Source: Anaerolineales bacterium (GTDB lineage: Bacteria > Chloroflexota > Anaerolineae > 4572-78 > J111). From it: a DNA stretch of 40,000 nucleotides. The notes under the pieces are model-generated. The model was not told the DNA's origin. It searched no databases and saw nothing but the letters and a program-made list of their open reading frames with translations. The translations under genes were made by a program, and so were the position numbers. Shown piece after piece: positions 1 to 40,000 of this stretch (position 1 is the stretch's first letter; every line of letters starts with the position of its first letter). The DNA is taken from contig JABTUK010000005.1 in assembly GCA_015075405.1 (NCBI GenBank), positions 773,747-813,746 on the forward strand, written 5' to 3'.

Positions 1-58
1 GAATGGATGACATGCCTGAGCAGTTACGTTTGATCTTACCCCTAGGTATTTAGACGCC

Positions 59-1024
59 ATGGAAGATTACAAAACAGCCCGGTTAATAAATTCTATCTTA
101 ACTCAATATTACCTGGATGGTAAACGTCAGGCCGATATTGCTCAAGACTTGAACCTGTCTACGCCCAAGGTGAACCGTTTGCTGAAACAGGCCCGTGACC
201 AGGGCTTGGTAGAAATCAAAATTCATACGCCGTACCTTAATAGTTTTGAACTCGAAAAGCGGCTGCTCACCGTTACCGGCCTACAGGATGCCGTGGTTGT
301 CCCCGCGTTGACGGCCGATACCACGTCCCTGCTCCAGACGATTGGCAGTGTGGGCGCTGACTATTTGCTGCGCCACATCCGGGATGGCGATATTATCTGT
401 ATGGGCGGCGGCCGGACGGTAGAGGCCCTGGTTCAGGCGATTCAACCGGAGCGGACCTACGAGGTACAGGTGGTACCGGCGATTGGCGGGGTGCAGGGGA
501 TGCACCATACCAACCTGAATTATCTGGTGGCAGAACTGGCCCGAAGGCTGGGCGGCCAGGCTCATCAACTGCATGCCCCGGCCTTTGTTGACTCGCCAGA
601 GGAGCGAGAGGCGGTGCTGGGTCTGCGCCAGGTAGGTGATATTTTAGCCCTGGCCCGGCAGGCGCGGATTGCCCTGGTTGGTATCGGCGCGGTGACGCCG
701 ATTTCATCCAGCTACTTTCAGTTCACCTCGCTTGAACCCAGCCACATGACCGAAATCGTGGAGCGGGAACAAGGAGTGGGCGAAATTCTGGCCCATATCT
801 ACACCGCCGGCGGCCAACTCTGCGCGTCCGATTACGCCCGGCGGGTGGTGGCGCTCAGCCCCGAAGACCTTAAGAATATCCCTATTACCATCGGCCTGGC
901 GGCTACGGAAAGTAAAATCCTGCCGGTTTACGGCATGGTGAAAGGCAGATTTTTAAACAGGCTTATCACAGACGAGGAAGTGGCAACACGCGTATTAGAA
1001 AAGTTTGAAAAGGGGTGTTCATGA
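59..1024 (+). CDS. SorC/DeoR-family sugar-binding transcriptional regulator
   Basis: 321-aa ORF. N-terminal HTH (GKRQADIAQDLNLSTPKVNRLLKQARDQGLV), then a SorC-type effector domain (ICMGGGRT, VVPAIGG, ALVGIGA). Confidence 0.85.
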   Translation: MEDYKTARLINSILTQYYLDGKRQADIAQDLNLSTPKVNRLLKQARDQGLVEIKIHTPYLNSFELEKRLLTVTGLQDAVVVPALTADTTSLLQTIGSVGADYLLRHIRDGDIICMGGGRTVEALVQAIQPERTYEVQVVPAIGGVQGMHHTNLNYLVAELARRLGGQAHQLHAPAFVDSPEEREAVLGLRQVGDILALARQARIALVGIGAVTPISSSYFQFTSLEPSHMTEIVEREQGVGEILAHIYTAGGQLCASDYARRVVALSPEDLKNIPITIGLAATESKILPVYGMVKGRFLNRLITDEEVATRVLEKFEKGCS

Positions 1025-1051
1025 GCCTGTGGCACACCACCTCTGATGAAA

Positions 1052-1122
1052 ATGAGGCGAGGAGGCGATAACGCGGTGACACGAAGAATATTTCGCCTCA
1101 TCGCCTCACGTGTCATCGCATC
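1052..1122. repeat. Word-type inverted repeat built from GAGGCGA/TCGCCTCA units (family also at 15448-15520 and 19441-19500)
   Basis: gaggcgaggaggcga is complementary to tcgcctcatcgcctc, and gtgacacg to cgtgtcat. It is flanked by a ~40-bp direct duplication (about 1015-1057 and 1137-1177). Confidence 0.6.
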
Positions 1123-1177
1123 TTTATTTTTAGAGGAGTGTTCACGAGCTAGAGCACGCCACCGATAATGAAAATTC

Positions 1178-1261
1178 GCCCTCACCCTAACCCTCTCCCA
1201 CCGGGAGGGGACTCTTGGCTTTCTCCCCTCGCCCTTTGGGAGAGGGGTTGGGGGTGAGGGC
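1178..1261. repeat. ~84-bp imperfect palindrome (GCCCTCACCC..CCCTCTCCCA / TGGGAGAGGGG..GGGTGAGGGC)
   Basis: Left arm gccctcaccctaaccctctccca and right arm tgggagaggggttgggggtgagggc are reverse complements. Lies just upstream of the E1 gene RBS. Confidence 0.7.
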
Positions 1262-1285
1262 TATTTACGAAGGAGCAATCTATCT

Positions 1286-3364
1286 ATGACTCAACCAACC
1301 ATGACCATTGAAAGAGAGCAGACAGTTGACCTGCCGGCGGAAAAACTGGTCAACATGTTATACCAAATGTACCTCATCCGCACCTTTGAGGAGGCGGCTT
1401 TTGAGCAGTACGCCGCCGGAAATGTCCACGGGACCATGCACCTGTGCAGCGGCGAAGAAGCCGCCGCGGTAGGCGCGATTGCCGCTCTGCGCCCGGATGA
1501 TTTGATTACCTCCACCCACCGGGGACACGGCCATGCCATTGCCAAGGGGCAAAATATCAATGATATGATGGCCGAACTGCTGGGCAAAGAAACCGGCGTT
1601 TGTTTGGGCCGGGGCGGTTCGATGCACATGGCCGACCTCACTTTGGGCAGTTTGGGGGCCAACGGCGTCGTCTCTGGCGGGATACCCCTGGCGGTGGGGG
1701 CCGGTTTGAGCAGTAAGTTACAGGGCTTGGACCGGGTGGTGGTTTGCTTTTTTGGCGATGGCGCGACCAATACCGCCAATTTTCACGAAAGCCTGAATAT
1801 GGCCTCCATTTGGAAATTGCCGGTCATCTTTGTGTGCGAAAATAACCAGTACGCCATGTCCATGTCCGTCAAACGCTCCCTGTCCGTAGCGCACGTGGCC
1901 GACCGGGCGGTGGCTTACGGTATGCCCGGCCACACGGTTGACGGAATGGACACCCTTGCCTCTTATGAGGCCGTCAAAGAGGCCGTAGCCCGAGCCAGGC
2001 GCGGCGAAGGCCCTTCGCTGGTGGAGCTGGTCACTTACCGTTACCTGGGCCATTCCAAGAGCGATAAGCAGGTCTACCGCACCAAGGAAGAAGTCAAAGA
2101 ATGGATGGAGCGTGACCCGATTCCCCGCTATCAAAACTGGTTGATCAATCATGGGTATCTCGGGGAGGCTGAAGGTCAGGCGTTAAAAGAAAAAGCCGAG
2201 ACCGAGATTCAAAATGCTATCGAATATGCCCTCGTTCAGCCCGAACCGGCCGTCTCAGATTTAACCAAGTATGTCTATTATGAAGAGCCGGAGGTTCTGG
2301 CAAACCCAACCCAGGTTTTACCCCGCTGGATTCAAGAGACCTTTGGCCCGCAAACGCCGATCAATCCGCCGCCCGGCACGCGCGAAATCAGCTATGCCGA
2401 AGCGCTGCGCGAGGCGATGGCCCTGGCCCTGGAACATGATCATCGGGTGTTTATGCTGGGCGAAGATATCGGGGCCTACGGCGGTGCGTTTGGCGTTACC
2501 GGGGACTTGGTTAACCGCTTTGGCCCGGAACGGGTCCGCGATACACCGATTTCCGAAAATAATATTGCCGGCACGGCCATTGGGGCCGGGATGACCGGCA
2601 TGCGGGCTATTGCCGAGATGCAGTTTATGGATTTTGTGACCCTCTCGATGGAGCAGATTGTGCTGCAAGGGGCCAAAATCCGCTATATGTTTGGCGGCAA
2701 AGCCCACGTTTCGATGGTCATGCGCCTTCCGGCCGGCTCAGGCACCGGCGCGGCGGCCCAGCACTCCGAGAGCCTGGAAGCCTGGTTTATCAATGTGCCG
2801 GGGGTGAGGGTGGTCATGCCCAGCACCCCCTATGACGCCAAGGGCCTCCTGCTGGCCGCCATCGCCGATAACAACCCGATTATGTTTGTCGAGAGCAAGC
2901 TGCTGTATAAAACCAAGGGCGTTGTGCCGGATGAACCTTACATTATTCCGCTGGGACAGGCCGATATTAAGCGCAGCGGAACCGACCTGACCATCGTTGC
3001 CATTGGCGTGATGGTCCCCCGCGCCCTGGAAGCGGCGGCACAGTTGGCCAAAGAAGGGATCGAGGTGGAAGTGATTGACCCGCGCACGCTCAAGCCCTAC
3101 GATGAAGCCACCATCACCGCCTCGGTCAAGAAAACGGGCCGGCTGGTCGTCGTCCACGAAGCCCCGCTGGTGGGCGGCTTTGGCGGCGAAATCGCGGCGA
3201 TGATCGGCCAGAGTGAGGCCTTTGCTTACCTGGAAGCGCCGATTGTCCGCCTGGGTGGGGCCGACGTGCCTGTGCCGTACAACCGCACCCTGGAGCGGGC
3301 GATGGTCCCGCAGGTGGAAAATATCGTCGAAGCGGCCCGCAAGCTCGTTAAATATCAAATCTGA
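1286..3364 (+). CDS. Fused E1 alpha/beta subunit of a thiamine-diphosphate-dependent 2-oxoacid (pyruvate/acetoin/branched-chain type) dehydrogenase
   Basis: 692-aa ORF with RBS aaggag upstream. The N-terminal half has the E1-alpha TPP motif ([36 protein letters not shown]). The C-terminal half is E1-beta-like ([30 protein letters not shown]). Confidence 0.9.
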
Positions 3365-3378
3365 CGGGATGATACAAC

Positions 3379-4734
3379 ATGGCTAAACAAGTAATCATGC
3401 CCAAATTTGAAATGGCCCAGGAGACCGGCGCCGTGGCCCGCTGGCTCAAAAATGAAGGCGACACGGTGGAAAAAGGGGAGCCGCTGCTGGAGATTGAAAC
3501 CGACAAGGTCACGATGGAAGTCGAAGCTCCGGCGGCCGGCATCTTGGCCGGGATCAAGGCCGGCCCCGGCGACGTGGTGCCCATCGGTCAGGTCATCGCC
3601 TATTTGCTCAAGCCGGGCGAGGTCCTGCCGGGTGAGAGTCCGGCCCAATCTGCGACCGTCGTAGCAGCACCCCAGCCGGTCGCCTCGGCTGCCGAGAGCC
3701 AGGTCAAGGCGACGCCCCTGGCCCAGCGCATCGCCGCAGCGCACCATCTCAATCTGCAATCCGTCTCCCCCGGCGCGTCCGGCGAGCGGGTCAGAGGGGC
3801 CGATGTGACGGGTTACCTGGGGAGCCAGGCAGTCCCACCCGGCAAAATTCGGGCGGTCCCGGCAGCCCGGCGGCTGGCCCGTGAGTTGCAGCTTGACCTG
3901 CAAGCTGTGAGCGGCAGCGGACCGGGCGGCCGCATCCAATCGGCAGATGTTCGGCAGGCGGCGGCAGCAGCGGTCCAGCCCTCTGTCCCAACACCCCCCC
4001 CGGTCGAGCCGCAGCCTGCGCCGGTGGTTAGCTCCGCCGGACAGCCGGCCCTGCGGCGGACCGTCCCCCTGAGCAGCATGCGCCGCACCATCGCCGAGCG
4101 GCTGACGTCCGCCGCCCGCGATATTCCGCAGTTTACCGTCAGCCTGGAGGTCGAGATGAGCCGGGCGCAGCAAATGGTAGACGACACGCGGGCCGCCGGT
4201 TCCGAGGGGCCGCGCGTCACCCTGACGGCGCTGCTGGTGAAAGCCTGCGCCTGGGTGCTGGCCCGCCAGCCGGAGGTCAATGCCTCGTTCAACGGGGACA
4301 GCATTCTGGAATGGGCCGAGGTCAATATCGGGGTGGCGGTGGCGGTTGAGGCCGGCCTGATCGTGCCGGTGATTTTCGGGGCCGACCGCCTGAGCCTGGC
4401 CGACATCGCCGCCCAACTCAATGATCTCGGCGCCCGCGCCCGCGAAGGCAAACTGCGGCCCGAAGAGCTGCGCGGCGGCACTTTTACCATCTCCAACCTG
4501 GGCATGTTCGGCGTGGAGACCTTTACCGCGATCATCAACCCGCCCCAGGCCGCCATTCTGGCCGTGGGCCGCACGGTGAAGCGGGCCATTGTGACCGAGG
4601 ACGAGCAGATTGTGGTCAAGCCTATGGCCAGCTTCACCCTCACCGCCGATCATCGGGTCATTGACGGGGCTATCGCCGGGCGATTTTTGGCCGCGTTGAA
4701 GCAGGCCCTTGAAAGGCCGGGGCTGCTTTTGTGA
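3379..4734 (+). CDS. Dihydrolipoamide acyltransferase (E2) with one lipoyl domain and two peripheral-subunit-binding domains
   Basis: Lipoyl-lysine motif [12 protein letters not shown]. Two PSBD-like segments ([19 protein letters not shown].. and [33 protein letters not shown]). Catalytic motif DHRVIDG near the C-terminus. Confidence 0.9.
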
Positions 4735-4780
4735 AAGAAGATACCTGGCTGACTTCAGCCGGTGCGCCTTCTTTTGAGTC

Positions 4781-4853
4781 CACAGATAGACACAGATTAC
4801 CACAGATAATTTTTAAAGTTTTATTTTTTATCTGGGCCTATCTGTGTTCATCT
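4781..4853. repeat. Word-type imperfect inverted repeat (CACAGATnnn x3 / TATCTGnnnn) between convergent genes; possible bidirectional terminator
   Basis: cacagatagacacagattaccacagataa ... ttatctgggcctatctgtgttcatct with an AT-rich loop. Lies between the E2 stop (4734) and the molybdoenzyme stop (4865). Confidence 0.5.
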
Positions 4854-4864
4854 AAAGTCCCATA

Positions 4865-7240
4865 TCACGGACCCAGTGCCCCCGCCTCAACCATGGCCAG
4901 ATAAACTTTTTCGGCGGTAAAGGGGGGTGAACCCACTCGTATGCCAATAGCATCATAGATAGCGTTGGCGATAGCCGGGATGGTGGGCACCATGGGATGC
5001 TCGCCAACCCCGCGCGCCCCAAAGGGACCGTCATCCTGCGGCACTTCGACCAAGATGGAGTCAATTTGGGGCGGCGCGTCGGCGCTGGTGGCAATGCGAT
5101 AATCCACAAAGCTGGGGTTTTGCAGCACCCCGCCCTTGAATTGCAGACTTTCAAACAGGGCTGTGCTCATCCCCTGGACAAATCCGCCTTCGACCTGGGC
5201 TTTGGCTAACTCCGGGTTGATGGCTTTTCCCAAATCAAACGCCGCAGCCGCCCGCAGAATTTCGATTTTGCCGGTCTCCAGGTCTACTTCCAATTCGACC
5301 GCCTGAGCGCCGGTGGTGTAGTGCACGACGGCCCGCTCACCCTGGCCGGTTTCAAAATCCAGGCCGGTCACATAAGTGGGCATAAAATTGCCTCGACCCA
5401 CAATCGGCCCGCCGATCCAGCCGCTGGCGTTGGGCTTGGGCAGACCATAAATCACAATATCTTTGAGCGAGATAGTTTCTTCACTTTTAAAGGAAACAAC
5501 CTCACCGTTGATAATGTCCAAATCTTCAGGCTGCTCATTCCAGGCCTGGGCTACCACGTTGAGAATTTGCTCGCGGGCATCGCGGGCGGCATTGACCACC
5601 GCATTGCCCATGCTCCAGGTCAAACGGCTGGCGACGGTTTGCCATTCATAAGGGCTGTATTGGGTGTCCACCGGCCCGGCAATCCGAATCCACTCGTAGG
5701 GCACGCCGAGGGTGGCCGCGGCCATTTGGGCCATGACCGTAAAGGTCCCCTGCCCAATCTCCTGTCCCCCGACAGCCAGCGTCACCGTGCCATCCTCGTT
5801 CAATTCGATGACGGCGCTGGAGCCGGGGTTGGGCGGCATAGCCGGCGCTTTCCACATAAGGGCAATGCCCTTGCCGCGCCGCTTGGTGGGCGAACTGGCC
5901 GGCGCTTTGTGCTCCCAGCGAATCGCTTCGGCCACTTTATCAATGCACTCCGGCAGGCCGGTGGGGTGCATCTTGCTGCCGGTGACGACAATACTGCCCG
6001 TTTTGAGGCAGTTGAGCCGGCGGAACTGCACCGGGTCCAGCTTGATTTCGCGGGCCAGTTCGTCAATGCACTGCTCCAACCCGGCGTGAAGTTCCGGCAT
6101 ACCAAAGCCGCGCATGGCCCCTCCGACCGGATGATTGGTGTAGACGCACATACTGTCGGTTTTGACGTTTGGAATTTCATAAGGGCCGCTGCTGCTATAG
6201 CCGCCGGCGCGGGTGATATTGACCCCATACTCGGTCGAAGCGCCGCCATCCCAGTACATGGTGTTTTCCATGGCCAATAGTTTACCCTGGGCATCACAGC
6301 CAATCTTAATTTTTGAAACCAACCCCTGCCGGACAAAAGCGGTATAAAATTCCTCTTCGCGGGTCAGTAAAAGCTTGACCGGCCTGCCTTTGGTTTTCAT
6401 AGCAATGGCTACAGCCAGGGCCTCCATGCTGACCCCGGCCTTACAGCCAAAGCCGCCGCCCACATACGGGGCGATGACGCGCATATCACTCTGGGAGATA
6501 CCCAACGATTTGGCAATGAGATTGCGCTGGGCAAACGGCGATTGGGAACTACTCCACAGGGTAATTTTGCCCTGCTCATCCATTTTGGCTACCGCCACGT
6601 GCGGTTCGAGGGGAACATGCTGCACGTGCGGAATGTGGTACTTGTGTTCAACGATGGCGGCGCATTGCGACCAGGCGCTGTCGGGGTCGCCCTTGCGAAT
6701 TTTGAAGTGGTTGGAGATGTTGGTGCCGGGCCTGGGGAAGATGAAAGGCACGACTTCGTAATTACCCAAGTCGGGATGGATGAGCGGCGCTTCAGGGCTG
6801 GCCCCAAATTCGGGGTCGAGCACCGGCTCCAGCAGTTCATACTCTATCTTGATCAATTCGACGGCCTTTTCGGCCACCGCTTCGCTGATGGCGGCCACCC
6901 CGGCTACCGCCTCGCCGACGTAGCGGACACGGTCGCGGGCAAAAATGTAGCGGTCTTTCAGATACAGGCCAATAAAACCGGGGAAATCCTCGCCGGTGAC
7001 AACGGCTTTGACCCCCGGCAAGGCTTTGGCCCGGCTGATGTCAATAGATTTAATCAGGGCGTGGGGGTGGGGACTGCGTTTGATGCGAGCGTACAGCAGC
7101 CCCGGCCCAAACTGCAAATCATCGGTGAACTGGGCCGCGCCGGTCACTTTTTCATGGCTGTCGAGGCGCGGTACGCTGGCCCCAATGAGGTCGGGTGTTT
7201 TTTCGGTCATGGTTTCTTTAACAAGCATAGCTGTCTCCAT
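4865..7240 (-). CDS. Xanthine dehydrogenase/aldehyde oxidase-family molybdopterin-binding large subunit
   Basis: 791-aa ORF. N-terminal IGASVPRLDSHEKVTGAAQFTDD. Later GGGFGCK, GQGTFT and GVGEHPMVP motifs typical of CoxL/XdhB-type Moco subunits. The second ATG at 7228 has a better GGAGA spacing and may be the true start. Confidence 0.9.
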   Translation of the reverse strand: METAMLVKETMTEKTPDLIGASVPRLDSHEKVTGAAQFTDDLQFGPGLLYARIKRSPHPHALIKSIDISRAKALPGVKAVVTGEDFPGFIGLYLKDRYIFARDRVRYVGEAVAGVAAISEAVAEKAVELIKIEYELLEPVLDPEFGASPEAPLIHPDLGNYEVVPFIFPRPGTNISNHFKIRKGDPDSAWSQCAAIVEHKYHIPHVQHVPLEPHVAVAKMDEQGKITLWSSSQSPFAQRNLIAKSLGISQSDMRVIAPYVGGGFGCKAGVSMEALAVAIAMKTKGRPVKLLLTREEEFYTAFVRQGLVSKIKIGCDAQGKLLAMENTMYWDGGASTEYGVNITRAGGYSSSGPYEIPNVKTDSMCVYTNHPVGGAMRGFGMPELHAGLEQCIDELAREIKLDPVQFRRLNCLKTGSIVVTGSKMHPTGLPECIDKVAEAIRWEHKAPASSPTKRRGKGIALMWKAPAMPPNPGSSAVIELNEDGTVTLAVGGQEIGQGTFTVMAQMAAATLGVPYEWIRIAGPVDTQYSPYEWQTVASRLTWSMGNAVVNAARDAREQILNVVAQAWNEQPEDLDIINGEVVSFKSEETISLKDIVIYGLPKPNASGWIGGPIVGRGNFMPTYVTGLDFETGQGERAVVHYTTGAQAVELEVDLETGKIEILRAAAAFDLGKAINPELAKAQVEGGFVQGMSTALFESLQFKGGVLQNPSFVDYRIATSADAPPQIDSILVEVPQDDGPFGARGVGEHPMVPTIPAIANAIYDAIGIRVGSPPFTAEKVYLAMVEAGALGP

Positions 7241-7246
7241 AAGAAA

Positions 7247-7432
7247 CGTGTTGCGTCTTGCGTCTTTTGTGAATAACAGGACTTACGCGGTTAGTATTGA
7301 AAATGGCGTAATTCAGAGCAGAATCTACAAAATTAAGGAATTTTTATTCTTTCATTCCGAAAATTCTGCTCTTTATCTTGGTCAACTGTGTAAGTCCAAT
7401 AAGTAACGGAAGACGCAACACGCAAGACGCAA
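7247..7432. repeat. Nested inverted repeat in the intra-operon spacer: heptamer-word arms (TTGCGTC x2 / GACGCAA x3) enclosing an AT-rich inner hairpin
   Basis: cgtgttgcgtcttgcgtctt (7247-7266) is complementary to aagacgcaacacgcaagacgcaa (7410-7432). Inner pair is agagcagaat / attctgctct. Confidence 0.6.
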
Positions 7433-7440
7433 TACATGTT

Positions 7441-7923
7441 CTAAACTGCCCCAACTTTCTGCTGTTCTGCCGCCGCTTTGACCGCCTCGATGATGCGGAG
7501 ATAGCCGGTGCAGCGGCACAGATTGCCGACCAGCGCATCTCGAATCTCATAGTCGCTGGGTTGAGGGTTGCGGTTGAGTAGGGCCTGGGCTGAAATTAAT
7601 ACACCCGGCGTGCAAAAACCACACTGCACCCCGCCCTGAGCGATAATCGCTTCCTGGATGGGGCTGAGGTGGCTGTTTTGGGCCAGCCCTTCTACAGTGG
7701 TAATTTCGGTCCCGTCACACTCGACCGCCAGCACAATGCAGCTATTAACTGGCTCGCCGTTCAGCATCACGGTGCAAGCCCCACATTCCCCGGCGGTGCA
7801 ACCGTTTTTTGTCCCGGTCAAGACCAATTTCTCGCGCAGCATTTGCAGCAAGGTCATATTCGAGGGGACATCTACAATTTCAGTCTCGTTGTTGATGGTT
7901 ACGGTAATTCGGTGAAATGCCAT
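7441..7923 (-). CDS. (2Fe-2S)-binding small subunit of the XDH-family enzyme
   Basis: 160-aa ORF with both [2Fe-2S] cysteine clusters (GCTAGECGACTV and CGFCTPG...CRCTGY). Confidence 0.9.
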   Translation of the reverse strand: MAFHRITVTINNETEIVDVPSNMTLLQMLREKLVLTGTKNGCTAGECGACTVMLNGEPVNSCIVLAVECDGTEITTVEGLAQNSHLSPIQEAIIAQGGVQCGFCTPGVLISAQALLNRNPQPSDYEIRDALVGNLCRCTGYLRIIEAVKAAAEQQKVGAV

Positions 7924-7941
7924 AGTATTCTCCGGTAAGAA

Positions 7942-8018
7942 GGTAGACAGTAGTCGGTAGACGGTAGACGGGGAGAAGAAAATTAACCCCTGTCTGCTGT
8001 TTACTGTTTACCGTCTAC
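7942..8018. repeat. Heptamer-word inverted repeat (GGTAGAC-type arm / CTGTTTA-CCGTCTA arm)
   Basis: ggtagacagtagtcggtagacggtagacgggg ... cccctgtctgctgtttactgtttaccgtctac. The right arm overlaps the 3' end of the FAD-subunit ORF. Confidence 0.55.
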
Positions 8019-8904
8019 TTATTTTCTCCCATACTTCGGTGATTGCCCTTTTGGTCAAATTTCTGACCATGAACTTGCGGTAGCGGGCGCTGCCGCGGAC
8101 GTCGTCAATGGGGGCGCAGGCGTTCATCGCGGCCTCGGCGGCCTCAGCGATAACGGCCTCGGTGATGGGATTCTCGGCCAAAATCGTTTGAACCTGAGCA
8201 GGGACAAACGGCGTCGGCGCAACCGAAGCCAGGGCCAGCCGGAAAGAATAACCCGATGGCGTGCTGCTATCCGGGTAGCCCAGGGCGGTCACGCCAACAA
8301 TGGCCAGGTCGCCAATGGCATTGCGGCCCAGTTTAATGTAGCGGGCGGCGTAATTTTGCGGTGGCAGCGGGAAGACAATCGCCGTAACAATATCGCCCGG
8401 TTTCAAAACGGTTCTGCCGGGACCCACAAAAAAGGCGCTCAATGGCTCGCGGCGGACGCCATCTACCCCGTGAACCTGGAGTGAGGCATTCAAAACCAGG
8501 CACGGGCCAATGGTATCGCCGGCCGGCGAGGCATTGCAGATATTACCGGCCAGGGTAGCCCGCGTCCGCAATTGATAACTGGCAACGGTATGAGCCGCTT
8601 CGGCCAAAACCGGGTAATATTCTCTCACCTCAGGCGAGGCGACGACTCGATTCATATTGACCGAGGCGCCGATGGTCAGCCCGGCGGTTGGGTCGAAGCT
8701 GAGTTGGCTCATGCCATCCAGGTTTTTTACATCTACAAGATATTTCTCTTTCCAAAAGCCGTCACGCATGCGCACAAACGTGTCTGTTCCCCCCATAAAA
8801 GGGCGGGCCTCGCCCGCGTGTTGGGCCAGAAACTGGCTGGCTTCGGCCAATGAGGCCGGTTTCAGGTAATCGAACTCAGGAAGTCCGGGGGTTGGATTGG
8901 GCAT
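8008..8904 (-). CDS. FAD-binding medium subunit (CoxM/XdhA-like) of the XDH-family enzyme
   Basis: 298-aa ORF. FAD_binding_5-like N-terminus (FDYLKPASLAEA...MGGTDTFVRMR) and a CO-dehydrogenase flavoprotein C-terminal-like tail (DDVRGSARYRKFM). Confidence 0.85.
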   Translation of the reverse strand: MPNPTPGLPEFDYLKPASLAEASQFLAQHAGEARPFMGGTDTFVRMRDGFWKEKYLVDVKNLDGMSQLSFDPTAGLTIGASVNMNRVVASPEVREYYPVLAEAAHTVASYQLRTRATLAGNICNASPAGDTIGPCLVLNASLQVHGVDGVRREPLSAFFVGPGRTVLKPGDIVTAIVFPLPPQNYAARYIKLGRNAIGDLAIVGVTALGYPDSSTPSGYSFRLALASVAPTPFVPAQVQTILAENPITEAVIAEAAEAAMNACAPIDDVRGSARYRKFMVRNLTKRAITEVWEKISRR

Positions 8905-8966
8905 AGGATATGACCTCCTTATTTTGATCGTATCGTCTTATTACTGTTAATACCAGCTATTTTTCT

Positions 8967-9026
8967 GATGCGTGATGCGTGAAACGTGACTTGGAATGTT
9001 TTTATGCATCACGTATCACGCATCAC
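8967..9026. repeat. Heptamer-word hairpin (GATGCGT x2-3 / ACGCATC)
   Basis: gatgcgtgatgcgtgaaacgtga ... atgcatcacgtatcacgcatcac. Lies between the permease stop and the FAD-subunit start. Confidence 0.6.
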
Positions 9027-9039
9027 TATAATTTTTAGC

Positions 9040-10443
9040 TCAACTACTATAGTTAATATTCTCTCGCTCAGCCACCCCAAAGAGGGAGGGCGGCACTAGC
9101 AGGAAGAGTAGGTTGAGCAGGATACCGACCAAAGCGGCGAAAACAATGGCCGGAATGCCATTCGGGAACACTACCGGGATGGCGAAGGGGTACAGGCCAT
9201 CTTTCAAGGCCAGGTTGCCGCCGATGCCCGTAATCAAAATAATCGCCCCGACGGCCAGTTGGCGCGGCTCAAACAAGTTGACCTTTTCGGATTGGATCAG
9301 GGCAATACCTTGCATGCCGATAACGCCGAACAGATAAACGGCCAGGCCGCCGGTCACGGCGACCGGGATAGTATTCACCACCGCGGCCAGCTTACCGATA
9401 AAACCCAAGACAATGGCAATTACGCCCGCCGCCATCAAAACCGGCACGGAATAGTTGCGAGTAATGGCCATCAGACTGTTGTTCTCGCCGTAGTTGGTGC
9501 CGGCGCAGCCGCCCAGAAAACCAACCACCATATCATCAGCGCCATCTGCTACCAAATTCAGGCCGATGAGCTTTTTGATTTCAAACGGTTGGCGACCCAT
9601 TTCTTTAGCCAGTTGATCAATGTACAGGCTCATCTGATAGAGGTGAGCCGTGCTTTCGGGGATAGTGGCAATGGCGATGAGGGCAATACTTAAAATGGAA
9701 GCCCAAGCGCGCGGATCCTCGAAAGCCGGGAGGGTAATGTTGGGGACGCGCACCCAATCCGCCTCGGCAATCAGCCCAAAATTGACCAGACCAAAGGGAA
9801 TGGCTACCACATAGCCGACAATTGCGCCCAACAAGATAGGCAACATGCCCAGCAAGCCCCGATTTTGCAGGTAAACCGAGAACGCGACCGTGACGATGAG
9901 CGTAATAAAAGCCACACCCCAGTGCGCGCCGGCCATGCCCAACGCCGCGCCAGCCAGGGCAATGCCAATCACTACCGCTACACTGCCGGTGATAACCGGC
10001 GGTAGCACTTTATCCAGGGCCGCTTTGCCAATTCGCATAATGAGCAGGCCAACCAGAATTTCAACGACGGCAGTGCCCATAATGCCGACCTGGACAATCC
10101 GTACCCCTTCGGCGCAGTAGAAAGTGTTGGGGTCGCCAAAGCAGTCGTTGGCATACAGGCTCATGGTGGTGATAACGACGGCAATATAGCTAAAGCTGGA
10201 GCCATAATACATCGGAATGCGCCGCCGGGCCACGAGCAGGGCGATAATCGTGCCCAGCCCGCTGGCGAGCAGGGTGACGCCGACATCAAACTTGGTCAAG
10301 ATTGCCACCAGAACCGTAGCCGGAAACATGGTTAAGACCTGCTGAAAGCCCAGGCTGAGCATCGCCCCTAGCGGCGGGGTGTCGGTGGGCAAATAACCGG
10401 ATATTTTCTTTTCATCTTTGTGTTCTACAGCGGCAGTAGCCAT
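9040..10443 (-). CDS. NCS2-family nucleobase (xanthine/uracil-type) permease
   Basis: Polytopic membrane ORF with an NCS2-like core (GYLPTDTPP, LGFQQVLTMFPATV, AGTNYGENNS). Start moved to the ATG at 10443, which has AAGGAG 8 nt upstream (MATAAVEH...). Confidence 0.8.
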   Translation of the reverse strand: MATAAVEHKDEKKISGYLPTDTPPLGAMLSLGFQQVLTMFPATVLVAILTKFDVGVTLLASGLGTIIALLVARRRIPMYYGSSFSYIAVVITTMSLYANDCFGDPNTFYCAEGVRIVQVGIMGTAVVEILVGLLIMRIGKAALDKVLPPVITGSVAVVIGIALAGAALGMAGAHWGVAFITLIVTVAFSVYLQNRGLLGMLPILLGAIVGYVVAIPFGLVNFGLIAEADWVRVPNITLPAFEDPRAWASILSIALIAIATIPESTAHLYQMSLYIDQLAKEMGRQPFEIKKLIGLNLVADGADDMVVGFLGGCAGTNYGENNSLMAITRNYSVPVLMAAGVIAIVLGFIGKLAAVVNTIPVAVTGGLAVYLFGVIGMQGIALIQSEKVNLFEPRQLAVGAIILITGIGGNLALKDGLYPFAIPVVFPNGIPAIVFAALVGILLNLLFLLVPPSLFGVAERENINYSS

Positions 10444-10490
10444 ATAACACTCCTTTTCTTTTTCATCTCTGAAAAAATAAACGCTTAACA

Positions 10491-10602
10491 TAACTGCTCA
10501 ACTCCCCTGTCATTTCGAGGCTAAAGGCCGAGAAATCCCCGGGGCGATACATAGACATTAAGGATTTCTCCCTTCGGTCGAAATGACATACCTGAGCAAT
10601 TA
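10491..10602. mobile_element. MITE-like palindromic element, copy a (TAACTGCTCA...GTCATTTCGAGGC...GAGAAATC // GATTTCTCCCTTCGGTCGAAATGAC...TGAGCAATTA)
   Basis: ~112 bp with terminal and subterminal inverted repeats. Two further copies are in the window. Confidence 0.7.
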
Positions 10603-10873
10603 CCGCTTGACAATATTCTGTTGGGGTTTTTGCCAAGGCGCCTCCTCAAAATACAAACGACCACACCCTTGAGGAGAGCATGGTCATTGACATAATAAGC
10701 AACCTGGAATTTGCTGTGGGTTGCTGTCTCTCTCCGTTGAGAGCGAGAAATAATAGTTTACTCAAAGATACTCGCACTTCTCATGTTACTTGTTCCGTTT
10801 AAATAAATTAAGTGACAGATGTCATGTTTCTAACGGATAGATGTCATCAGCGGGTTGTTGGGTAAATTGCTGG

Positions 10874-10988
10874 TAACTGCTCAGCCTTCATGTCATTTCG
10901 AGGCCGTAGGCTGAGAAATCTCAACCGCGCTACAGCGACCTCAGAGATTTCTCCCTTCGGTCGAAATGACATGTGTGAGTAGACAATT
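10874..10988. mobile_element. MITE-like palindromic element, copy b (same orientation as copy a)
   Basis: taactgctcagccttcatgtcatttcgaggccgtaggctgagaaatc ... gatttctcccttcggtcgaaatgacatgtgtgagtagacaatt. Confidence 0.7.
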
Positions 10989-11015
10989 GCTGTATATAGA
11001 TTGGCATTGTAAAAT
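10987..11015 (+). promoter_or_regulatory. Candidate sigma-70-type promoter for the amidase gene
   Basis: TTGCTG, a 17-nt spacer, then TAAAAT, about 35 nt upstream of the GTG start at 11049. Confidence 0.3.
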
Positions 11016-11048
11016 GAGGCAGACCTTTTTTGGGAGGAGATCTGTTTT

Positions 11049-12287
11049 GTGGATACAGATTTGAAGGCGCTGGAAGCTAAATTCGAGGCGGTTAATGCCC
11101 AGATTCAAGCCTTTTTGCCTGAAAAAGGGCGCTTTGACCGGCTCCGGCAGGAAATGCGGGCGCTCGAAGGGCGTTTTCCTGACCCGACGGCTCGCCCTCC
11201 TTTATACGGTGTTTTGATCGGCGTCAAAGATATTTTTCATGTGGAGGGTATGCCTACCCAGGCCGGTTCGCGCCTGCCGCCCGACCTGCTGACCGGGCCG
11301 GAAGCCGAGTGTGTCACCCAACTCAAAGCGGCGGGGGCGCTGGTGCTGGGCAAAACTGTCACTACCGAATTTGCCTATTTTGCCCCTGGCCCAACGCGTA
11401 ATCCTCATAATCTTGCTCATACCCCCGGCGGGTCGAGCAGCGGTTCGGCTGCAGCCGTAGCCGCTGGATTGTGCCCGCTGGCGTTGGGAACTCAAACGAT
11501 TGGTTCAATTTTGCGGCCGGCGGCTTTTTGCGGTGTGGTTGGTTTTAAGCCCAGCTTTGGCCGCATTTCTAGCGTCGGGGTTATTCCTTTTTCACCCTCG
11601 CTCGATCACGTCGGCTTTTTTGTCCGGGATGTAGCCGATGCAACCCTGGCGGCGGCGGTATTGTGCCGGGAGTGGAACGATGAGACCGGCAGCGGCGATG
11701 AGGCGAAAAAAGCGCCGGTACTGGGCCTGCCAGTGGGGCCTTACTTGCAAAAAGCCAGCCCGGAAGGATTGGCCCATTTTCAGACAGTTCAGCAAAAATT
11801 GCAGCAGGCAGGTTTTGAGCTGCGGCCCGTAGAGATCATGGCTAATTTTGAAGAGATTGCCGCAGCCCATCAATCTTTAGCTGCCGCTGAGGCCGCCATG
11901 GTACATCGTGAGTGGTATGCTGACTTTAGCGGTTTATACCACCCCAAAACGGCGGCGTTGATTGAACGAGGGCAGCAGGTTTCACCTGAGCAAATCGAGC
12001 GTTACCGTGCAGGTCGGGAGCAGTTGCGGCAGGAGCTGACGGCAGTAATGGCCGAACAGGGCGTGTCGGCCTGGATTGCGCCGGCAGCGGTGGGAGTCGC
12101 TCCGGCCTCCCTTGACAGCACCGGCGACCCGATTATGAACTTACCCTGGACGTATGCCGGCCTCCCTACCATCAGCCTGCCCTCAGGCAGTCTCGATGGG
12201 CTGCCGTTGGGTTTACAAATTGTGGCCGGCTGGTATCAGGATGAAATGTTGTTAGCCTGGGCGCAGCAAATTATGCCGGCCCTGTGA
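11049..12287 (+). CDS. Amidase-signature family enzyme (GatA-like amidase)
   Basis: 412-aa ORF with a GTG start. Amidase signature GGSSSGSAAAVAAG, and a catalytic-Lys region GVKDIF. Confidence 0.85.
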   Translation: MDTDLKALEAKFEAVNAQIQAFLPEKGRFDRLRQEMRALEGRFPDPTARPPLYGVLIGVKDIFHVEGMPTQAGSRLPPDLLTGPEAECVTQLKAAGALVLGKTVTTEFAYFAPGPTRNPHNLAHTPGGSSSGSAAAVAAGLCPLALGTQTIGSILRPAAFCGVVGFKPSFGRISSVGVIPFSPSLDHVGFFVRDVADATLAAAVLCREWNDETGSGDEAKKAPVLGLPVGPYLQKASPEGLAHFQTVQQKLQQAGFELRPVEIMANFEEIAAAHQSLAAAEAAMVHREWYADFSGLYHPKTAALIERGQQVSPEQIERYRAGREQLRQELTAVMAEQGVSAWIAPAAVGVAPASLDSTGDPIMNLPWTYAGLPTISLPSGSLDGLPLGLQIVAGWYQDEMLLAWAQQIMPAL

Positions 12288-12634
12288 CATTCCTCACTAA
12301 AGATTGATGACATTTCTCACTGTTGGATAGCGGATGAACCTGTTATACTATGGCCCATATTTCCCGTCGGCCGATGCTGTAAGTTATCCCAATAATTTTG
12401 CCAACAGAATAAAATTGAATATAATGGCCCGAAATCCCGCGCGTGTTCTGTTTTATTCAAGTAAACAGAGTAATGGTTGCGGTGATACCTCTTGTTGAAC
12501 AATTTGCTTCAACAGCCACCTTGAACGCTTTCCCCCTTAATCGCCGGCGCTGCAAATAAACTAAATATTGGCAACTTGATGCTATGGATTGTCACATTCT
12601 ATCTAGTTTAAGTTGAAAGGAGCGAGGAGTTTTT

Positions 12635-13360
12635 ATGGTCACAAGAATTTTTTCTTGGCTGGCCGGCCTAACGTTGGTTCTGGTCTTTATGGTTATTATC
12701 AGCCCAGACCTGTTTCGGGGGTACGTCTTCAGCGAAGACCGGCGCAGCAGTGGCAGGCGGGTTTACGAAACTTATTGTATTGGCTGCCACGGGCAGACGG
12801 GCCTGGGTGACGGCGAGGCTTCTATTTTTCTTAACCCCAAACCCAGAAATTTTGTTAATGGCCAGTTCAAATTCTTTTATTTTGGTGAAGCAGGGCCGTT
12901 ACCTTCGGATGACAGCTTAAAAATAACTATTCGTAATGGCATCCAGGGCGCAGCCATGCCCGCTTTTCCCCTCCTCACCGACCAAGAAATTAGAGATGTG
13001 ACAACCTACCTCAAAAGCCTGCGCGAAGGCGGCTGGGTTGAACCCGCGCCGGTTCAGGCCGCCGGTGTTGTTATCGAGGGAACAACTCCGTCTGAGATTT
13101 TTGCCAACGCCGGCTGCAACGCCTGCCACCAACTTGATCAGCAGGGCGCTGTGGGTGGGATTGGGCCAAACCTTACTCAAGTAGGCAGCCGTCTGAGTGT
13201 AGACCAAATTAAAGAGTCTATTATAAACCCCACCGCTGTTACTGCCGCCGAATGTCCGGGTGGCCCCTGTCCCCAGGGAGTGATGCCGCAGTACTTTAAA
13301 GACCGGCTGACCCCGGAGCAGATTGATACACTGGCAAATTATTTAGCAGAGCAAAAGTAA
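12635..13360 (+). CDS. Membrane-anchored dihaem c-type cytochrome (CcoP-like)
   Basis: N-terminal TM helix and two CxxCH motifs (CIGCH, CNACH). Sits immediately upstream of ccoN. Confidence 0.8.
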   Translation: MVTRIFSWLAGLTLVLVFMVIISPDLFRGYVFSEDRRSSGRRVYETYCIGCHGQTGLGDGEASIFLNPKPRNFVNGQFKFFYFGEAGPLPSDDSLKITIRNGIQGAAMPAFPLLTDQEIRDVTTYLKSLREGGWVEPAPVQAAGVVIEGTTPSEIFANAGCNACHQLDQQGAVGGIGPNLTQVGSRLSVDQIKESIINPTAVTAAECPGGPCPQGVMPQYFKDRLTPEQIDTLANYLAEQK

Positions 13361-13377
13361 CCCAGGAGGAAAGGACT

Positions 13378-14832
13378 ATGACTGTAGCAGTTGCCAAAAG
13401 ACGCGCTCAACCTGTCGCGTCAATAAAGCCCCTTATTAATTTAGGCTTGGTTAAGGCCCATATCATTGCCGGCTTTGTCTTTTTGATTATCGCTATGCTG
13501 ATGGGCATTTTCTACGCGCTCCAACTGAATAATTTGTACCCGTTCCCAGGCATCGAGTTTCTCTCGCCGGGGCGCATCCGTATGATCCATACCAATGGAG
13601 TGGCCTACGGCTTTATCGTCAATGTTTTCCTGGGCGCATTGTATTGGGCCGTTCCCCGGCTGACACAGCGCCGGGTGCTGCATGATCTGTTAGGCTGGTT
13701 AATTTTCTGGGTCTATCTGTTCATTGTCTTGTGGACGGTGGTGGGCATTTTGGCCGGCTATGCTCAAGCGGTCGAGTGGGGTGAAACTCCCGGCGCTTTT
13801 ACCGCCAACGGTACCTGGCTCTTTCCCATTGACGAATTGGTAATGGTTGGCTTGGTTTTGATTGCCATCCAATTTCTGACCCCCATTTTTCAATTTGGCA
13901 GCAAACAGCCTATGTATGTCAGCCTGTGGTATTTCTCGGTGGCTTTTATCTGGGTTATTTTGACCTATGCCATGGGCAATTACCTGCCCGAATTTATCCC
14001 TGGCGCGGGTGGGGCTACCTTCGTCGGCCTGTTCATCCACGATTTGGTCGGCTTGCTGGTTACACCGCTGGGCTGGGGGATGATGTACTACTTTGTGCCC
14101 GCGCTGCTGAAGAAACCTATCTGGAGCCATGCTGTGTCGCTGCTGGGTTTCTGGGGGCTGGCCTTTTTCTATCCATTGCAAGGAGTCCATCACTTCATCT
14201 ACAGCACCATTCCGATGTTTGCTCAGTTTGGGGCGGTGGTTTCAACCGTTGCCATCGAAATTATGGTGGTCACGGTTTTTATCAACTTCTTTATGACCTT
14301 GCGCGGCCGCGAAATTGCCCCGGTGACGAATATGCCGATTCGCTGGTTCTACACCGGGATGGTTTTTTACGTGATTACCTGTATCCAATGCGCGGTCCAC
14401 GTGCAGTTCTGGGCGCAAGAGTTTGTCCACTTTACCGATTGGGTGGTAGGGCACGCCCACCTGATTATGTTTGGCACTTTTGGCTTCTGGCTCATTGGTA
14501 TTACCACCGATTTGTGGCCGCGGGTGTTGGGGCGAAAAAATTGGTGGTCGCCGGCTTTGCATGAGGCCGTGTTCTGGATGTGTACCATCGGCCTGGCCTC
14601 GATGTTTGTGGCGCTCACTTCGGCCGGCCTGGTTGAAGGCTATCTGTGGAAAGGATTGGCCCCCTGGGAAGTATCGCTGCAATCGGTTCGGCTCATCTGG
14701 CTCTTCCGCACAGCGACCGGTCTGTTGATGTTTGCCGGGATACTGCTCTTTGCCTTCAATATGTATATGACGGCTACGACCCCCGAAGCCGAGGAAACGG
14801 CGGCGAATCTGGTCCCGGCTCCGGCCAAGTAG
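13378..14832 (+). CDS. ccoN: C-family (cbb3-type) haem-copper oxidase catalytic subunit I
   Basis: 484-aa, 12-TM-type ORF with haem/CuB histidine regions (YPLQGVHHF, HFTDWVVGHAHLIMFG). Followed directly by a CcoO-type subunit. Confidence 0.8.
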   Translation: MTVAVAKRRAQPVASIKPLINLGLVKAHIIAGFVFLIIAMLMGIFYALQLNNLYPFPGIEFLSPGRIRMIHTNGVAYGFIVNVFLGALYWAVPRLTQRRVLHDLLGWLIFWVYLFIVLWTVVGILAGYAQAVEWGETPGAFTANGTWLFPIDELVMVGLVLIAIQFLTPIFQFGSKQPMYVSLWYFSVAFIWVILTYAMGNYLPEFIPGAGGATFVGLFIHDLVGLLVTPLGWGMMYYFVPALLKKPIWSHAVSLLGFWGLAFFYPLQGVHHFIYSTIPMFAQFGAVVSTVAIEIMVVTVFINFFMTLRGREIAPVTNMPIRWFYTGMVFYVITCIQCAVHVQFWAQEFVHFTDWVVGHAHLIMFGTFGFWLIGITTDLWPRVLGRKNWWSPALHEAVFWMCTIGLASMFVALTSAGLVEGYLWKGLAPWEVSLQSVRLIWLFRTATGLLMFAGILLFAFNMYMTATTPEAEETAANLVPAPAK

Positions 14833-14848
14833 GATAAGGAGAGTTCTG

Positions 14849-15451
14849 ATGGAAAAAACGATTGAAAAGTTCCAATTTATCTTTCTGGTTGCCGGTATTG
14901 GTTTCTTTGTCCTGGCCTTTATTGTCTCCGGGGTGGTCACGGTCAATGCCCTGTCCAACCTGCCCTATACCACCCTGGACGAGATGTCGCAGGATGTTGG
15001 CCCCTACTTCGTCGCTCTCTCCACTCAATACCCGCAGCAGTTTGAAAAGTACTATCCAGGCGGCCCGACCCCTGAAAATTATCGCGAGGCGCTCAAGCTG
15101 GCTCGTGATACCTATATTGGCGAAGCTTGCTGGCACTGCCATTCGCAGCAGGTACGACCCGTGGCCAATGAGGATGTGCGCTTTGGCCCTGTCTCCACCG
15201 CCGCCGAACAGCAGCATGAGCTGATGATGCCGCAACTGATGGGCACCCGCCGGGTTGGGCCTGACCTATCTCGTGAGGGCGGCTATCGCTCTAACGATTG
15301 GCATGTGGCCCATTTTTACAACCCCCGCTCGGTCGCGCCCACCTCGGTGATGCCCAGCTATAGCTGGTTCTTTGATGGACAACAGCCCAACAAAAAGGGT
15401 CTGGCCATGATTGCCTACATGCAGTGGCTGGGAACTAATGTAGAACGATGA
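14849..15451 (+). CDS. ccoO: cbb3-type oxidase monohaem subunit II
   Basis: N-terminal TM. CcoO hallmark EACWHCHSQQVRP, then RVGPDLSREGGYRSNDWHVAHFYNPRSVAPTSVMPSY. Confidence 0.85.
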   Translation: MEKTIEKFQFIFLVAGIGFFVLAFIVSGVVTVNALSNLPYTTLDEMSQDVGPYFVALSTQYPQQFEKYYPGGPTPENYREALKLARDTYIGEACWHCHSQQVRPVANEDVRFGPVSTAAEQQHELMMPQLMGTRRVGPDLSREGGYRSNDWHVAHFYNPRSVAPTSVMPSYSWFFDGQQPNKKGLAMIAYMQWLGTNVER

Positions 15452-15520
15452 GGCGAGGAGACGAGGATGCTGGTTTTTCGCCTCCTCGCGTCACCACTCA
15501 TCGCCTCATCGCCTCACTCA
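15448..15520. repeat. GAGGCGA/CTCATCGC word-type repeat, second family member
   Basis: atgaggcgaggagacgagg ... cgcctcctcgcgtcaccactcatcgcctcatcgcctcac, directly after the ccoO stop. Confidence 0.55.
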
Positions 15521-15531
15521 GGAGTAGCAAA

Positions 15532-15849
15532 ATGACTAAAAATCGTTTCAAAGATGGCAAATTTATTTCGGTGTTGGTTGTCGCTATCACGGTTGGAGCA
15601 GCGGGCCTTACGTTTATGTTCAAGCTCTATGAATTTGTGGCTGCTTCAACAACGGGTATTCTACCCGGAATTGTTACGGCGACGGTACTGCCTTACTTCT
15701 TTATCAGCGGCGGCTTTTTATTGTTAGCCGGTTGGGCTTGGGCCGGGGGGCATTATAAAAACATCGAAGGGGTCAAGCGGGACATGCTGATGCAAGAAGA
15801 AGTCTATGAAAAATTAGAGCGCGAGCACAAACTCTTTTATAACAAATAG
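15532..15849 (+). CDS. Small 3-TM membrane protein with a CcoS/FixS-like tail
   Basis: Start set at the ATG at 15532, preceded by AGGAG. The segment WAWAGGHYKNIEGVKRDMLMQEE resembles the CcoS motif (W-A-x-x-x-G-Q-[FY]-D-D-x-E-G...R-I-L). This comparison is from memory. Confidence 0.45.
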   Translation: MTKNRFKDGKFISVLVVAITVGAAGLTFMFKLYEFVAASTTGILPGIVTATVLPYFFISGGFLLLAGWAWAGGHYKNIEGVKRDMLMQEEVYEKLEREHKLFYNK

Positions 15850-15864
15850 AGGGGAGAGAGATTT

Positions 15865-16344
15865 ATGCGACAACCATCACAAAAGTTGATTATCTTCTTT
15901 ATTGTGGCTTTGGGCGCAGGTTATGCCGTTTCTTTTGGCATTATGACCTTTATTTTAGACGCCCCGCTGCGCCTCTACGGTTTTGGCAACTTGACGTTGG
16001 TGGCCTTGTTGGTGGCCGGCCTGCTCTTGGTTTGGTTTGACAAACCGATGGAGTTGGGCTTATTTAAATGGCCGGCCTCCAAACCAAAGACTGAACAAAC
16101 CGTCCAGGCAGTTCAAACTTCTGCCTCGATTGACCCGGCAAGCGCAGCGATGCAAGTTAGCAGCCCGAAAGGCACTGTGTTTCCCTATGAACCCCCCACC
16201 GAGCATTGGGATGTTAATTTTGGCGATAGCAAACAGGTCTACCAGGGCACTGATTTGCCGGTTTGGATTTTGGCCGGCTGGGCTGCTTTTATCATCTGGG
16301 CGGTAGTTTACCTCATCTCCGGCCTGCCAACGTTCCACTATTGA
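15865..16344 (+). CDS. Hypothetical membrane protein in the cbb3 cluster
   Basis: 159-aa ORF with an RBS-like GAGGGGAGAG upstream. Two N-terminal TM helices and one C-terminal TM helix. Confidence 0.55.
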   Translation: MRQPSQKLIIFFIVALGAGYAVSFGIMTFILDAPLRLYGFGNLTLVALLVAGLLLVWFDKPMELGLFKWPASKPKTEQTVQAVQTSASIDPASAAMQVSSPKGTVFPYEPPTEHWDVNFGDSKQVYQGTDLPVWILAGWAAFIIWAVVYLISGLPTFHY

Positions 16345-16352
16345 GATAACGT

Positions 16353-17081
16353 ATGCACCAGCACCATCTGACCGATGAACTTGGTTTTTTCCTCCTGCTG
16401 ACGACCGGCCTTTTGACCGGCCTGAGTCATTGTATCGGGATGTGTGGGCCGCTGGTGGGGGCATTTGTCTTACGGCGAAGGTCACAGCGGCAGGAAGTTT
16501 CTTCGCCGCTGTTGCTCTTTCAAACCGGACGGTTAACCACCTACATCCTCTTGGGGGCGGGGCTGGGCCTGGCCGGCGGGCTGATTGAGGGAGGCGCTGC
16601 CTGGCAGGGCTGGCAAGGTGGCCTGTCAGTCATCTTTGGGGTAATGATGGTGCTGCTGGGGTTGAATTTACTCAAAGTTTTGCCACTGCCGTCGTGGCTG
16701 GCATCGTTGGCCCTGGCGCGTCTGGTTAGCGGCTGGTTAAAATATTGGCTCGATTCATCCCAACCAGTCGCCCCTTTTGCCCTGGGTTTGACCAACGGCC
16801 TGCTGCCCTGTGGGGCGGTGTACTCGCTGGGGTTGTTAGCCGCCGCCAGCGGCGACCCGCTCAAAGGGGCCAGTATCATGCTCATCTTTGGCTTGGGAAC
16901 GCTGCCGGCCATGCTCGGCTTTGGTCTTTCGACGGCCTGGTTGAGCGTGCGCTGGCGCAGCGGTTTCTTTCGAGCGGCGGCGCTGCTGGTCGTCGTCGTG
17001 GGGGTGCAATTGACCTTGCGCGGCCTGGCTGCCACTGGTCAACTGCCTCACGCCGCAATTGGCCAGGTGATGTTGTGGTAA
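16353..17081 (+). CDS. DsbD_2 / TauE-SafE-like membrane protein (HCxxMCGP motif)
   Basis: 242-aa polytopic ORF. LSHCIGMCGPLVG near the N-terminus and a second LLPCG motif. This family commonly accompanies ccoGHIS-type clusters. Confidence 0.7.
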   Translation: MHQHHLTDELGFFLLLTTGLLTGLSHCIGMCGPLVGAFVLRRRSQRQEVSSPLLLFQTGRLTTYILLGAGLGLAGGLIEGGAAWQGWQGGLSVIFGVMMVLLGLNLLKVLPLPSWLASLALARLVSGWLKYWLDSSQPVAPFALGLTNGLLPCGAVYSLGLLAAASGDPLKGASIMLIFGLGTLPAMLGFGLSTAWLSVRWRSGFFRAAALLVVVVGVQLTLRGLAATGQLPHAAIGQVMLW

Positions 17082-17125
17082 GGCGAACCGCCTGTACTAC
17101 GGCGTTATTTTTAAGGATAGGCTGA

Positions 17126-19441
17126 ATGGCAGTTCAACTCCAAAATATTCCATCCCTACCTACCGAGCACGACACCTCTACGCCAAGCGTCCACTCTGAA
17201 ATCGAAAATCGGAAATCGGAAATCCAAAATCCCTGCGCGCTGTGTGGCCTGCCGGCGACTCGCCATCTGACCGAGTCTTTCAACGGCGAGACCTTGATTT
17301 TCTGCTGTTATGGCTGCCGCCACATCTATGAAATTGTGGCCCCCGACCTGGCCAACGGCCTGGATTTGCGGCAGGCCATTGGCCGGGCCGGTTTGGACCT
17401 CAACGCCCCCTGCTGCCGGGGGGCAATTCATGGCGACCCGGCCCAGGAAGCTGCTCGACTGCTCTCCCGGCTGATGCTCAACGCTTTTTTGGCGATGATG
17501 GTCATGGCCCTGAGCCTGTCGCTTTACTCCGATTTCTTTTTTGCCTCCTGGGGACAATTGGGCCAGGGGGTGCGCTCGATGTTGCAGGCCATTGCCATGC
17601 TCTTTGCCACCCCGGCCGTGCTGCTGCTGGCTTTGCCTATCCTCGAAGACGCCATCTTTACCTTTCAGGTTTACCGGCGCTTGACCACCAGCGCCCTGAT
17701 TGCCATTGGCAGCCTGGCCGCCTACGGACTGTCAGTTTATGCCACCTTCACCGGCCAGGGGCAAACTTATTTTGAAACGGCCACGATGACCCTTTTGCTG
17801 GTCACATTGGGCCGCTGGCTCGATGCCAAAACTCAGGTGGAGAGCGCCCGCGCCCTGGACGAGCTATTGGCTCGCACTCCGGCTGAGGCCAGCCTGATTA
17901 CAACTTCCGCGCAAAATGAGACAGAAATCCGTATTCCGGCTGACCAGCTTCAACCCGGCGACCGGATTCGGGTGCGCCCCGGCGAAAATTTTGCCGTGGA
18001 TGGTCGAGTCATCTCCGGCGAAGGCAGCGTTGACGAGGCCAGCATCACCGGTGAAGCGACCCCGGCCTACAAAGGCCCTGACCAGACCGTTTATGCCGGC
18101 ACTACTAATCTCGATGGCAGTTTCGTGGTCGAGGCCACCCAGGTGGGCGAAGAGCGGGTGATGGGCAAACTGGTCCGCCTGCTTGACGAAGCCCGCCTGC
18201 ATCGCGCCCCCATCGAGCGCCTGGCCGACCGGGTATCGGGCTATTTTGTGCCGCTGGTCATTGTGCTGGCGGCAGGAACGTTTGCTTATTGGACCTGGCA
18301 GGTCAACTTTGAACAGGGGTTGATGACCAGTCTGGCCGTGCTGCTCATCGCCTGTCCCTGCGCCCTGGGCGTCTCTACCCCCCTGGCTATTTGGGCCGGC
18401 TTGGGTCGGGCCGCCCAGCAAAGCGTGCTCATCCGCGACAGCATGACCCTGGAAAAATTGGCCCGCATTCGGCGTGTCTTTTTTGATAAAACGGGAACGT
18501 TGACCAGCGGGGAGTCCACTTTGGCTGAAGTTGTGGTTAGACGACCGGAGACCGGAGACCGGAGACCGGGTGAAATGAGGGGAGTGGTCACTCCGCAGGA
18601 GTTGCTGCAAATTGCTGCTTCGTTGGAACATGGCTCTGAGCACCCGTTGGGACGGTCTATTCAGGCGGCTGCCGCCGCTCAAAAGTTGCCCTTGCTGCCG
18701 GTTGAGAATTTCAAGGCGATGCCCGGTTTGGGCGTCACCGGCTCTGTAGAGGGTCAGACAATCTGGGTGGGTAGTTGGCGGTTGGTCGAGCAGCAGCAGT
18801 TGTTCTTACCAGCCGAATTGCGGGCAGAGCGTCAGCGGCTGGAGCAGGCCGGGGTAACTGTGGTGCATGTGGGCTGGGACGGGCTGGTGCAGGGGTTACT
18901 GGGCCTGGCCGAGACTGTCAGGCCAACCGCCGCCGCAGCCCTGGCCGACATGCAAAAGCGGCAAGTGTCGGTTCAGGTGTTAACCGGAGACAGCGCCGCC
19001 GCCGGGGGCGCTTTGGGCGAGCGGTTGAATGTGGAGGTGCAGAGCGAATTACTGCCCCACGACAAAGTAAAACTCATCGAACAGGCCGAAGCCGGCGGCC
19101 CGACGGCTATGGTCGGCGACGGCCTGAATGACGCCCCCGCGTTAGCCCGCGCCAGCGTGGGTATCGCCTTGGGCTGTGGGGCCGATGTGACCCGTGAAGC
19201 GGCTGATGTGAGCCTGTTGGGTACGGATTTGGCCCAAATCACCTGGACCCTGGCCCTGGCCCGGCGGGTCTACCGCACCATCGGTTGGAATCTGGCCCAA
19301 GCTTTTGCTTACAATGTGATTGGTATCGGCCTGGCGATGGCCGGCTATATGCACCCAGTTCTGGCCGCTGCGGCGATGGTGGTGAGCAGCTTGATTGTAG
19401 TCAGCAATTCCTTGCGCATCTTCAGATTTAAGAGTATTTAG
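17126..19441 (+). CDS. Heavy-metal (copper) translocating P1B-type ATPase, CcoI/FixI-like
   Basis: 771 aa. N-terminal CALCG...FCCYGCRHIY metal-binding domain. Also has TM CPC (IACPCALG), DKTGTLT and GDGLNDAPAL. Confidence 0.9.
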   Translation: MAVQLQNIPSLPTEHDTSTPSVHSEIENRKSEIQNPCALCGLPATRHLTESFNGETLIFCCYGCRHIYEIVAPDLANGLDLRQAIGRAGLDLNAPCCRGAIHGDPAQEAARLLSRLMLNAFLAMMVMALSLSLYSDFFFASWGQLGQGVRSMLQAIAMLFATPAVLLLALPILEDAIFTFQVYRRLTTSALIAIGSLAAYGLSVYATFTGQGQTYFETATMTLLLVTLGRWLDAKTQVESARALDELLARTPAEASLITTSAQNETEIRIPADQLQPGDRIRVRPGENFAVDGRVISGEGSVDEASITGEATPAYKGPDQTVYAGTTNLDGSFVVEATQVGEERVMGKLVRLLDEARLHRAPIERLADRVSGYFVPLVIVLAAGTFAYWTWQVNFEQGLMTSLAVLLIACPCALGVSTPLAIWAGLGRAAQQSVLIRDSMTLEKLARIRRVFFDKTGTLTSGESTLAEVVVRRPETGDRRPGEMRGVVTPQELLQIAASLEHGSEHPLGRSIQAAAAAQKLPLLPVENFKAMPGLGVTGSVEGQTIWVGSWRLVEQQQLFLPAELRAERQRLEQAGVTVVHVGWDGLVQGLLGLAETVRPTAAAALADMQKRQVSVQVLTGDSAAAGGALGERLNVEVQSELLPHDKVKLIEQAEAGGPTAMVGDGLNDAPALARASVGIALGCGADVTREAADVSLLGTDLAQITWTLALARRVYRTIGWNLAQAFAYNVIGIGLAMAGYMHPVLAAAAMVVSSLIVVSNSLRIFRFKSI
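17198..17232. repeat. In-frame heptamer tandem array (GAAATC/GGAAATC x about 5) inside the ATPase 5' region
   Basis: gaaatcgaaaatcggaaatcggaaatccaaaatcc, translated as EIENRKSEIQN. Confidence 0.8.
18544..18569. repeat. In-frame heptamer tandem array (ACCGGAG x3 plus a partial unit) inside the ATPase
   Basis: accggagaccggagaccggagaccggg, translated as the PETGDRRPG part of RRPETGDRRPGEMRG, shortly after DKTGTLT. Confidence 0.85.
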
Positions 19442-19500
19442 CGAGACGAGGAGGCGATGACGCGAGGACGCGAAGCATTTCCTCGCCTCACGAGTCATGC
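19441..19500. repeat. GAGGCGA word-type repeat, third family member
   Basis: gcgagacgaggaggcgatgacgcgaggacgcgaagcatttcctcgcctcacgagtcatgc, directly after the ATPase stop. Confidence 0.5.
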
Positions 19501-19519
19501 ATCTTCAAGGAGGCTCAAA

Positions 19520-20092
19520 ATGCAAAAATTTTGGACGGCCCTAAAGCAAAACTTCTGGCCTATTTCGGCTCTGATTTTCTGCCCGTGTCACCTGCCCTTG
19601 AGCATGGCGGCCATCGCCAGTTTGACGGCGGGGACAGTGGTGGGCGGATTTATTTCGACCCATTACAGTTCGATTGAAACGGTGCTGGCTGTAGCTTTCT
19701 CATTCTATTTTGTGCTGGCCTTTATGATTTGGGTGGTGCGCGGCCCTCAGCCGGTTAAAGGCGCTGCCTGTGTCATCGGCCCGCGCGGCGAGCAGCGTCC
19801 CACCGGTCTCTCGACCAAGCAAATTATTGTGTGGGGCATTATCGGCATGTTTACCATGCCGGCGCTCATTGCCATCAGCCTTTTTACCAAGCAAAATTTT
19901 GCCGATGGCGTGTTGAGCCAGGTTTTTGCAGTCAACCCCGATTTGAACTCCGGCTTGATTTGGCTGATTAGCCTCTCGACGGTGGTCATGATTCCGGTCA
20001 TGGTTATCTGGCTGGCCTGGATGTGGCTGGCCTGGTCTAAACGGGACTCTTCTCAGAGCGAGCCGGAGAGTTGGAGTTATGAATACGAATAA
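19520..20092 (+). CDS. Membrane protein with a MerE-like CPCHLP motif in its first TM helix
   Basis: Start set at the ATG at 19520, after AGGAGG. LIFCPCHLPLSMAA matches the TCPCHLPIL signature I recall from MerE. Five to six predicted TM helices. Confidence 0.5.
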   Translation: MQKFWTALKQNFWPISALIFCPCHLPLSMAAIASLTAGTVVGGFISTHYSSIETVLAVAFSFYFVLAFMIWVVRGPQPVKGAACVIGPRGEQRPTGLSTKQIIVWGIIGMFTMPALIAISLFTKQNFADGVLSQVFAVNPDLNSGLIWLISLSTVVMIPVMVIWLAWMWLAWSKRDSSQSEPESWSYEYE

Positions 20093-20387
20093 TTCAAACC
20101 CGCCTGTGGCTGAGGTGGAAAAAGCTCGACCCCGTTGGCCGCTGAAAACGCTGATTGAGTTGTTGCCCCTCCTTATTGCGCTGACGGCTATTTTTAGCTA
20201 CTCTACTATTCGCAATGTGACCAATGTGGCCCTGATTACACCCCTCAACGAAGTGCTGGGCGGTGTGCCGCTGTGGGTGGCCGGGTTGATGGGGCTGGTG
20301 GCCCTGGTGGGCCTGCTGGGGATGGGCTGGCTGATTTACCTGTTCAGCCGTGCCCCTGTTGCTCCAGATGGCAGTGATGAGGAATAG
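20079..20387 (+). CDS. Hypothetical 2-TM membrane protein
   Basis: 102-aa ORF overlapping the previous stop by 14 nt. Two hydrophobic helices. Confidence 0.45.
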   Translation: MNTNNSNPPVAEVEKARPRWPLKTLIELLPLLIALTAIFSYSTIRNVTNVALITPLNEVLGGVPLWVAGLMGLVALVGLLGMGWLIYLFSRAPVAPDGSDEE

Positions 20388-20405
20388 AGGATAGAAGATA
20401 GAGGA

Positions 20406-20498
20406 TCAGTAGATCCAAATTTGAGGAGCCAGCACGCCCACGTGCGGCTCCGTGCGGCACGTGGGCGTGCCGCACTCCTCGAAAATTGGATCCACTGA
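20406..20498. repeat. 93-bp long-hairpin element, copy 1 (TCAGTAGATCCAAATTTG... / ...CAAAATTGGATCCACTGA)
   Basis: Outer arms tcagtagatccaaatttgaggag / ctcctcgaaaattggatccactga. GC-rich inner palindrome cacgcccacgtgc...gcacgtgggcgtg. Confidence 0.75.
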
Positions 20499-20553
20499 GG
20501 ATAGTAAATGGATGATTTGGAAAAAGGCAATTTGATGGATGGGATTGTAGTTT

Positions 20554-21264
20554 ATGCTTAAATTAGTGGGTAAAAATGGGTGGTTGACCGGCTTGTTGAT
20601 TTTTTCAATGCCCATTATGCTGGTTTTCTTTTTGGGCAGCCAGATGGCTTATAGCCAGGTAAACAGCCAGTTCGAGACTTATCAAAACATTCCCGAAGTT
20701 ACGAGTCTGGCCCAATTGGAGACAATCCCTGCCGGTCAGGTGGTCATGGTGCGCGGCCAGATTGCCGTATCGCCCCCTAATACCCCCAGTTCGAATTTGC
20801 TCATTTTTCAGGAACGTCCGACTGAAGGTCGAGAAGTTCGCTTTGGCGAAGAATTTCCTCTGGTTTTTCCAGAGTTTGAAATGAGTTTAAACGATGGTCA
20901 AATCAAGATTAACCCCAGCCTCACCCGCGAGCGCATCATCCAGCATGAACTACACGCCATTACCCAGGGCGAGCTGACCCTCACCGGCTTCCGCCCCGGC
21001 GATCTGGTTACGGTGCAGGGCGAGTGGCAGCCCGCCGCCGCCACCCTGAGTGAAGCCACCGGCATTACCGGGGCCGATAAAGCCAGCCTGATGGCCGAAT
21101 GGCAAGACTCCTTTAAGCTAGTCGGTTGGGTCAGAAATGGACTGGGCCTCTTGACTCTAGCGGGCCTGGTTTTACTGGTGGCGCGCATACGCCAGGCCAG
21201 AACCAGGCCGATGGCAGATGAACCATGTCAAACCCCGAAGACCGAGACCGCGACAACAGCATAG
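20554..21264 (+). CDS. Hypothetical membrane-anchored protein (N- and C-terminal TM helices)
   Basis: 236-aa ORF. No motif recognised. Confidence 0.5.
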   Translation: MLKLVGKNGWLTGLLIFSMPIMLVFFLGSQMAYSQVNSQFETYQNIPEVTSLAQLETIPAGQVVMVRGQIAVSPPNTPSSNLLIFQERPTEGREVRFGEEFPLVFPEFEMSLNDGQIKINPSLTRERIIQHELHAITQGELTLTGFRPGDLVTVQGEWQPAAATLSEATGITGADKASLMAEWQDSFKLVGWVRNGLGLLTLAGLVLLVARIRQARTRPMADEPCQTPKTETATTA

Positions 21265-21428
21265 CCACCATCATGGTAGTGGTGGTGGCGCTGGCTATCC
21301 TGATTATCACGGTTTTGACCATCACCGCGATTATGGCCGGACCGCCATCTGTGTGATATACCTCCCGACAAAAGATGACATCTCTCACTACCCAATTGAC
21401 CCAGAACAACCTATAATCAGAGCCAGTT

Positions 21429-21521
21429 TCAGTAGATCAAAATTTGCTCGGCCCGGATTGCCAAATCCGGGCCAAAATGGGGATTTGGCAATCCCCTTTG
21501 AGCAAAAATCGGATCTATTGA
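21429..21521. repeat. 93-bp long-hairpin element, copy 2
   Basis: tcagtagatcaaaatttgctc ... gagcaaaaatcggatctattga. Different inner palindrome (ggattgccaaatcc / ggggatttggcaatcccc). Same length and same outer arms as copy 1. Confidence 0.75.
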
Positions 21522-21539
21522 ATTTAGGTAAAGGGGAAC

Positions 21540-22442
21540 TTGAGCGTGGCTAAACCTGCTTTTTTTGATTACCCAACTTTTAAAGAAACAAAAATTCCCA
21601 AAGTGCGGCTGGCCCACTGGAAGCCGGTCACGCTCTACACGCGCTATCGCTGGCTGGTGCAGGCGTTGGTGGTCATCTCCTTTGTTCTCATGCCGGAACT
21701 GCGCTGGCTAAAACTTGATTTTACCAACAACCAGTACTGGCTCTTCGGCTACCAGGTTTCGATGACGATTGCCCTGCAAGCAGTGGTCATTTTGTGGCTG
21801 GGCATTTATTTTATCAACTTTTTTGAAAATTATCTCATTGGACGGCTGTTGTGCGGCTGGATTTGCCCCTGGGGCCTGCTCAACCGCCTGGGGATGATTA
21901 TTAATCACGCTCTGCGCCGCCACGGGCAACGGGCGCTGCTGCTGGCTGCGGCCAATCTGATTTTTGCCATAACCGCCACCCTGGTGGTGATGAATTGGCT
22001 GATTGACCTGGGGACATTGCTGCAACCCCAGCACCCTTACTTTACCTGGGTCTGGGGCGCTTTTGGCCTGTTGGTGCTGCTGGGATTTGTAATTTTGCAG
22101 CGCATGGGCTTCAAATTTTGCGAGAGTATCTGCCCCTTTGGCATGTACCTGACCGTCGTGACCCAAAAAAACTCGCTGCGGATCATGTTTGATTCCAGCC
22201 GAGCCTGCGTGGAATGTGGCCTGTGTACTCAGGTTTGTCCGATGGACCTTTCGCCCCGTGAGATGGACTTTAAGGACTCGATGAACGGCGGCTTTGGCCA
22301 ATGTATTCTCTGCGGCGATTGCATTGACGTGTGCCAGGTCCGCATGGATTTAGAAGGTCTGCCGCCGCCGCTGCGCTGGAACACGGCTGAAGGGATTATT
22401 CCGCTGCTGCCGGTTGAAGCAAAACAGGCGGGCAGGTCGTAA
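21540..22442 (+). CDS. Integral-membrane 4Fe-4S ferredoxin, CcoG/FixG/RdxA-like
   Basis: TTG start. CGWICPWG membrane motif plus two ferredoxin clusters (CVECGLCTQVCP, CILCGDCIDVC). Confidence 0.7.
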   Translation: MSVAKPAFFDYPTFKETKIPKVRLAHWKPVTLYTRYRWLVQALVVISFVLMPELRWLKLDFTNNQYWLFGYQVSMTIALQAVVILWLGIYFINFFENYLIGRLLCGWICPWGLLNRLGMIINHALRRHGQRALLLAAANLIFAITATLVVMNWLIDLGTLLQPQHPYFTWVWGAFGLLVLLGFVILQRMGFKFCESICPFGMYLTVVTQKNSLRIMFDSSRACVECGLCTQVCPMDLSPREMDFKDSMNGGFGQCILCGDCIDVCQVRMDLEGLPPPLRWNTAEGIIPLLPVEAKQAGRS

Positions 22443-22449
22443 GCGCAAG

Positions 22450-23595
22450 ATGAACCTCTCCGCCGACACCCAAACTGTGTCTCGCCCAACTCGTCCGCCC
22501 GCCCCTCGACCAACTACCCAAATGATGATAGGCTGTTTTATCATTCCCTTGTTGGTGGCTGCTATTCTGGGTGCGGTGTTTATGATGGTCCGGGCTAATG
22601 CTTCCTCCAGCCTGACCGTTCCGGCCAAACAAATCCTGCTGGTGCGCCTGTCCCCGGATGAAACTGCCCCGCTGCTGGCCCGTTTTGGCGAAGGGCGCTC
22701 GCTCAAAATTACCGGGCGTACCCCGGATTGGGGCTGGTTAGAGGTAGAATTATGGGATAACCAGCGCGGCTGGACTCTGCGGCCCCTCGACACTCTGGTT
22801 TGGCAGCTCAAAGCCCCGGAAACAACCCCCACCCCTGCCGAAGCTCAAGCAGTAAGCGTCACCCCCGTCGCTGAGGAGATGATAACTATACCGGCGGCCA
22901 CTTTCACTATGGGCAGTCCACCGGGAATAGGCGAGGATGATGAGCGCCCGGCCCACTTGGTCAAGCTATCGGCGTTTGAACTGGACCGCACCGAGGTGAC
23001 TGTGGGGCAATACTGGCAGTGTGTGACCGCCGGGGCTTGCGCCGCACCCACTGCGGATTCCAGCGCGGATGAGCCTCACTATCTTAACGACCCTGTTTTT
23101 GACAATCACCCGGTGGTCAATGTCCCCTGGCTGGAAGCAAGTCATTATTGTGCCTGGCGCGGTAAGCGTTTACCCACCGAAGCCGAATGGGAATTGGCCG
23201 CCGGTTGGGATGCGGAGCGCGGAGCCAAGTTGCAGTGGCCCTGGGGCAATGAGGCCGCCTCCGGGCCGGTCAATGTGGGGGATACGTCGCTGGGTAAAGC
23301 GGCAACGGTAGGCAGCCAGGCAGCGGACAAATCGCCGCTGGGGGCGCTAGATCTGGGCGGGAATGTCAGCGAATGGGTCTTTGATTGGTACAAGGTTGAC
23401 TATTACAGTGTAGCCGATGAAACCAACCCCATCGGGCCAACCAACCGGCGCGGCGAAGGAACCGGGCGAGTGGTCAGAGGGGGTTCTTTTGTTGACTCCC
23501 TGGAGCAGGCCCGGATTGCTAATCGGAGAAACCAGGCTGCGGAATATGGCTACCCCAGCGTGGGCTTTCGCTGCGCCAGGGATAATGATTTTTGA
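22450..23595 (+). CDS. Formylglycine-generating-enzyme (SUMF1/EgtB/PvdO) family protein with N-terminal TM and SH3-like domain
   Basis: Start set at the ATG at 22450, just after the previous stop. FGE-sulfatase motifs (RVVRGGSF, GFRCARD, HPVVNVPW). SH3b-like segment (LKITGRTPDWGWLEVELWDNQRGW). Confidence 0.8.
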   Translation: MNLSADTQTVSRPTRPPAPRPTTQMMIGCFIIPLLVAAILGAVFMMVRANASSSLTVPAKQILLVRLSPDETAPLLARFGEGRSLKITGRTPDWGWLEVELWDNQRGWTLRPLDTLVWQLKAPETTPTPAEAQAVSVTPVAEEMITIPAATFTMGSPPGIGEDDERPAHLVKLSAFELDRTEVTVGQYWQCVTAGACAAPTADSSADEPHYLNDPVFDNHPVVNVPWLEASHYCAWRGKRLPTEAEWELAAGWDAERGAKLQWPWGNEAASGPVNVGDTSLGKAATVGSQAADKSPLGALDLGGNVSEWVFDWYKVDYYSVADETNPIGPTNRRGEGTGRVVRGGSFVDSLEQARIANRRNQAAEYGYPSVGFRCARDNDF

Positions 23596-23796
23596 TGGTC
23601 AAATGGGTCCATTGATGGTGCAAATGGATGGCCGCCCGGAACAAGGTCTACATCGCCCTAGCCTACCACAGGGCGGGATAGCGGTCAACCACCGCTTGCA
23701 GGTGACGCAGTTGATGGGCCAGACACAACTGATGGCGTTTGGCTTTGAGTTGAGCATAGCACAGTTAGGCTTGTTTTTGGTAAAAACTATCGTCGG

Positions 23797-24351
23797 TTAG
23801 TCGGTGAGTAGATACTGATGTTGGGCCATACTCACCTGGCCCAGGGCCAGGGCGCTTTCGCCCAGGAGATTAAGGCAGTAGGCCATAAACCAGCGGTCAT
23901 CCCGCTGTTGGGCCAGGGTATAGGCTTGTTGGGCATAGTGCCGGGCTGGCTGGTAATGGCCCTGGCCAAAGGCGGCGCTGGCCAGGGCGTAATAGGCCAT
24001 GCAAAGATTTGGCTGATGCCGGTGGGCCTCGCTTTCCCGCCGCGCCTGCTGCCCATACTGAAGCGCGAGGGGGTAATCACCCCGAATCGTGGCAATCAGG
24101 CTCAAGGGTAAGGCAGGGTCCGTGCCGAAACCAGGTATAGCCGGAAGATCGAGCTGCCGGTAGAGATCGCCGCATTGTTGCAGCATCACCTCGGCCTGGT
24201 CCAATCGGCCCAGGCGGATGAGCATCCAGCCCCACCAGATAAGCACATGTTGCCCGTCTAGCCAAACTTCCGGGCTGCCGAGCAGTTCCAGTTCCAGTTT
24301 GCCTCTGTTTTGTTCCTGACTCATGGTCAAAAAGGGCAACTGCTCGGACAT
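23797..24351 (-). pseudogene. TPR-repeat fragment, apparently 5'-truncated at a MITE insertion
   Basis: TPR-like helices (YALASAAFGQGHYQPARHYAQQAYTLA...). The only ATG start lies inside the terminal repeat of MITE copy c, and no upstream continuation exists on this strand. Confidence 0.4.
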
Positions 24352-24446
24352 GTCATTTCGACCGAAGGGAGAAATCTCTGATGCCTATGTGGACCTGTAG
24401 GGATTTCTCAGCCTGCGGCCTCGAAATGACATGAAGGGAGTAATTA
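24338..24446. mobile_element. MITE-like palindromic element, copy c (inverted relative to copies a and b)
   Basis: caactgctcggacatgtcatttcgaccgaagggagaaatc ... gatttctcagcctgcggcctcgaaatgacatgaagggagtaatta. Confidence 0.7.
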
Positions 24447-24635
24447 CCAAAAAAATCTATCTCGTTGCAGTTTCGTTGCACCCAGATGGCAGTTTCGCTG
24501 CAACCACCCGCTATACTGAGACTAATCAATTATAACGTAATTCGTTGGCCCTGTGAAATTAGCTTGAAAGCTGAATATCAGACCCCAATGAGTTACCATT
24601 TAGCCAAAAAGTATTTTAGCAAACAGGAGAAAAAA

Positions 24636-24773
24636 ATGGATACCTTTGCTTTAACCACTGAACAAACCGCTCAACCCGACCAATTTTTTCAGCTTGAACC
24701 AGAACATCAAACCGGCCAACAGCAGTCTTTAGACTCGTATTGCGTGTTGCGTATCACCTCGTTCCCAAACTGA
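24636..24773 (+). CDS. Possible 45-aa small ORF (MDTFALTTEQTAQPDQFFQLEPEHQTGQQQSLDSYCVLRITSFPN)
   Basis: AGGAGA lies 6 nt upstream of the ATG. The stop codon sits in the loop of a perfect palindrome. No homology recognised. Confidence 0.2.
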   Translation: MDTFALTTEQTAQPDQFFQLEPEHQTGQQQSLDSYCVLRITSFPN

Positions 24774-24789
24774 GTTTGGGAACGAGGTG
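24755..24789. terminator. Perfect 35-nt palindrome between convergent genes (no U-tract)
   Basis: cacctcgttcccaaac-tga-gtttgggaacgaggtg. Confidence 0.4.
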
Positions 24790-24839
24790 AAATTAGCGGG
24801 AAAGCGGGATGCCATGCCCGTTATCCTCTCAAATCGCGC

Positions 24840-25784
24840 TTATTGATTTTTGGCTGTCTGGGTGGTAATGACCTGCACCGCGCCGGCTTCCGTCAATGCC
24901 TGAGCGATGGCGGCAGCTTGATCCGGCCAGGCCAGGGCAATCATATTGCCGCCCCAGCCCGCCCCCGATAATTTTGCGCCCAAAGCCCCGGCCTCGCGGG
25001 CGGCTTCAATCAGACGGTCCAGAGCCGGGGAAGAAACCCCCAACGTTTCCAGTAATTCCTGATTTTCGTTCATCAGTTCGCCGATAGCCATCTGGCCCAG
25101 GTTGCCCTGCTCGATGGCTGCGCGGGCCTGGTTGACAATAGCCCCCACCTCGTCAAAATAGCCTTCATACCTTTCCGGCTCCGCCTGCCAGCGGCGGCGC
25201 AAATCGCCTACTACGGTATGCGTGGGCGCGACAACGCCGGTATCGCCCACTACCAGGGTCAACGGCTGGCTGACCCGCATGCGCTGAATAGGCCGGCCTT
25301 TGATAAAGTAGACCGGCTGCGCAAAGGCCACCACGGTGTTATCAATGCCCGAAGGCGTGCCGTGATAGAGCTTTTCAACCTCAAAAACCAGGGCCGATAT
25401 CTCGGTTGGAGCCAAAGGTTGGTTGAAAAATTGGGCTATAGCCCGTGTTATGGCCGTCGAAATGGCCGCGCCGCTGCCCAAACCCCGGCCCAACGGAATG
25501 GTCGAGCTGATATGGAGCGTCGCCTCAGGCAGGTCCGCCTGACCGAGCCGGCGCAGCGTGGCCTGCACAATCACGGCCAGGGGGTCGTCGGGGCCGGCCT
25601 GGGCTAAGCTGTAATCTCGCCCCAGGTCGGGGGCGATGATACGGAAGCCGGTTCCTGGGTCGGCGGGAGAAAGCGTGGCTTTTGCCTGCAAGTCGGCTAC
25701 AGGTACGGCAATGGCCGGCCGCCCGTAAACCACCGCGTGCTCGCCAAAGAGGATAATTTTGCCGGGAGCGGTCGCTTCGATCAT
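24840..25784 (-). CDS. mvk: Mevalonate kinase (GHMP kinase family)
   Basis: N-terminal APGKIILFGEHAVVYGRPAIAVPV. GHMP motif PLGRGLGSGAA. C-terminal KLSGAGWGG. Confidence 0.85.
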   Translation of the reverse strand: MIEATAPGKIILFGEHAVVYGRPAIAVPVADLQAKATLSPADPGTGFRIIAPDLGRDYSLAQAGPDDPLAVIVQATLRRLGQADLPEATLHISSTIPLGRGLGSGAAISTAITRAIAQFFNQPLAPTEISALVFEVEKLYHGTPSGIDNTVVAFAQPVYFIKGRPIQRMRVSQPLTLVVGDTGVVAPTHTVVGDLRRRWQAEPERYEGYFDEVGAIVNQARAAIEQGNLGQMAIGELMNENQELLETLGVSSPALDRLIEAAREAGALGAKLSGAGWGGNMIALAWPDQAAAIAQALTEAGAVQVITTQTAKNQ

Positions 25785-26818
25785 AGGGGGTCGGGGGCCA
25801 GGGGCCGCAGGTCGGGGTTATTGGGCGTCTGATTACTGATAACTGACATCTGATTACTGGCTTCTGTTTTCTGCAATTCAAGGTAAGTCAGGGTCCAGAC
25901 GGTGGATTGGTAGATGAGAAAGAACCCGGTCGCGGCGCTGTTAAGGATAATAATCGCCAGCAGGGCCAGCGGCACGCCGGCAATCAGCGCGCCCCAGCCG
26001 GATCGGGAAATCAAATAGACTAATCCGGCGGGAATACCGCCGAGCAGCGCCGCCACAATCAACGACACCGGCAGCACTACAATCAGCGCGACAATACCCC
26101 AGGCAAAGCCCACGCCCACCATCAACAGCCACATAATGGCAACATCCTTCAGACGACGTCTGATGAGGGCCACGGCTTCGCGCAGGCTGTCTACGACGCC
26201 GCGCTCGGCCAGGGCAATACGCCGCCAGGCCATTTCCTGAATCGGGGCAATAATAACGCTGATGATGAACAGCAGCACCCCGACCAGCAGACAGGAGAAA
26301 ATGGTCAGGACAACCCCCAGCACGGTCGAGGCGGTTTCATCGAGAATCAAGAGCAGTAAGGGTGACAGCGCCAGCAGAATCAGGCCAATGCTTAAAATGG
26401 TGAGGGGAAGCCCAATCAGCAATCCGAGCAGGAAAATTCGCCAGGCCCGGTTTGACCAGCCAAAACGCCAGCCATCGCGTCCGGTCACGGCGGCCGTCTC
26501 TTCGATTTGGCGGACCATTCCCATGAGCGCGGTGCGAGTCACATACTGTACCACGATGCCGACAATAGAGAGCAGCAAAATCAGGCACACAAACGCGACG
26601 ATAAGGGTGATGACGAGGTTAGGGTCAATTTCGGGCATGGAGGGTATATTTTCAAAATCGCCAAAATCTCCCTCTCTACCGCCGCCGCTGGGGAAATTGA
26701 AATTGCCGCCGCCGCTGCCCCCGCCCCCGCACAAAGCCAGCAAAAACCCAAAAATCCATAAGGGGCGATAGCGCCAGGTAATGGTAAAGGCTCGTTTTAG
26801 AATATTGGTATGGTTCAC
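25781..26818 (-). CDS. Hypothetical polytopic membrane protein (Gly-rich N-terminal loop)
   Basis: 345-aa ORF whose stop overlaps the mvk start (ATGA). The C-terminal tail ASNQMSVISNQ is encoded by a heptamer word array (ctgattactgataactgacatctgattactgg, about 25826-25860). Confidence 0.6.
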   Translation of the reverse strand: MNHTNILKRAFTITWRYRPLWIFGFLLALCGGGGSGGGNFNFPSGGGREGDFGDFENIPSMPEIDPNLVITLIVAFVCLILLLSIVGIVVQYVTRTALMGMVRQIEETAAVTGRDGWRFGWSNRAWRIFLLGLLIGLPLTILSIGLILLALSPLLLLILDETASTVLGVVLTIFSCLLVGVLLFIISVIIAPIQEMAWRRIALAERGVVDSLREAVALIRRRLKDVAIMWLLMVGVGFAWGIVALIVVLPVSLIVAALLGGIPAGLVYLISRSGWGALIAGVPLALLAIIILNSAATGFFLIYQSTVWTLTYLELQKTEASNQMSVISNQTPNNPDLRPLAPDPL

Positions 26819-26929
26819 GCCTTGCTCCTGAAATGGCGGCAGTGGGCAGGCTGTCCGCTGTTGAAAATGGCATGAGGATATAACGAGCGCAAGCGCCGTT
26901 TGCCGCCAGTTAATGGAGGCAGCGCCCCA

Positions 26930-27730
26930 TCATCGGCTGTCGGTACGGACGAAACCAGATTTTAGCCAGCGCTTGGCGGTTTCACCGACGAGGCGGGCCG
27001 GGGTATTGCTCCTGACCTTCAGATAGCGGTAGTAAAGCTGGCGGCCCCACCCCAGTACCTGGAATTGTAGCTGGCTTGACCATGAGAGTGACATATCACC
27101 CCAGTCGGGCGGAAACTGATACCCCCACTTGCGCATAAAGGGTCCAAAAACACGTTTGGCCTCAGCTCGAAGCGTGGGGGGATAGTAACTCAAAAAGTCG
27201 CCTTCCCTGTTTTTAGTCGGATTGACCAGGGGCAGCGGGCGTTTTTGTTCCAGGCCAAGCTGTTTAAGGACTTCGCTAAAGTCTGCCTGAAGGTTTTCAA
27301 AGCGAATGATGTAATCAAACCGCCGATGAGCCAGGCAGCTTAAATTATCGTATGGCAGCTTGTAGAAATGTCTAAAAAAGGTGGAAAAGTCGGGTTGAAC
27401 CCTGGCAAACCATTGGTAGAAATCGGCGGTGTAGTCGTCTATCCAGCCGCCTTGTTTTTTTCGCTTTTTGGGGTTGGTAAAGTTTTGATAAAGATTTGTT
27501 TTAAAGTGAGTATAAATACTTACCGCTTCGTCGAGGGGATTGCGGATGGAAGAAAAAACAAAATAGGTTTTTTCGTCGGGGCTGGCGGTGCGGAGAAATT
27601 CCAGGTAGTGGGCATGCTTGTGTAAAATAGCCTCCCCCTCGTAATTCTCAAGCAACTCGGCTCCAATGGCCGTTGAGCCGGCGTGGGGTAGTTGGATAAA
27701 GAGATAGCGATGGGTATGGCTGATAATCAT
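26930..27730 (-). CDS. Sulfotransferase-family protein
   Basis: N-terminus RYLFIQLPHAGSTAIG resembles the PAPS 5'-phosphosulfate-binding loop of Sulfotransfer_2-type enzymes. Size fits. Confidence 0.6.
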   Translation of the reverse strand: MIISHTHRYLFIQLPHAGSTAIGAELLENYEGEAILHKHAHYLEFLRTASPDEKTYFVFSSIRNPLDEAVSIYTHFKTNLYQNFTNPKKRKKQGGWIDDYTADFYQWFARVQPDFSTFFRHFYKLPYDNLSCLAHRRFDYIIRFENLQADFSEVLKQLGLEQKRPLPLVNPTKNREGDFLSYYPPTLRAEAKRVFGPFMRKWGYQFPPDWGDMSLSWSSQLQFQVLGWGRQLYYRYLKVRSNTPARLVGETAKRWLKSGFVRTDSR

Positions 27731-27847
27731 AGCTGGCCTTGCGTAGGCGGTAAACTCAGAAGTGTCCGAGCAATTTTCAAGAAGGCCATTTGTTAGCGGA
27801 AAGGGCAGGTATAATCTCTGGCTAAGTGAAACTAAGCCGCCTGTTAA

Positions 27848-28189
27848 TTAGGCGGCTTTTTCTTCACCCGCGCCAATCTCGTTGAGATAGCTCAACACTT
27901 CCTTGCGTGACTTTTCAAAGCGGCGCAGAAGCTGCTGGTCGGTATCACGCAGGGCATTGATAGTGCGCTGAGAGCAGGCTGAGCAGCCCAGGGCCGCTTT
28001 ATAGCTGCCCAGGTCACAATTGAGGCAATCGCACAGTTTAATCATCATATGCGAGAATGAGAGGGCCTCTTCGTGAGTTTCGGGCAGTACGGCAATGCGT
28101 TCCGTCAATTTACGCCAATCATCACCCTTGAGTTTTTTCAGACCACTAACGCGAGAATGGGGAAACAAAATTTCGCAACGAGAGTACAT
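27848..28189 (-). CDS. Hypothetical Cys-rich protein
   Basis: 113-aa ORF with LCDCLNCD...GCSACS, a possible Zn-binding motif. No family recognised. Confidence 0.45.
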   Translation of the reverse strand: MYSRCEILFPHSRVSGLKKLKGDDWRKLTERIAVLPETHEEALSFSHMMIKLCDCLNCDLGSYKAALGCSACSQRTINALRDTDQQLLRRFEKSRKEVLSYLNEIGAGEEKAA

Positions 28190-28255
28190 ATTCCTACAAT
28201 CCTTATTTCACATGTCTTCAAGACCGGGAGGGTCTTGGCGGTCATGACTAAAAAA

Positions 28256-28328
28256 TGAGCCGTGTGGGACTCGAACCCACGACCCATTGCTTAAAAGGCA
28301 ATTGCTCTTCCGACTGAGCTAACGGCTC
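28256..28328 (-). tRNA. tRNA-Lys (anticodon UUU)
   Basis: The reverse complement GAGCCGTTAGCTCAGTCGGAAGAGCAATTGCCTTTTAAGCAATGGGTCGTGGGTTCGAGTCCCACACGGCTCA folds as a cloverleaf: 7-bp acceptor stem, GCTC/GAGC D stem, ATTGC/GCAAT anticodon stem with loop CTTTTAA, and a GTGGG-TTCGAGT-CCCAC T arm. CCA is not encoded. Confidence 0.9.
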
Positions 28329-28410
28329 GGGATTGGGGCCACCGCTAAAATGCGGTGGCTTTTTATTTGCGTCAAGAAGGATAACAGAAAATCTTTCACC
28401 TGTCAAGAAC

Positions 28411-29358
28411 TTATTTATTCTTATTTAAATTACTTAAGGGGCTTGTTTCTTGATGTCGCTTACACCGGCCCTGATTGACTACTTTGGTGTATTTTGCGGT
28501 CGTCGTGATTGATGCGTGCCCCATCTGGTCGCGAATATCCAGAAGATCGGCCAGGTTTCTCAGGGAATAAATAGCATAGGCATGGCGAATCGCATAAGTC
28601 GTGAACTGATCAATGCCGGTTTTTTCTTGCCAGAAATGCAACCGCTGTCGGATGCCGGATGAAGTGAAGGGACGAAAACCCTTATGTTGATAATCGCTGA
28701 TCCAAAGATGGCGTAATTCATCGGATACACCCAGTTCCTGGCGCTTCTTCTTCCAAATAGTCAGGATGCGGGCGACATCATCAGTAAACACAAGCTCTCG
28801 ATCTTCGTAATCCTTGTTGCTGTGAACCCGAATCGTGCGATTTATTAGATCAACATCATCTACTTGCATCGCTGCTAGTTCACCAGGCCGAGCAGCCGTG
28901 TCCAAAGCGACAAAAAACAAAGCCAGATCACGTATGTCATGCCAACTATCTCCTCTTTGTTCAATTGTGAATAGCATGGAGGACATATCTTCTTCTGGCG
29001 GCGCTTTCGGCAGCGGTTTAGGAGCTGGAATTGTGTCCAAAAATTCAAGCGGGCTTTGGCTGATGTAGCCGAATTTTTTTAGCCAATTGAGCCAGGATCG
29101 CAGCGCGCGATAGTAATTATTGCACGAGTAATCTTTCAATCCTTTGACCTTGAAAGTTTCCAGGAAGGTGAGGCAGTGAGTTACGGTAGGCGGCCAGGTA
29201 GGTGGTTGTTGTTGAATGGCATCCCGATAATAACCAAGTACATTCCTGTACCAGGTAACCGTGGCCGGCTTCTTTGTTACCTGCTTGAATTTGAGAAATA
29301 GATCAATGTAATAATTGAGGTCCTGCTCGACAACAACAAAAACAAAATTCGGCGTCAT
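28411..29358 (-). CDS. Tyrosine recombinase / phage-type integrase
   Basis: 315 aa. SAM-like N-terminal domain. Catalytic-domain residues: TAARPGEL (Arg), IRHAYAI (His-x-x-Arg region), GHASITTTAKY (His, Tyr nucleophile). Confidence 0.9.
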   Translation of the reverse strand: MTPNFVFVVVEQDLNYYIDLFLKFKQVTKKPATVTWYRNVLGYYRDAIQQQPPTWPPTVTHCLTFLETFKVKGLKDYSCNNYYRALRSWLNWLKKFGYISQSPLEFLDTIPAPKPLPKAPPEEDMSSMLFTIEQRGDSWHDIRDLALFFVALDTAARPGELAAMQVDDVDLINRTIRVHSNKDYEDRELVFTDDVARILTIWKKKRQELGVSDELRHLWISDYQHKGFRPFTSSGIRQRLHFWQEKTGIDQFTTYAIRHAYAIYSLRNLADLLDIRDQMGHASITTTAKYTKVVNQGRCKRHQETSPLSNLNKNK

Positions 29359-29510
29359 AAGTCTCTCCTATAAATAATGTGATTTATTTGAAGATGGCTT
29401 ACGGCGTGCTGATGATCTCCATAACACTCAACCGGCAGCCTTTGCGGCTGTTAAGGTGCCAATTTTATTTTAGAGGAAAAACAATCATTTGTGACAAAAG
29501 GGAGCTAAAT

Positions 29511-29840
29511 ATGTCTGAACCAGGAACCACTTTGCTAATTTTTCTGACTTATATCATTACCGTAGCGGGGCTGGACTGGCTGGCTTACCGCAAATTTCAC
29601 AAGCCCTGGATACGCCGAGAGCGGGCGCGGACCACCGTGGGGGTATTGGTCGTCCTTCTCCCGGCCTTACCCCTGGTCTGGTTCGGGGTCGTTGATTTGT
29701 ATACCTGGATCATTATCCTAACCGGCTTTGGCACTGCCGGAGCCGTCACCGTGTTTTTAGACATCAATGCCGAAACAAGCGACTCGGAATCCATCCGCCA
29801 GGAGATTCGGGAGATAGTGAATGACCAGAGCGATCAGTAA
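29511..29840 (+). CDS. Small 3-TM membrane protein (Spd-like?)
   Basis: Start set at the ATG at 29511, after AAAGGGAG. Hydrophobic helices, then an acidic tail. Confidence 0.45.
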   Translation: MSEPGTTLLIFLTYIITVAGLDWLAYRKFHKPWIRRERARTTVGVLVVLLPALPLVWFGVVDLYTWIIILTGFGTAGAVTVFLDINAETSDSESIRQEIREIVNDQSDQ

Positions 29841-30054
29841 TGTGGATACTGATTTTTTGGAGGAATTGTCTGCGGTCGCCAGCACTCAGGAGGATTTGTG
29901 TCTGCTGCTGGCCGAGAAAGTGGACACGCCCGAAATGATGGAGTTAGTCCGGGAATTACTCATACGGGCCAATAAAATAAAACTCATGGTAAATGACCAG
30001 CGTAAATTTCTAAAGGGGAACCTGACACTCAAAACAGTTTCGCCTCAGGAATGA
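29821..30054 (+). CDS. Hypothetical small protein
   Basis: 77-aa ORF overlapping the previous gene by 20 nt. A GTG at 29842 is an alternative start. No motif recognised. Confidence 0.3.
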   Translation: MTRAISNVDTDFLEELSAVASTQEDLCLLLAEKVDTPEMMELVRELLIRANKIKLMVNDQRKFLKGNLTLKTVSPQE

Positions 30055-30055
30055 T

Positions 30056-30754
30056 ATGACGACAGCAAATCTTTGGTCTGAGGTGTTGAAAATGCTTCAA
30101 CATCAAATGACTAAAGCGACATTTCAAACGTGGCTTGAAAACACGACTGCCCAGGAAGAGGACGGGCGGCTGATCGTGTCAACAGCCAACAGCTTCGGCC
30201 AGGATTGGCTGGACAACCGATTACGCTCTACCGTCGAGCTGGCCGTGGAGACTGTTTTTGGGCGAAAGTTACCTGTTGAATTCCGTGTAGCCGAAAACAG
30301 CGGCTATCAGCCGGAACTGTTCTTCACCGGCACGTACCGGGATGCCTACAACGCTATTGTCCAGCCGGATAAGCAGCATTATTGCAGCCGCTACTTCCAT
30401 CAACAATGGCTGCCGCTGCTGGGGCCGGAACTGTGGCTGCTGATCTGGGAAATGCGGACAAGGTGCAGTTGGGACTGGAAAACGGGTGAGATTAGACGCG
30501 ACGTGGTTGAGGCAACGGCCCAAGAGTTGGGGGCAGCGATTGGCGTGAGTGAAAGCACCTTTTGGCGATTACTGAGACACGAACACGCCTCCAAATTTAT
30601 TACTCGCGTCGGAACCAAACGCCGTTACTCAAAAACCCAAAGCGGCACGGTCAATGAGAAGAATATCTGGCGGGTTCGACTGGATGATCCTCTGATTCCG
30701 GCCGATGAGGAGAGGCTAAAACAACAGATGTCTCCCTGTCAATTTGACAGGTAG
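30056..30754 (+). CDS. Replication-initiator-like protein with DnaA N-terminal-like domain plus HTH
   Basis: LWSEVLKMLQHQMTKATFQTWLENTTA...LIVSTANSFGQDWLDNRL...VEFRV matches the DnaA domain-I pattern. C-terminal HTH-like ATAQELGAAIGVSESTFWRLL. Its 3' end runs into the iteron array. Confidence 0.65.
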   Translation: MTTANLWSEVLKMLQHQMTKATFQTWLENTTAQEEDGRLIVSTANSFGQDWLDNRLRSTVELAVETVFGRKLPVEFRVAENSGYQPELFFTGTYRDAYNAIVQPDKQHYCSRYFHQQWLPLLGPELWLLIWEMRTRCSWDWKTGEIRRDVVEATAQELGAAIGVSESTFWRLLRHEHASKFITRVGTKRRYSKTQSGTVNEKNIWRVRLDDPLIPADEERLKQQMSPCQFDR

Positions 30755-30876
30755 AGCAGCGGAGTGTCTCCCTGTCATTTTGACAGGGAGAGGGGGGTCT
30801 CCCTGTCAATTTGACACTTGATTCTACCTGTCAAAATGACAGGGAGATCAGGGGGTCTACCTGTCATTTTGACAGG
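30735..30876. repeat. Five iterons with a 17-bp palindromic core CCTGTCA-WWW-TGACAGG, followed by an AT-rich stretch (candidate origin)
   Basis: Cores start at 30735, 30771, 30802, 30827 and 30860 (25-36 bp spacing). gattaattaattcttttaaatctctttaaatcctgaatatttat follows. Confidence 0.8.
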
Positions 30877-31067
30877 TGATTAATTAATTCTTTTAAATCT
30901 CTTTAAATCCTGAATATTTATCTCTAATTCCACGTGGAAAAATAATCGGCCCGGCTCGCGCCTCTGACCGCGCTCACCGGACCTGACCAAAAACAGATAC
31001 GTCGGAGGTATCTATTGATGGCTGCAAAAATAATAGCAAAAAAGGCCCTACCTGAAAAGGGGGGCCA

Positions 31068-31760
31068 ATGAAAACTAACCTGCCGGAAATCACCAAAGCC
31101 TACCTGGGCAGCGCCACCTTTTTCACTATTGCGGGGGAAGGGGCGATGCTGGCCGCCGTCCACTACGGCATCTTGCCGGAACCGGATTATCTACTGCCCA
31201 TCCTGGCCGGGTTTGGCATCCCGGCCATCCCTTTTGGCTTTTATCTGGGGGCGCGGGTCGTCTACCTGGCTCGTCCTCCCGCCCGCGCTCGCCCAGCCTA
31301 CCCCAGCGGCGGGTCATCCCTGTTCGAGAACCTGGCTGTCTGGATCATGCCCCAGCCCAAAGCCCCGCCGGGCGGCTGGATCTTTGGCGGCAAGCCGGCC
31401 AGGGTCATCAAATACAAGCCCGAGGCCAAAATCGAGTTTGTCTTTTGGGAAGAAGGCATGGTCTCGATGATCACCGAGGGCCGGCTGCTGGAATTTTGTC
31501 GGGTGACCTGGCGGCGGCAGCAGCAGGTCCGCTACGGTGACTTGAGTGCTAATCAGATTTTTAGCCGGCTGTATTTCACCCGCGACGCCCGCCCGCGCTG
31601 GCCCTTGCCCGATTACACTTCGGTGATGCACATTCTGTTGAGCCGCCGCTTGATCATCAACCGCTGGCAGGGCAAGGGCGGCGAGATGCGCTACCCACCT
31701 TACTCCACCGTCGAGGAAGCCAAAAAGCGTTGGGGCAACTTGCAGGAAATTTCCAGCTAG
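31068..31760 (+). CDS. Hypothetical protein with N-terminal TM helices
   Basis: 230-aa ORF with a G-rich RBS. No family recognised. Confidence 0.5.
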   Translation: MKTNLPEITKAYLGSATFFTIAGEGAMLAAVHYGILPEPDYLLPILAGFGIPAIPFGFYLGARVVYLARPPARARPAYPSGGSSLFENLAVWIMPQPKAPPGGWIFGGKPARVIKYKPEAKIEFVFWEEGMVSMITEGRLLEFCRVTWRRQQQVRYGDLSANQIFSRLYFTRDARPRWPLPDYTSVMHILLSRRLIINRWQGKGGEMRYPPYSTVEEAKKRWGNLQEISS

Positions 31761-31830
31761 TACAAGTTCGTACAAGTTTAACAAGTTCGATCAAGTTCGA
31801 GCAGGTTTATACAAGTTCAAACAAGTTGAG
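31761..31830. repeat. Seven tandem ~10-bp units containing ACAAGTT (helically phased array)
   Basis: tacaagttcg tacaagttta acaagttcga tcaagttcga gcaggtttat acaagttcaa acaagttgag. Ends 6 nt before the ATG at 31837. Confidence 0.8.
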
Positions 31831-31836
31831 GACGCT

Positions 31837-32730
31837 ATGAACAATTATCCCCATCCCCGGCCGACCGAGCCGGTGCAGCTTTATCTCCTGGCCGGCCTGG
31901 CCGGTTTCGGGCTGCTGGCCTTATGGCTGGCGGCTTTTCACGCCTTTCTCAATGTCGCCAGCGGCCCGCAGGCATTTTTCGCGGCGACACTCATCGAAGC
32001 CGGGCTGATCATCGAGGCCCTGGCTTTAATCAAGCGGCCCCATGTCTGGTACACCTGGGTAGCCATGGCCATCAGCCTGATGGTTTCCGGCACGTACAAC
32101 TACATCCAAGCTGCCGCCGTTGCCGGCGAGAGCCTCAATACCTGGATGCTCTTAACCCTGGCGCTGGGTCCGCTGGCGGCGCTGGCTTTCGTCTCGCTGA
32201 CCTTGGGCCACGAACTGCGCGAGTACCAGAACCGGGTAGAAAGCTGGCAGGCTGATAAAGCGGCCTGGCTCGAACAGCGCCGGCTTGAAGCCGAGGCTTA
32301 CGAACGACAGCAGGAGGCCGAGCGGCAGGCCCGGCTGGAAAGGTTGCAACAAGCCGAATACGAGCGGCAGGAACGGGAGGCTCAGCGCCGCTATGAAGCA
32401 GAACGAGTTGAGCGCGAATGGCAGCATAAACAGCAAGAACGCGCTGAACGACGCACCGAACGTTTAGTCAAACTCAAAGACCAACCTGAATATCCACCTG
32501 AACCCCTTGCTCCGGTCACACCTCTCCTTGAACGTTCGTCTGAACTGGACGCTTTCCTGGCGATCATTCGTGAACGGGCGGGCGAACAGCCGTACAGTCC
32601 GGAGGATGTTCAGAAATGGACCGGCCAGCGGCGAACGAAGGCATTTGAAATTCTCAAGTACGGCCGGCAGTTCGGGGACGTTCAGCAAGTCCGCAAGGGT
32701 CAGTACGTGAACAATGGCAGGCACGAATGA
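31837..32730 (+). CDS. Membrane protein with charged coiled-coil and C-terminal wHTH-like region (DUF2637/Spd-like?)
   Basis: Four N-terminal TM helices. ERQQEAERQARLERLQQAEYERQEREAQRRYEAER coiled coil. C-terminal QKWTGQRRTKAFEILKYGRQFG. Confidence 0.55.
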   Translation: MNNYPHPRPTEPVQLYLLAGLAGFGLLALWLAAFHAFLNVASGPQAFFAATLIEAGLIIEALALIKRPHVWYTWVAMAISLMVSGTYNYIQAAAVAGESLNTWMLLTLALGPLAALAFVSLTLGHELREYQNRVESWQADKAAWLEQRRLEAEAYERQQEAERQARLERLQQAEYERQEREAQRRYEAERVEREWQHKQQERAERRTERLVKLKDQPEYPPEPLAPVTPLLERSSELDAFLAIIRERAGEQPYSPEDVQKWTGQRRTKAFEILKYGRQFGDVQQVRKGQYVNNGRHE

Positions 32731-32852
32731 ACGAGCCAGTGCCCATTCATAGCCGGGGAGAAAGCCACCCCTTCCCCAATTGGGGAAAAGGAAGGGAGCA
32801 CGGCCAGCTTTATATCATCTACGACTAATCCCCTCCGGAGATACGGAAGCCT

Positions 32853-33272
32853 ATGCTGCTGCACCGGATCAACCCCGAAAGAAATGAGGCCAGGTTTTAC
32901 CTGGTTATCGTTGCACCCACCCTCCTTGATCCCATCGCCGTGTGGCGGGTGTGGGGCCGAATTGGCGGGGCGCAGCGCAGCAAAATTGACCCGTGCGGAT
33001 CAGCGGCCGAGGCCGAGAAGTTGGCCGAAGCCATGATCCGGCGTAAAATTAAACGCGGCTACAGAGTCGCAGGAGAACCCGATGAGCAGGAAAAAGAAAA
33101 AGCCAACCCGCAAGGCTCGCCGCCAGAACCGACAGCAGCCGACGATTCAACATCCCGACCGGCAGGAGGGGACCTGTCCGGAGTGCGAAAGCGCCGTGAC
33201 CGTGCGCGAAATCAAAAATTTTCCCAGCCCGGTCCGGCGGGCGACGGTCCATTACAAATTGAGCTTCTGTAA
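32853..33272 (+). CDS. WGR-domain protein
   Basis: RINPERNEARFYLVIVAPTLLDPIAVWRVWGRIGG...KIKRGYRV fits the WGR domain. The low-complexity tail overlaps the next ORF. Confidence 0.65.
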   Translation: MLLHRINPERNEARFYLVIVAPTLLDPIAVWRVWGRIGGAQRSKIDPCGSAAEAEKLAEAMIRRKIKRGYRVAGEPDEQEKEKANPQGSPPEPTAADDSTSRPAGGDLSGVRKRRDRARNQKFSQPGPAGDGPLQIELL

Positions 33273-33726
33273 TTTCTGCGCCTGGAACAACGTCGAGCTA
33301 CAGGCGTTGGTCCCGATGAACCTGAAGCCGCTGAGCGACCAGGAGCTGGAGCAGATTCATAACGCGGTTATGGACCGGCTGCAACAGGAGGTAAGGGCCT
33401 ATGCCGAATTTCAAAAGAAGCTGTCTACTCTGCCTTTTGGGATGGCTACCTCGGCTATCGGCGCAGCGCTGGGCTTCGATGAGGCCGAGCTGTCCGTGGC
33501 CCGACAGATCGCCGAGAGAGGCATTTCGCTTGAAGTCGCTTACGGCGAGCTGTGCCAGGCGCTGGCGGCCGAGGTCCGCGCCGAGGCTGTCTTTAAGGCG
33601 CTGGCAGAGGAGCCGGCGGGACACGTGGCCCTCGTAGCTTCGGTAGAATACTGGAAAGACAAGGGGCTGCCGCCACCCTGGCTAGAACTGGTTGAACCTT
33701 ATTTACGCCAAGCGGAGGACCCATGA
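33082..33726 (+). CDS. Hypothetical protein with basic N-terminus and CxxC...CxxC zinc-ribbon
   Basis: AGGAGA lies 6 nt upstream of the ATG. CPECES...FCNFC. The stop overlaps the next start (ATGA). Confidence 0.5.
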   Translation: MSRKKKKPTRKARRQNRQQPTIQHPDRQEGTCPECESAVTVREIKNFPSPVRRATVHYKLSFCNFCAWNNVELQALVPMNLKPLSDQELEQIHNAVMDRLQQEVRAYAEFQKKLSTLPFGMATSAIGAALGFDEAELSVARQIAERGISLEVAYGELCQALAAEVRAEAVFKALAEEPAGHVALVASVEYWKDKGLPPPWLELVEPYLRQAEDP

Positions 33727-35447
33727 TGTCAATCGGCCAAACCGCCGACGGCAAGCCGTTCACGCTGCCGTCTGATGCCGTGACCCAAAAATTCGCCTTT
33801 CTGGCTCAATCCGGCGCAGGAAAATCGTATGCCGCGATGAAACTGGCTGAGGCATTTCTGACTATCGGGGCGCAAATCATTGCGCTTGACCCTGTGGGGG
33901 TGTGGTGGGGGCTACGCGTCGCGGCTGATGGCAAGAAAGCCGGTTTTCCCATCGCTGTCTTTGGTGGGGATTACGGCGATCTGCCTCTCCCGGCTACCAG
34001 CGGCGCCCTGGTAGCCGATCTCCTGGTCGAACATCGCATTGGCGCGGTGCTGGATGTGTCCGCGTTCGAGCTGCCCGATCAGCGGCGTTTTGTGGCCGCG
34101 TTTGCCGAACGATTCTTTCAGGCCAAAAAACGCGCCCGCAGCCCGGTCCATCTTTTCCTGGAGGAAGCGCAAACTTTTGCCCCCCTGCGCCCCGAAAGAG
34201 ACGAGACGGTGATGCTGAACCGGGTGGAGCGCCTGGCCCGGCTGGGTCGCAACTACGGCGTGGGCTGGTCGGTCATCTCGCAGCGACCGCAAGAAGTTCA
34301 CACGAAGGTGCGCAACCAGGCCGGAACGCTGATTGCAATGCGGACCATCGGCCCGCACGAACGCAAGGCCGTGGCCGAATGGATGAACGATAACGCCACC
34401 ACGCCAGCAGACCTGGACCTGGTTAATGATTTGCCAACGCTGGAAACCGGCGAAGCTCACATCTATAGCCCGTCATTCCTCAAAATTTCCACGCGGATAC
34501 GAATTGGCCGGCGGCAAACCTTTGATTCTTCAGCCACTCCCGAAGATGGCATCACCACTGCCCAACCCCGCCCCCTGGCCCCGGCCGATTTAGAGGCGCT
34601 GCGCCAGGCCATGCAGCAGGTGGTTCAGGAGGCCGAGGCCCGCGATCCGGTGGTGCTGCAACGCAAGATTGTTCAGCTTGAAAAAGAGCTGAGGGCGAAA
34701 GCAAAGGTAGAGCGGGTTGTCGAGCGGGTGGAGGTGCCGGTACTGCAAGATGAGCAAATCACCCAGTTGCAGCAGGCAATCAGCAGTTTAGCTGACATGG
34801 GGCAGCAGTTGGTCAGTGTAGCGCAAGACTTGGGGACGGCGCTGGCCAGGGTAGTGTCTAGCTCCGCTCCGCCGCCTGTTTCGGCTCCGTCTGTTTCGCC
34901 CCCAGAGGCCCGGCCTACATCTCGACATGTCAAACCATCTCCCGCACCCAGGAGAGCCGACTCAGACATACCACAACTTCGTGCTGGGGAACGGCGCATG
35001 TTGGAAACACTGGCTCGACGTTATCCTCTGCGCGTGACCCGCGCCCAATTGGGTACTCTGGCCGGATTTACTCCGTCAGGCGGGACTTTCGGAACCTATT
35101 TTGGCACCCTCAAACGGGCCGGATTGATTGAGGAAAGTAGTGGGGAGATCCAGGTCACTCAGGCAGGGCTGGATTACTTGGGTTACACCACGCCGCCAGC
35201 GCCGCAAACAACCGAGGAGATTCTGGCCATGTGGCGGGAAGCCTTGCGAGCGGGAGAGCGTAAAATGCTGGATGAATTAGTTGCTGTTTATCCTGACTCG
35301 CTTTCCCGTGAGGAGTTGGGAACACGAGCCGGGTTTACGGTGAGCGGAGGTACGTTTGGGACGTACCTGGGAACGCTGCGCCGGAATGGGCTGGTGGAGG
35401 TGGACGGCGACCAGGTGCGGGCCAGCGAAACCCTGTTCTTAAGTTGA
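33723..35447 (+). CDS. HerA/FtsK-like P-loop ATPase with two C-terminal winged-helix repeats (candidate dsDNA translocase/transfer protein)
   Basis: Walker A FLAQSGAGKSYAA. Walker B VHLFLEEAQ. Tandem ~75-aa repeats (ERRMLETLARRYP...GFTPSGGTFGTYFGTLKRAGLIE and ERKMLDELVAVYP...GFTVSGGTFGTYLGTLRRNGLVE). Confidence 0.75.
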   Translation: MMSIGQTADGKPFTLPSDAVTQKFAFLAQSGAGKSYAAMKLAEAFLTIGAQIIALDPVGVWWGLRVAADGKKAGFPIAVFGGDYGDLPLPATSGALVADLLVEHRIGAVLDVSAFELPDQRRFVAAFAERFFQAKKRARSPVHLFLEEAQTFAPLRPERDETVMLNRVERLARLGRNYGVGWSVISQRPQEVHTKVRNQAGTLIAMRTIGPHERKAVAEWMNDNATTPADLDLVNDLPTLETGEAHIYSPSFLKISTRIRIGRRQTFDSSATPEDGITTAQPRPLAPADLEALRQAMQQVVQEAEARDPVVLQRKIVQLEKELRAKAKVERVVERVEVPVLQDEQITQLQQAISSLADMGQQLVSVAQDLGTALARVVSSSAPPPVSAPSVSPPEARPTSRHVKPSPAPRRADSDIPQLRAGERRMLETLARRYPLRVTRAQLGTLAGFTPSGGTFGTYFGTLKRAGLIEESSGEIQVTQAGLDYLGYTTPPAPQTTEEILAMWREALRAGERKMLDELVAVYPDSLSREELGTRAGFTVSGGTFGTYLGTLRRNGLVEVDGDQVRASETLFLS

Positions 35448-35450
35448 AAA

Positions 35451-35474
35451 GCCTCCTTCCACGTGGAAGGAGGC
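35451..35474. terminator. Perfect 24-nt palindrome; likely terminator after the ATPase gene
   Basis: gcctccttccacgtggaaggaggc followed by tttgtattt. A related hairpin (gccccttccgcgtggaaggggc) is at about 39933-39954. Confidence 0.6.
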
Positions 35475-35546
35475 TTTGTATTTAGTCGGCGAAGGAGTAA
35501 TACTAACGCCTCACGGATCACCTGCTGCCGCCGAGACTCCACGATT

Positions 35547-36164
35547 TTATTTAGGTAATATCAGTGTCTCATTTTCCTCAAGTTCTTCGGTGTCTACTTT
35601 ACCTCCATAAGAATAAATTACTACCAACTTCTTTCGCTCACCAGGAGGTGTATCACCGAGAACTCTCTTGTGCGCCTGCATTTCAAGTCTTCCTGCTGAT
35701 ATGTTTGCCCTCACCTTATGAGTAACATTATTCATTTTGTCTTTTGCACCCCATACCGCATGATGAATGGTTAAAGTTAAAAAGGGAGACTGAGCATCTT
35801 GTAGACCAGTTATTAGTTTATCCCAAAGTTGGGGGTCTTTATAATCTACATATTGAAGAGTTTTCAATCGAGGGTGCAGTTCATCAGGCTTAATGTCTAT
35901 TAACGGAATCACCCTCACTCCTGCCCCGTATGCAAAAGCCCACTCGTAAGTTACATACTCTGACGCTTTGGCTTCCGGTGTCATTATAACAATGAGTGCA
36001 ATAGATTTTCTAATTTCCTCATCAATTTTCTTTCGCCAGTCTATTCCAACATGTATATTACGATCTATCCAAACATCAAAACCTGCTTCTTTAAGTTTGA
36101 TCTCCAAAGGTTGAACAAAGTCAATCTGATCACGTTGGTAGGAAATAAAGATTTGGGGCAACAT
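35547..36164 (-). CDS. TIR-domain protein with a C-terminal beta-rich domain
   Basis: IFISYQRDQIDFVQPLEIKLKEAGFDVWIDRNI...IALIVIMTPEAKASEYVTYEWAFA (TIR_2-like, with the conserved Glu). C-terminal LTIHHAVWGAKDKMNNVTHKV...LGDTPPGERKKLVVIYSYGG. Confidence 0.85.
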   Translation of the reverse strand: MLPQIFISYQRDQIDFVQPLEIKLKEAGFDVWIDRNIHVGIDWRKKIDEEIRKSIALIVIMTPEAKASEYVTYEWAFAYGAGVRVIPLIDIKPDELHPRLKTLQYVDYKDPQLWDKLITGLQDAQSPFLTLTIHHAVWGAKDKMNNVTHKVRANISAGRLEMQAHKRVLGDTPPGERKKLVVIYSYGGKVDTEELEENETLILPK

Positions 36165-36216
36165 TCACCTCGCTCATCTTCGTTCAAGGAACCTTATTAG
36201 TAACCTACTATCCACT

Positions 36217-36627
36217 TTACAATGATAAATAAATACTGATGAAAGTAACTAAGATAATGGAAACCAGTATAACGCCATGAAAAGCAACGAGTGTTTTTGA
36301 AAGAGTTACGGAAGCCCAGGGAGCAACTTCGTCTTTGACTTTGGAGACATTCATTGAGAAGTCTATCTCTTCCTCGGATAATCCGCGAACGTAGTCATAA
36401 AGTTTTCTGAATAACCTCTCCTGGTGTAAAAAGTATCCATCAAGACCCCAGAAAACTATTGCTGGAAAATAAGCAAGATATACAAACAATAATTGCTTAC
36501 CCCCAGCTGCCAATGCAAACATTGCGGAAATTAGCACAACACTCCAGCCCTTTAATAAGAACGAGTTGGAAGAGAGCCGATTGACTACTCCCTGAATCAT
36601 TTCCAGGTGTGCAAGTTTGTTCGACAT
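36217..36627 (-). CDS. Small three-TM membrane protein, upstream partner of the TIR gene
   Basis: Start set at the ATG at 36627, which has AAGGAGG 6 nt upstream. TM segments GWSVVLISAMFALAAG, LLFVYLAYFPAIVFWGL and LVAFHGVILVSIILVTFISIYL. 52-nt gap to the TIR start. Confidence 0.65.
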   Translation of the reverse strand: MSNKLAHLEMIQGVVNRLSSNSFLLKGWSVVLISAMFALAAGGKQLLFVYLAYFPAIVFWGLDGYFLHQERLFRKLYDYVRGLSEEEIDFSMNVSKVKDEVAPWASVTLSKTLVAFHGVILVSIILVTFISIYLSL

Positions 36628-36648
36628 ATTTGCCTCCTTTTTAGTCTC

Positions 36649-36703
36649 TAACATCGCCGTTCAGTTGCACGGACCGCGCATGTCAACTGCATCAGCGATG
36701 TTA
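36649..36703 (-). promoter_or_regulatory. 55-nt hairpin immediately upstream of the 3-TM gene RBS
   Basis: taacatcgc...gcgatgtta outer stem with an inner cagttgca / tgtcaactg stem. No U-tract. Confidence 0.45.
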
Positions 36704-36759
36704 GCCAGTTTACCCTTTAATATCTTGTAGTTTCTGCTTTATGAGATCCGTAATCTCAA

Positions 36760-37095
36760 TTATCGAGTAGTCCTTTGAATTAATATAGCCAACTGTGGGA
36801 AGTATTTCTTTGAGTTCCGTATCATCAGTTGGGAATATGATAAATCTGCCTCAATCAAATAAGCCTGGTACATTTGGGCTTCGTTGAAATTACATTTGTG
36901 GAGGCTGGCCTTGACCAATTTAGCTTTTCTCAGATTAGCTGCTCTAAAATCGTAGCAGTTGTTAATTACTGGGTGAGTCTCTGACGGTTTACCATGAACC
37001 TTCAGAAAAGTGATTTCCTGTCGGTATTTGCCAATTCGCCATCTTGTAAACCATTCGCTTTTTCGCAGTTCGGCTCTTTGACCTCGATTACTCAT
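36760..37095 (-). CDS. Short pentapeptide-repeat-like protein
   Basis: 111-aa ORF. FRAANLRKAKLVKASLHKCNFNEAQMYQAYLIEADLSYSQL has the A(D/N)LxX periodicity. A TATAAT lies about 25 nt upstream. Confidence 0.4.
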   Translation of the reverse strand: MSNRGQRAELRKSEWFTRWRIGKYRQEITFLKVHGKPSETHPVINNCYDFRAANLRKAKLVKASLHKCNFNEAQMYQAYLIEADLSYSQLMIRNSKKYFPQLAILIQRTTR

Positions 37096-37183
37096 ACTCT
37101 ACTCGACAAATATCTCATTATAATCAGTTACACCAAGATTCTGAGCACCGACTAGTTTTTCCATAGCTGTAAGTACCGCTATT

Positions 37184-37300
37184 AAACAAAAAGCGCCGCC
37201 CTTTGACCAGGCGGCGCAAATATGCTACCATGCACAATTAAACCGGGCTGGTGGCACACACACCTGATCCGGGTGAAGCCCCGTTGCAGCGGGGCTTTTT
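37184..37300 (+). repeat. Structured ~115-bp unit, copy A (hairpin 1, conserved linker, terminator-like hairpin plus T5); candidate small RNA or cassette boundary
   Basis: aaacaaaaagcgccgcc-ctttgacca-ggcggcgcaaatatgctac...aaaccgggctggtggcacacacacctgatccggg..agccccgttgcagcggggcttttt. Near-identical copy at 39763-39877. Confidence 0.6.
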
Positions 37301-37583
37301 CATAGTATAACATAAGCGGGCTGGATTGACAACAAAAACAAAAACGGGTAAACCTTTTAGATTACCCGCGAAGTTGGCGCTGGCCTTTTTTAATAGCCGC
37401 TACCTTCTACATCTATTCGTTTGATTACAGCCTAGCTTTTAATGAAACTTGATGTCTACATAGCATATACAGTATTATAGGAGTTCAAACACTACTAGAT
37501 TTGGTATAGCCCGCTATAGCTACAAAAGTTCTTACCCATTTGGATGAATCCGATTAATGGTGTAGAATCATTTGCTAAATAGA

Positions 37584-37615
37584 GAAACCACCGTTGTTCG
37601 AGCAACGGTGGTTTC
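37584..37615. other. Perfect 13-bp-stem hairpin in the non-coding region
   Basis: gaaaccaccgttg-ttcgag-caacggtggtttc. Confidence 0.6.
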
Positions 37616-37743
37616 AATAGTAAGCCGGGTCTCGGTCCAGAGATAACCACGGCCTTGCTTGTTGCAAGTCGTGATTATACCCTAACGTTTCCATTTGTCA
37701 ACTATTGCCAATGGATACAGTTAATATTGCCTATCTGAGGCTT

Positions 37744-37780
37744 AGACCCGGCTATCTAATAGTCGGGTCTTTTATTGTTT
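37744..37780 (+). terminator. Intrinsic-terminator-like hairpin with T-rich tail, upstream of the 182-aa ORF
   Basis: agacccg-gctatctaatagt-cgggtct followed by tttattgttt. Confidence 0.5.
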
Positions 37781-37803
37781 GAGTTGATAAATTCAATCAA
37801 CTC
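37781..37803. promoter_or_regulatory. Perfect 8-bp-arm palindrome (candidate operator) 14 nt upstream of the RBS
   Basis: gagttgat-aaattca-atcaactc, then gtaAGGAGGctatATG. Confidence 0.4.
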
Positions 37804-37828
37804 TCAATTGTAGCTGTAAGGAGGCTAT

Positions 37829-38377
37829 ATGTTGAAACTGTATGCTAACGAGTTCTCTGAAATCCCCATAGTGCTTTCTAAAAGAGCAGACTTACGTGGG
37901 GCAATGATTAAATTAGTTGAAACGGAATCAGTAGCTGGCAAAGTTACGGAGGGGGGAAACCGACTTGATCTATTTAGATCAGTATTAAAGCCACTAATTA
38001 TTGGTGAATTGACTCTCACTAATGCATACCAGAGGACAATGCTTCACCTTACCAGAGAGAACTCAATCCATGCTGGTAACAATAAGGTTTTTGCAACTGG
38101 GTGGGCTGAAAGGCTTGTACGTACCCAGTATAGCCGATTTTACAACCAAGCTGTAATGGAAGAGTTACTTGCAAAGGGACAGACAGAATGTTTTGTTCCA
38201 CATTCATCTGAAGAGAACGTAGGCTCGAAGTGCTCACTCTATTTGGCTGGGAAAGCACATAATCTCAAGGCTCTTTATAATCTTTTAATTTCCTCTTATG
38301 CAAAAGGTTCTTGGGACAGCTCTCCCAAGATACCCGATCATCCCCATTGTACCCATGTGGTAACTCCAGTTTTATAA
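37829..38377 (+). CDS. Hypothetical 182-aa protein, family not recognised (possible Cys/His metal site near the C-terminus)
   Basis: Strong RBS AAGGAGG 4 nt upstream. AT-rich codon usage. ECFVPHS...SKCS...DHPHCTHV. The TIR-like gene follows 19 nt later. Confidence 0.65.
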   Translation: MLKLYANEFSEIPIVLSKRADLRGAMIKLVETESVAGKVTEGGNRLDLFRSVLKPLIIGELTLTNAYQRTMLHLTRENSIHAGNNKVFATGWAERLVRTQYSRFYNQAVMEELLAKGQTECFVPHSSEENVGSKCSLYLAGKAHNLKALYNLLISSYAKGSWDSSPKIPDHPHCTHVVTPVL

Positions 38378-38396
38378 CAAGGAAGTTTGTTACATT

Positions 38397-38921
38397 ATGA
38401 CGTACTTGAAAGAAGATCAACTTCGGAATATAGCCAAATTTAGAGGTAATTCTAGATTCTTAGAGTCTACCAAATCAGTGGCCAAGGTAAGTATATTTCT
38501 TTCCCACAGTCACAGGGATAGAGAGATTGTCGAGGGATTTATTACTTTATTGGCAAATTCCAGTCAGATTACAATTTATGTAGACTGGCAAGATGGAGAC
38601 ATGCCTAGAATAACAAATAGAGATACAGCTCAACGAATTAAGTTAAAGATAGGGGAACTTAATCTCTTTATGATTCTTGCCACAAAAAATGCCATGAATT
38701 CTAAATGGGTTCCCTGGGAGATTGGTGTTGCTGACAGCAAAAAGCCTCTAAATAGAATTCTTGTTGTCCCTGTTGCAGACCCTAGTGGACACTTTTATGG
38801 AAACGAATATATGCAATTGTATCAACGGATTGAAGTGTCTAGTAGCGGTGATTTGGGAGTATTCGAACCCAACGCGATTAGTGGATATACAGTTAAAGAA
38901 TGGTTAAAGAGCCATCTCTAA
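38397..38921 (+). CDS. Short TIR-like domain protein (ThsB-sized)
   Basis: VSIFLSHSHRDREIV...ITIYVDWQDG...LATKNAMNSKWVPWEIGVAD. Paralogous to the convergent ORF at 38931-39524. Confidence 0.75.
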   Translation: MTYLKEDQLRNIAKFRGNSRFLESTKSVAKVSIFLSHSHRDREIVEGFITLLANSSQITIYVDWQDGDMPRITNRDTAQRIKLKIGELNLFMILATKNAMNSKWVPWEIGVADSKKPLNRILVVPVADPSGHFYGNEYMQLYQRIEVSSSGDLGVFEPNAISGYTVKEWLKSHL

Positions 38922-38930
38922 ATGACTTTA

Positions 38931-39524
38931 TTAGACCATGTGTTCTGTAGGATTTTCACCTTTAAGCCAAGCAGAAAAATTTACGTATTTGTTTTCAGTC
39001 TCATTAACCCAAAGTTGGTCATTGTTTGCCCTACTGAGTGCTTTTGTGACATAGGGATAAAGCCCCAGATACTCTTGGCCTTTGTAATATTCAGAAATCG
39101 TCACTTGATCCGAAATTGGCACAATGGCAACCCGACCATGTATACCATCTCCATAACCGAGTTCCCAAGGCATCCATTTAGACTCCGGAGAATTAATGGA
39201 AATCGCATACAAGAGACATCGGCATTTTTTGATCATATAGCGTAACCATTCGGCTGTTTCTCTAGAAACCTGTGAACGATTGTAGGCAGGCTCTTCTATC
39301 CAGTCAATAAAGACTGAGCACTTGAAATTTTCGAGTTCAGTCTTAAGCCCTAAAACGTACTCTGAATCGAGGTACCTGTGAGATAGGAAAATATCAAAGT
39401 TATCACCGCTTTTAGCTTTGAATAACACATCTTCCAACAATAAAATATCGGATTCAGATTTAACCGAGTATGAATATCTAAATTTAGCTACCCTCTCTAA
39501 CTCGGGTTTACTAAATAAGGCCAT
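38931..39524 (-). CDS. Short TIR-like domain protein, paralogue of 38397-38921
   Basis: FDIFLSHRYLDSEYV...SVFIDWIEE...SINSPESKWMPWELGYGDG. Shares the AKFR, FLSH, (V/I)DW, SKWxPWExG, YxGxEYxxLY and WLK motifs with its neighbour. Confidence 0.75.
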   Translation of the reverse strand: MALFSKPELERVAKFRYSYSVKSESDILLLEDVLFKAKSGDNFDIFLSHRYLDSEYVLGLKTELENFKCSVFIDWIEEPAYNRSQVSRETAEWLRYMIKKCRCLLYAISINSPESKWMPWELGYGDGIHGRVAIVPISDQVTISEYYKGQEYLGLYPYVTKALSRANNDQLWVNETENKYVNFSAWLKGENPTEHMV

Positions 39525-39762
39525 TGAATCTCACCTTTTTAAGAAAATTCTCAAGTATAAGTAGGCCAGTTATTCCGCACAATAGTTGCTCTCTAAATGT
39601 CTCTTTAGTAATGAAAACTACAAAACACCCTTCTGACCATGCTTTAGCCTCTTATTAAATATGATAATCACTGACCCATGTATCCATAACACTGACGGCA
39701 TCCATAAGATTTGCCCCACGAAGGCATCAAAATTGATGGTGCCACGGTCCTAAGATAACTTG

Positions 39763-39877
39763 AAACAAAAGCGCCGCCTGGTCAAAGGGCGGCGCAAATA
39801 TGCTACTAGGTACAAAATAAACCGGGCTGGTGGCACACACCTGATCCGGGCCAAGCCCCGTTGGCGTGGGGCTTTTT
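39763..39877 (+). repeat. Structured ~115-bp unit, copy B
   Basis: aaacaaaagcgccgcc-tggtcaaag-ggcggcgcaaatatgctac...aaaccgggctggtggcacacacctgatccggg..agccccgttggcgtggggcttttt. The loop of hairpin 1 is the reverse complement of the loop in copy A. Confidence 0.6.
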
Positions 39878-40000
39878 GATTGCCATTATGATAACATAAT
39901 TTAGTTGAATTGACAATCAGAATTACAAATAAGCCCCTTCCGCGTGGAAGGGGCTTATTGATGGGTACTCCTACAAAACTCAAACTGTTCGAGTTTTGTA

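Follow-up and report, generated by a model that had tools for sequence, protein, structure and literature searches.

The AT-rich island in the window (the whole stretch of 40,000 nt analysed here) is probably one Thoeris-like TIR-signalling system, of the PDC-M50 and probable type V kind, in which a single small three-transmembrane (3-TM) protein would serve three TIR proteins as effector. We favor this reading because relatives of each TIR of the window adjoin PDC-M50A genes elsewhere, the 3-TM protein matches PDC-M50A, and the glutamate at the catalytic position of the TIRs is invariant; moreover, domain searches of the island found no other effector-like domain, and the 182-aa gene that lies among the TIR genes occurs on its own in other genomes. 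Since three TIR genes are found here with their usual membrane partner, the locus belongs to an already catalogued candidate anti-phage family, and not to a new kind.

The original prediction placed a switch from GC-rich to AT-rich sequence at about 35.5 kb, and this was borne out by GC counts over 1 kb and 400 nt. In 1-kb steps, GC content stays at 0.58-0.61 from 31 to 35 kb, drops to 0.50 in the next step (35-36 kb) and lies at 0.39-0.42 from 36 to 40 kb; overall, it falls from ~0.60 to 0.37-0.45 along an island of ~4.5 kb (35.5-39.95 kb), and at 400-nt resolution the low-GC block spans ~35480-39980, with 0.57-0.61 on its far sides and 0.56-0.61 right after the hairpin at the right edge. All six ORFs expected in the island were found at their predicted positions (Table 1). 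The core of the hairpin at the left edge, CCTTCCACGTGGAAGG, has a second occurrence at the right edge with one mismatch, and the island is probably a low-GC insertion whose target was a terminator-containing intergenic region with convergent backbone genes on either side. Furthermore, the suggestion that the island is cargo of an adjacent integrative element agrees with the surrounding DNA, which carries an integrase beside a tRNA-Lys, replication genes and a HerA/terminase-like ATPase. Housekeeping genes lie to the left of the tRNA-Lys and integrase, and the contig of another assembly stops at ~27.9 kb (window coordinate). In this context, the view of the island as a TIR-based defence islet acquired horizontally is supported.

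Table 1. Features of the island and of the beginning of its carrier element, in window coordinates.
Feature	Position	Strand	Evidence or context
tRNA-Lys	28256-28328	(-)	ARAGORN; context, element start (entry 28256-29358)
Tyrosine integrase	28411-29358	(-)	Phage_integrase match; phrog_1 5.4e-37; marks start of island-carrying element
Palindromic hairpin, terminator-like	35448-35477	.	Terminator scan and sequence; just after HerA-like backbone gene, left island edge
TIR205	35547-36164	(-)	Pfam TIR_2 E 3.3e-23
3-TM protein, predicted effector	36217-36627	(-)	PADLOC PDC-M50A 1.2e-50, all four models matched
Pentapeptide-repeat ORF, 111 aa	36760-37095	(-)	PF00805 3.7e-9, residues 49-86 only
Repeat unit copy 1	37183-37335	(-)	Upstream of pentapeptide, 3-TM and TIR205 genes
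182-aa MuF/SPP1-gp7-like protein	37829-38377	(+)	Family alignment, AF2, BFVD Foldseek, PHROG
ThsB174, ThsB-type TIR	38397-38921	(+)	TIR_2 4.9e-8; ThsB_TIR 1.2e-6; PADLOC ThsB 1.5e-53
ThsB197, ThsB-type TIR	38931-39524	(-)	PADLOC ThsB 4.4e-54
Repeat unit copy 2	39761-39916	(-)	Upstream of ThsB197; structured transcript, terminator-like hairpin
Palindromic hairpin	39930-39960	.	Sequence; right island edge, resembles 35448-35477 hairpin

The locus had been regarded as undescribed, possibly a new partner combination, with no canonical TIR partner in sight. That part concerning canonical partners held, as SIR2, Macro, SLOG, STING, cyclase and Argonaute families gave no match in the island, and the only reverse transcriptase signal was weak: an RT-TIR model matched at E 0.02 through its TIR portion, and no RT domain was present. 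The novelty did not hold: the 3-TM protein (136 aa, counted from the start codon position used by homologues) is the catalogued PDC-M50A, its homologues are almost always beside TIR genes, and it is the partner that the TIR genes seemed to lack. Its three membrane segments were recovered as hydrophobic segments, and its AF2 model is all-helical (pLDDT 92), with no fold match in PDB. Among 2867 homologues, Pfam domains were absent from the 120 closest listed, and those on plasmids are annotated as 'hypothetical protein' in RefSeq; the protein itself matched no Macro, SLATT or ion-channel domain. Indeed, the TIR/3-TM pairing is conserved across genomes, with a TIR gene within 2.5 kb in 73 of the 80 other metagenomic loci bearing a PDC-M50A homologue, and this gene nearly always follows the homologue on the same strand after 0-70 nt; of the seven loci without a TIR, six have <175 nt of sequence downstream. 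Despite short contigs, two or three TIRs were present in 13/80 loci (counted from the locus table). The canonical layout in these 80 loci is a single effector immediately followed by a single TIR, and plasmid loci are arranged like the metagenomic ones.

The three ORFs noted for TIR hallmarks were confirmed as TIR proteins by Pfam and PADLOC matches, TIR205 being assigned to TIR_2, and ThsB174 and ThsB197 to ThsB. The Glu reported at the TIR NADase catalytic position (E74 in TIR205, E108 in ThsB174 and E121 in ThsB197) does not vary when the three proteins are aligned with B. cereus ThsB and other Thoeris TIRs. The three proteins represent three different TIR clades, none of which is the commonest PDC-M50A partner clade, and none matched PADLOC PDC-M50B, the second PDC-M50 component, which is a ThsB-type TIR. 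TIR205, whose gene follows the 3-TM gene after 52 nt and has GAGGTG as its ribosome-binding site, combines a TIR_2-type TIR (residues 1-112) with a C-terminal domain of ~90 aa without family assignment, and shares 30% identity with a TIR of 202 aa encoded immediately after a PDC-M50A homologue (locus L093). For ThsB174, identity is 47% with TIR1 of the P. aeruginosa type III Thoeris system and 41% with a TIR in L061, a PDC-M50A locus with three TIRs. ThsB197, slightly below the 28-bit cut-off of Pfam TIR_2 (27.6 bits), is 43-46% identical to TIRs encoded 10-15 nt ahead of PDC-M50A in four loci (L060, L070, L075 and L090), over the full length in three of them and over residues 40-195 in L075, where the contig ends within the ORF; it also shares 51% identity with one TIR listed as type V, and 46-51% with type V TIR domains.

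PDC-M50, composed of a membrane protein (A) and a ThsB-type TIR (B), is one of 145 candidate systems (Payne et al., bioRxiv 10.1101/2024.01.29.577857), while type V Thoeris comprises ThsB and ThsF/DUF2270, a 3-TM protein, in the gene order ThsF, ThsB, ThsB, with 3'cADPR as the signal in the verified case (Yirmiya et al., bioRxiv 10.64898/2025.12.03.692087). Identity reaches 82%, over 153 aa, between TIRs encoded directly after PDC-M50A and those that Yirmiya Table S1 lists as 'DUF2270 - Type V', and the TIR that neighbours a PDC-M50A homologue on a Priestia plasmid aligns over 255 aa, at 49% identity, with the experimentally verified type V TIR of B. thuringiensis. The PDC-M50A/TIR pairing is probably type V Thoeris, with the 3-TM protein as a ThsF-like effector; membership is stated as probable only because this protein has no match to PF10028 (DUF2270) at E<=1, so that partner TIRs and topology are what link it to ThsF. 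As in type V, a small three-TM effector stands beside at least one ThsB TIR, in effector-then-TIR order and with extra TIRs frequent, but the window differs in the missing PF10028 match, in TIRs outside the commonest partner clade, and in genes dispersed over 4 kb with unrelated genes interposed. Compared with PDC-M50, the effector and the gene order agree with canonical loci, whereas the downstream TIR belongs to the TIR_2 type and has an additional C-terminal domain. Thoeris types II, VII and X have in common the logic of a TIR-made ADPR-derived signal acting on a membrane-disrupting effector, but theirs are Macro-TM, SLATT and ion-channel effectors, of families different from that in the window.

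By analogy with characterised Thoeris types, we infer the signalling, the identity of the signal, pore formation and the feeding of one effector by three TIRs: one or more TIRs would detect phage infection and, through the conserved Glu, convert NAD+ into an ADP-ribose-derived signal (3'cADPR if type V-like), which would bind the 3-TM protein on its basic, cytosolic side; the protein would then oligomerise and breach the membrane, leading to growth arrest or cell death and stopping phage replication.

It is rather unlikely, in our view, that the island is a stack of independent modules, in which the 3-TM protein and TIR205 alone would be the system (a PDC-M50 variant), ThsB174 and ThsB197 would be orphans remaining from a different Thoeris system or stand-alone NAD+-depleting TIRs, and the MuF-like 182-aa protein a third unit. 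A direct repeat of ~160 nt flanks exactly the block formed by MuF-like, ThsB174 and ThsB197 genes (2578 nt between copies), and this bracketing suggests separate acquisition. Copy 1 has a promoter-like site (37332 to 37304), a predicted transcript of ~118 nt with three hairpins and, at 37217 to 37193, an intrinsic terminator with a T-run; copy 2 has a promoter-like site at 39916 to 39888. Canonical PDC-M50, in turn, has one effector and then one TIR. Counted against a single system were also the 1.7-2.3 kb, with unrelated genes and a repeat in between, that separate ThsB174 and ThsB197 from the effector gene; the fact that the TIR clades of the window are paired with different effectors in other loci (types I, III, IV and IX; for both ThsB clades, SIR2-SLOG, SLOG, caspase-like and others); the missing PF10028 and PDC-M50B matches; the seeming co-transcription of ThsB174 with the MuF-like gene; and the candidate status of PDC systems. 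However, ThsB197-like TIRs immediately precede PDC-M50A in four independent loci, multi-TIR loci are common, the island has no second effector, and such short ThsB proteins are signal producers in characterised systems, all of which counts against stacked modules.

The 182-aa ORF is a real, conserved gene (263 homologues) and the more novel element of the island, the TIR/3-TM kind being already known. The original prediction could not place it in any family, and it indeed lacks Pfam, NCBIfam or significant PADLOC matches, with no match to the PF04233 HMM; but it can be placed as MuF-like by Foldseek and PHROG. Its AF2 model (pLDDT 95.4), with no match in PDB, gave minor capsid and MuF-like proteins as top BFVD matches (E 4e-4, probability 1.0), and its family matches minor-head and head-morphogenesis PHROG families, identical to those of SPP1 gp7. 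On the basis of these comparisons, it is related to the MuF/SPP1-gp7 head-morphogenesis domain of phages (PF04233) but stands alone, with a common fold and common motifs (R-T-Q/E helix, C..L.G and H-P-x-C-x-H); a Cys/His cluster (C121, C135, H171, H173, C174 and H176) is conserved in the family. Unlike MuF/SPP1 gp7, it is a separate protein of ~182 aa with its own N-terminal helical domain, and its family resides in cellular genomes and archaeal plasmids, outside phage head modules, sometimes fused to AbiEii (0/50,697 phage records and three IMG/VR contigs contained a member).

This gene has no conserved TIR partner, being without a TIR companion in 35 of 36 other genomes, and is probably a mobile, independent MuF-like gene that stands on its own and has no more than the island in common with the TIR system. 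That it forms with ThsB174 a new two-gene TIR system, whether as an adaptor that would sense phage by binding head or portal proteins or as a novel effector, is improbable, since a TIR lies within 3 kb in only 1/36 other loci, no partner gene conserved beyond close relatives was found, the gene is alone between housekeeping genes in several genomes, and an hmmsearch of the family profile against ORFs near the 80 PDC-M50A loci yielded one relative, in L066. Such a system would be consistent with the common strand and 19-nt gap of both genes, which look co-transcribed and have separate ribosome-binding sites (a strong AAGGAGG for the 182-aa gene), with the divergent L066 member just upstream of a PDC-M50A and TIR pair, with a Haladaptatus homologue ~850 bp from a TIR gene, with the defence genes often near homologues, and with two fusions to AbiEii toxin, by which the domain can couple to a defence effector.

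The pentapeptide-repeat-like ORF was confirmed by its PF00805 match, limited to one short stretch; none of the 80 PDC-M50A loci had a relative of it nearby, and it is probably a fragment or passenger outside the conserved system. Although this short ORF, the ~730 nt at 37095-37829 (hairpin-rich, with no ORF >=60 aa and only two, of 51 and 53 aa) and TIRs differing from the canonical PDC-M50B type could point to a decaying remnant without present function, this is very improbable, as the five main ORFs are full length against homologues and keep invariant residues, ribosome-binding and promoter-like sites are in place, and three separate samples yielded identical assembled copies of it.

The AT-rich island had been proposed as an undescribed TIR-based defence locus. 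All six of its predicted ORFs were found at their predicted positions, and our data indicate that it is a TIR defence islet, although its partner combination is already catalogued. It is probably a multi-TIR member of the PADLOC candidate system PDC-M50 (component A, a membrane protein; component B, a TIR), that is, of the probable type V Thoeris family.

Features of the AT-rich island and of the adjoining element backbone (window coordinates)
Feature	Position	Strand	Description
Iteron-like repeats	30729-30881		Five copies of a 28-nt palindrome-containing repeat (TGTCTCCCTGTCAATTTGACAGGTAGAG); begin inside the final 26 nt of the DnaA_N-domain gene (30056-30754) and extend past it
WGR-domain protein gene	32853-33726		Overlaps a 214-aa ORF
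HerA/FtsK-like ATPase gene	33723-35447		574 aa
Palindromic hairpin, first copy	35448-35477		Core CCTTCC[A/G]CGTGGAAGG; nearly identical to the second copy; the pair brackets the AT-rich island exactly at the GC boundaries
TIR205	35547-36164	-	Pfam TIR_2, 3.3e-23
3-TM protein gene	36217-36627	-	136 aa from the start codon of its homologues
~160-nt unit, copy 1	37183-37335	-	Upstream of a minus-strand TIR operon
182-aa MuF-like gene	37829-38377	+
ThsB174	38397-38921	+	PADLOC ThsB, 1.5e-53
ThsB197	38931-39524	-	PADLOC ThsB, 4.4e-54
~160-nt unit, copy 2	39761-39916	-	Upstream of a minus-strand TIR operon
Palindromic hairpin, second copy	39930-39960		Same core, second copy

The component on which this assignment turns is the 3-TM protein, a small membrane protein and predicted effector, which matched all four PADLOC models of PDC-M50A (best PDLC04686, 1.2e-50) and no Pfam (E<=1) or NCBIfam family. 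Hydropathy segments lie at about residues 22-43, 46-64 and 108-136, and the AF2 model is helical (pLDDT 92), with no significant fold match in the PDB (best E 0.6). The basic residues K4, H7, R17, K26, R74 and R81 are conserved. There are 2867 detectable homologues, and the family is found on 137 plasmids, many of them conjugative plasmids of Klebsiella and Escherichia. Among 80 fetched metagenomic loci encoding a homologue, a TIR gene lay within 2.5 kb in 73, nearly always on the strand of the 3-TM gene and 0-70 nt 3' of it; of the seven loci devoid of a TIR, six are truncated contigs with less than 175 nt of downstream sequence. The same adjacency was seen on plasmids and, in two long contigs, the TIR gene directly 3' of the 3-TM homologue matched both PDC-M50B and ThsB models, the PDC-M50B scores of canonical-locus TIRs being 9.8e-66 and 3.3e-41. 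In the window, TIR205 follows the 3-TM gene after 52 nt, with a ribosome-binding site between them. The idea that the TIRs have no partner is therefore not borne out, since the 3-TM protein is a conserved one. Moreover, two or three TIR genes surrounded a single 3-TM gene in thirteen of the 80 loci, as counted from the locus table.

The identity of the three TIR proteins, each predicted to keep a Glu at the catalytic position, was confirmed by their TIR_2 or ThsB matches and by an alignment that also included the type I ThsB of B. cereus, type III TIRs of P. aeruginosa, one TIR of type IX and two from related loci, where a single Glu was invariant (E74 in TIR205, E108 in ThsB174 and E121 in ThsB197). 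This residue aligns with the Glu of the RYEI motif of B. cereus ThsB, the established catalytic E85. None of the three matched PDC-M50B at E<=1. ThsB197 is 43-46% identical to TIRs whose genes precede the 3-TM gene by 10-15 nt in four loci (full length in L060, L070 and L090; residues 40-195 in L075, where the ORF is cut by the contig end), and shows 51% and 46% identity to type V TIR domains. Furthermore, ThsB174 is 41% identical to one TIR of a three-TIR locus (L061). For TIR205, the relative is a 202-aa TIR encoded immediately 3' of the 3-TM gene in L093, with which its TIR domain shares 30% identity.

A guilt-by-embedding approach predicted the PDC systems, a set of 145 candidates that are untested (Payne et al. 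preprint, bioRxiv 10.1101/2024.01.29.577857). Thoeris has been extended to types V-XI, with 29 putative effector classes listed; in type V the effector is a 3-TM protein annotated as DUF2270 (PF10028), renamed ThsF and triggered by 3'cADPR, and the reported gene order is ThsF, ThsB, ThsB (Yirmiya et al., bioRxiv 10.64898/2025.12.03.692087). In this context, the TIRs labelled 'DUF2270 - Type V' in Table S1 of the latter study aligned over their full length with TIRs encoded immediately 3' of PDC-M50A homologues, at 60-82% identity. Two IMG genes, 2598686313 and 2620551308, are located between type V TIRs of that table. The verified type V TIR of B. thuringiensis shares 49% identity over 255 aa with the TIR beside the PDC-M50A homologue of a Priestia megaterium plasmid. 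The clade of this verified TIR and PDC-M50A have a common plasmid distribution, with several accessions present in both lists. Considering the type V-like partner TIRs, the plasmid distribution and the gene order, PDC-M50A very probably is the ThsF family or a sister of it. The type V rows of Table S1 are the relevant ones; its '3TM' category holds type IV-like TIRs, with scaffold identifiers that do not overlap the PDC-M50A loci. For the verified B. thuringiensis TIR, a plasmid match in B. cereus pointed to a locus that contains SIR2 and was uninformative here.

As in Thoeris generally, the window has ThsB-type TIRs with a Glu at the catalytic position and a non-TIR gene conserved next to a TIR across genomes. 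It resembles PDC-M50 in component A, whereas the adjacent TIR205 is no match to component B. It resembles type V in its small effector with three membrane-spanning helices and in partner TIRs of clades assigned to type V, but the 3-TM protein is not matched by PF10028 or any other Pfam family at E<=1; likewise, the 120 homologues listed (of 2867) carry no precomputed Pfam domain, and RefSeq labels the plasmid homologues 'hypothetical protein'. Type V is defined by a PF10028 match, which the window system lacks, so that its place in this type is only probable; by analogy, it is well supported that the system would work as type V does. Types I to IV can be set aside, since the SIR2-SLOG, Macro-TM, SLOG and caspase-like domains of their effectors were found in no island ORF by Pfam, PADLOC or NCBIfam, as the original prediction had anticipated for the canonical partners. 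On a Streptomyces plasmid (NZ_CP108986.1, 208199-208588), a PDC-M50A homologue adjoins or overlaps a HIT-domain gene; this locus may have two effectors, the HIT hydrolase being the effector class of type XI Thoeris.

Relatives of all three TIRs flank PDC-M50A elsewhere, and no effector-like domain other than the 3-TM protein was detected in the island by Pfam, PADLOC or NCBIfam; on these grounds, the most economical reading would be a single 3-TM effector to which three TIRs report as sensors or signal synthases. We infer that TIRs of three or more clades can partner this effector, one of them being a TIR_2-type protein that carries an additional domain. The pentapeptide ORF of the island, which matched PF00805 over one short stretch and had no counterpart near any other PDC-M50A locus (80 loci), is treated as a passenger or fragment. 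The value of the TIR locus is thus confirmatory, as the PADLOC candidate very probably is, or closely parallels, type V Thoeris. If PDC-M50A truly lies outside PF10028, a large effector family, with 2867 homologues and present on 137 plasmids, escapes current annotation based on Pfam.

The 182-aa MuF-like gene is the more novel element of the island. It is a real, tightly conserved gene, with 263 homologues that are 50-62% identical across Chloroflexota, Acidobacteriota, Enterobacterales and others, in a small family (133 representatives at 50% identity among 1.84 billion proteins) that also occurs in archaea and on haloarchaeal plasmids. Its AlphaFold model (pLDDT 95.4) had no counterpart in the PDB, and a Foldseek search of the predicted viral structures in BFVD gave as best matches dozens of minor capsid, MuF-like minor capsid and head morphogenesis proteins (best E 4e-4, prob 1.0, TMq 0.63). 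Family members also matched phrog_115 (2.8e-5) and, in 9 of 23 cases, phrog_4728, both of which are matched by SPP1 gp7, itself a PF04233 protein (6.8e-33). The conserved motifs WxERLxRTQxSR, C..LAG and HPHCTH resemble those of gp7. At E<=10 none of the 23 members matched PF04233, and hhalign of the family alignment against SPP1 gp7 was negative, the gp7 side being a single sequence (one protein only was collected for its profile). The proposal that this ORF fits no family accordingly stands as regards the PF04233 HMM and falls as regards structure and PHROG, by which it is MuF-like.

MuF is a virion head component and often a carrier of injected effectors (PMC5512222, PMC9503650). The 182-aa family shares with MuF-type minor head proteins such as SPP1 gp7 a like fold and remote sequence similarity, but differs in being a solo cellular gene, outside any head/packaging module with portal and terminase. 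Indeed, it had no match among 50,697 phage records and appeared in three IMG/VR contigs only. That a phage capsid-assembly domain should stand alone as a gene of bacteria and archaea was the more surprising outcome of this analysis.

The 182-aa protein can be ruled out as a conserved Thoeris effector, since a TIR lies within 3 kb of its gene in only 1 of 36 other genomic loci and its neighbours are heterogeneous, with no recurrent neighbour family and no conserved partner beyond close relatives. The homologues of Serratia, Yersinia and Providencia are among the solo genes. The GC content of the gene is often well below that of its surroundings (L010, L011, L013, L016, L030 and L006; e.g., 0.47 vs. 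0.64 and 0.35 vs. 0.50), which suggests a mobile single-gene insertion; in Kofleriaceae the gene has native GC and conserved synteny. Many of the neighbouring genes match defence models, including PDC-S06, mad3, MkoA, Ppl, Hhe, DndC and a CBASS cyclase with a 2TM effector. In two family members, P0246 (471 aa) and P0368 (543 aa), the family sequence is fused to the C-terminal side of an AbiEii nucleotidyltransferase toxin domain, linking the MuF-like domain to an abortive-infection effector. The 182-aa protein itself gave a weak match to PADLOC AbiEi (E 0.01), and no AbiEii is present in the window.

In one further locus (L066, positions 1-1430), a PDC-M50A and TIR pair is directly preceded by a divergent family member that corresponds to the C-terminal, MuF-like half; this unrelated metagenomic contig is a second co-occurrence of the family with the PDC-M50A/TIR system. 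In the window, the 182-aa gene ends 19 nt before ThsB174. Together, these two arrangements make a functional link to TIR systems possible at some loci, not as the rule. A wider joint reading, which we consider rather improbable, is that the 182-aa protein represents an undescribed, stand-alone cellular branch of MuF/gp7 recruited for host defence and, separately, that the ~160-nt unit repeated in the island is a conditional-termination leader. A protein so recruited might bind components of the phage portal or head, as a decoy or a sensor, and would feed ThsB174 in the window and act elsewhere alone or fused directly to the AbiEii toxin. The solo MuF-like gene, with defence genes often in its vicinity and two Abi-toxin fusions in its family, would then exemplify host domestication of a virion-assembly module.

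Each copy of the ~160-nt unit comprises a promoter-like site with an extended -10, a stretch of ~118 nt with three hairpins, and a GC-rich hairpin followed by a T-run, which the terminator scan scored as a terminator only in copy 1. Between the two copies, the loop of this hairpin is inverted. No further minus-strand promoter-like site was found between either copy and its first downstream gene. An Rfam scan of the island returned no credible RNA family for the unit, a covariance model found no more copies in 680 kb of fetched loci, and no exact 21-mer of it was present in IMG/VR. The copies are not integron attC sites, since they form three separate hairpins, not one long imperfect palindrome, with no IntI nearby. 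The unit may be a leader/attenuator or a small RNA, and could be a conditional-termination leader that holds a toxic system silent until infection.

As predicted, the sequence switches from GC-rich to AT-rich, from 0.58-0.61 at 31-35 kb to 0.39-0.42 from 36 kb to the window end in 1-kb windows. The sequence of the window recurs unchanged within a 271-kb JGI contig (L001, whose coordinates plus 27828 give those of the window) and in one Anaerolineales MAG. On the JGI contig the low-GC block runs from ~35480 to ~39980 in window coordinates, with GC returning to 0.56-0.61 beyond; therefore, the island measures ~4.5 kb and lies almost wholly within the window. It is flanked by the HerA/FtsK-like ATPase gene on one side and a convergent gene of 400 aa on the other, the genes past both edges being element backbone. 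The hairpin pair at its edges suggests that a bidirectional terminator between these two convergent backbone genes either received the insertion or was duplicated.

The surrounding DNA holds an integrase adjoining tRNA-Lys, a DnaA_N-like gene followed by the iteron-like array, probably the replication origin of an integrative element, and a DnaB helicase farther on. To the left of ~27.9 kb lies housekeeping DNA, and at that point, immediately ahead of tRNA-Lys, a GCA_024434315.1 contig with the same upstream housekeeping genes stops, as would fit an element boundary that varies between strains. That the island is cargo of an integrative element is thus reasonable in view of the integrase, tRNA-Lys and replication genes around it, although no attR was found within 48 kb; it is likewise reasonable that the 3-TM effector travels in a compact low-GC islet within such an element of this Chloroflexota (Anaerolineales) genome. 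The WGR-domain gene and the HerA/FtsK-like ATPase, which has two C-terminal winged-helix-like repeats and a weak terminase PHROG match, are unusual backbone machinery for the element.

Follow-up and report, generated by a model that had tools for sequence, protein, structure and literature searches.

A candidate type V Thoeris locus in which a TIR-plus-lectin-like gene occupies the place of thsB

Introduction

Which kind of system, if any, is formed by a 136-residue membrane protein and the TIR protein encoded exactly 52 nt downstream of it in the genome of an Anaerolineales bacterium? The two genes lie in a strain-specific, low-GC island of 4.4 kb that adjoins an integrative element (Table 1; positions are those of the window, the 40,000-nt stretch of DNA analyzed here). 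An initial annotation, made from the sequence by itself, read them as a TIR enzyme paired with a membrane-disrupting effector, comparable to the TM effectors of Thoeris, CBASS and Pycsar systems. On re-examination the gene positions, the 52-nt gap, the hairpin upstream of the membrane protein gene and the C-terminal motif of the TIR protein were all as it described, and the ribosome-binding site AAGGAGG was present, with a spacer to the ATG of 5 nt rather than the 6 nt it had counted.

We assign the locus to a system of known kind that departs from the usual in one respect, a TIR-plus-lectin-like gene replacing the customary partner. The best joint explanation of our results, which we regard as rather probable, is that the locus belongs to the anti-phage system type V Thoeris, with the product of the 136-aa gene as its ThsF-type effector, and that the TIR gene downstream is a recruit that replaced thsB. 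Type V Thoeris, composed of ThsB and ThsF, was described by Yirmiya et al. (2025, bioRxiv 10.64898/2025.12.03.692087). Its ThsF is a three-TM DUF2270 effector with 3'cADPR as trigger, described as a homo-oligomeric channel with positively charged inter-protomer pockets that is toxic on 3'cADPR and protects against phages; the ligand site was inferred to lie between protomers from an AlphaFold3 model (Yirmiya et al. 2025).

Table 1. Features in and beside the island, in order of position in the window.
Feature	Position	Strand	Remarks
Perfect 13-bp GC-rich palindromic hairpin	35448..35477		Terminator-like site between the ends of the TIR gene (35547) and of a convergent HerA-like gene (35447); minus-strand stem followed by TTTTC
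205-aa TIR protein (TIR-beta)	35547..36164	minus
SUEL-lectin/DUF3395-like beta-rich tail of TIR-beta	35789-35550		Residues 126-205
TIR_2 domain of TIR-beta	36164-35790		Residues 1-125; invariant catalytic-position Glu74
58-nt leader	36165..36222	minus	Accompanies the TIR-beta gene elsewhere, too; recombination junction at its 5' end (36222)
136-aa three-helix membrane protein	36217..36627	minus	ThsF-type; PADLOC PDC-M50A; predicted effector
Shine-Dalgarno sequence AAGGAGG	36633..36639	minus	5 nt from the ATG (spacer CAAAT); inside the DNA block common to thsF loci (36645-36222)
55-nt imperfect hairpin	36649..36703	minus	Genome-unique; directly 5' of the thsF homology block
111-aa ORF with short pentapeptide-repeat stretch	36760..37095	minus	Between a minus-strand terminator (37217-37193) and the 55-nt hairpin
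Dispersed repeat, copy 1	37182..37332	plus	Structured; ~120-150 bp
182-aa protein	37829..38377	plus	No family match
ThsB-type TIR, 174 aa	38397..38921	plus	38-43% identity to TIR genes 7-39 nt upstream of thsF in loci L012, L041 and L062
ThsB-type TIR, 197 aa	38931..39524	minus	46% identity to the TIR domain of the validated type V ThsB from Bacillus sp. 1NLA3E
Dispersed repeat, copy 2	39760..39916	plus	Far end of the low-GC island; beyond it GC returns to 55-60%

The membrane protein belongs to a widespread family linked to TIR genes

A 145-aa version of the membrane protein, beginning at an ATG at 36654, would have no ribosome-binding site, and all homologs begin at the M-S/E-x-K position of the 136-aa form. 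Hydropathy analysis gave three hydrophobic stretches (residues ~22-42, 44-66 and 110-134), the size and helix number expected of ThsF, and an AlphaFold2 model of the monomer was all-helical (pLDDT 96.9); a search of solved structures with this model found none similar. The topology we predict starts with an amphipathic helix at the N-terminus, on the cytoplasmic side; TM1 and TM2 follow as a hairpin, then comes a cytoplasmic helix with many invariant basic and acidic residues (R17, K26, E70, R74), and last TM3. Domain scans found no Macro, SLATT or other recognized ligand-binding domain in the protein, in agreement with what had been observed from the sequence at the outset.

The PADLOC model PDC-M50A matched the protein over its full length (E-value 1.2e-50), and all the invariant residues of that family are retained in it. 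Two protein searches returned 2,867 and 4,099 relatives, and the family comprises >4,000 clusters from bacteria and archaea; it was present in 423 species genomes of both domains, 137 plasmids carry it (among them IncF plasmids from E. coli and Klebsiella), and it is spread across phyla at 55-82% identity. Compared with its nearest DNA relative, the gene has a dN/dS of 0.15.

Among the 74 genome loci of the family with enough downstream sequence, a TIR gene lay directly downstream on the same strand in 57 and within 5 kb in 67, with at least two TIR genes in 18; orphans also exist, seven loci having no TIR gene inside 5 kb. Pfam and PADLOC searches of 30 of the downstream genes identified ThsB_TIR in 26, TIR_2 in seven and PDC-M50B in 23, and the same pairing of membrane gene and TIR gene was found on three annotated plasmids. 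The family is thus tightly linked to TIR genes well beyond this locus, and the lack of such linkage elsewhere, which would have spoken against the initial annotation, is not observed.

Partner TIR proteins point to ThsF

Based on the PADLOC match, the linkage to TIR genes, and partner TIRs that include published type V ThsB classes, we read the 136-aa protein as a ThsF-type effector, and the PDC-M50A family seems to coincide with ThsF. The TIR 2642724563, listed as "DUF2270 - Type V" in Table S1 of the type V paper, shares 73-77% identity with TIRs located directly 3' of family genes, and the validated ThsB of B. thuringiensis shares 47% identity with the TIR that adjoins a family member on the Terribacillus plasmid pT1. 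Overall, the published type V TIR domains among the entries listed there had identities of 73-77%, 52-55%, 47% and 45-48% to TIRs adjoining family members, so that the neighbor TIR classes of the family are those of the paper, including relatives of both validated Bacillus ThsBs; as in type V Thoeris, moreover, a small effector with three membrane helices adjoins a TIR gene.

The likeness is incomplete in that the 136-aa protein itself falls short of PF10028 (DUF2270), the label used for ThsF in the paper. PF10028 matched 14 of the 64 representatives searched; the top score, 25.2 bits with the cut-off at 25 bits, came from a representative 52% identical to our protein, and for the latter PF10028 gave no match even at an E-value of 10. 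An hhalign comparison of the 136-aa family with nine canonical DUF2270 proteins reached a probability of only 5.6% (P 0.007), with TM1-TM2-(Q/E)xRxxR aligned. Direct membership of the 136-aa protein in DUF2270 finds little support, given the lack of a Pfam match and this weak profile-profile score, and its identity with the published ThsF would rest on the partner TIRs together with the weak family-level matches. A PF10028 search also found nothing in five family-carrying genomes in which the TIR shares 73-77% identity with a type V TIR from the paper. A canonical DUF2270 gene sits elsewhere in the genome studied here.

The locus shows partial resemblance to other systems. The PADLOC candidate PDC-M50 (PADLOC-DB v2.0.0) pairs PDC-M50A, here matched at full length, with PDC-M50B, which was found in 23 of 30 partners sampled elsewhere; however, the adjoining TIR had no PDC-M50B match in the PADLOC search, so the locus would not count as a complete PDC-M50. 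With type II Thoeris and the TM effectors of CBASS and Pycsar it would share the general route from a nucleotide-derived signal through a small membrane protein to cell death or arrest, but there is here no Macro, SLATT or other ligand-binding domain and no cyclase gene. As to type I Thoeris, in which the effector ThsA (SIR2/SLOG) adjoins ThsB, no SIR2, SLOG or Macro domain was found in the nine ORFs of the island and adjoining element or in five ORFs in the 5 kb beyond, and no other known Thoeris effector domain was detected in the island or in those five ORFs, leaving the putative ThsF as the sole recognizable Thoeris effector of the island.

The adjoining TIR protein has a lectin-like tail and stands alone elsewhere

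The protein encoded downstream, which we call TIR-beta, matched Pfam TIR_2 (E-value 3.3e-23), and its Glu74 is invariant in 27 homologs and aligns with the Glu of the AbTir WTNYE motif. Its fold matched NAD-cleaving TIRs in a structure search with the whole protein, a search dominated by the TIR domain; the closest structural and PADLOC matches were to the NADase effector TIRs SPARTA TIR-APAZ, SAVED-TIR and SARM1. In sequence-profile searches the TIR domain matched best to AbTir-type TIR NAD+ hydrolases (PDB 7uwg, 7uxu, 8g83), with which both the Glu and the fold agree; unlike TIR-beta, AbTir carries a coiled-coil region at its N-terminus and lacks a lectin-like tail, and it does not belong to a Thoeris system. 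TIRs of the AbTir type produce cADPR isomers. The TIR-beta gene has a dN/dS of 0.16-0.30.

The beta-rich tail is conserved in ~27 full-length homologs. Its suggested likeness to DUF3395 holds weakly: PF11875 (DnaJ-like_C11_C, the former DUF3395) gave weak matches in 22 of 27 homologs, all under the Pfam cut-off (17.5 bits for the protein studied here, against 27.1 bits), and the tail profile also matched SUEL L-rhamnose-binding lectin domains (PDB 5h4s, 2zx0), the 5h4s match having an E-value of 1.1e-11 summed over three repeats and covering the C-terminal motif only. Tail, lectin domain and PF11875 share the motif a-x-n-D-v-f-G-D-P-x-x-G-x-x-K-x-L-x-V-x-Y and a mixed beta/alpha content. The alignment covers the C-terminal half of the lectin domain only, and the tail has no cysteines, the conserved lectin cysteines being absent from the alignment of the ~27 homologs; in addition, the 205-aa protein is cytoplasmic, so that sugar binding is not to be assumed.

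Homologs with the same architecture (TIR_2 plus tail) stand alone in all eight other contexts inspected, never with a ThsF-like neighbor. No conserved partner of the TIR-beta family emerged from these contexts (a ~260-aa protein occurred in just two of the eight), and PADLOC recognized none of its families among the neighbors apart from one weak PD-(D/E)xK match. Conversely, an HMM of the tail had no match across 78 thsF loci, and a protein combining TIR_2 with a lectin-like tail is absent among the listed entries of Table S1 of the type V paper. The proposal of a TIR enzyme paired with a membrane-disrupting effector therefore stands for the membrane protein, by its TIR linkage and its ThsF family, and fails for the two genes as a conserved module. 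TIR_2-type TIRs as such do adjoin thsF in other loci (L018, L069 and L111).

When the DNA of the loci is compared, a recombination junction falls on the stop codon of thsF: the leader that travels with the TIR-beta gene provides the last codon and the stop of thsF (...TTA TCA T|TG TAA), and the thsF reading frame is kept exactly. From this comparison, the usual thsB is seen to be replaced by the TIR-beta gene and its 58-nt leader through recombination at the thsF stop codon; TIR-beta is a recruit and not the canonical partner of thsF, and occupies the slot normally held by thsB. No terminator was predicted between thsF and the TIR gene and one was predicted after the latter, and the two genes are probably co-transcribed, the 13-bp palindromic hairpin likely serving as a bidirectional terminator at the end of their transcription unit.

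Two further ThsB genes in the island

Two ThsB-type TIR genes are present in the same island, 1.8-2.9 kb upstream of thsF, and both of their classes flank thsF in other genomes; the 197-aa ThsB, for instance, has 35-38% identity to TIRs adjoining thsF in loci L017, L048 and L054. In terms of sequence relationships, these two genes are equally good or better candidate partners of ThsF than the adjoining TIR, and islands with several ThsB have also been reported for type V Thoeris (Yirmiya et al. 2025). Together with the gene for the 182-aa protein they form a cassette flanked by the two copies of the dispersed repeat. The 182-aa protein was rejected as a component of thsF loci, having no homolog across 78 of them.

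Proposed mechanism and alternative explanations

By analogy with the published type V system, infection would be sensed by a TIR protein, which would turn NAD+ into a cyclic ADP-ribose isomer; oligomeric ThsF would bind this signal and breach the membrane, whereupon the infection would be aborted. We expect ThsF to be driven by the adjoining TIR, by the two upstream ThsB genes, or by all three. That the adjoining TIR is a genuine source of signal for ThsF seems to us nearly an even chance. Tentatively, and with somewhat less assurance, we speculate that the locus records, to the nucleotide, a natural sensor swap: a normally solo TIR gene, whose product has a lectin-like tail devoid of cysteines, was joined to thsF precisely at its stop codon, in the place of thsB, and the protein would now be a new kind of ThsB, its tail sensing a phage cue and its signal opening ThsF.

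A less likely explanation is that these are two independent units, a solo TIR-plus-lectin-like module (e.g., an NAD+-depleting abortive-infection protein with a trigger-sensing tail) having come to lie beside thsF through island mosaicism, with ThsF served by the upstream ThsBs only. The solitary habit of the TIR-beta homologs (47-81% identity), which neither adjoin a ThsF-like gene nor keep a conserved neighbor in the eight contexts, would fit such an arrangement, as would the closeness of TIR-beta to the NADase effector TIRs and its own conserved 30-58-nt leader, by which the gene may work alone; both upstream ThsB classes, moreover, directly flank thsF elsewhere, and one matches a validated type V ThsB. 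However, mosaicism must then have kept the thsF frame exactly at the junction and set the TIR gene in the same orientation, in the thsB slot and with no terminator between, and it is the ThsB cassette that is cut off from thsF: a terminator intervenes, as do a dispersed repeat and 0.5 kb of non-coding DNA. In addition, the nearest sequence relatives of solved structure are the AbTir-type TIRs, deposited as NAD(+) hydrolase, and the neighbors of the solo homologs are not recognized defense genes, bar the weak PD-(D/E)xK match, so that a defense role of the solo form, too, would be putative.

It is very unlikely that thsF is instead an orphan, its cognate thsB lost in a rearrangement, inert in a decaying island and unrelated to the TIR genes nearby: the ORF is intact, with every family-invariant residue, a strong ribosome-binding site and a low dN/dS (0.15), and three TIR genes lie inside 3 kb, although a canonical PDC-M50B-type thsB is missing, the adjoining pentapeptide ORF is a likely gene fragment, and seven of the 74 family loci do get by with no TIR gene inside 5 kb. 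Least credible of all is a housekeeping or signaling role for a membrane protein and a TIR-like protein outside defense. One might point to the canonical DUF2270 gene elsewhere in the genome, but the pair resides in a strain-specific low-GC island by an integrative element, and a tested 545-bp portion of the island was absent from 30 relatives; the membrane protein family spreads on plasmids, 137 of which carry it, and between phyla (55-82% identity); and the type V systems of the paper, whose partner TIRs are of these classes, guard against phages (Yirmiya et al. 2025).

A type V Thoeris locus with a recruited TIR, the reading we prefer, would place a gene without a Pfam match in a described anti-phage system, and the link from PDC-M50A to ThsF is one that annotators could use. 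If true, the sensor swap would mean that a solo TIR gene can be exchanged for a Thoeris sensor and vice versa, and the precise junction makes this locus well suited to testing whether Thoeris effectors take signals from newly recruited TIRs. The TIR-plus-lectin-like proteins themselves constitute an uncharacterized family of solo TIRs.

The hairpin and pentapeptide segment upstream of thsF

The hairpin upstream of thsF (36703-36649 on the minus strand) has a 12-bp outer stem and an inner stem, and stops 9 nt short of the ribosome-binding site. The 111-nt stretch that holds it has a minimum free energy of -30.9 kcal/mol (z = -2.7), equaled by one of 200 shuffles. The hairpin had been put forward as a possible regulatory RNA, of which we saw no sign of conservation: the two nearest thsF relatives have no such hairpin upstream, it falls outside the common DNA block, Rfam gave no match at E-values up to 1, and a search of metagenomes with the stem-base pattern yielded 19 matches, approximately the chance number as estimated by hand, all with unrelated interiors. 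Other identities were rejected as well, namely a dispersed repeat (there is a single copy in the 9-Mb genome), an intrinsic terminator (neither strand has a T-run after it), and an integron attC site, which would have RYYYAAC ... GTTRRRY boxes and an unpaired central spacer and occur in cassette arrays. Boxes resembling those of attC are present (GGCTAAC and GTTAGAG, one mismatch each), but the outer 12 bp form an unbroken stem that leaves no room for such a spacer, there is no second site, and the thsF relatives lack it.

The segment comprising the pentapeptide-repeat ORF and the hairpin was rejected as native chromosome, since it was not found in the 30 relatives. The 111-aa ORF is probably a gene fragment. 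The hairpin is a local, non-conserved stem-loop rather than a conserved element of the riboswitch type, and may represent either a stem in the 5' part of the mRNA or a remnant of the rearrangement.

A probable ThsF-type membrane protein in a low-GC island

Pfam and NCBIfam scans identified no match to the 136-residue product of thsF, while PADLOC matched it over its full length to PDC-M50A, the membrane component of candidate system PDC-M50 (E = 1.2e-50). Hydropathy analysis gave three membrane segments, and an AlphaFold2 model built with 64 homologs was helical (pLDDT 96.9; helices at residues 2–43, 53–81 and 111–135); a structure search with this model returned no similar solved structure. 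The ThsF-type family is large and unusually strongly conserved, with 2,867 matches in a 90%-clustered protein database (the best 120 at 70–99% identity; two named sources were a Brocadiales MAG and a Zixibacteria MAG), 4,099 representative clusters in a library of 50%-identity representatives, and members in 423 species genomes, archaea among them, and on 137 plasmids. The window's protein retains all family-invariant residues, and the dN/dS of thsF against its nearest DNA relative was 0.15. On the IncF E. coli plasmid pAA (NZ_PP261912.1, positions 2459–3797 of the extracted locus), a family member and a 287-residue TIR gene are flanked by two IS26 copies, and relatives of this member, annotated throughout as hypothetical protein, occur on ~76 Klebsiella and Escherichia plasmids.

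The initial annotation had placed thsF 52 nt upstream of a TIR gene on the same strand, which our coordinates bear out exactly; the AAGGAGG Shine-Dalgarno sequence that it proposed is also present, although 5 rather than 6 nt from the ATG. No terminator was predicted between the two ORFs. As a strong terminator lies upstream of the pair, any promoter for the two must fall within ~37190 to 36640, where the sole ORF is a 111-residue pentapeptide-repeat ORF, likely a truncated gene that the island has carried with it. The GC content falls from 55–61% to 39–42% near 35500 and returns to 55–60% just past the window end, placing both genes within a 4.4-kb low-GC island. The 545-bp segment 36646–37190, with the 55-nt hairpin and the pentapeptide ORF, was absent from 30 relatives, five of them congeneric.

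Coordinates of features in the window and of repeat copies elsewhere in the source genome (G000; C4 and C6 are contigs)
Feature	Position	Strand	Remark
thsF, 136-aa ORF	36627-36217	minus	
Shine-Dalgarno of thsF	36639-36633	minus	
Adjacent TIR gene, 205-aa ORF	36164-35547	minus	
Perfect 13-bp palindromic hairpin	35448-35477		between adjacent TIR gene and convergent HerA-like gene; terminator score
55-nt hairpin	36703-36649	minus	
111-aa ORF	36760-37095	minus	single pentapeptide-repeat stretch (E 3.7e-9)
Terminator upstream of pair	37217-37193	minus	strong
ThsB-type gene	38397-38921		PADLOC ThsB E 1e-53
ThsB-type gene	38931-39524		PADLOC ThsB E 4e-54
Dispersed repeat (~120-150 bp)	37182-37332		
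Dispersed repeat	39760-39916		
Dispersed repeat	G000:C4:1011642-1011760		
Dispersed repeat	G000:C6:328164-328278		

Linkage to TIR genes and relation to type V Thoeris

We surveyed the ORFs of 78 genome loci carrying thsF homologs, calling TIRs with HMMs seeded from Pfam- or PADLOC-confirmed sequences and counting linkage in the 74 of them whose downstream sequence was 600 nt or longer. The initial annotation would have been refuted by homologs of the small membrane gene unlinked to TIR genes, and it clearly survived this survey: a TIR gene lay directly downstream on the same strand in 57 of the 74 loci, adjacent on either side in 61 and within 5 kb in 67, and 18 loci had two or more. Among 30 sampled downstream genes, 26 matched PF08937 (ThsB_TIR), seven TIR_2 and 23 PDC-M50B, the TIR component of PDC-M50. 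The pairing recurs on three annotated plasmids, from Terribacillus, E. coli and Desulforapulum. In two Candidatus Poriferisodalis loci (L025 and L033, 5405–6508) the gene after thsF, which it overlaps by 4 nt, codes not for a TIR but for a 367-residue protein whose 5-hmdU DNA kinase helical domain matched PF18723 (E = 1e-107); a TIR gene lies 1.2 kb beyond. At L111, the locus of the closest thsF relative (93% identity), a 489-residue VWA and TIR_2 protein is encoded upstream (400–1869) and a ThsB_TIR gene downstream; here too several TIR genes share the locus, one of them for a TIR_2-type sensor.

Type V Thoeris consists of ThsB and ThsF, the latter a three-TM protein labeled DUF2270/PF10028 and modeled as a homo-heptameric channel whose protomers have basic pockets between them, the B. 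thuringiensis ThsF being triggered by 3'cADPR (Yirmiya et al. 2025, bioRxiv 10.64898/2025.12.03.692087). The partner TIRs of our family resemble published type V ThsBs. Among the TIRs in Table S1 of that study, 2642724563 is 73–77% identical to TIRs directly downstream of thsF at four loci (L005, L008, L010 and L052), and 2641859513 is 52–55% identical to a 165-residue class of thsF partners. The validated ThsB of B. thuringiensis DAR 81934 shares 47% identity over 243 residues with the thsF-adjoining TIR of Terribacillus pT1, and that of Bacillus sp. 1NLA3E 45–48% with thsF-adjoining TIRs and with the window's 38931–39524 ThsB. PF10028 matched 14 of 64 family representatives; P0162, a representative 52% identical to the window's protein, scored 25.2 bits against a 25-bit cut-off, and the window's protein itself gave no match. 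From the partner TIRs and the weak family-level PF10028 matches, we conclude that the family is probably the ThsF of that paper, or at least its bulk, and we place the locus in an already described kind of system, type V Thoeris/PADLOC PDC-M50.

The tie to canonical DUF2270 is remote: hhalign against nine canonical proteins gave 5.6% probability, the aligned part being a sensible TM1–TM2–basic-helix region, and a PF10028 search of five genomes with the family found nothing. A canonical DUF2270 (PF10028, E = 4e-64) lies far from the island within a 372-residue open frame (G000:C3:257069–257614, in the source genome), and 17 of 201 sampled genomes of the phylum encode DUF2270 proteins of this long form; their kinship to the ThsF-type family is remote, if there is any at all.

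Replacement of thsB by a solo TIR gene

The one uncommon feature of this system is the gene occupying the slot of thsB, a recruit that encodes a TIR and a lectin-like tail. Ordinary ThsB_TIR genes lie downstream of thsF in its two closest relatives (93% and 87% identical at the protein level). The window matches these two loci at 87% DNA identity from 36645 to 36222, and from 36222 to 35546 matches, at 85%, contigs in which relatives of the adjacent TIR stand alone. At the seam the thsF relatives read ...TTATCA TAA AGGAG, then thsB, and the window reads ...TTATCAT followed by TGTAAAGTGGATAGTAGG..., which is solo-TIR leader sequence. This switch and the leader sequence indicate that the canonical thsB was replaced by the TIR gene with its 58-nt leader, through which thsF, as read from the alignment, became one codon longer and acquired another stop. 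thsF and the TIR gene each show purifying selection. The system itself is of modest interest; experiments would be better spent on the seam and on the solo TIR family.

The 205-residue protein has a TIR_2 domain (E = 3.3e-23), and its AlphaFold2 model (pLDDT 83) comprises a TIR fold (residues 1–125) and a separate beta-rich tail. Its best Foldseek matches were the NAD-cleaving TIRs SPARTA TIR-APAZ, SARM1 and AbTir, its sequence profile retrieves AbTir-type TIRs, and the family-invariant Glu74 aligns with the Glu of the AbTir WTNYE motif; at the sequence level the catalytic position is intact. The tail had been likened to DUF3395, a fair lead given its weak profile matches: PF11875 (formerly DUF3395) matched 22 of 27 homologs, but every match was below threshold, and a tail-only profile matched SUEL-type rhamnose-binding lectins (5h4s, E = 1.1e-11 over three repeats; 2zx0, E = 0.001) through the motif a-x-n-D-v-f-G-D-P-x-x-G-x-x-K-x-L-x-V-x-Y. 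Unlike those lectins, the tail lacks the cysteines.

The proposed two-gene module is not conserved. Among ~30 full-length homologs of the adjacent TIR (47–81% identity), eight distinct contexts contained no ThsF-like gene within 3–4 kb, and a tail HMM found nothing in the 78 thsF loci. These eight contexts had no common neighbor either, bar a ~260-residue protein in two (L097, 4997–5788; L104, 2406–3176), whose 40% identical copies lie beside the solo TIR gene on opposite strands; neither copy matched PADLOC, nor the L097 copy Pfam. Ten sampled solo-TIR neighbors gave one weak PADLOC match, to a CRISPR-associated PD-(D/E)xK model.

Which TIR serves ThsF

By analogy with the published type V system, a TIR-made cADPR-isomer signal would lead oligomeric ThsF to open the membrane, with abortive infection as the outcome. 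That the adjacent TIR makes this signal is quite possible, though we hold it tentatively: the thsB slot, the orientation, the lack of an intervening terminator and the AbTir-like TIR domain favor it, while its family is solo and it carries its own leader, which speak against it. The adjacent TIR might instead act on its own as a single-gene unit, and ThsF might rely on the two upstream ThsB genes, an account that strikes us as less likely. The class of the 38397–38921 ThsB directly flanks thsF at L012, L041 and L062, and that of the 38931–39524 ThsB at L017, L048 and L054; the island and five scanned ORFs in the 5 kb beyond contained no other recognizable Thoeris effector domain. Together with a 182-residue ORF of no recognized family, the two genes form a 2.6-kb cassette that has on each side a copy of a dispersed repeat (at least four in the genome) built of a GC hairpin, a conserved linker and a terminator-like hairpin, the loop of the first hairpin being inverted between the bracketing copies.

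The 55-nt hairpin

The hairpin reported upstream of thsF is genuine by folding (MFE −30.9 kcal/mol for a 111-nt stretch; z = −2.7; one of 200 shuffles equally stable). A conserved regulatory RNA role found no support: there was no second copy in the 9-Mb genome, no Rfam family matched, no equivalent stem-loop was found upstream of thsF in the two closest loci, and the 19 hairpins found to share its stem base in metagenomes differed entirely in their interiors, their number being about the chance level by a hand estimate for 20 fixed bases. Its ends (GGCTAAC/GTTAGAG) are reminiscent of integron attC boxes; we rejected an attC, the outer 12 bp being paired continuously with no unpaired spacer and no array, and also a canonical terminator, since neither strand has a T-run. 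DNA homology to the two nearest thsF loci starts immediately past it (36645/36641), and in our reading it is a local stem-loop bordering the recombined block, which could form a 5' mRNA stem.

Follow-up and report, generated by a model that had tools for sequence, protein, structure and literature searches.

Among the described Thoeris systems, type I pairs the TIR protein ThsB with the SIR2-SLOG effector ThsA, type III, as in P. aeruginosa (L0872), combines multiple TIR proteins with a SLOG effector, and the recently validated type V couples ThsB to ThsF, a small three-transmembrane (three-TM) DUF2270 protein, with 3'cADPR as the signal (10.64898/2025.12.03.692087). Single TIR clusters are common to the SIR2-SLOG effectors of type I and the three-TM DUF2270 effectors of type V (10.64898/2025.12.03.692087). 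PADLOC also catalogues PDC-M50, a candidate rather than an experimentally validated system, of which a literature search found no mention. The locus analysed here is a low-GC island of 4.5 kb, spanning ~35.45-39.95 kb of a 40-kb window (the whole stretch of DNA under analysis), and it adds a Chloroflexota example with TIR proteins of three classes and visible scars of rearrangement. The original prediction was right that this is a Thoeris-type defence locus. [quoted passage not shown] We therefore favour, with moderate confidence, a multi-TIR Thoeris-type system with a three-TM membrane effector, in which X182 is not the signal-activated effector.

The right-hand part of the island carries X182 (37829-38377, plus strand), preceded by a strong ribosome-binding site (AGGAGG, 6 nt 5' of the ATG), TIR174 (174 aa, 38397-38921, plus strand) after a gap of 19 nt (38378-38396), and TIR197 (197 aa, 38931-39524, minus strand), which converges on TIR174 with 9 nt between them (38922-38930). 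The ORFs, both spacings and the ribosome-binding site had been read correctly from the sequence in the original prediction. All three ORFs are real genes and not chance ORFs; for X182 at least 263 homologues (50-62% identity) were found and for TIR174 73 (E<=1e-10), which identifies these two as genuine genes. X182 and TIR174 are almost certainly co-transcribed, because both are on one strand, only 19 nt separate them and no terminator intervenes. The left-hand part of the island is a minus-strand unit in which a pentapeptide-repeat protein (111 aa, 36760-37095) comes first, followed by M50A145 (145 aa, 36217-36654) and, 52 nt further on, TIR205 (205 aa, 35547-36164). The pentapeptide-repeat protein matches Pfam Pentapeptide at E 3.7e-9 and no PADLOC model, and may be a fragment. 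M50A145 is located 1.2 kb upstream of X182 within the same island, and its transcription unit is separate from, and divergent to, that of TIR174 and TIR197.

TIR174 and TIR197 are ThsB-class TIR proteins with a TIR fold and a conserved Glu, as had been anticipated. They match PADLOC ThsB models at E 1.5e-53 (TIR174, subfamily PDLC00419) and E 4.4e-54 (TIR197, subfamily PDLC00422). In Pfam, TIR174 scores 33.9 bits with TIR_2 (cut-off 28) and 29.3 bits with ThsB_TIR (cut-off 21.2), and TIR197 reaches 27.6 bits with TIR_2, 0.4 bits under the cut-off of 28. The two proteins share 28% identity over 162 aa (E 1e-17) and fall to separate PADLOC ThsB models; judged from their sequences they are real but distant paralogues, in agreement with the earlier proposal, and the motifs AKFR, FLSH, (V/I)DW, SKWxPWExG, YxGxEYxxLY and WLK on which that proposal was built are present in both. 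The TIR174 family profile matched PDB entry 8BTN, the crystal structure of BcThsB, at E 1.3e-34, and the AF2 model of TIR174 (pLDDT 90) gave the same structure as its best fold match (E 2e-7, TM 0.66-0.69). Alignment of 36 sequences revealed that W104, P106, W107 and E108 of TIR174 are invariant. E108, and likewise E121 of TIR197, sits inside an S-x-W-x-P-W-E segment that lines up with SLWMPWELG in 8BTN and with SDWCWDE in Cat1, and this Glu is invariant across the 36 sequences. A Glu of this kind is the catalytic residue in NAD+-processing TIR domains (TIR NADases). TIR174 is predicted to be a phage sensor and signal synthase.

TIR205 belongs to a third class, with a TIR_2 domain (Pfam, E 3e-23), a C-terminal extension of ~90 aa and matches to TIR-containing PADLOC models at ~E 1e-10. 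In its multi-TIR architecture the island resembles type III Thoeris. As far as the available portion of the source goes, TIR174 resembles 'type III Thoeris TIR 1' and a decayed gene remnant at 39560-39640 resembles the TIR 2/3 class; TIR205 resembles 'type III Thoeris TIR 4', or ThcB4. However, the NCBIfam match of TIR205 to Thoeris type III ThcB4 (E 1.3e-7, 30.8 bits) is far under the 220-bit cut-off, and no SLOG effector was found here. Among the Table S1 entries available to us (10.64898/2025.12.03.692087), TIR174-like domains are entered under both type III and type V, and TIR197 matches, in motif and sequence, the entries of TIR cluster 2612357774, whose partners are effectors of types I, IV, V and IX; type V entries in this cluster place TIR197 close to type V Thoeris.

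The original prediction named co-occurrence of X182 with this TIR subfamily as a check, and no such association emerged from a census of 85 loci encoding TIR174-type ThsB. Positive counts in this census are minimum values, many of the sampled contigs being short. X182 was found in none of the 85 loci and, conversely, TIR genes were present in one of ~42 other X182 loci (L212). The recurrent partners of TIR174-type ThsB are instead a ~140-aa three-TM protein of the PDC-M50A family (35 loci) or a SIR2-SLOG ThsA (28 loci), and a second ThsB class is encoded in 60 loci. The SIR2_2+STALD ThsA genes in the 28 loci adjoin TIR174 homologues at 42-56% identity, a likeness to type I Thoeris that extends to the 8BTN match of TIR174. 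In contrast to type I, neither the 40-kb window nor the 8 kb beyond it yielded a ThsA-like gene when searched by tblastn with two ThsA queries, and no called gene of the extended contig (L001) matched SIR2 or STALD in Pfam. This either/or pattern of ThsA or membrane protein matches the sharing of TIR clusters between type I and type V, and the locus lends support to the idea that SIR2-SLOG and membrane effectors are interchangeable partners of a single ThsB lineage.

M50A145 is a small protein with three hydrophobic segments (residues ~31-58, 55-73 and 115-145) that matches PADLOC PDC-M50A along its full length (E 1.2e-50, residues 10-139 of 145 covered) and PHROG 19896 at E 2e-40. The small genes that partner ThsB in L041 and L044 are its homologues: the one in L041, which heads the operon, is 45-49% identical (E 1e-42 to 1e-44), and the Leptospira gene in L044 is 33% identical (E 1e-17). 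Close homologues occur in [M50A][ThsB] operons (L214, L215), M50A adjoins TIR197-type genes in three further loci (L090, L091 and L093), and in [M50A][ThsB][T174] loci the membrane protein is the operon's first gene. Given this recurrence and its membrane topology, M50A145 is predicted to be the membrane effector of the island, a role that it probably fits better than X182 does. The likeness to PDC-M50 is nevertheless incomplete, as the PDC-M50B model was matched by none of the seven island proteins scanned (PADLOC, E<=1). The island shares with type V Thoeris the combination of predicted TIR signal synthases and a small three-TM protein, and differs from it in having three TIR genes of three classes rather than one and a split operon. 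Furthermore, M50A145 itself has no match to PF10028 (DUF2270) in Pfam, and M50A proteins are ~140 aa long, compared with the 184 positions of the PF10028 model. Two of 14 M50A145 relatives do match PF10028 (E 0.005 and 0.025), below the 25-bit cut-off and collinear over TM1-TM2, and none of its homologues among the 120 matches listed carries a Pfam assignment. At the sequence level the link of M50A145 to the validated ThsF (DUF2270) depends on these sub-threshold matches and is tentative.

On the favoured reading, the defence island belongs to an integrative element that has inserted beside tRNA-Lys. Upon phage infection, at least one of the TIR proteins would convert NAD+ to a diffusible signal derived from ADP-ribose. 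A first candidate for it is 3'cADPR, given that type I and type V Thoeris draw on the same TIR clusters. This signal would then activate the three-TM protein, which may oligomerise and damage the membrane, as proposed for ThsF of type V, so that phage replication would stop. For ThsF, a channel with basic pockets between the protomers has been reported. As such a signal is diffusible and works in trans, an effector encoded outside the operon of the TIR genes could still be reached by it. X182 would most likely act as an accessory sensor or regulator module, or as an independent single-gene defence factor. Several observations sit uneasily with M50A145 as the effector of all three TIR proteins: X182, not M50A145, is almost certainly co-transcribed with TIR174; a pair of direct repeats encloses X182, TIR174 and TIR197 as one unit; the gene content of L212 suggests a second pairing of X182 with a Thoeris-type cluster; and M50A145, given its place in a separate unit, may serve only TIR205.

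X182 represents a compact family, uncharacterised so far and associated with defence islands, that comprises 133 clusters at 50% identity among 1.84 billion representatives and is found in bacteria and archaea. Thirteen residues are invariant (K38, R45, N85, W92, R95, Q100, S102, R103, Y105, N106, C121, E129 and C135), and HPHCTH is near-invariant across the family. The C-terminal Cys/His cluster that had been pointed out previously (ECFVPHS, SKCS and DHPHCTHV) is present and probably binds metal. Scans against Pfam, NCBIfam, PHROG and PADLOC returned nothing significant, and the earlier statement that X182 lacks SIR2, Macro and SLOG domains was corroborated by Pfam, PADLOC and NCBIfam. A PADLOC match to AbiEi (E 0.01) was treated as noise. 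The AF2 model (pLDDT 95) is helical with a small sheet. Structure searches of X182 gave a divided answer: neither the model nor the X182 profile found a match in the PDB, while dozens of matches in BFVD, almost all of them MuF/head-morphogenesis proteins, were obtained with Foldseek probabilities of ~1 and TMq values of up to 0.63, suggesting a fold-level likeness. X182 is a strongly conserved, unannotated family whose predicted fold is otherwise seen only in phage head proteins.

The genomic contexts of X182 define it as a defence-island accessory gene whose contexts are not specifically Thoeris. Its defence neighbours include a CBASS cyclase with a 2TM effector, PDC-S06, a KwaA-like gene, Ppl/GajA-like ATPases, Shango SngA, DndC, methyltransferases and a type IV-like Thoeris cluster; X182 also stands beside housekeeping genes, such as an aminotransferase gene in L007 and RNR/AhpC in L213. 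The proposal of a Thoeris component could have been undone had X182 been unconserved or confined to contexts other than defence; the family turned out to be conserved and often placed among defence genes, and only its specific tie to Thoeris was lost. Such contexts raise the possibility, in our view an unlikely one, that X182 is an upstream module coupled to whichever defence genes follow it, either as a phage-sensing adaptor with a MuF-like portal-binding fold or as a regulator of transcription or of protein activity (post-translational). The logic would be that of CapW/BrxR and CapH-CapP, which likewise precede many different systems. In ~13 loci a same-strand gene starts less than 150 nt after X182, and several of these are defence genes, namely CBASS (L014), ATPases (L012 and L018), a KwaA-like gene (L030) and, in the present island, TIR174. 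In addition, at least three proteins (P0199, P0320 and L011) combine AbiEii nucleotidyltransferase toxin domains with a C-terminally fused X182 domain, an arrangement reminiscent of AbiE (AbiEi/AbiEii) and of CapRel-type fused toxin-antitoxin sensors. X182 in this island is, unlike those, a standalone gene with an insignificant AbiEi match, and no AbiEii gene lies beside X182 here or in other X182 loci, apart from the L011 fusion. The coupling is further weakened by the ~11 loci in which the next gene is convergent and by those with housekeeping neighbours; no DNA-binding domain was detected in X182 by Pfam, clustering of 399 ORFs from 36 loci revealed no conserved neighbour, and small ORFs upstream of X182 are not conserved. 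The adaptor variant draws on the predicted fold, given that SPP1 gp7, a MuF protein, binds the portal (PMC5576092), but the MuF relationship fails both sequence-profile tests described below.

A quite unlikely reading treats the two ThsB proteins TIR174 and TIR197 as orphans, as products of decaying genes or as NAD+-depleting effectors in a rearranged Thoeris remnant, with M50A145 wired to TIR205 only. This reading draws on the scars of recombination in the island. Two copies of a ~185-nt direct repeat, 83% identical, bracket X182, TIR174 and TIR197; the left copy (37160-37345) contains several hairpins, including terminator-like stems, and its first hairpin stands in exactly inverted orientation compared with the right copy (39738-39925), which lies at the right edge of the island. 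There are two copies only in the whole contig, and the 22-mer core has exactly two occurrences in the window, where 0 would be expected. Between the left copy and X182, a putative minus-strand RNA of ~90 nt spans 37575-37670. The repeat has an RNA fold z-score of -4.9, with no Rfam family above threshold and no copy found in viral contigs. The remnant at 39560-39640 (minus strand), directly upstream of TIR197, is a decayed ThsB N-terminus of the PF08937 class with two in-frame stops; it translates as MVRRVFCSFHY*RDI*RATIVRN, where the intact L041 gene reads RRVFFSFHYQRDVWRVNQIRN, and tblastn aligned it to ThsB148 of L041 with 61% identity over 23 aa (E 3.7e-4). The GC boundaries of the island are sharp, with a change from ~40% to 56-58% at its right edge, at ~39830 of the window (12000 of L001). 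On the favoured reading too, the flanking repeats, the ThsB pseudogene, the split operons and the sharp GC boundaries point to rearrangement, and this is the probable reason why X182 heads the transcription unit of TIR174. Decay or loss of wiring would also fit the split, convergent transcription units and the lack of a ThsA within reach, and the preprint cautions that there may be NADase effectors among the TIR configurations yet to be verified (10.64898/2025.12.03.692087). Against this, both TIR ORFs are intact and retain every family-invariant residue, including the Glu, identical copies are found in three independent assemblies, and a diffusible signal acts in trans, so that separation of the operons is no bar to coupling with M50A145.

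It is doubtful that the X182 family is a host-encoded MuF mimic that binds phage portal or procapsid proteins, which would make it a class of immune component not recognised before. Such a mimic might work by itself, as a decoy that disrupts the assembly of heads or the packaging of DNA, or as a sensing module placed before Thoeris TIRs (here and in L212) or CBASS (L014) or, when fused to AbiEii, as an infection-sensing switch; a sensor or decoy of this kind would add a new, reusable module to prokaryotic immunity. The predicted fold of X182 matches MuF-like viral proteins of the MuF/SPP1 gp7 superfamily (PF04233), and the likeness can be followed by eye in the motifs ARLxxRTE, xxLxGK and PxHxxC. 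In hhalign the RLVRTQ helix and the C-terminal P-H-x-x-C of X182 fall in the same register as in MuF. The profile tests were negative: a diversified X182 profile scored gp7 and Mu F within the shuffled distribution (hmmsearch, 2000 shuffles), and hhalign gave nothing significant with single MuF sequences or with a 37-sequence MuF alignment (probability 0.3%, E 0.18). The sequence-level relationship to MuF was accordingly retained as no more than a lead. X182 also differs from MuF and gp7 in lacking a Pfam match (E<=1) or a significant profile match and in being a standalone cellular gene. Whereas ~85% of muf genes adjoin portal or terminase genes (PMC5576092), X182 never does, its neighbours being cellular or defence genes. 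Nor is X182 a phage gene, as it matched none of 50,697 phage records; its plasmid matches are confined to five haloarchaeal megaplasmids, whose annotation was uninformative.

That X182, TIR174 and TIR197 form a self-contained Thoeris-like system, with X182 as a new effector that a signal from the TIR proteins would activate, is improbable: the shared operon with its 19-nt gap and strong ribosome-binding site, the repeats that enclose exactly these three genes, the operon-first position (X182 does stand where M50A stands in [M50A][ThsB][T174] operons, as the original prediction of an effector position implied), the Thoeris-type TIR genes downstream of X182 in L212 and the numerous basic and polar residues, invariant in the family, from which a ligand pocket could be built are all in its favour, but they are outweighed by the census counts in both directions, by the adjacency of X182 elsewhere to CBASS, PDC-S06, DndC, SngA and housekeeping genes, by the lack of a recognisable toxic or signal-binding domain in X182, and by the presence in the island of M50A145, a partner of the cognate type. 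L212 itself encodes a caspase-like effector and possibly a SLOG gene of its own. In that locus a 59%-identical X182 precedes a Thoeris-type cluster whose genes include an orthologue of TIR197 at 54% identity, and the similar divergence of the two suggests that X182 and TIR197 may have travelled together. A 67-aa ORF downstream of X182 is common to L210 and L212 only.

The three-gene cassette, from a metagenome-assembled genome of the Anaerolineales (Chloroflexota) and identical in three assemblies, comprises X182 (37829-38377, +; 182 aa), TIR174 (38397-38921, +; 174 aa) and TIR197 (38931-39524, -; 197 aa), exactly at the positions originally predicted. The gaps of 19 nt (X182-TIR174) and 9 nt (TIR174-TIR197), the strong ribosome-binding site of X182 (AGGAGG ahead of the ATG) and the motifs quoted for the three proteins were all recovered, and the proposed paralogy of TIR174 and TIR197 is real and distant (28% identity over 162 aa, E 1e-17). 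Both match PADLOC ThsB models over almost their full length (TIR174, PDLC00419, E 1.5e-53; TIR197, PDLC00422, E 4.4e-54); TIR174 also clears two Pfam thresholds, TIR_2 and ThsB_TIR, and TIR197 lies 0.4 bits under that for TIR_2. The S-x-W-x-P-W-E segment is invariant in a 36-sequence family alignment, its Glu being E108 in TIR174 and E121 in TIR197, and the profile of this family matched the solved structure 8BTN (E 1.3e-34). The best structural match of the AlphaFold2 model of TIR174 (pLDDT 90) was likewise 8BTN, the crystal structure of BcThsB (E 2e-7, TM 0.66-0.69), followed by TIR domains of other ThsB, SPARTA and SARM1 proteins. Since both the TIR fold and the Glu are present, the assignment of these ORFs to the TIR proteins stands.

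A third TIR gene, TIR205 (35547-36164, -; Pfam TIR_2, E 3e-23), is located 52 nt downstream of M50A145 (36217-36654, -), which encodes a 145-aa protein with three hydrophobic segments, assigned to PADLOC PDC-M50A (E 1.2e-50) and PHROG 19896. The family is very large and without Pfam assignment; PF10028 (DUF2270), of which it may be a divergent branch, was matched by only 2 of 14 members, collinearly and below threshold. Elsewhere, genes for close relatives are tightly joined to ThsB genes as [M50A][ThsB] operons. The first gene of the M50A145-TIR205 unit, a 111-aa pentapeptide-repeat ORF (36760-37095, -), contains only ~40 residues of repeat, has no PADLOC match and may be a fragment.

To identify partners of TIR174-type proteins, 85 loci encoding them were surveyed with the island proteins and two ThsA proteins as queries; many of the contigs are short, and positive counts are therefore lower bounds. 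A ~140-aa protein homologous to M50A145 was encoded in at least 35 of the 85, most commonly in the order [membrane protein][ThsB of PF08937 class][TIR174-type], while at least 28 carry a SIR2_2+STALD ThsA in the canonical type I arrangement. A second ThsB class is present in at least 60, and a TIR197-type gene adjoins the membrane protein in at least three. M50A145 is homologous to the partner gene of one fetched locus, L041 (E 1e-42 to 1e-44), and to a Leptospira gene of another, L044 (E 1e-17). In the latter (Leptospira dzoumogneensis, 1537-6546), the genes for a SIR2-SLOG ThsA and for an M50A-like membrane protein share a single operon with four TIR genes, so that two different effector types occur within one Thoeris locus.

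A preprint of December 2025 (10.64898/2025.12.03.692087) brings the number of validated Thoeris types to eleven and shows that the partner of a single TIR cluster can be SIR2-SLOG (type I), a caspase (type IV) or the three-TM DUF2270 protein ThsF (type V), the last being activated by 3'cADPR. This either/or wiring is the same as the pattern counted in the 85 loci. Among the entries compared from the same source, TIR197 matches those of this very TIR cluster, 2612357774; TIR174 resembles 'type III TIR 1' as well as certain type V rows, and TIR205 resembles 'type III TIR 4'. Type V Thoeris parallels the present locus in having a small three-TM protein beside TIR genes. The locus thus belongs to a known kind, a multi-TIR Thoeris-type system whose probable effector is a small membrane protein and which is catalogued as PDC-M50; what remains new is the uncharacterised X182 family.

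X182 gave no match in Pfam, NCBIfam or PHROGs, and its sole PADLOC match, AbiEi, was non-significant. At least 263 homologues (50-62% identity) are present in Chloroflexota, Acidobacteriota, Enterobacterales, Vibrio, Myxococcota, haloarchaea and Asgard archaea. The family is compact: 1.84 billion cluster representatives, searched exhaustively by profile, yielded only 133 clusters, nearly all of ~180 aa; 24 positions are invariant, including K38, R45, N85, W92, R95, Q100, S102, R103, Y105, N106, C121, E129 and C135, and the C-terminal HPHCTH is near-invariant. The very confident AlphaFold2 model (pLDDT 95, pTM 0.91) had no match in the PDB, nor did the sequence. When the model was compared with viral structure predictions, its 50 best matches were nearly all MuF-like minor capsid or head-morphogenesis proteins (TMq up to 0.63, probability ~1, E 1e-3 to 1e-1). 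However, SPP1 gp7 and Mu F scored no better against a diversified X182 family profile than 2000 shuffled controls, and hhalign with a 37-sequence MuF alignment gave a probability of 0.3% and E 0.18, in the register picked by eye. The family is absent among 50,697 phage genomes, and its members never adjoin portal or terminase genes, whereas ~85% of muf genes do (PMC5576092). The resemblance of the modelled fold to MuF is therefore a lead at fold level and does not establish membership.

ORF clustering across 36 loci revealed no conserved neighbour of X182, which occurs in a promiscuous defence-island context. X182 homologues often lie beside defence genes of mutually unrelated types, such as a complete CBASS (locus L014; cyclase E 1e-144, 2TM effector E 2e-73), PDC-S06 (L019; E 1e-296), a KwaA-like protein (L030), Ppl/GajA/LmuB-like ATPases (L012, L018) and, when the 137 nearest neighbours were tallied, SngA, DndC, TRIP13, AriA and type II methyltransferases; other contexts are housekeeping (aminotransferase; RNR/AhpC). 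The X182 domain is also fused C-terminally to an AbiEii (DUF1814) nucleotidyltransferase toxin domain in the proteins P0199 and P0320 and in contig L011 (216-1427), P0320 being a divergent fusion that ends VPLHPNCKH. TIR genes accompany X182 in one other locus of ~42, the metagenomic type IV-like Thoeris cluster L212 (5001-8864), which has three TIR genes in the order X182 homologue (59% identical), 67-aa ORF, type IV-class TIR, Peptidase_C14, 174-aa ORF (possibly SLOG-like from its GITGHQR...GADQ motifs), TIR and TIR197 orthologue (54% identical). In L210, too, X182 is followed by this conserved 67-aa ORF. L212 has an effector of its own; X182 is thus able to precede Thoeris clusters, which does not prove an effector role.

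A functionally coupled sensor or regulator role for X182 is possible but rather unlikely. No ThsA-like gene was found in the window or in L001, a JGI contig reaching 8 kb past it, and TIR174 and TIR197 might be orphan or self-sufficient genes, which we consider improbable. Least probable is that X182, although next to TIR174, is itself the effector, as it was found in 0 of the 85 TIR174-type loci, many on short contigs, by homology search with the island proteins, and L212 already has its own effector. Thus, the Thoeris part of the original prediction is borne out by PADLOC, Pfam, fold and the conserved Glu, but its new effector is unsupported. We slightly favour a multi-TIR Thoeris-type system with a three-TM effector, X182 being upstream or independent. 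In such a system, phage infection would activate one or more of TIR174, TIR197 and TIR205 to produce a diffusible signal derived from ADPR (3'cADPR would be the first candidate, as in types I and V); this signal would switch on M50A145 and thereby disrupt the membrane, and X182 may act as an upstream sensor or regulator, or independently.

The GC content falls from 58-61% to ~40% between ~35.43 kb and ~39.83 kb, and similar GC-rich hairpins with CCTTCC(A/G)CGTGGAAGG at both island edges (35448-35477 and ~39930-39957) could be terminators or recombination scars. An integrative element harbours the island; it begins at tRNA-Lys(UUU) (28256-28328) and the directly adjoining phage-integrase gene (pair 28256-29358, -; the probable attachment end) and runs on into phage-like replication genes. 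X182, TIR174 and TIR197 are bracketed by ~185-nt direct repeats (37160-37345 and 39738-39925; 83% identical). Each copy is a series of hairpins that include terminator-like stems (RNA fold z -4.9 and -2.6), and the first hairpin, of 25 nt, is the exact reverse complement of its counterpart in the other copy; the repeat fits no Rfam family, is absent from viral contigs and occurs just twice in the 20-kb contig. Directly upstream of TIR197, a decayed PF08937-class ThsB N-terminus (39560-39640, -; MVRRVFCSFHY*RDI*RATIVRN) suggests an eroded [ThsB][TIR197] operon. Together, the flanking repeats and the remnant indicate that the present gene order is the product of recombination among older Thoeris-type operons.

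The spacer that separates the two defence units contains a perfect sigma-70 consensus (TTGACA-16-TATAAT; 37701-37674, -), with a strong terminator hairpin (37615-37584) ~60 nt further on. A ~96-nt stretch within 37575-37701 (-) has a fold z of -6.2, with no Rfam match reaching its threshold, and the region may encode a small RNA. Just left of the island, a high-GC gene set (32853-35447, +) encodes a 139-aa WGR-domain protein, a 214-aa ORF and a HerA-like ATPase (574 aa; PADLOC HerA, E 6e-25) whose C-terminal part has winged-helix repeats, and may be a further defence-type module of the integrative element.
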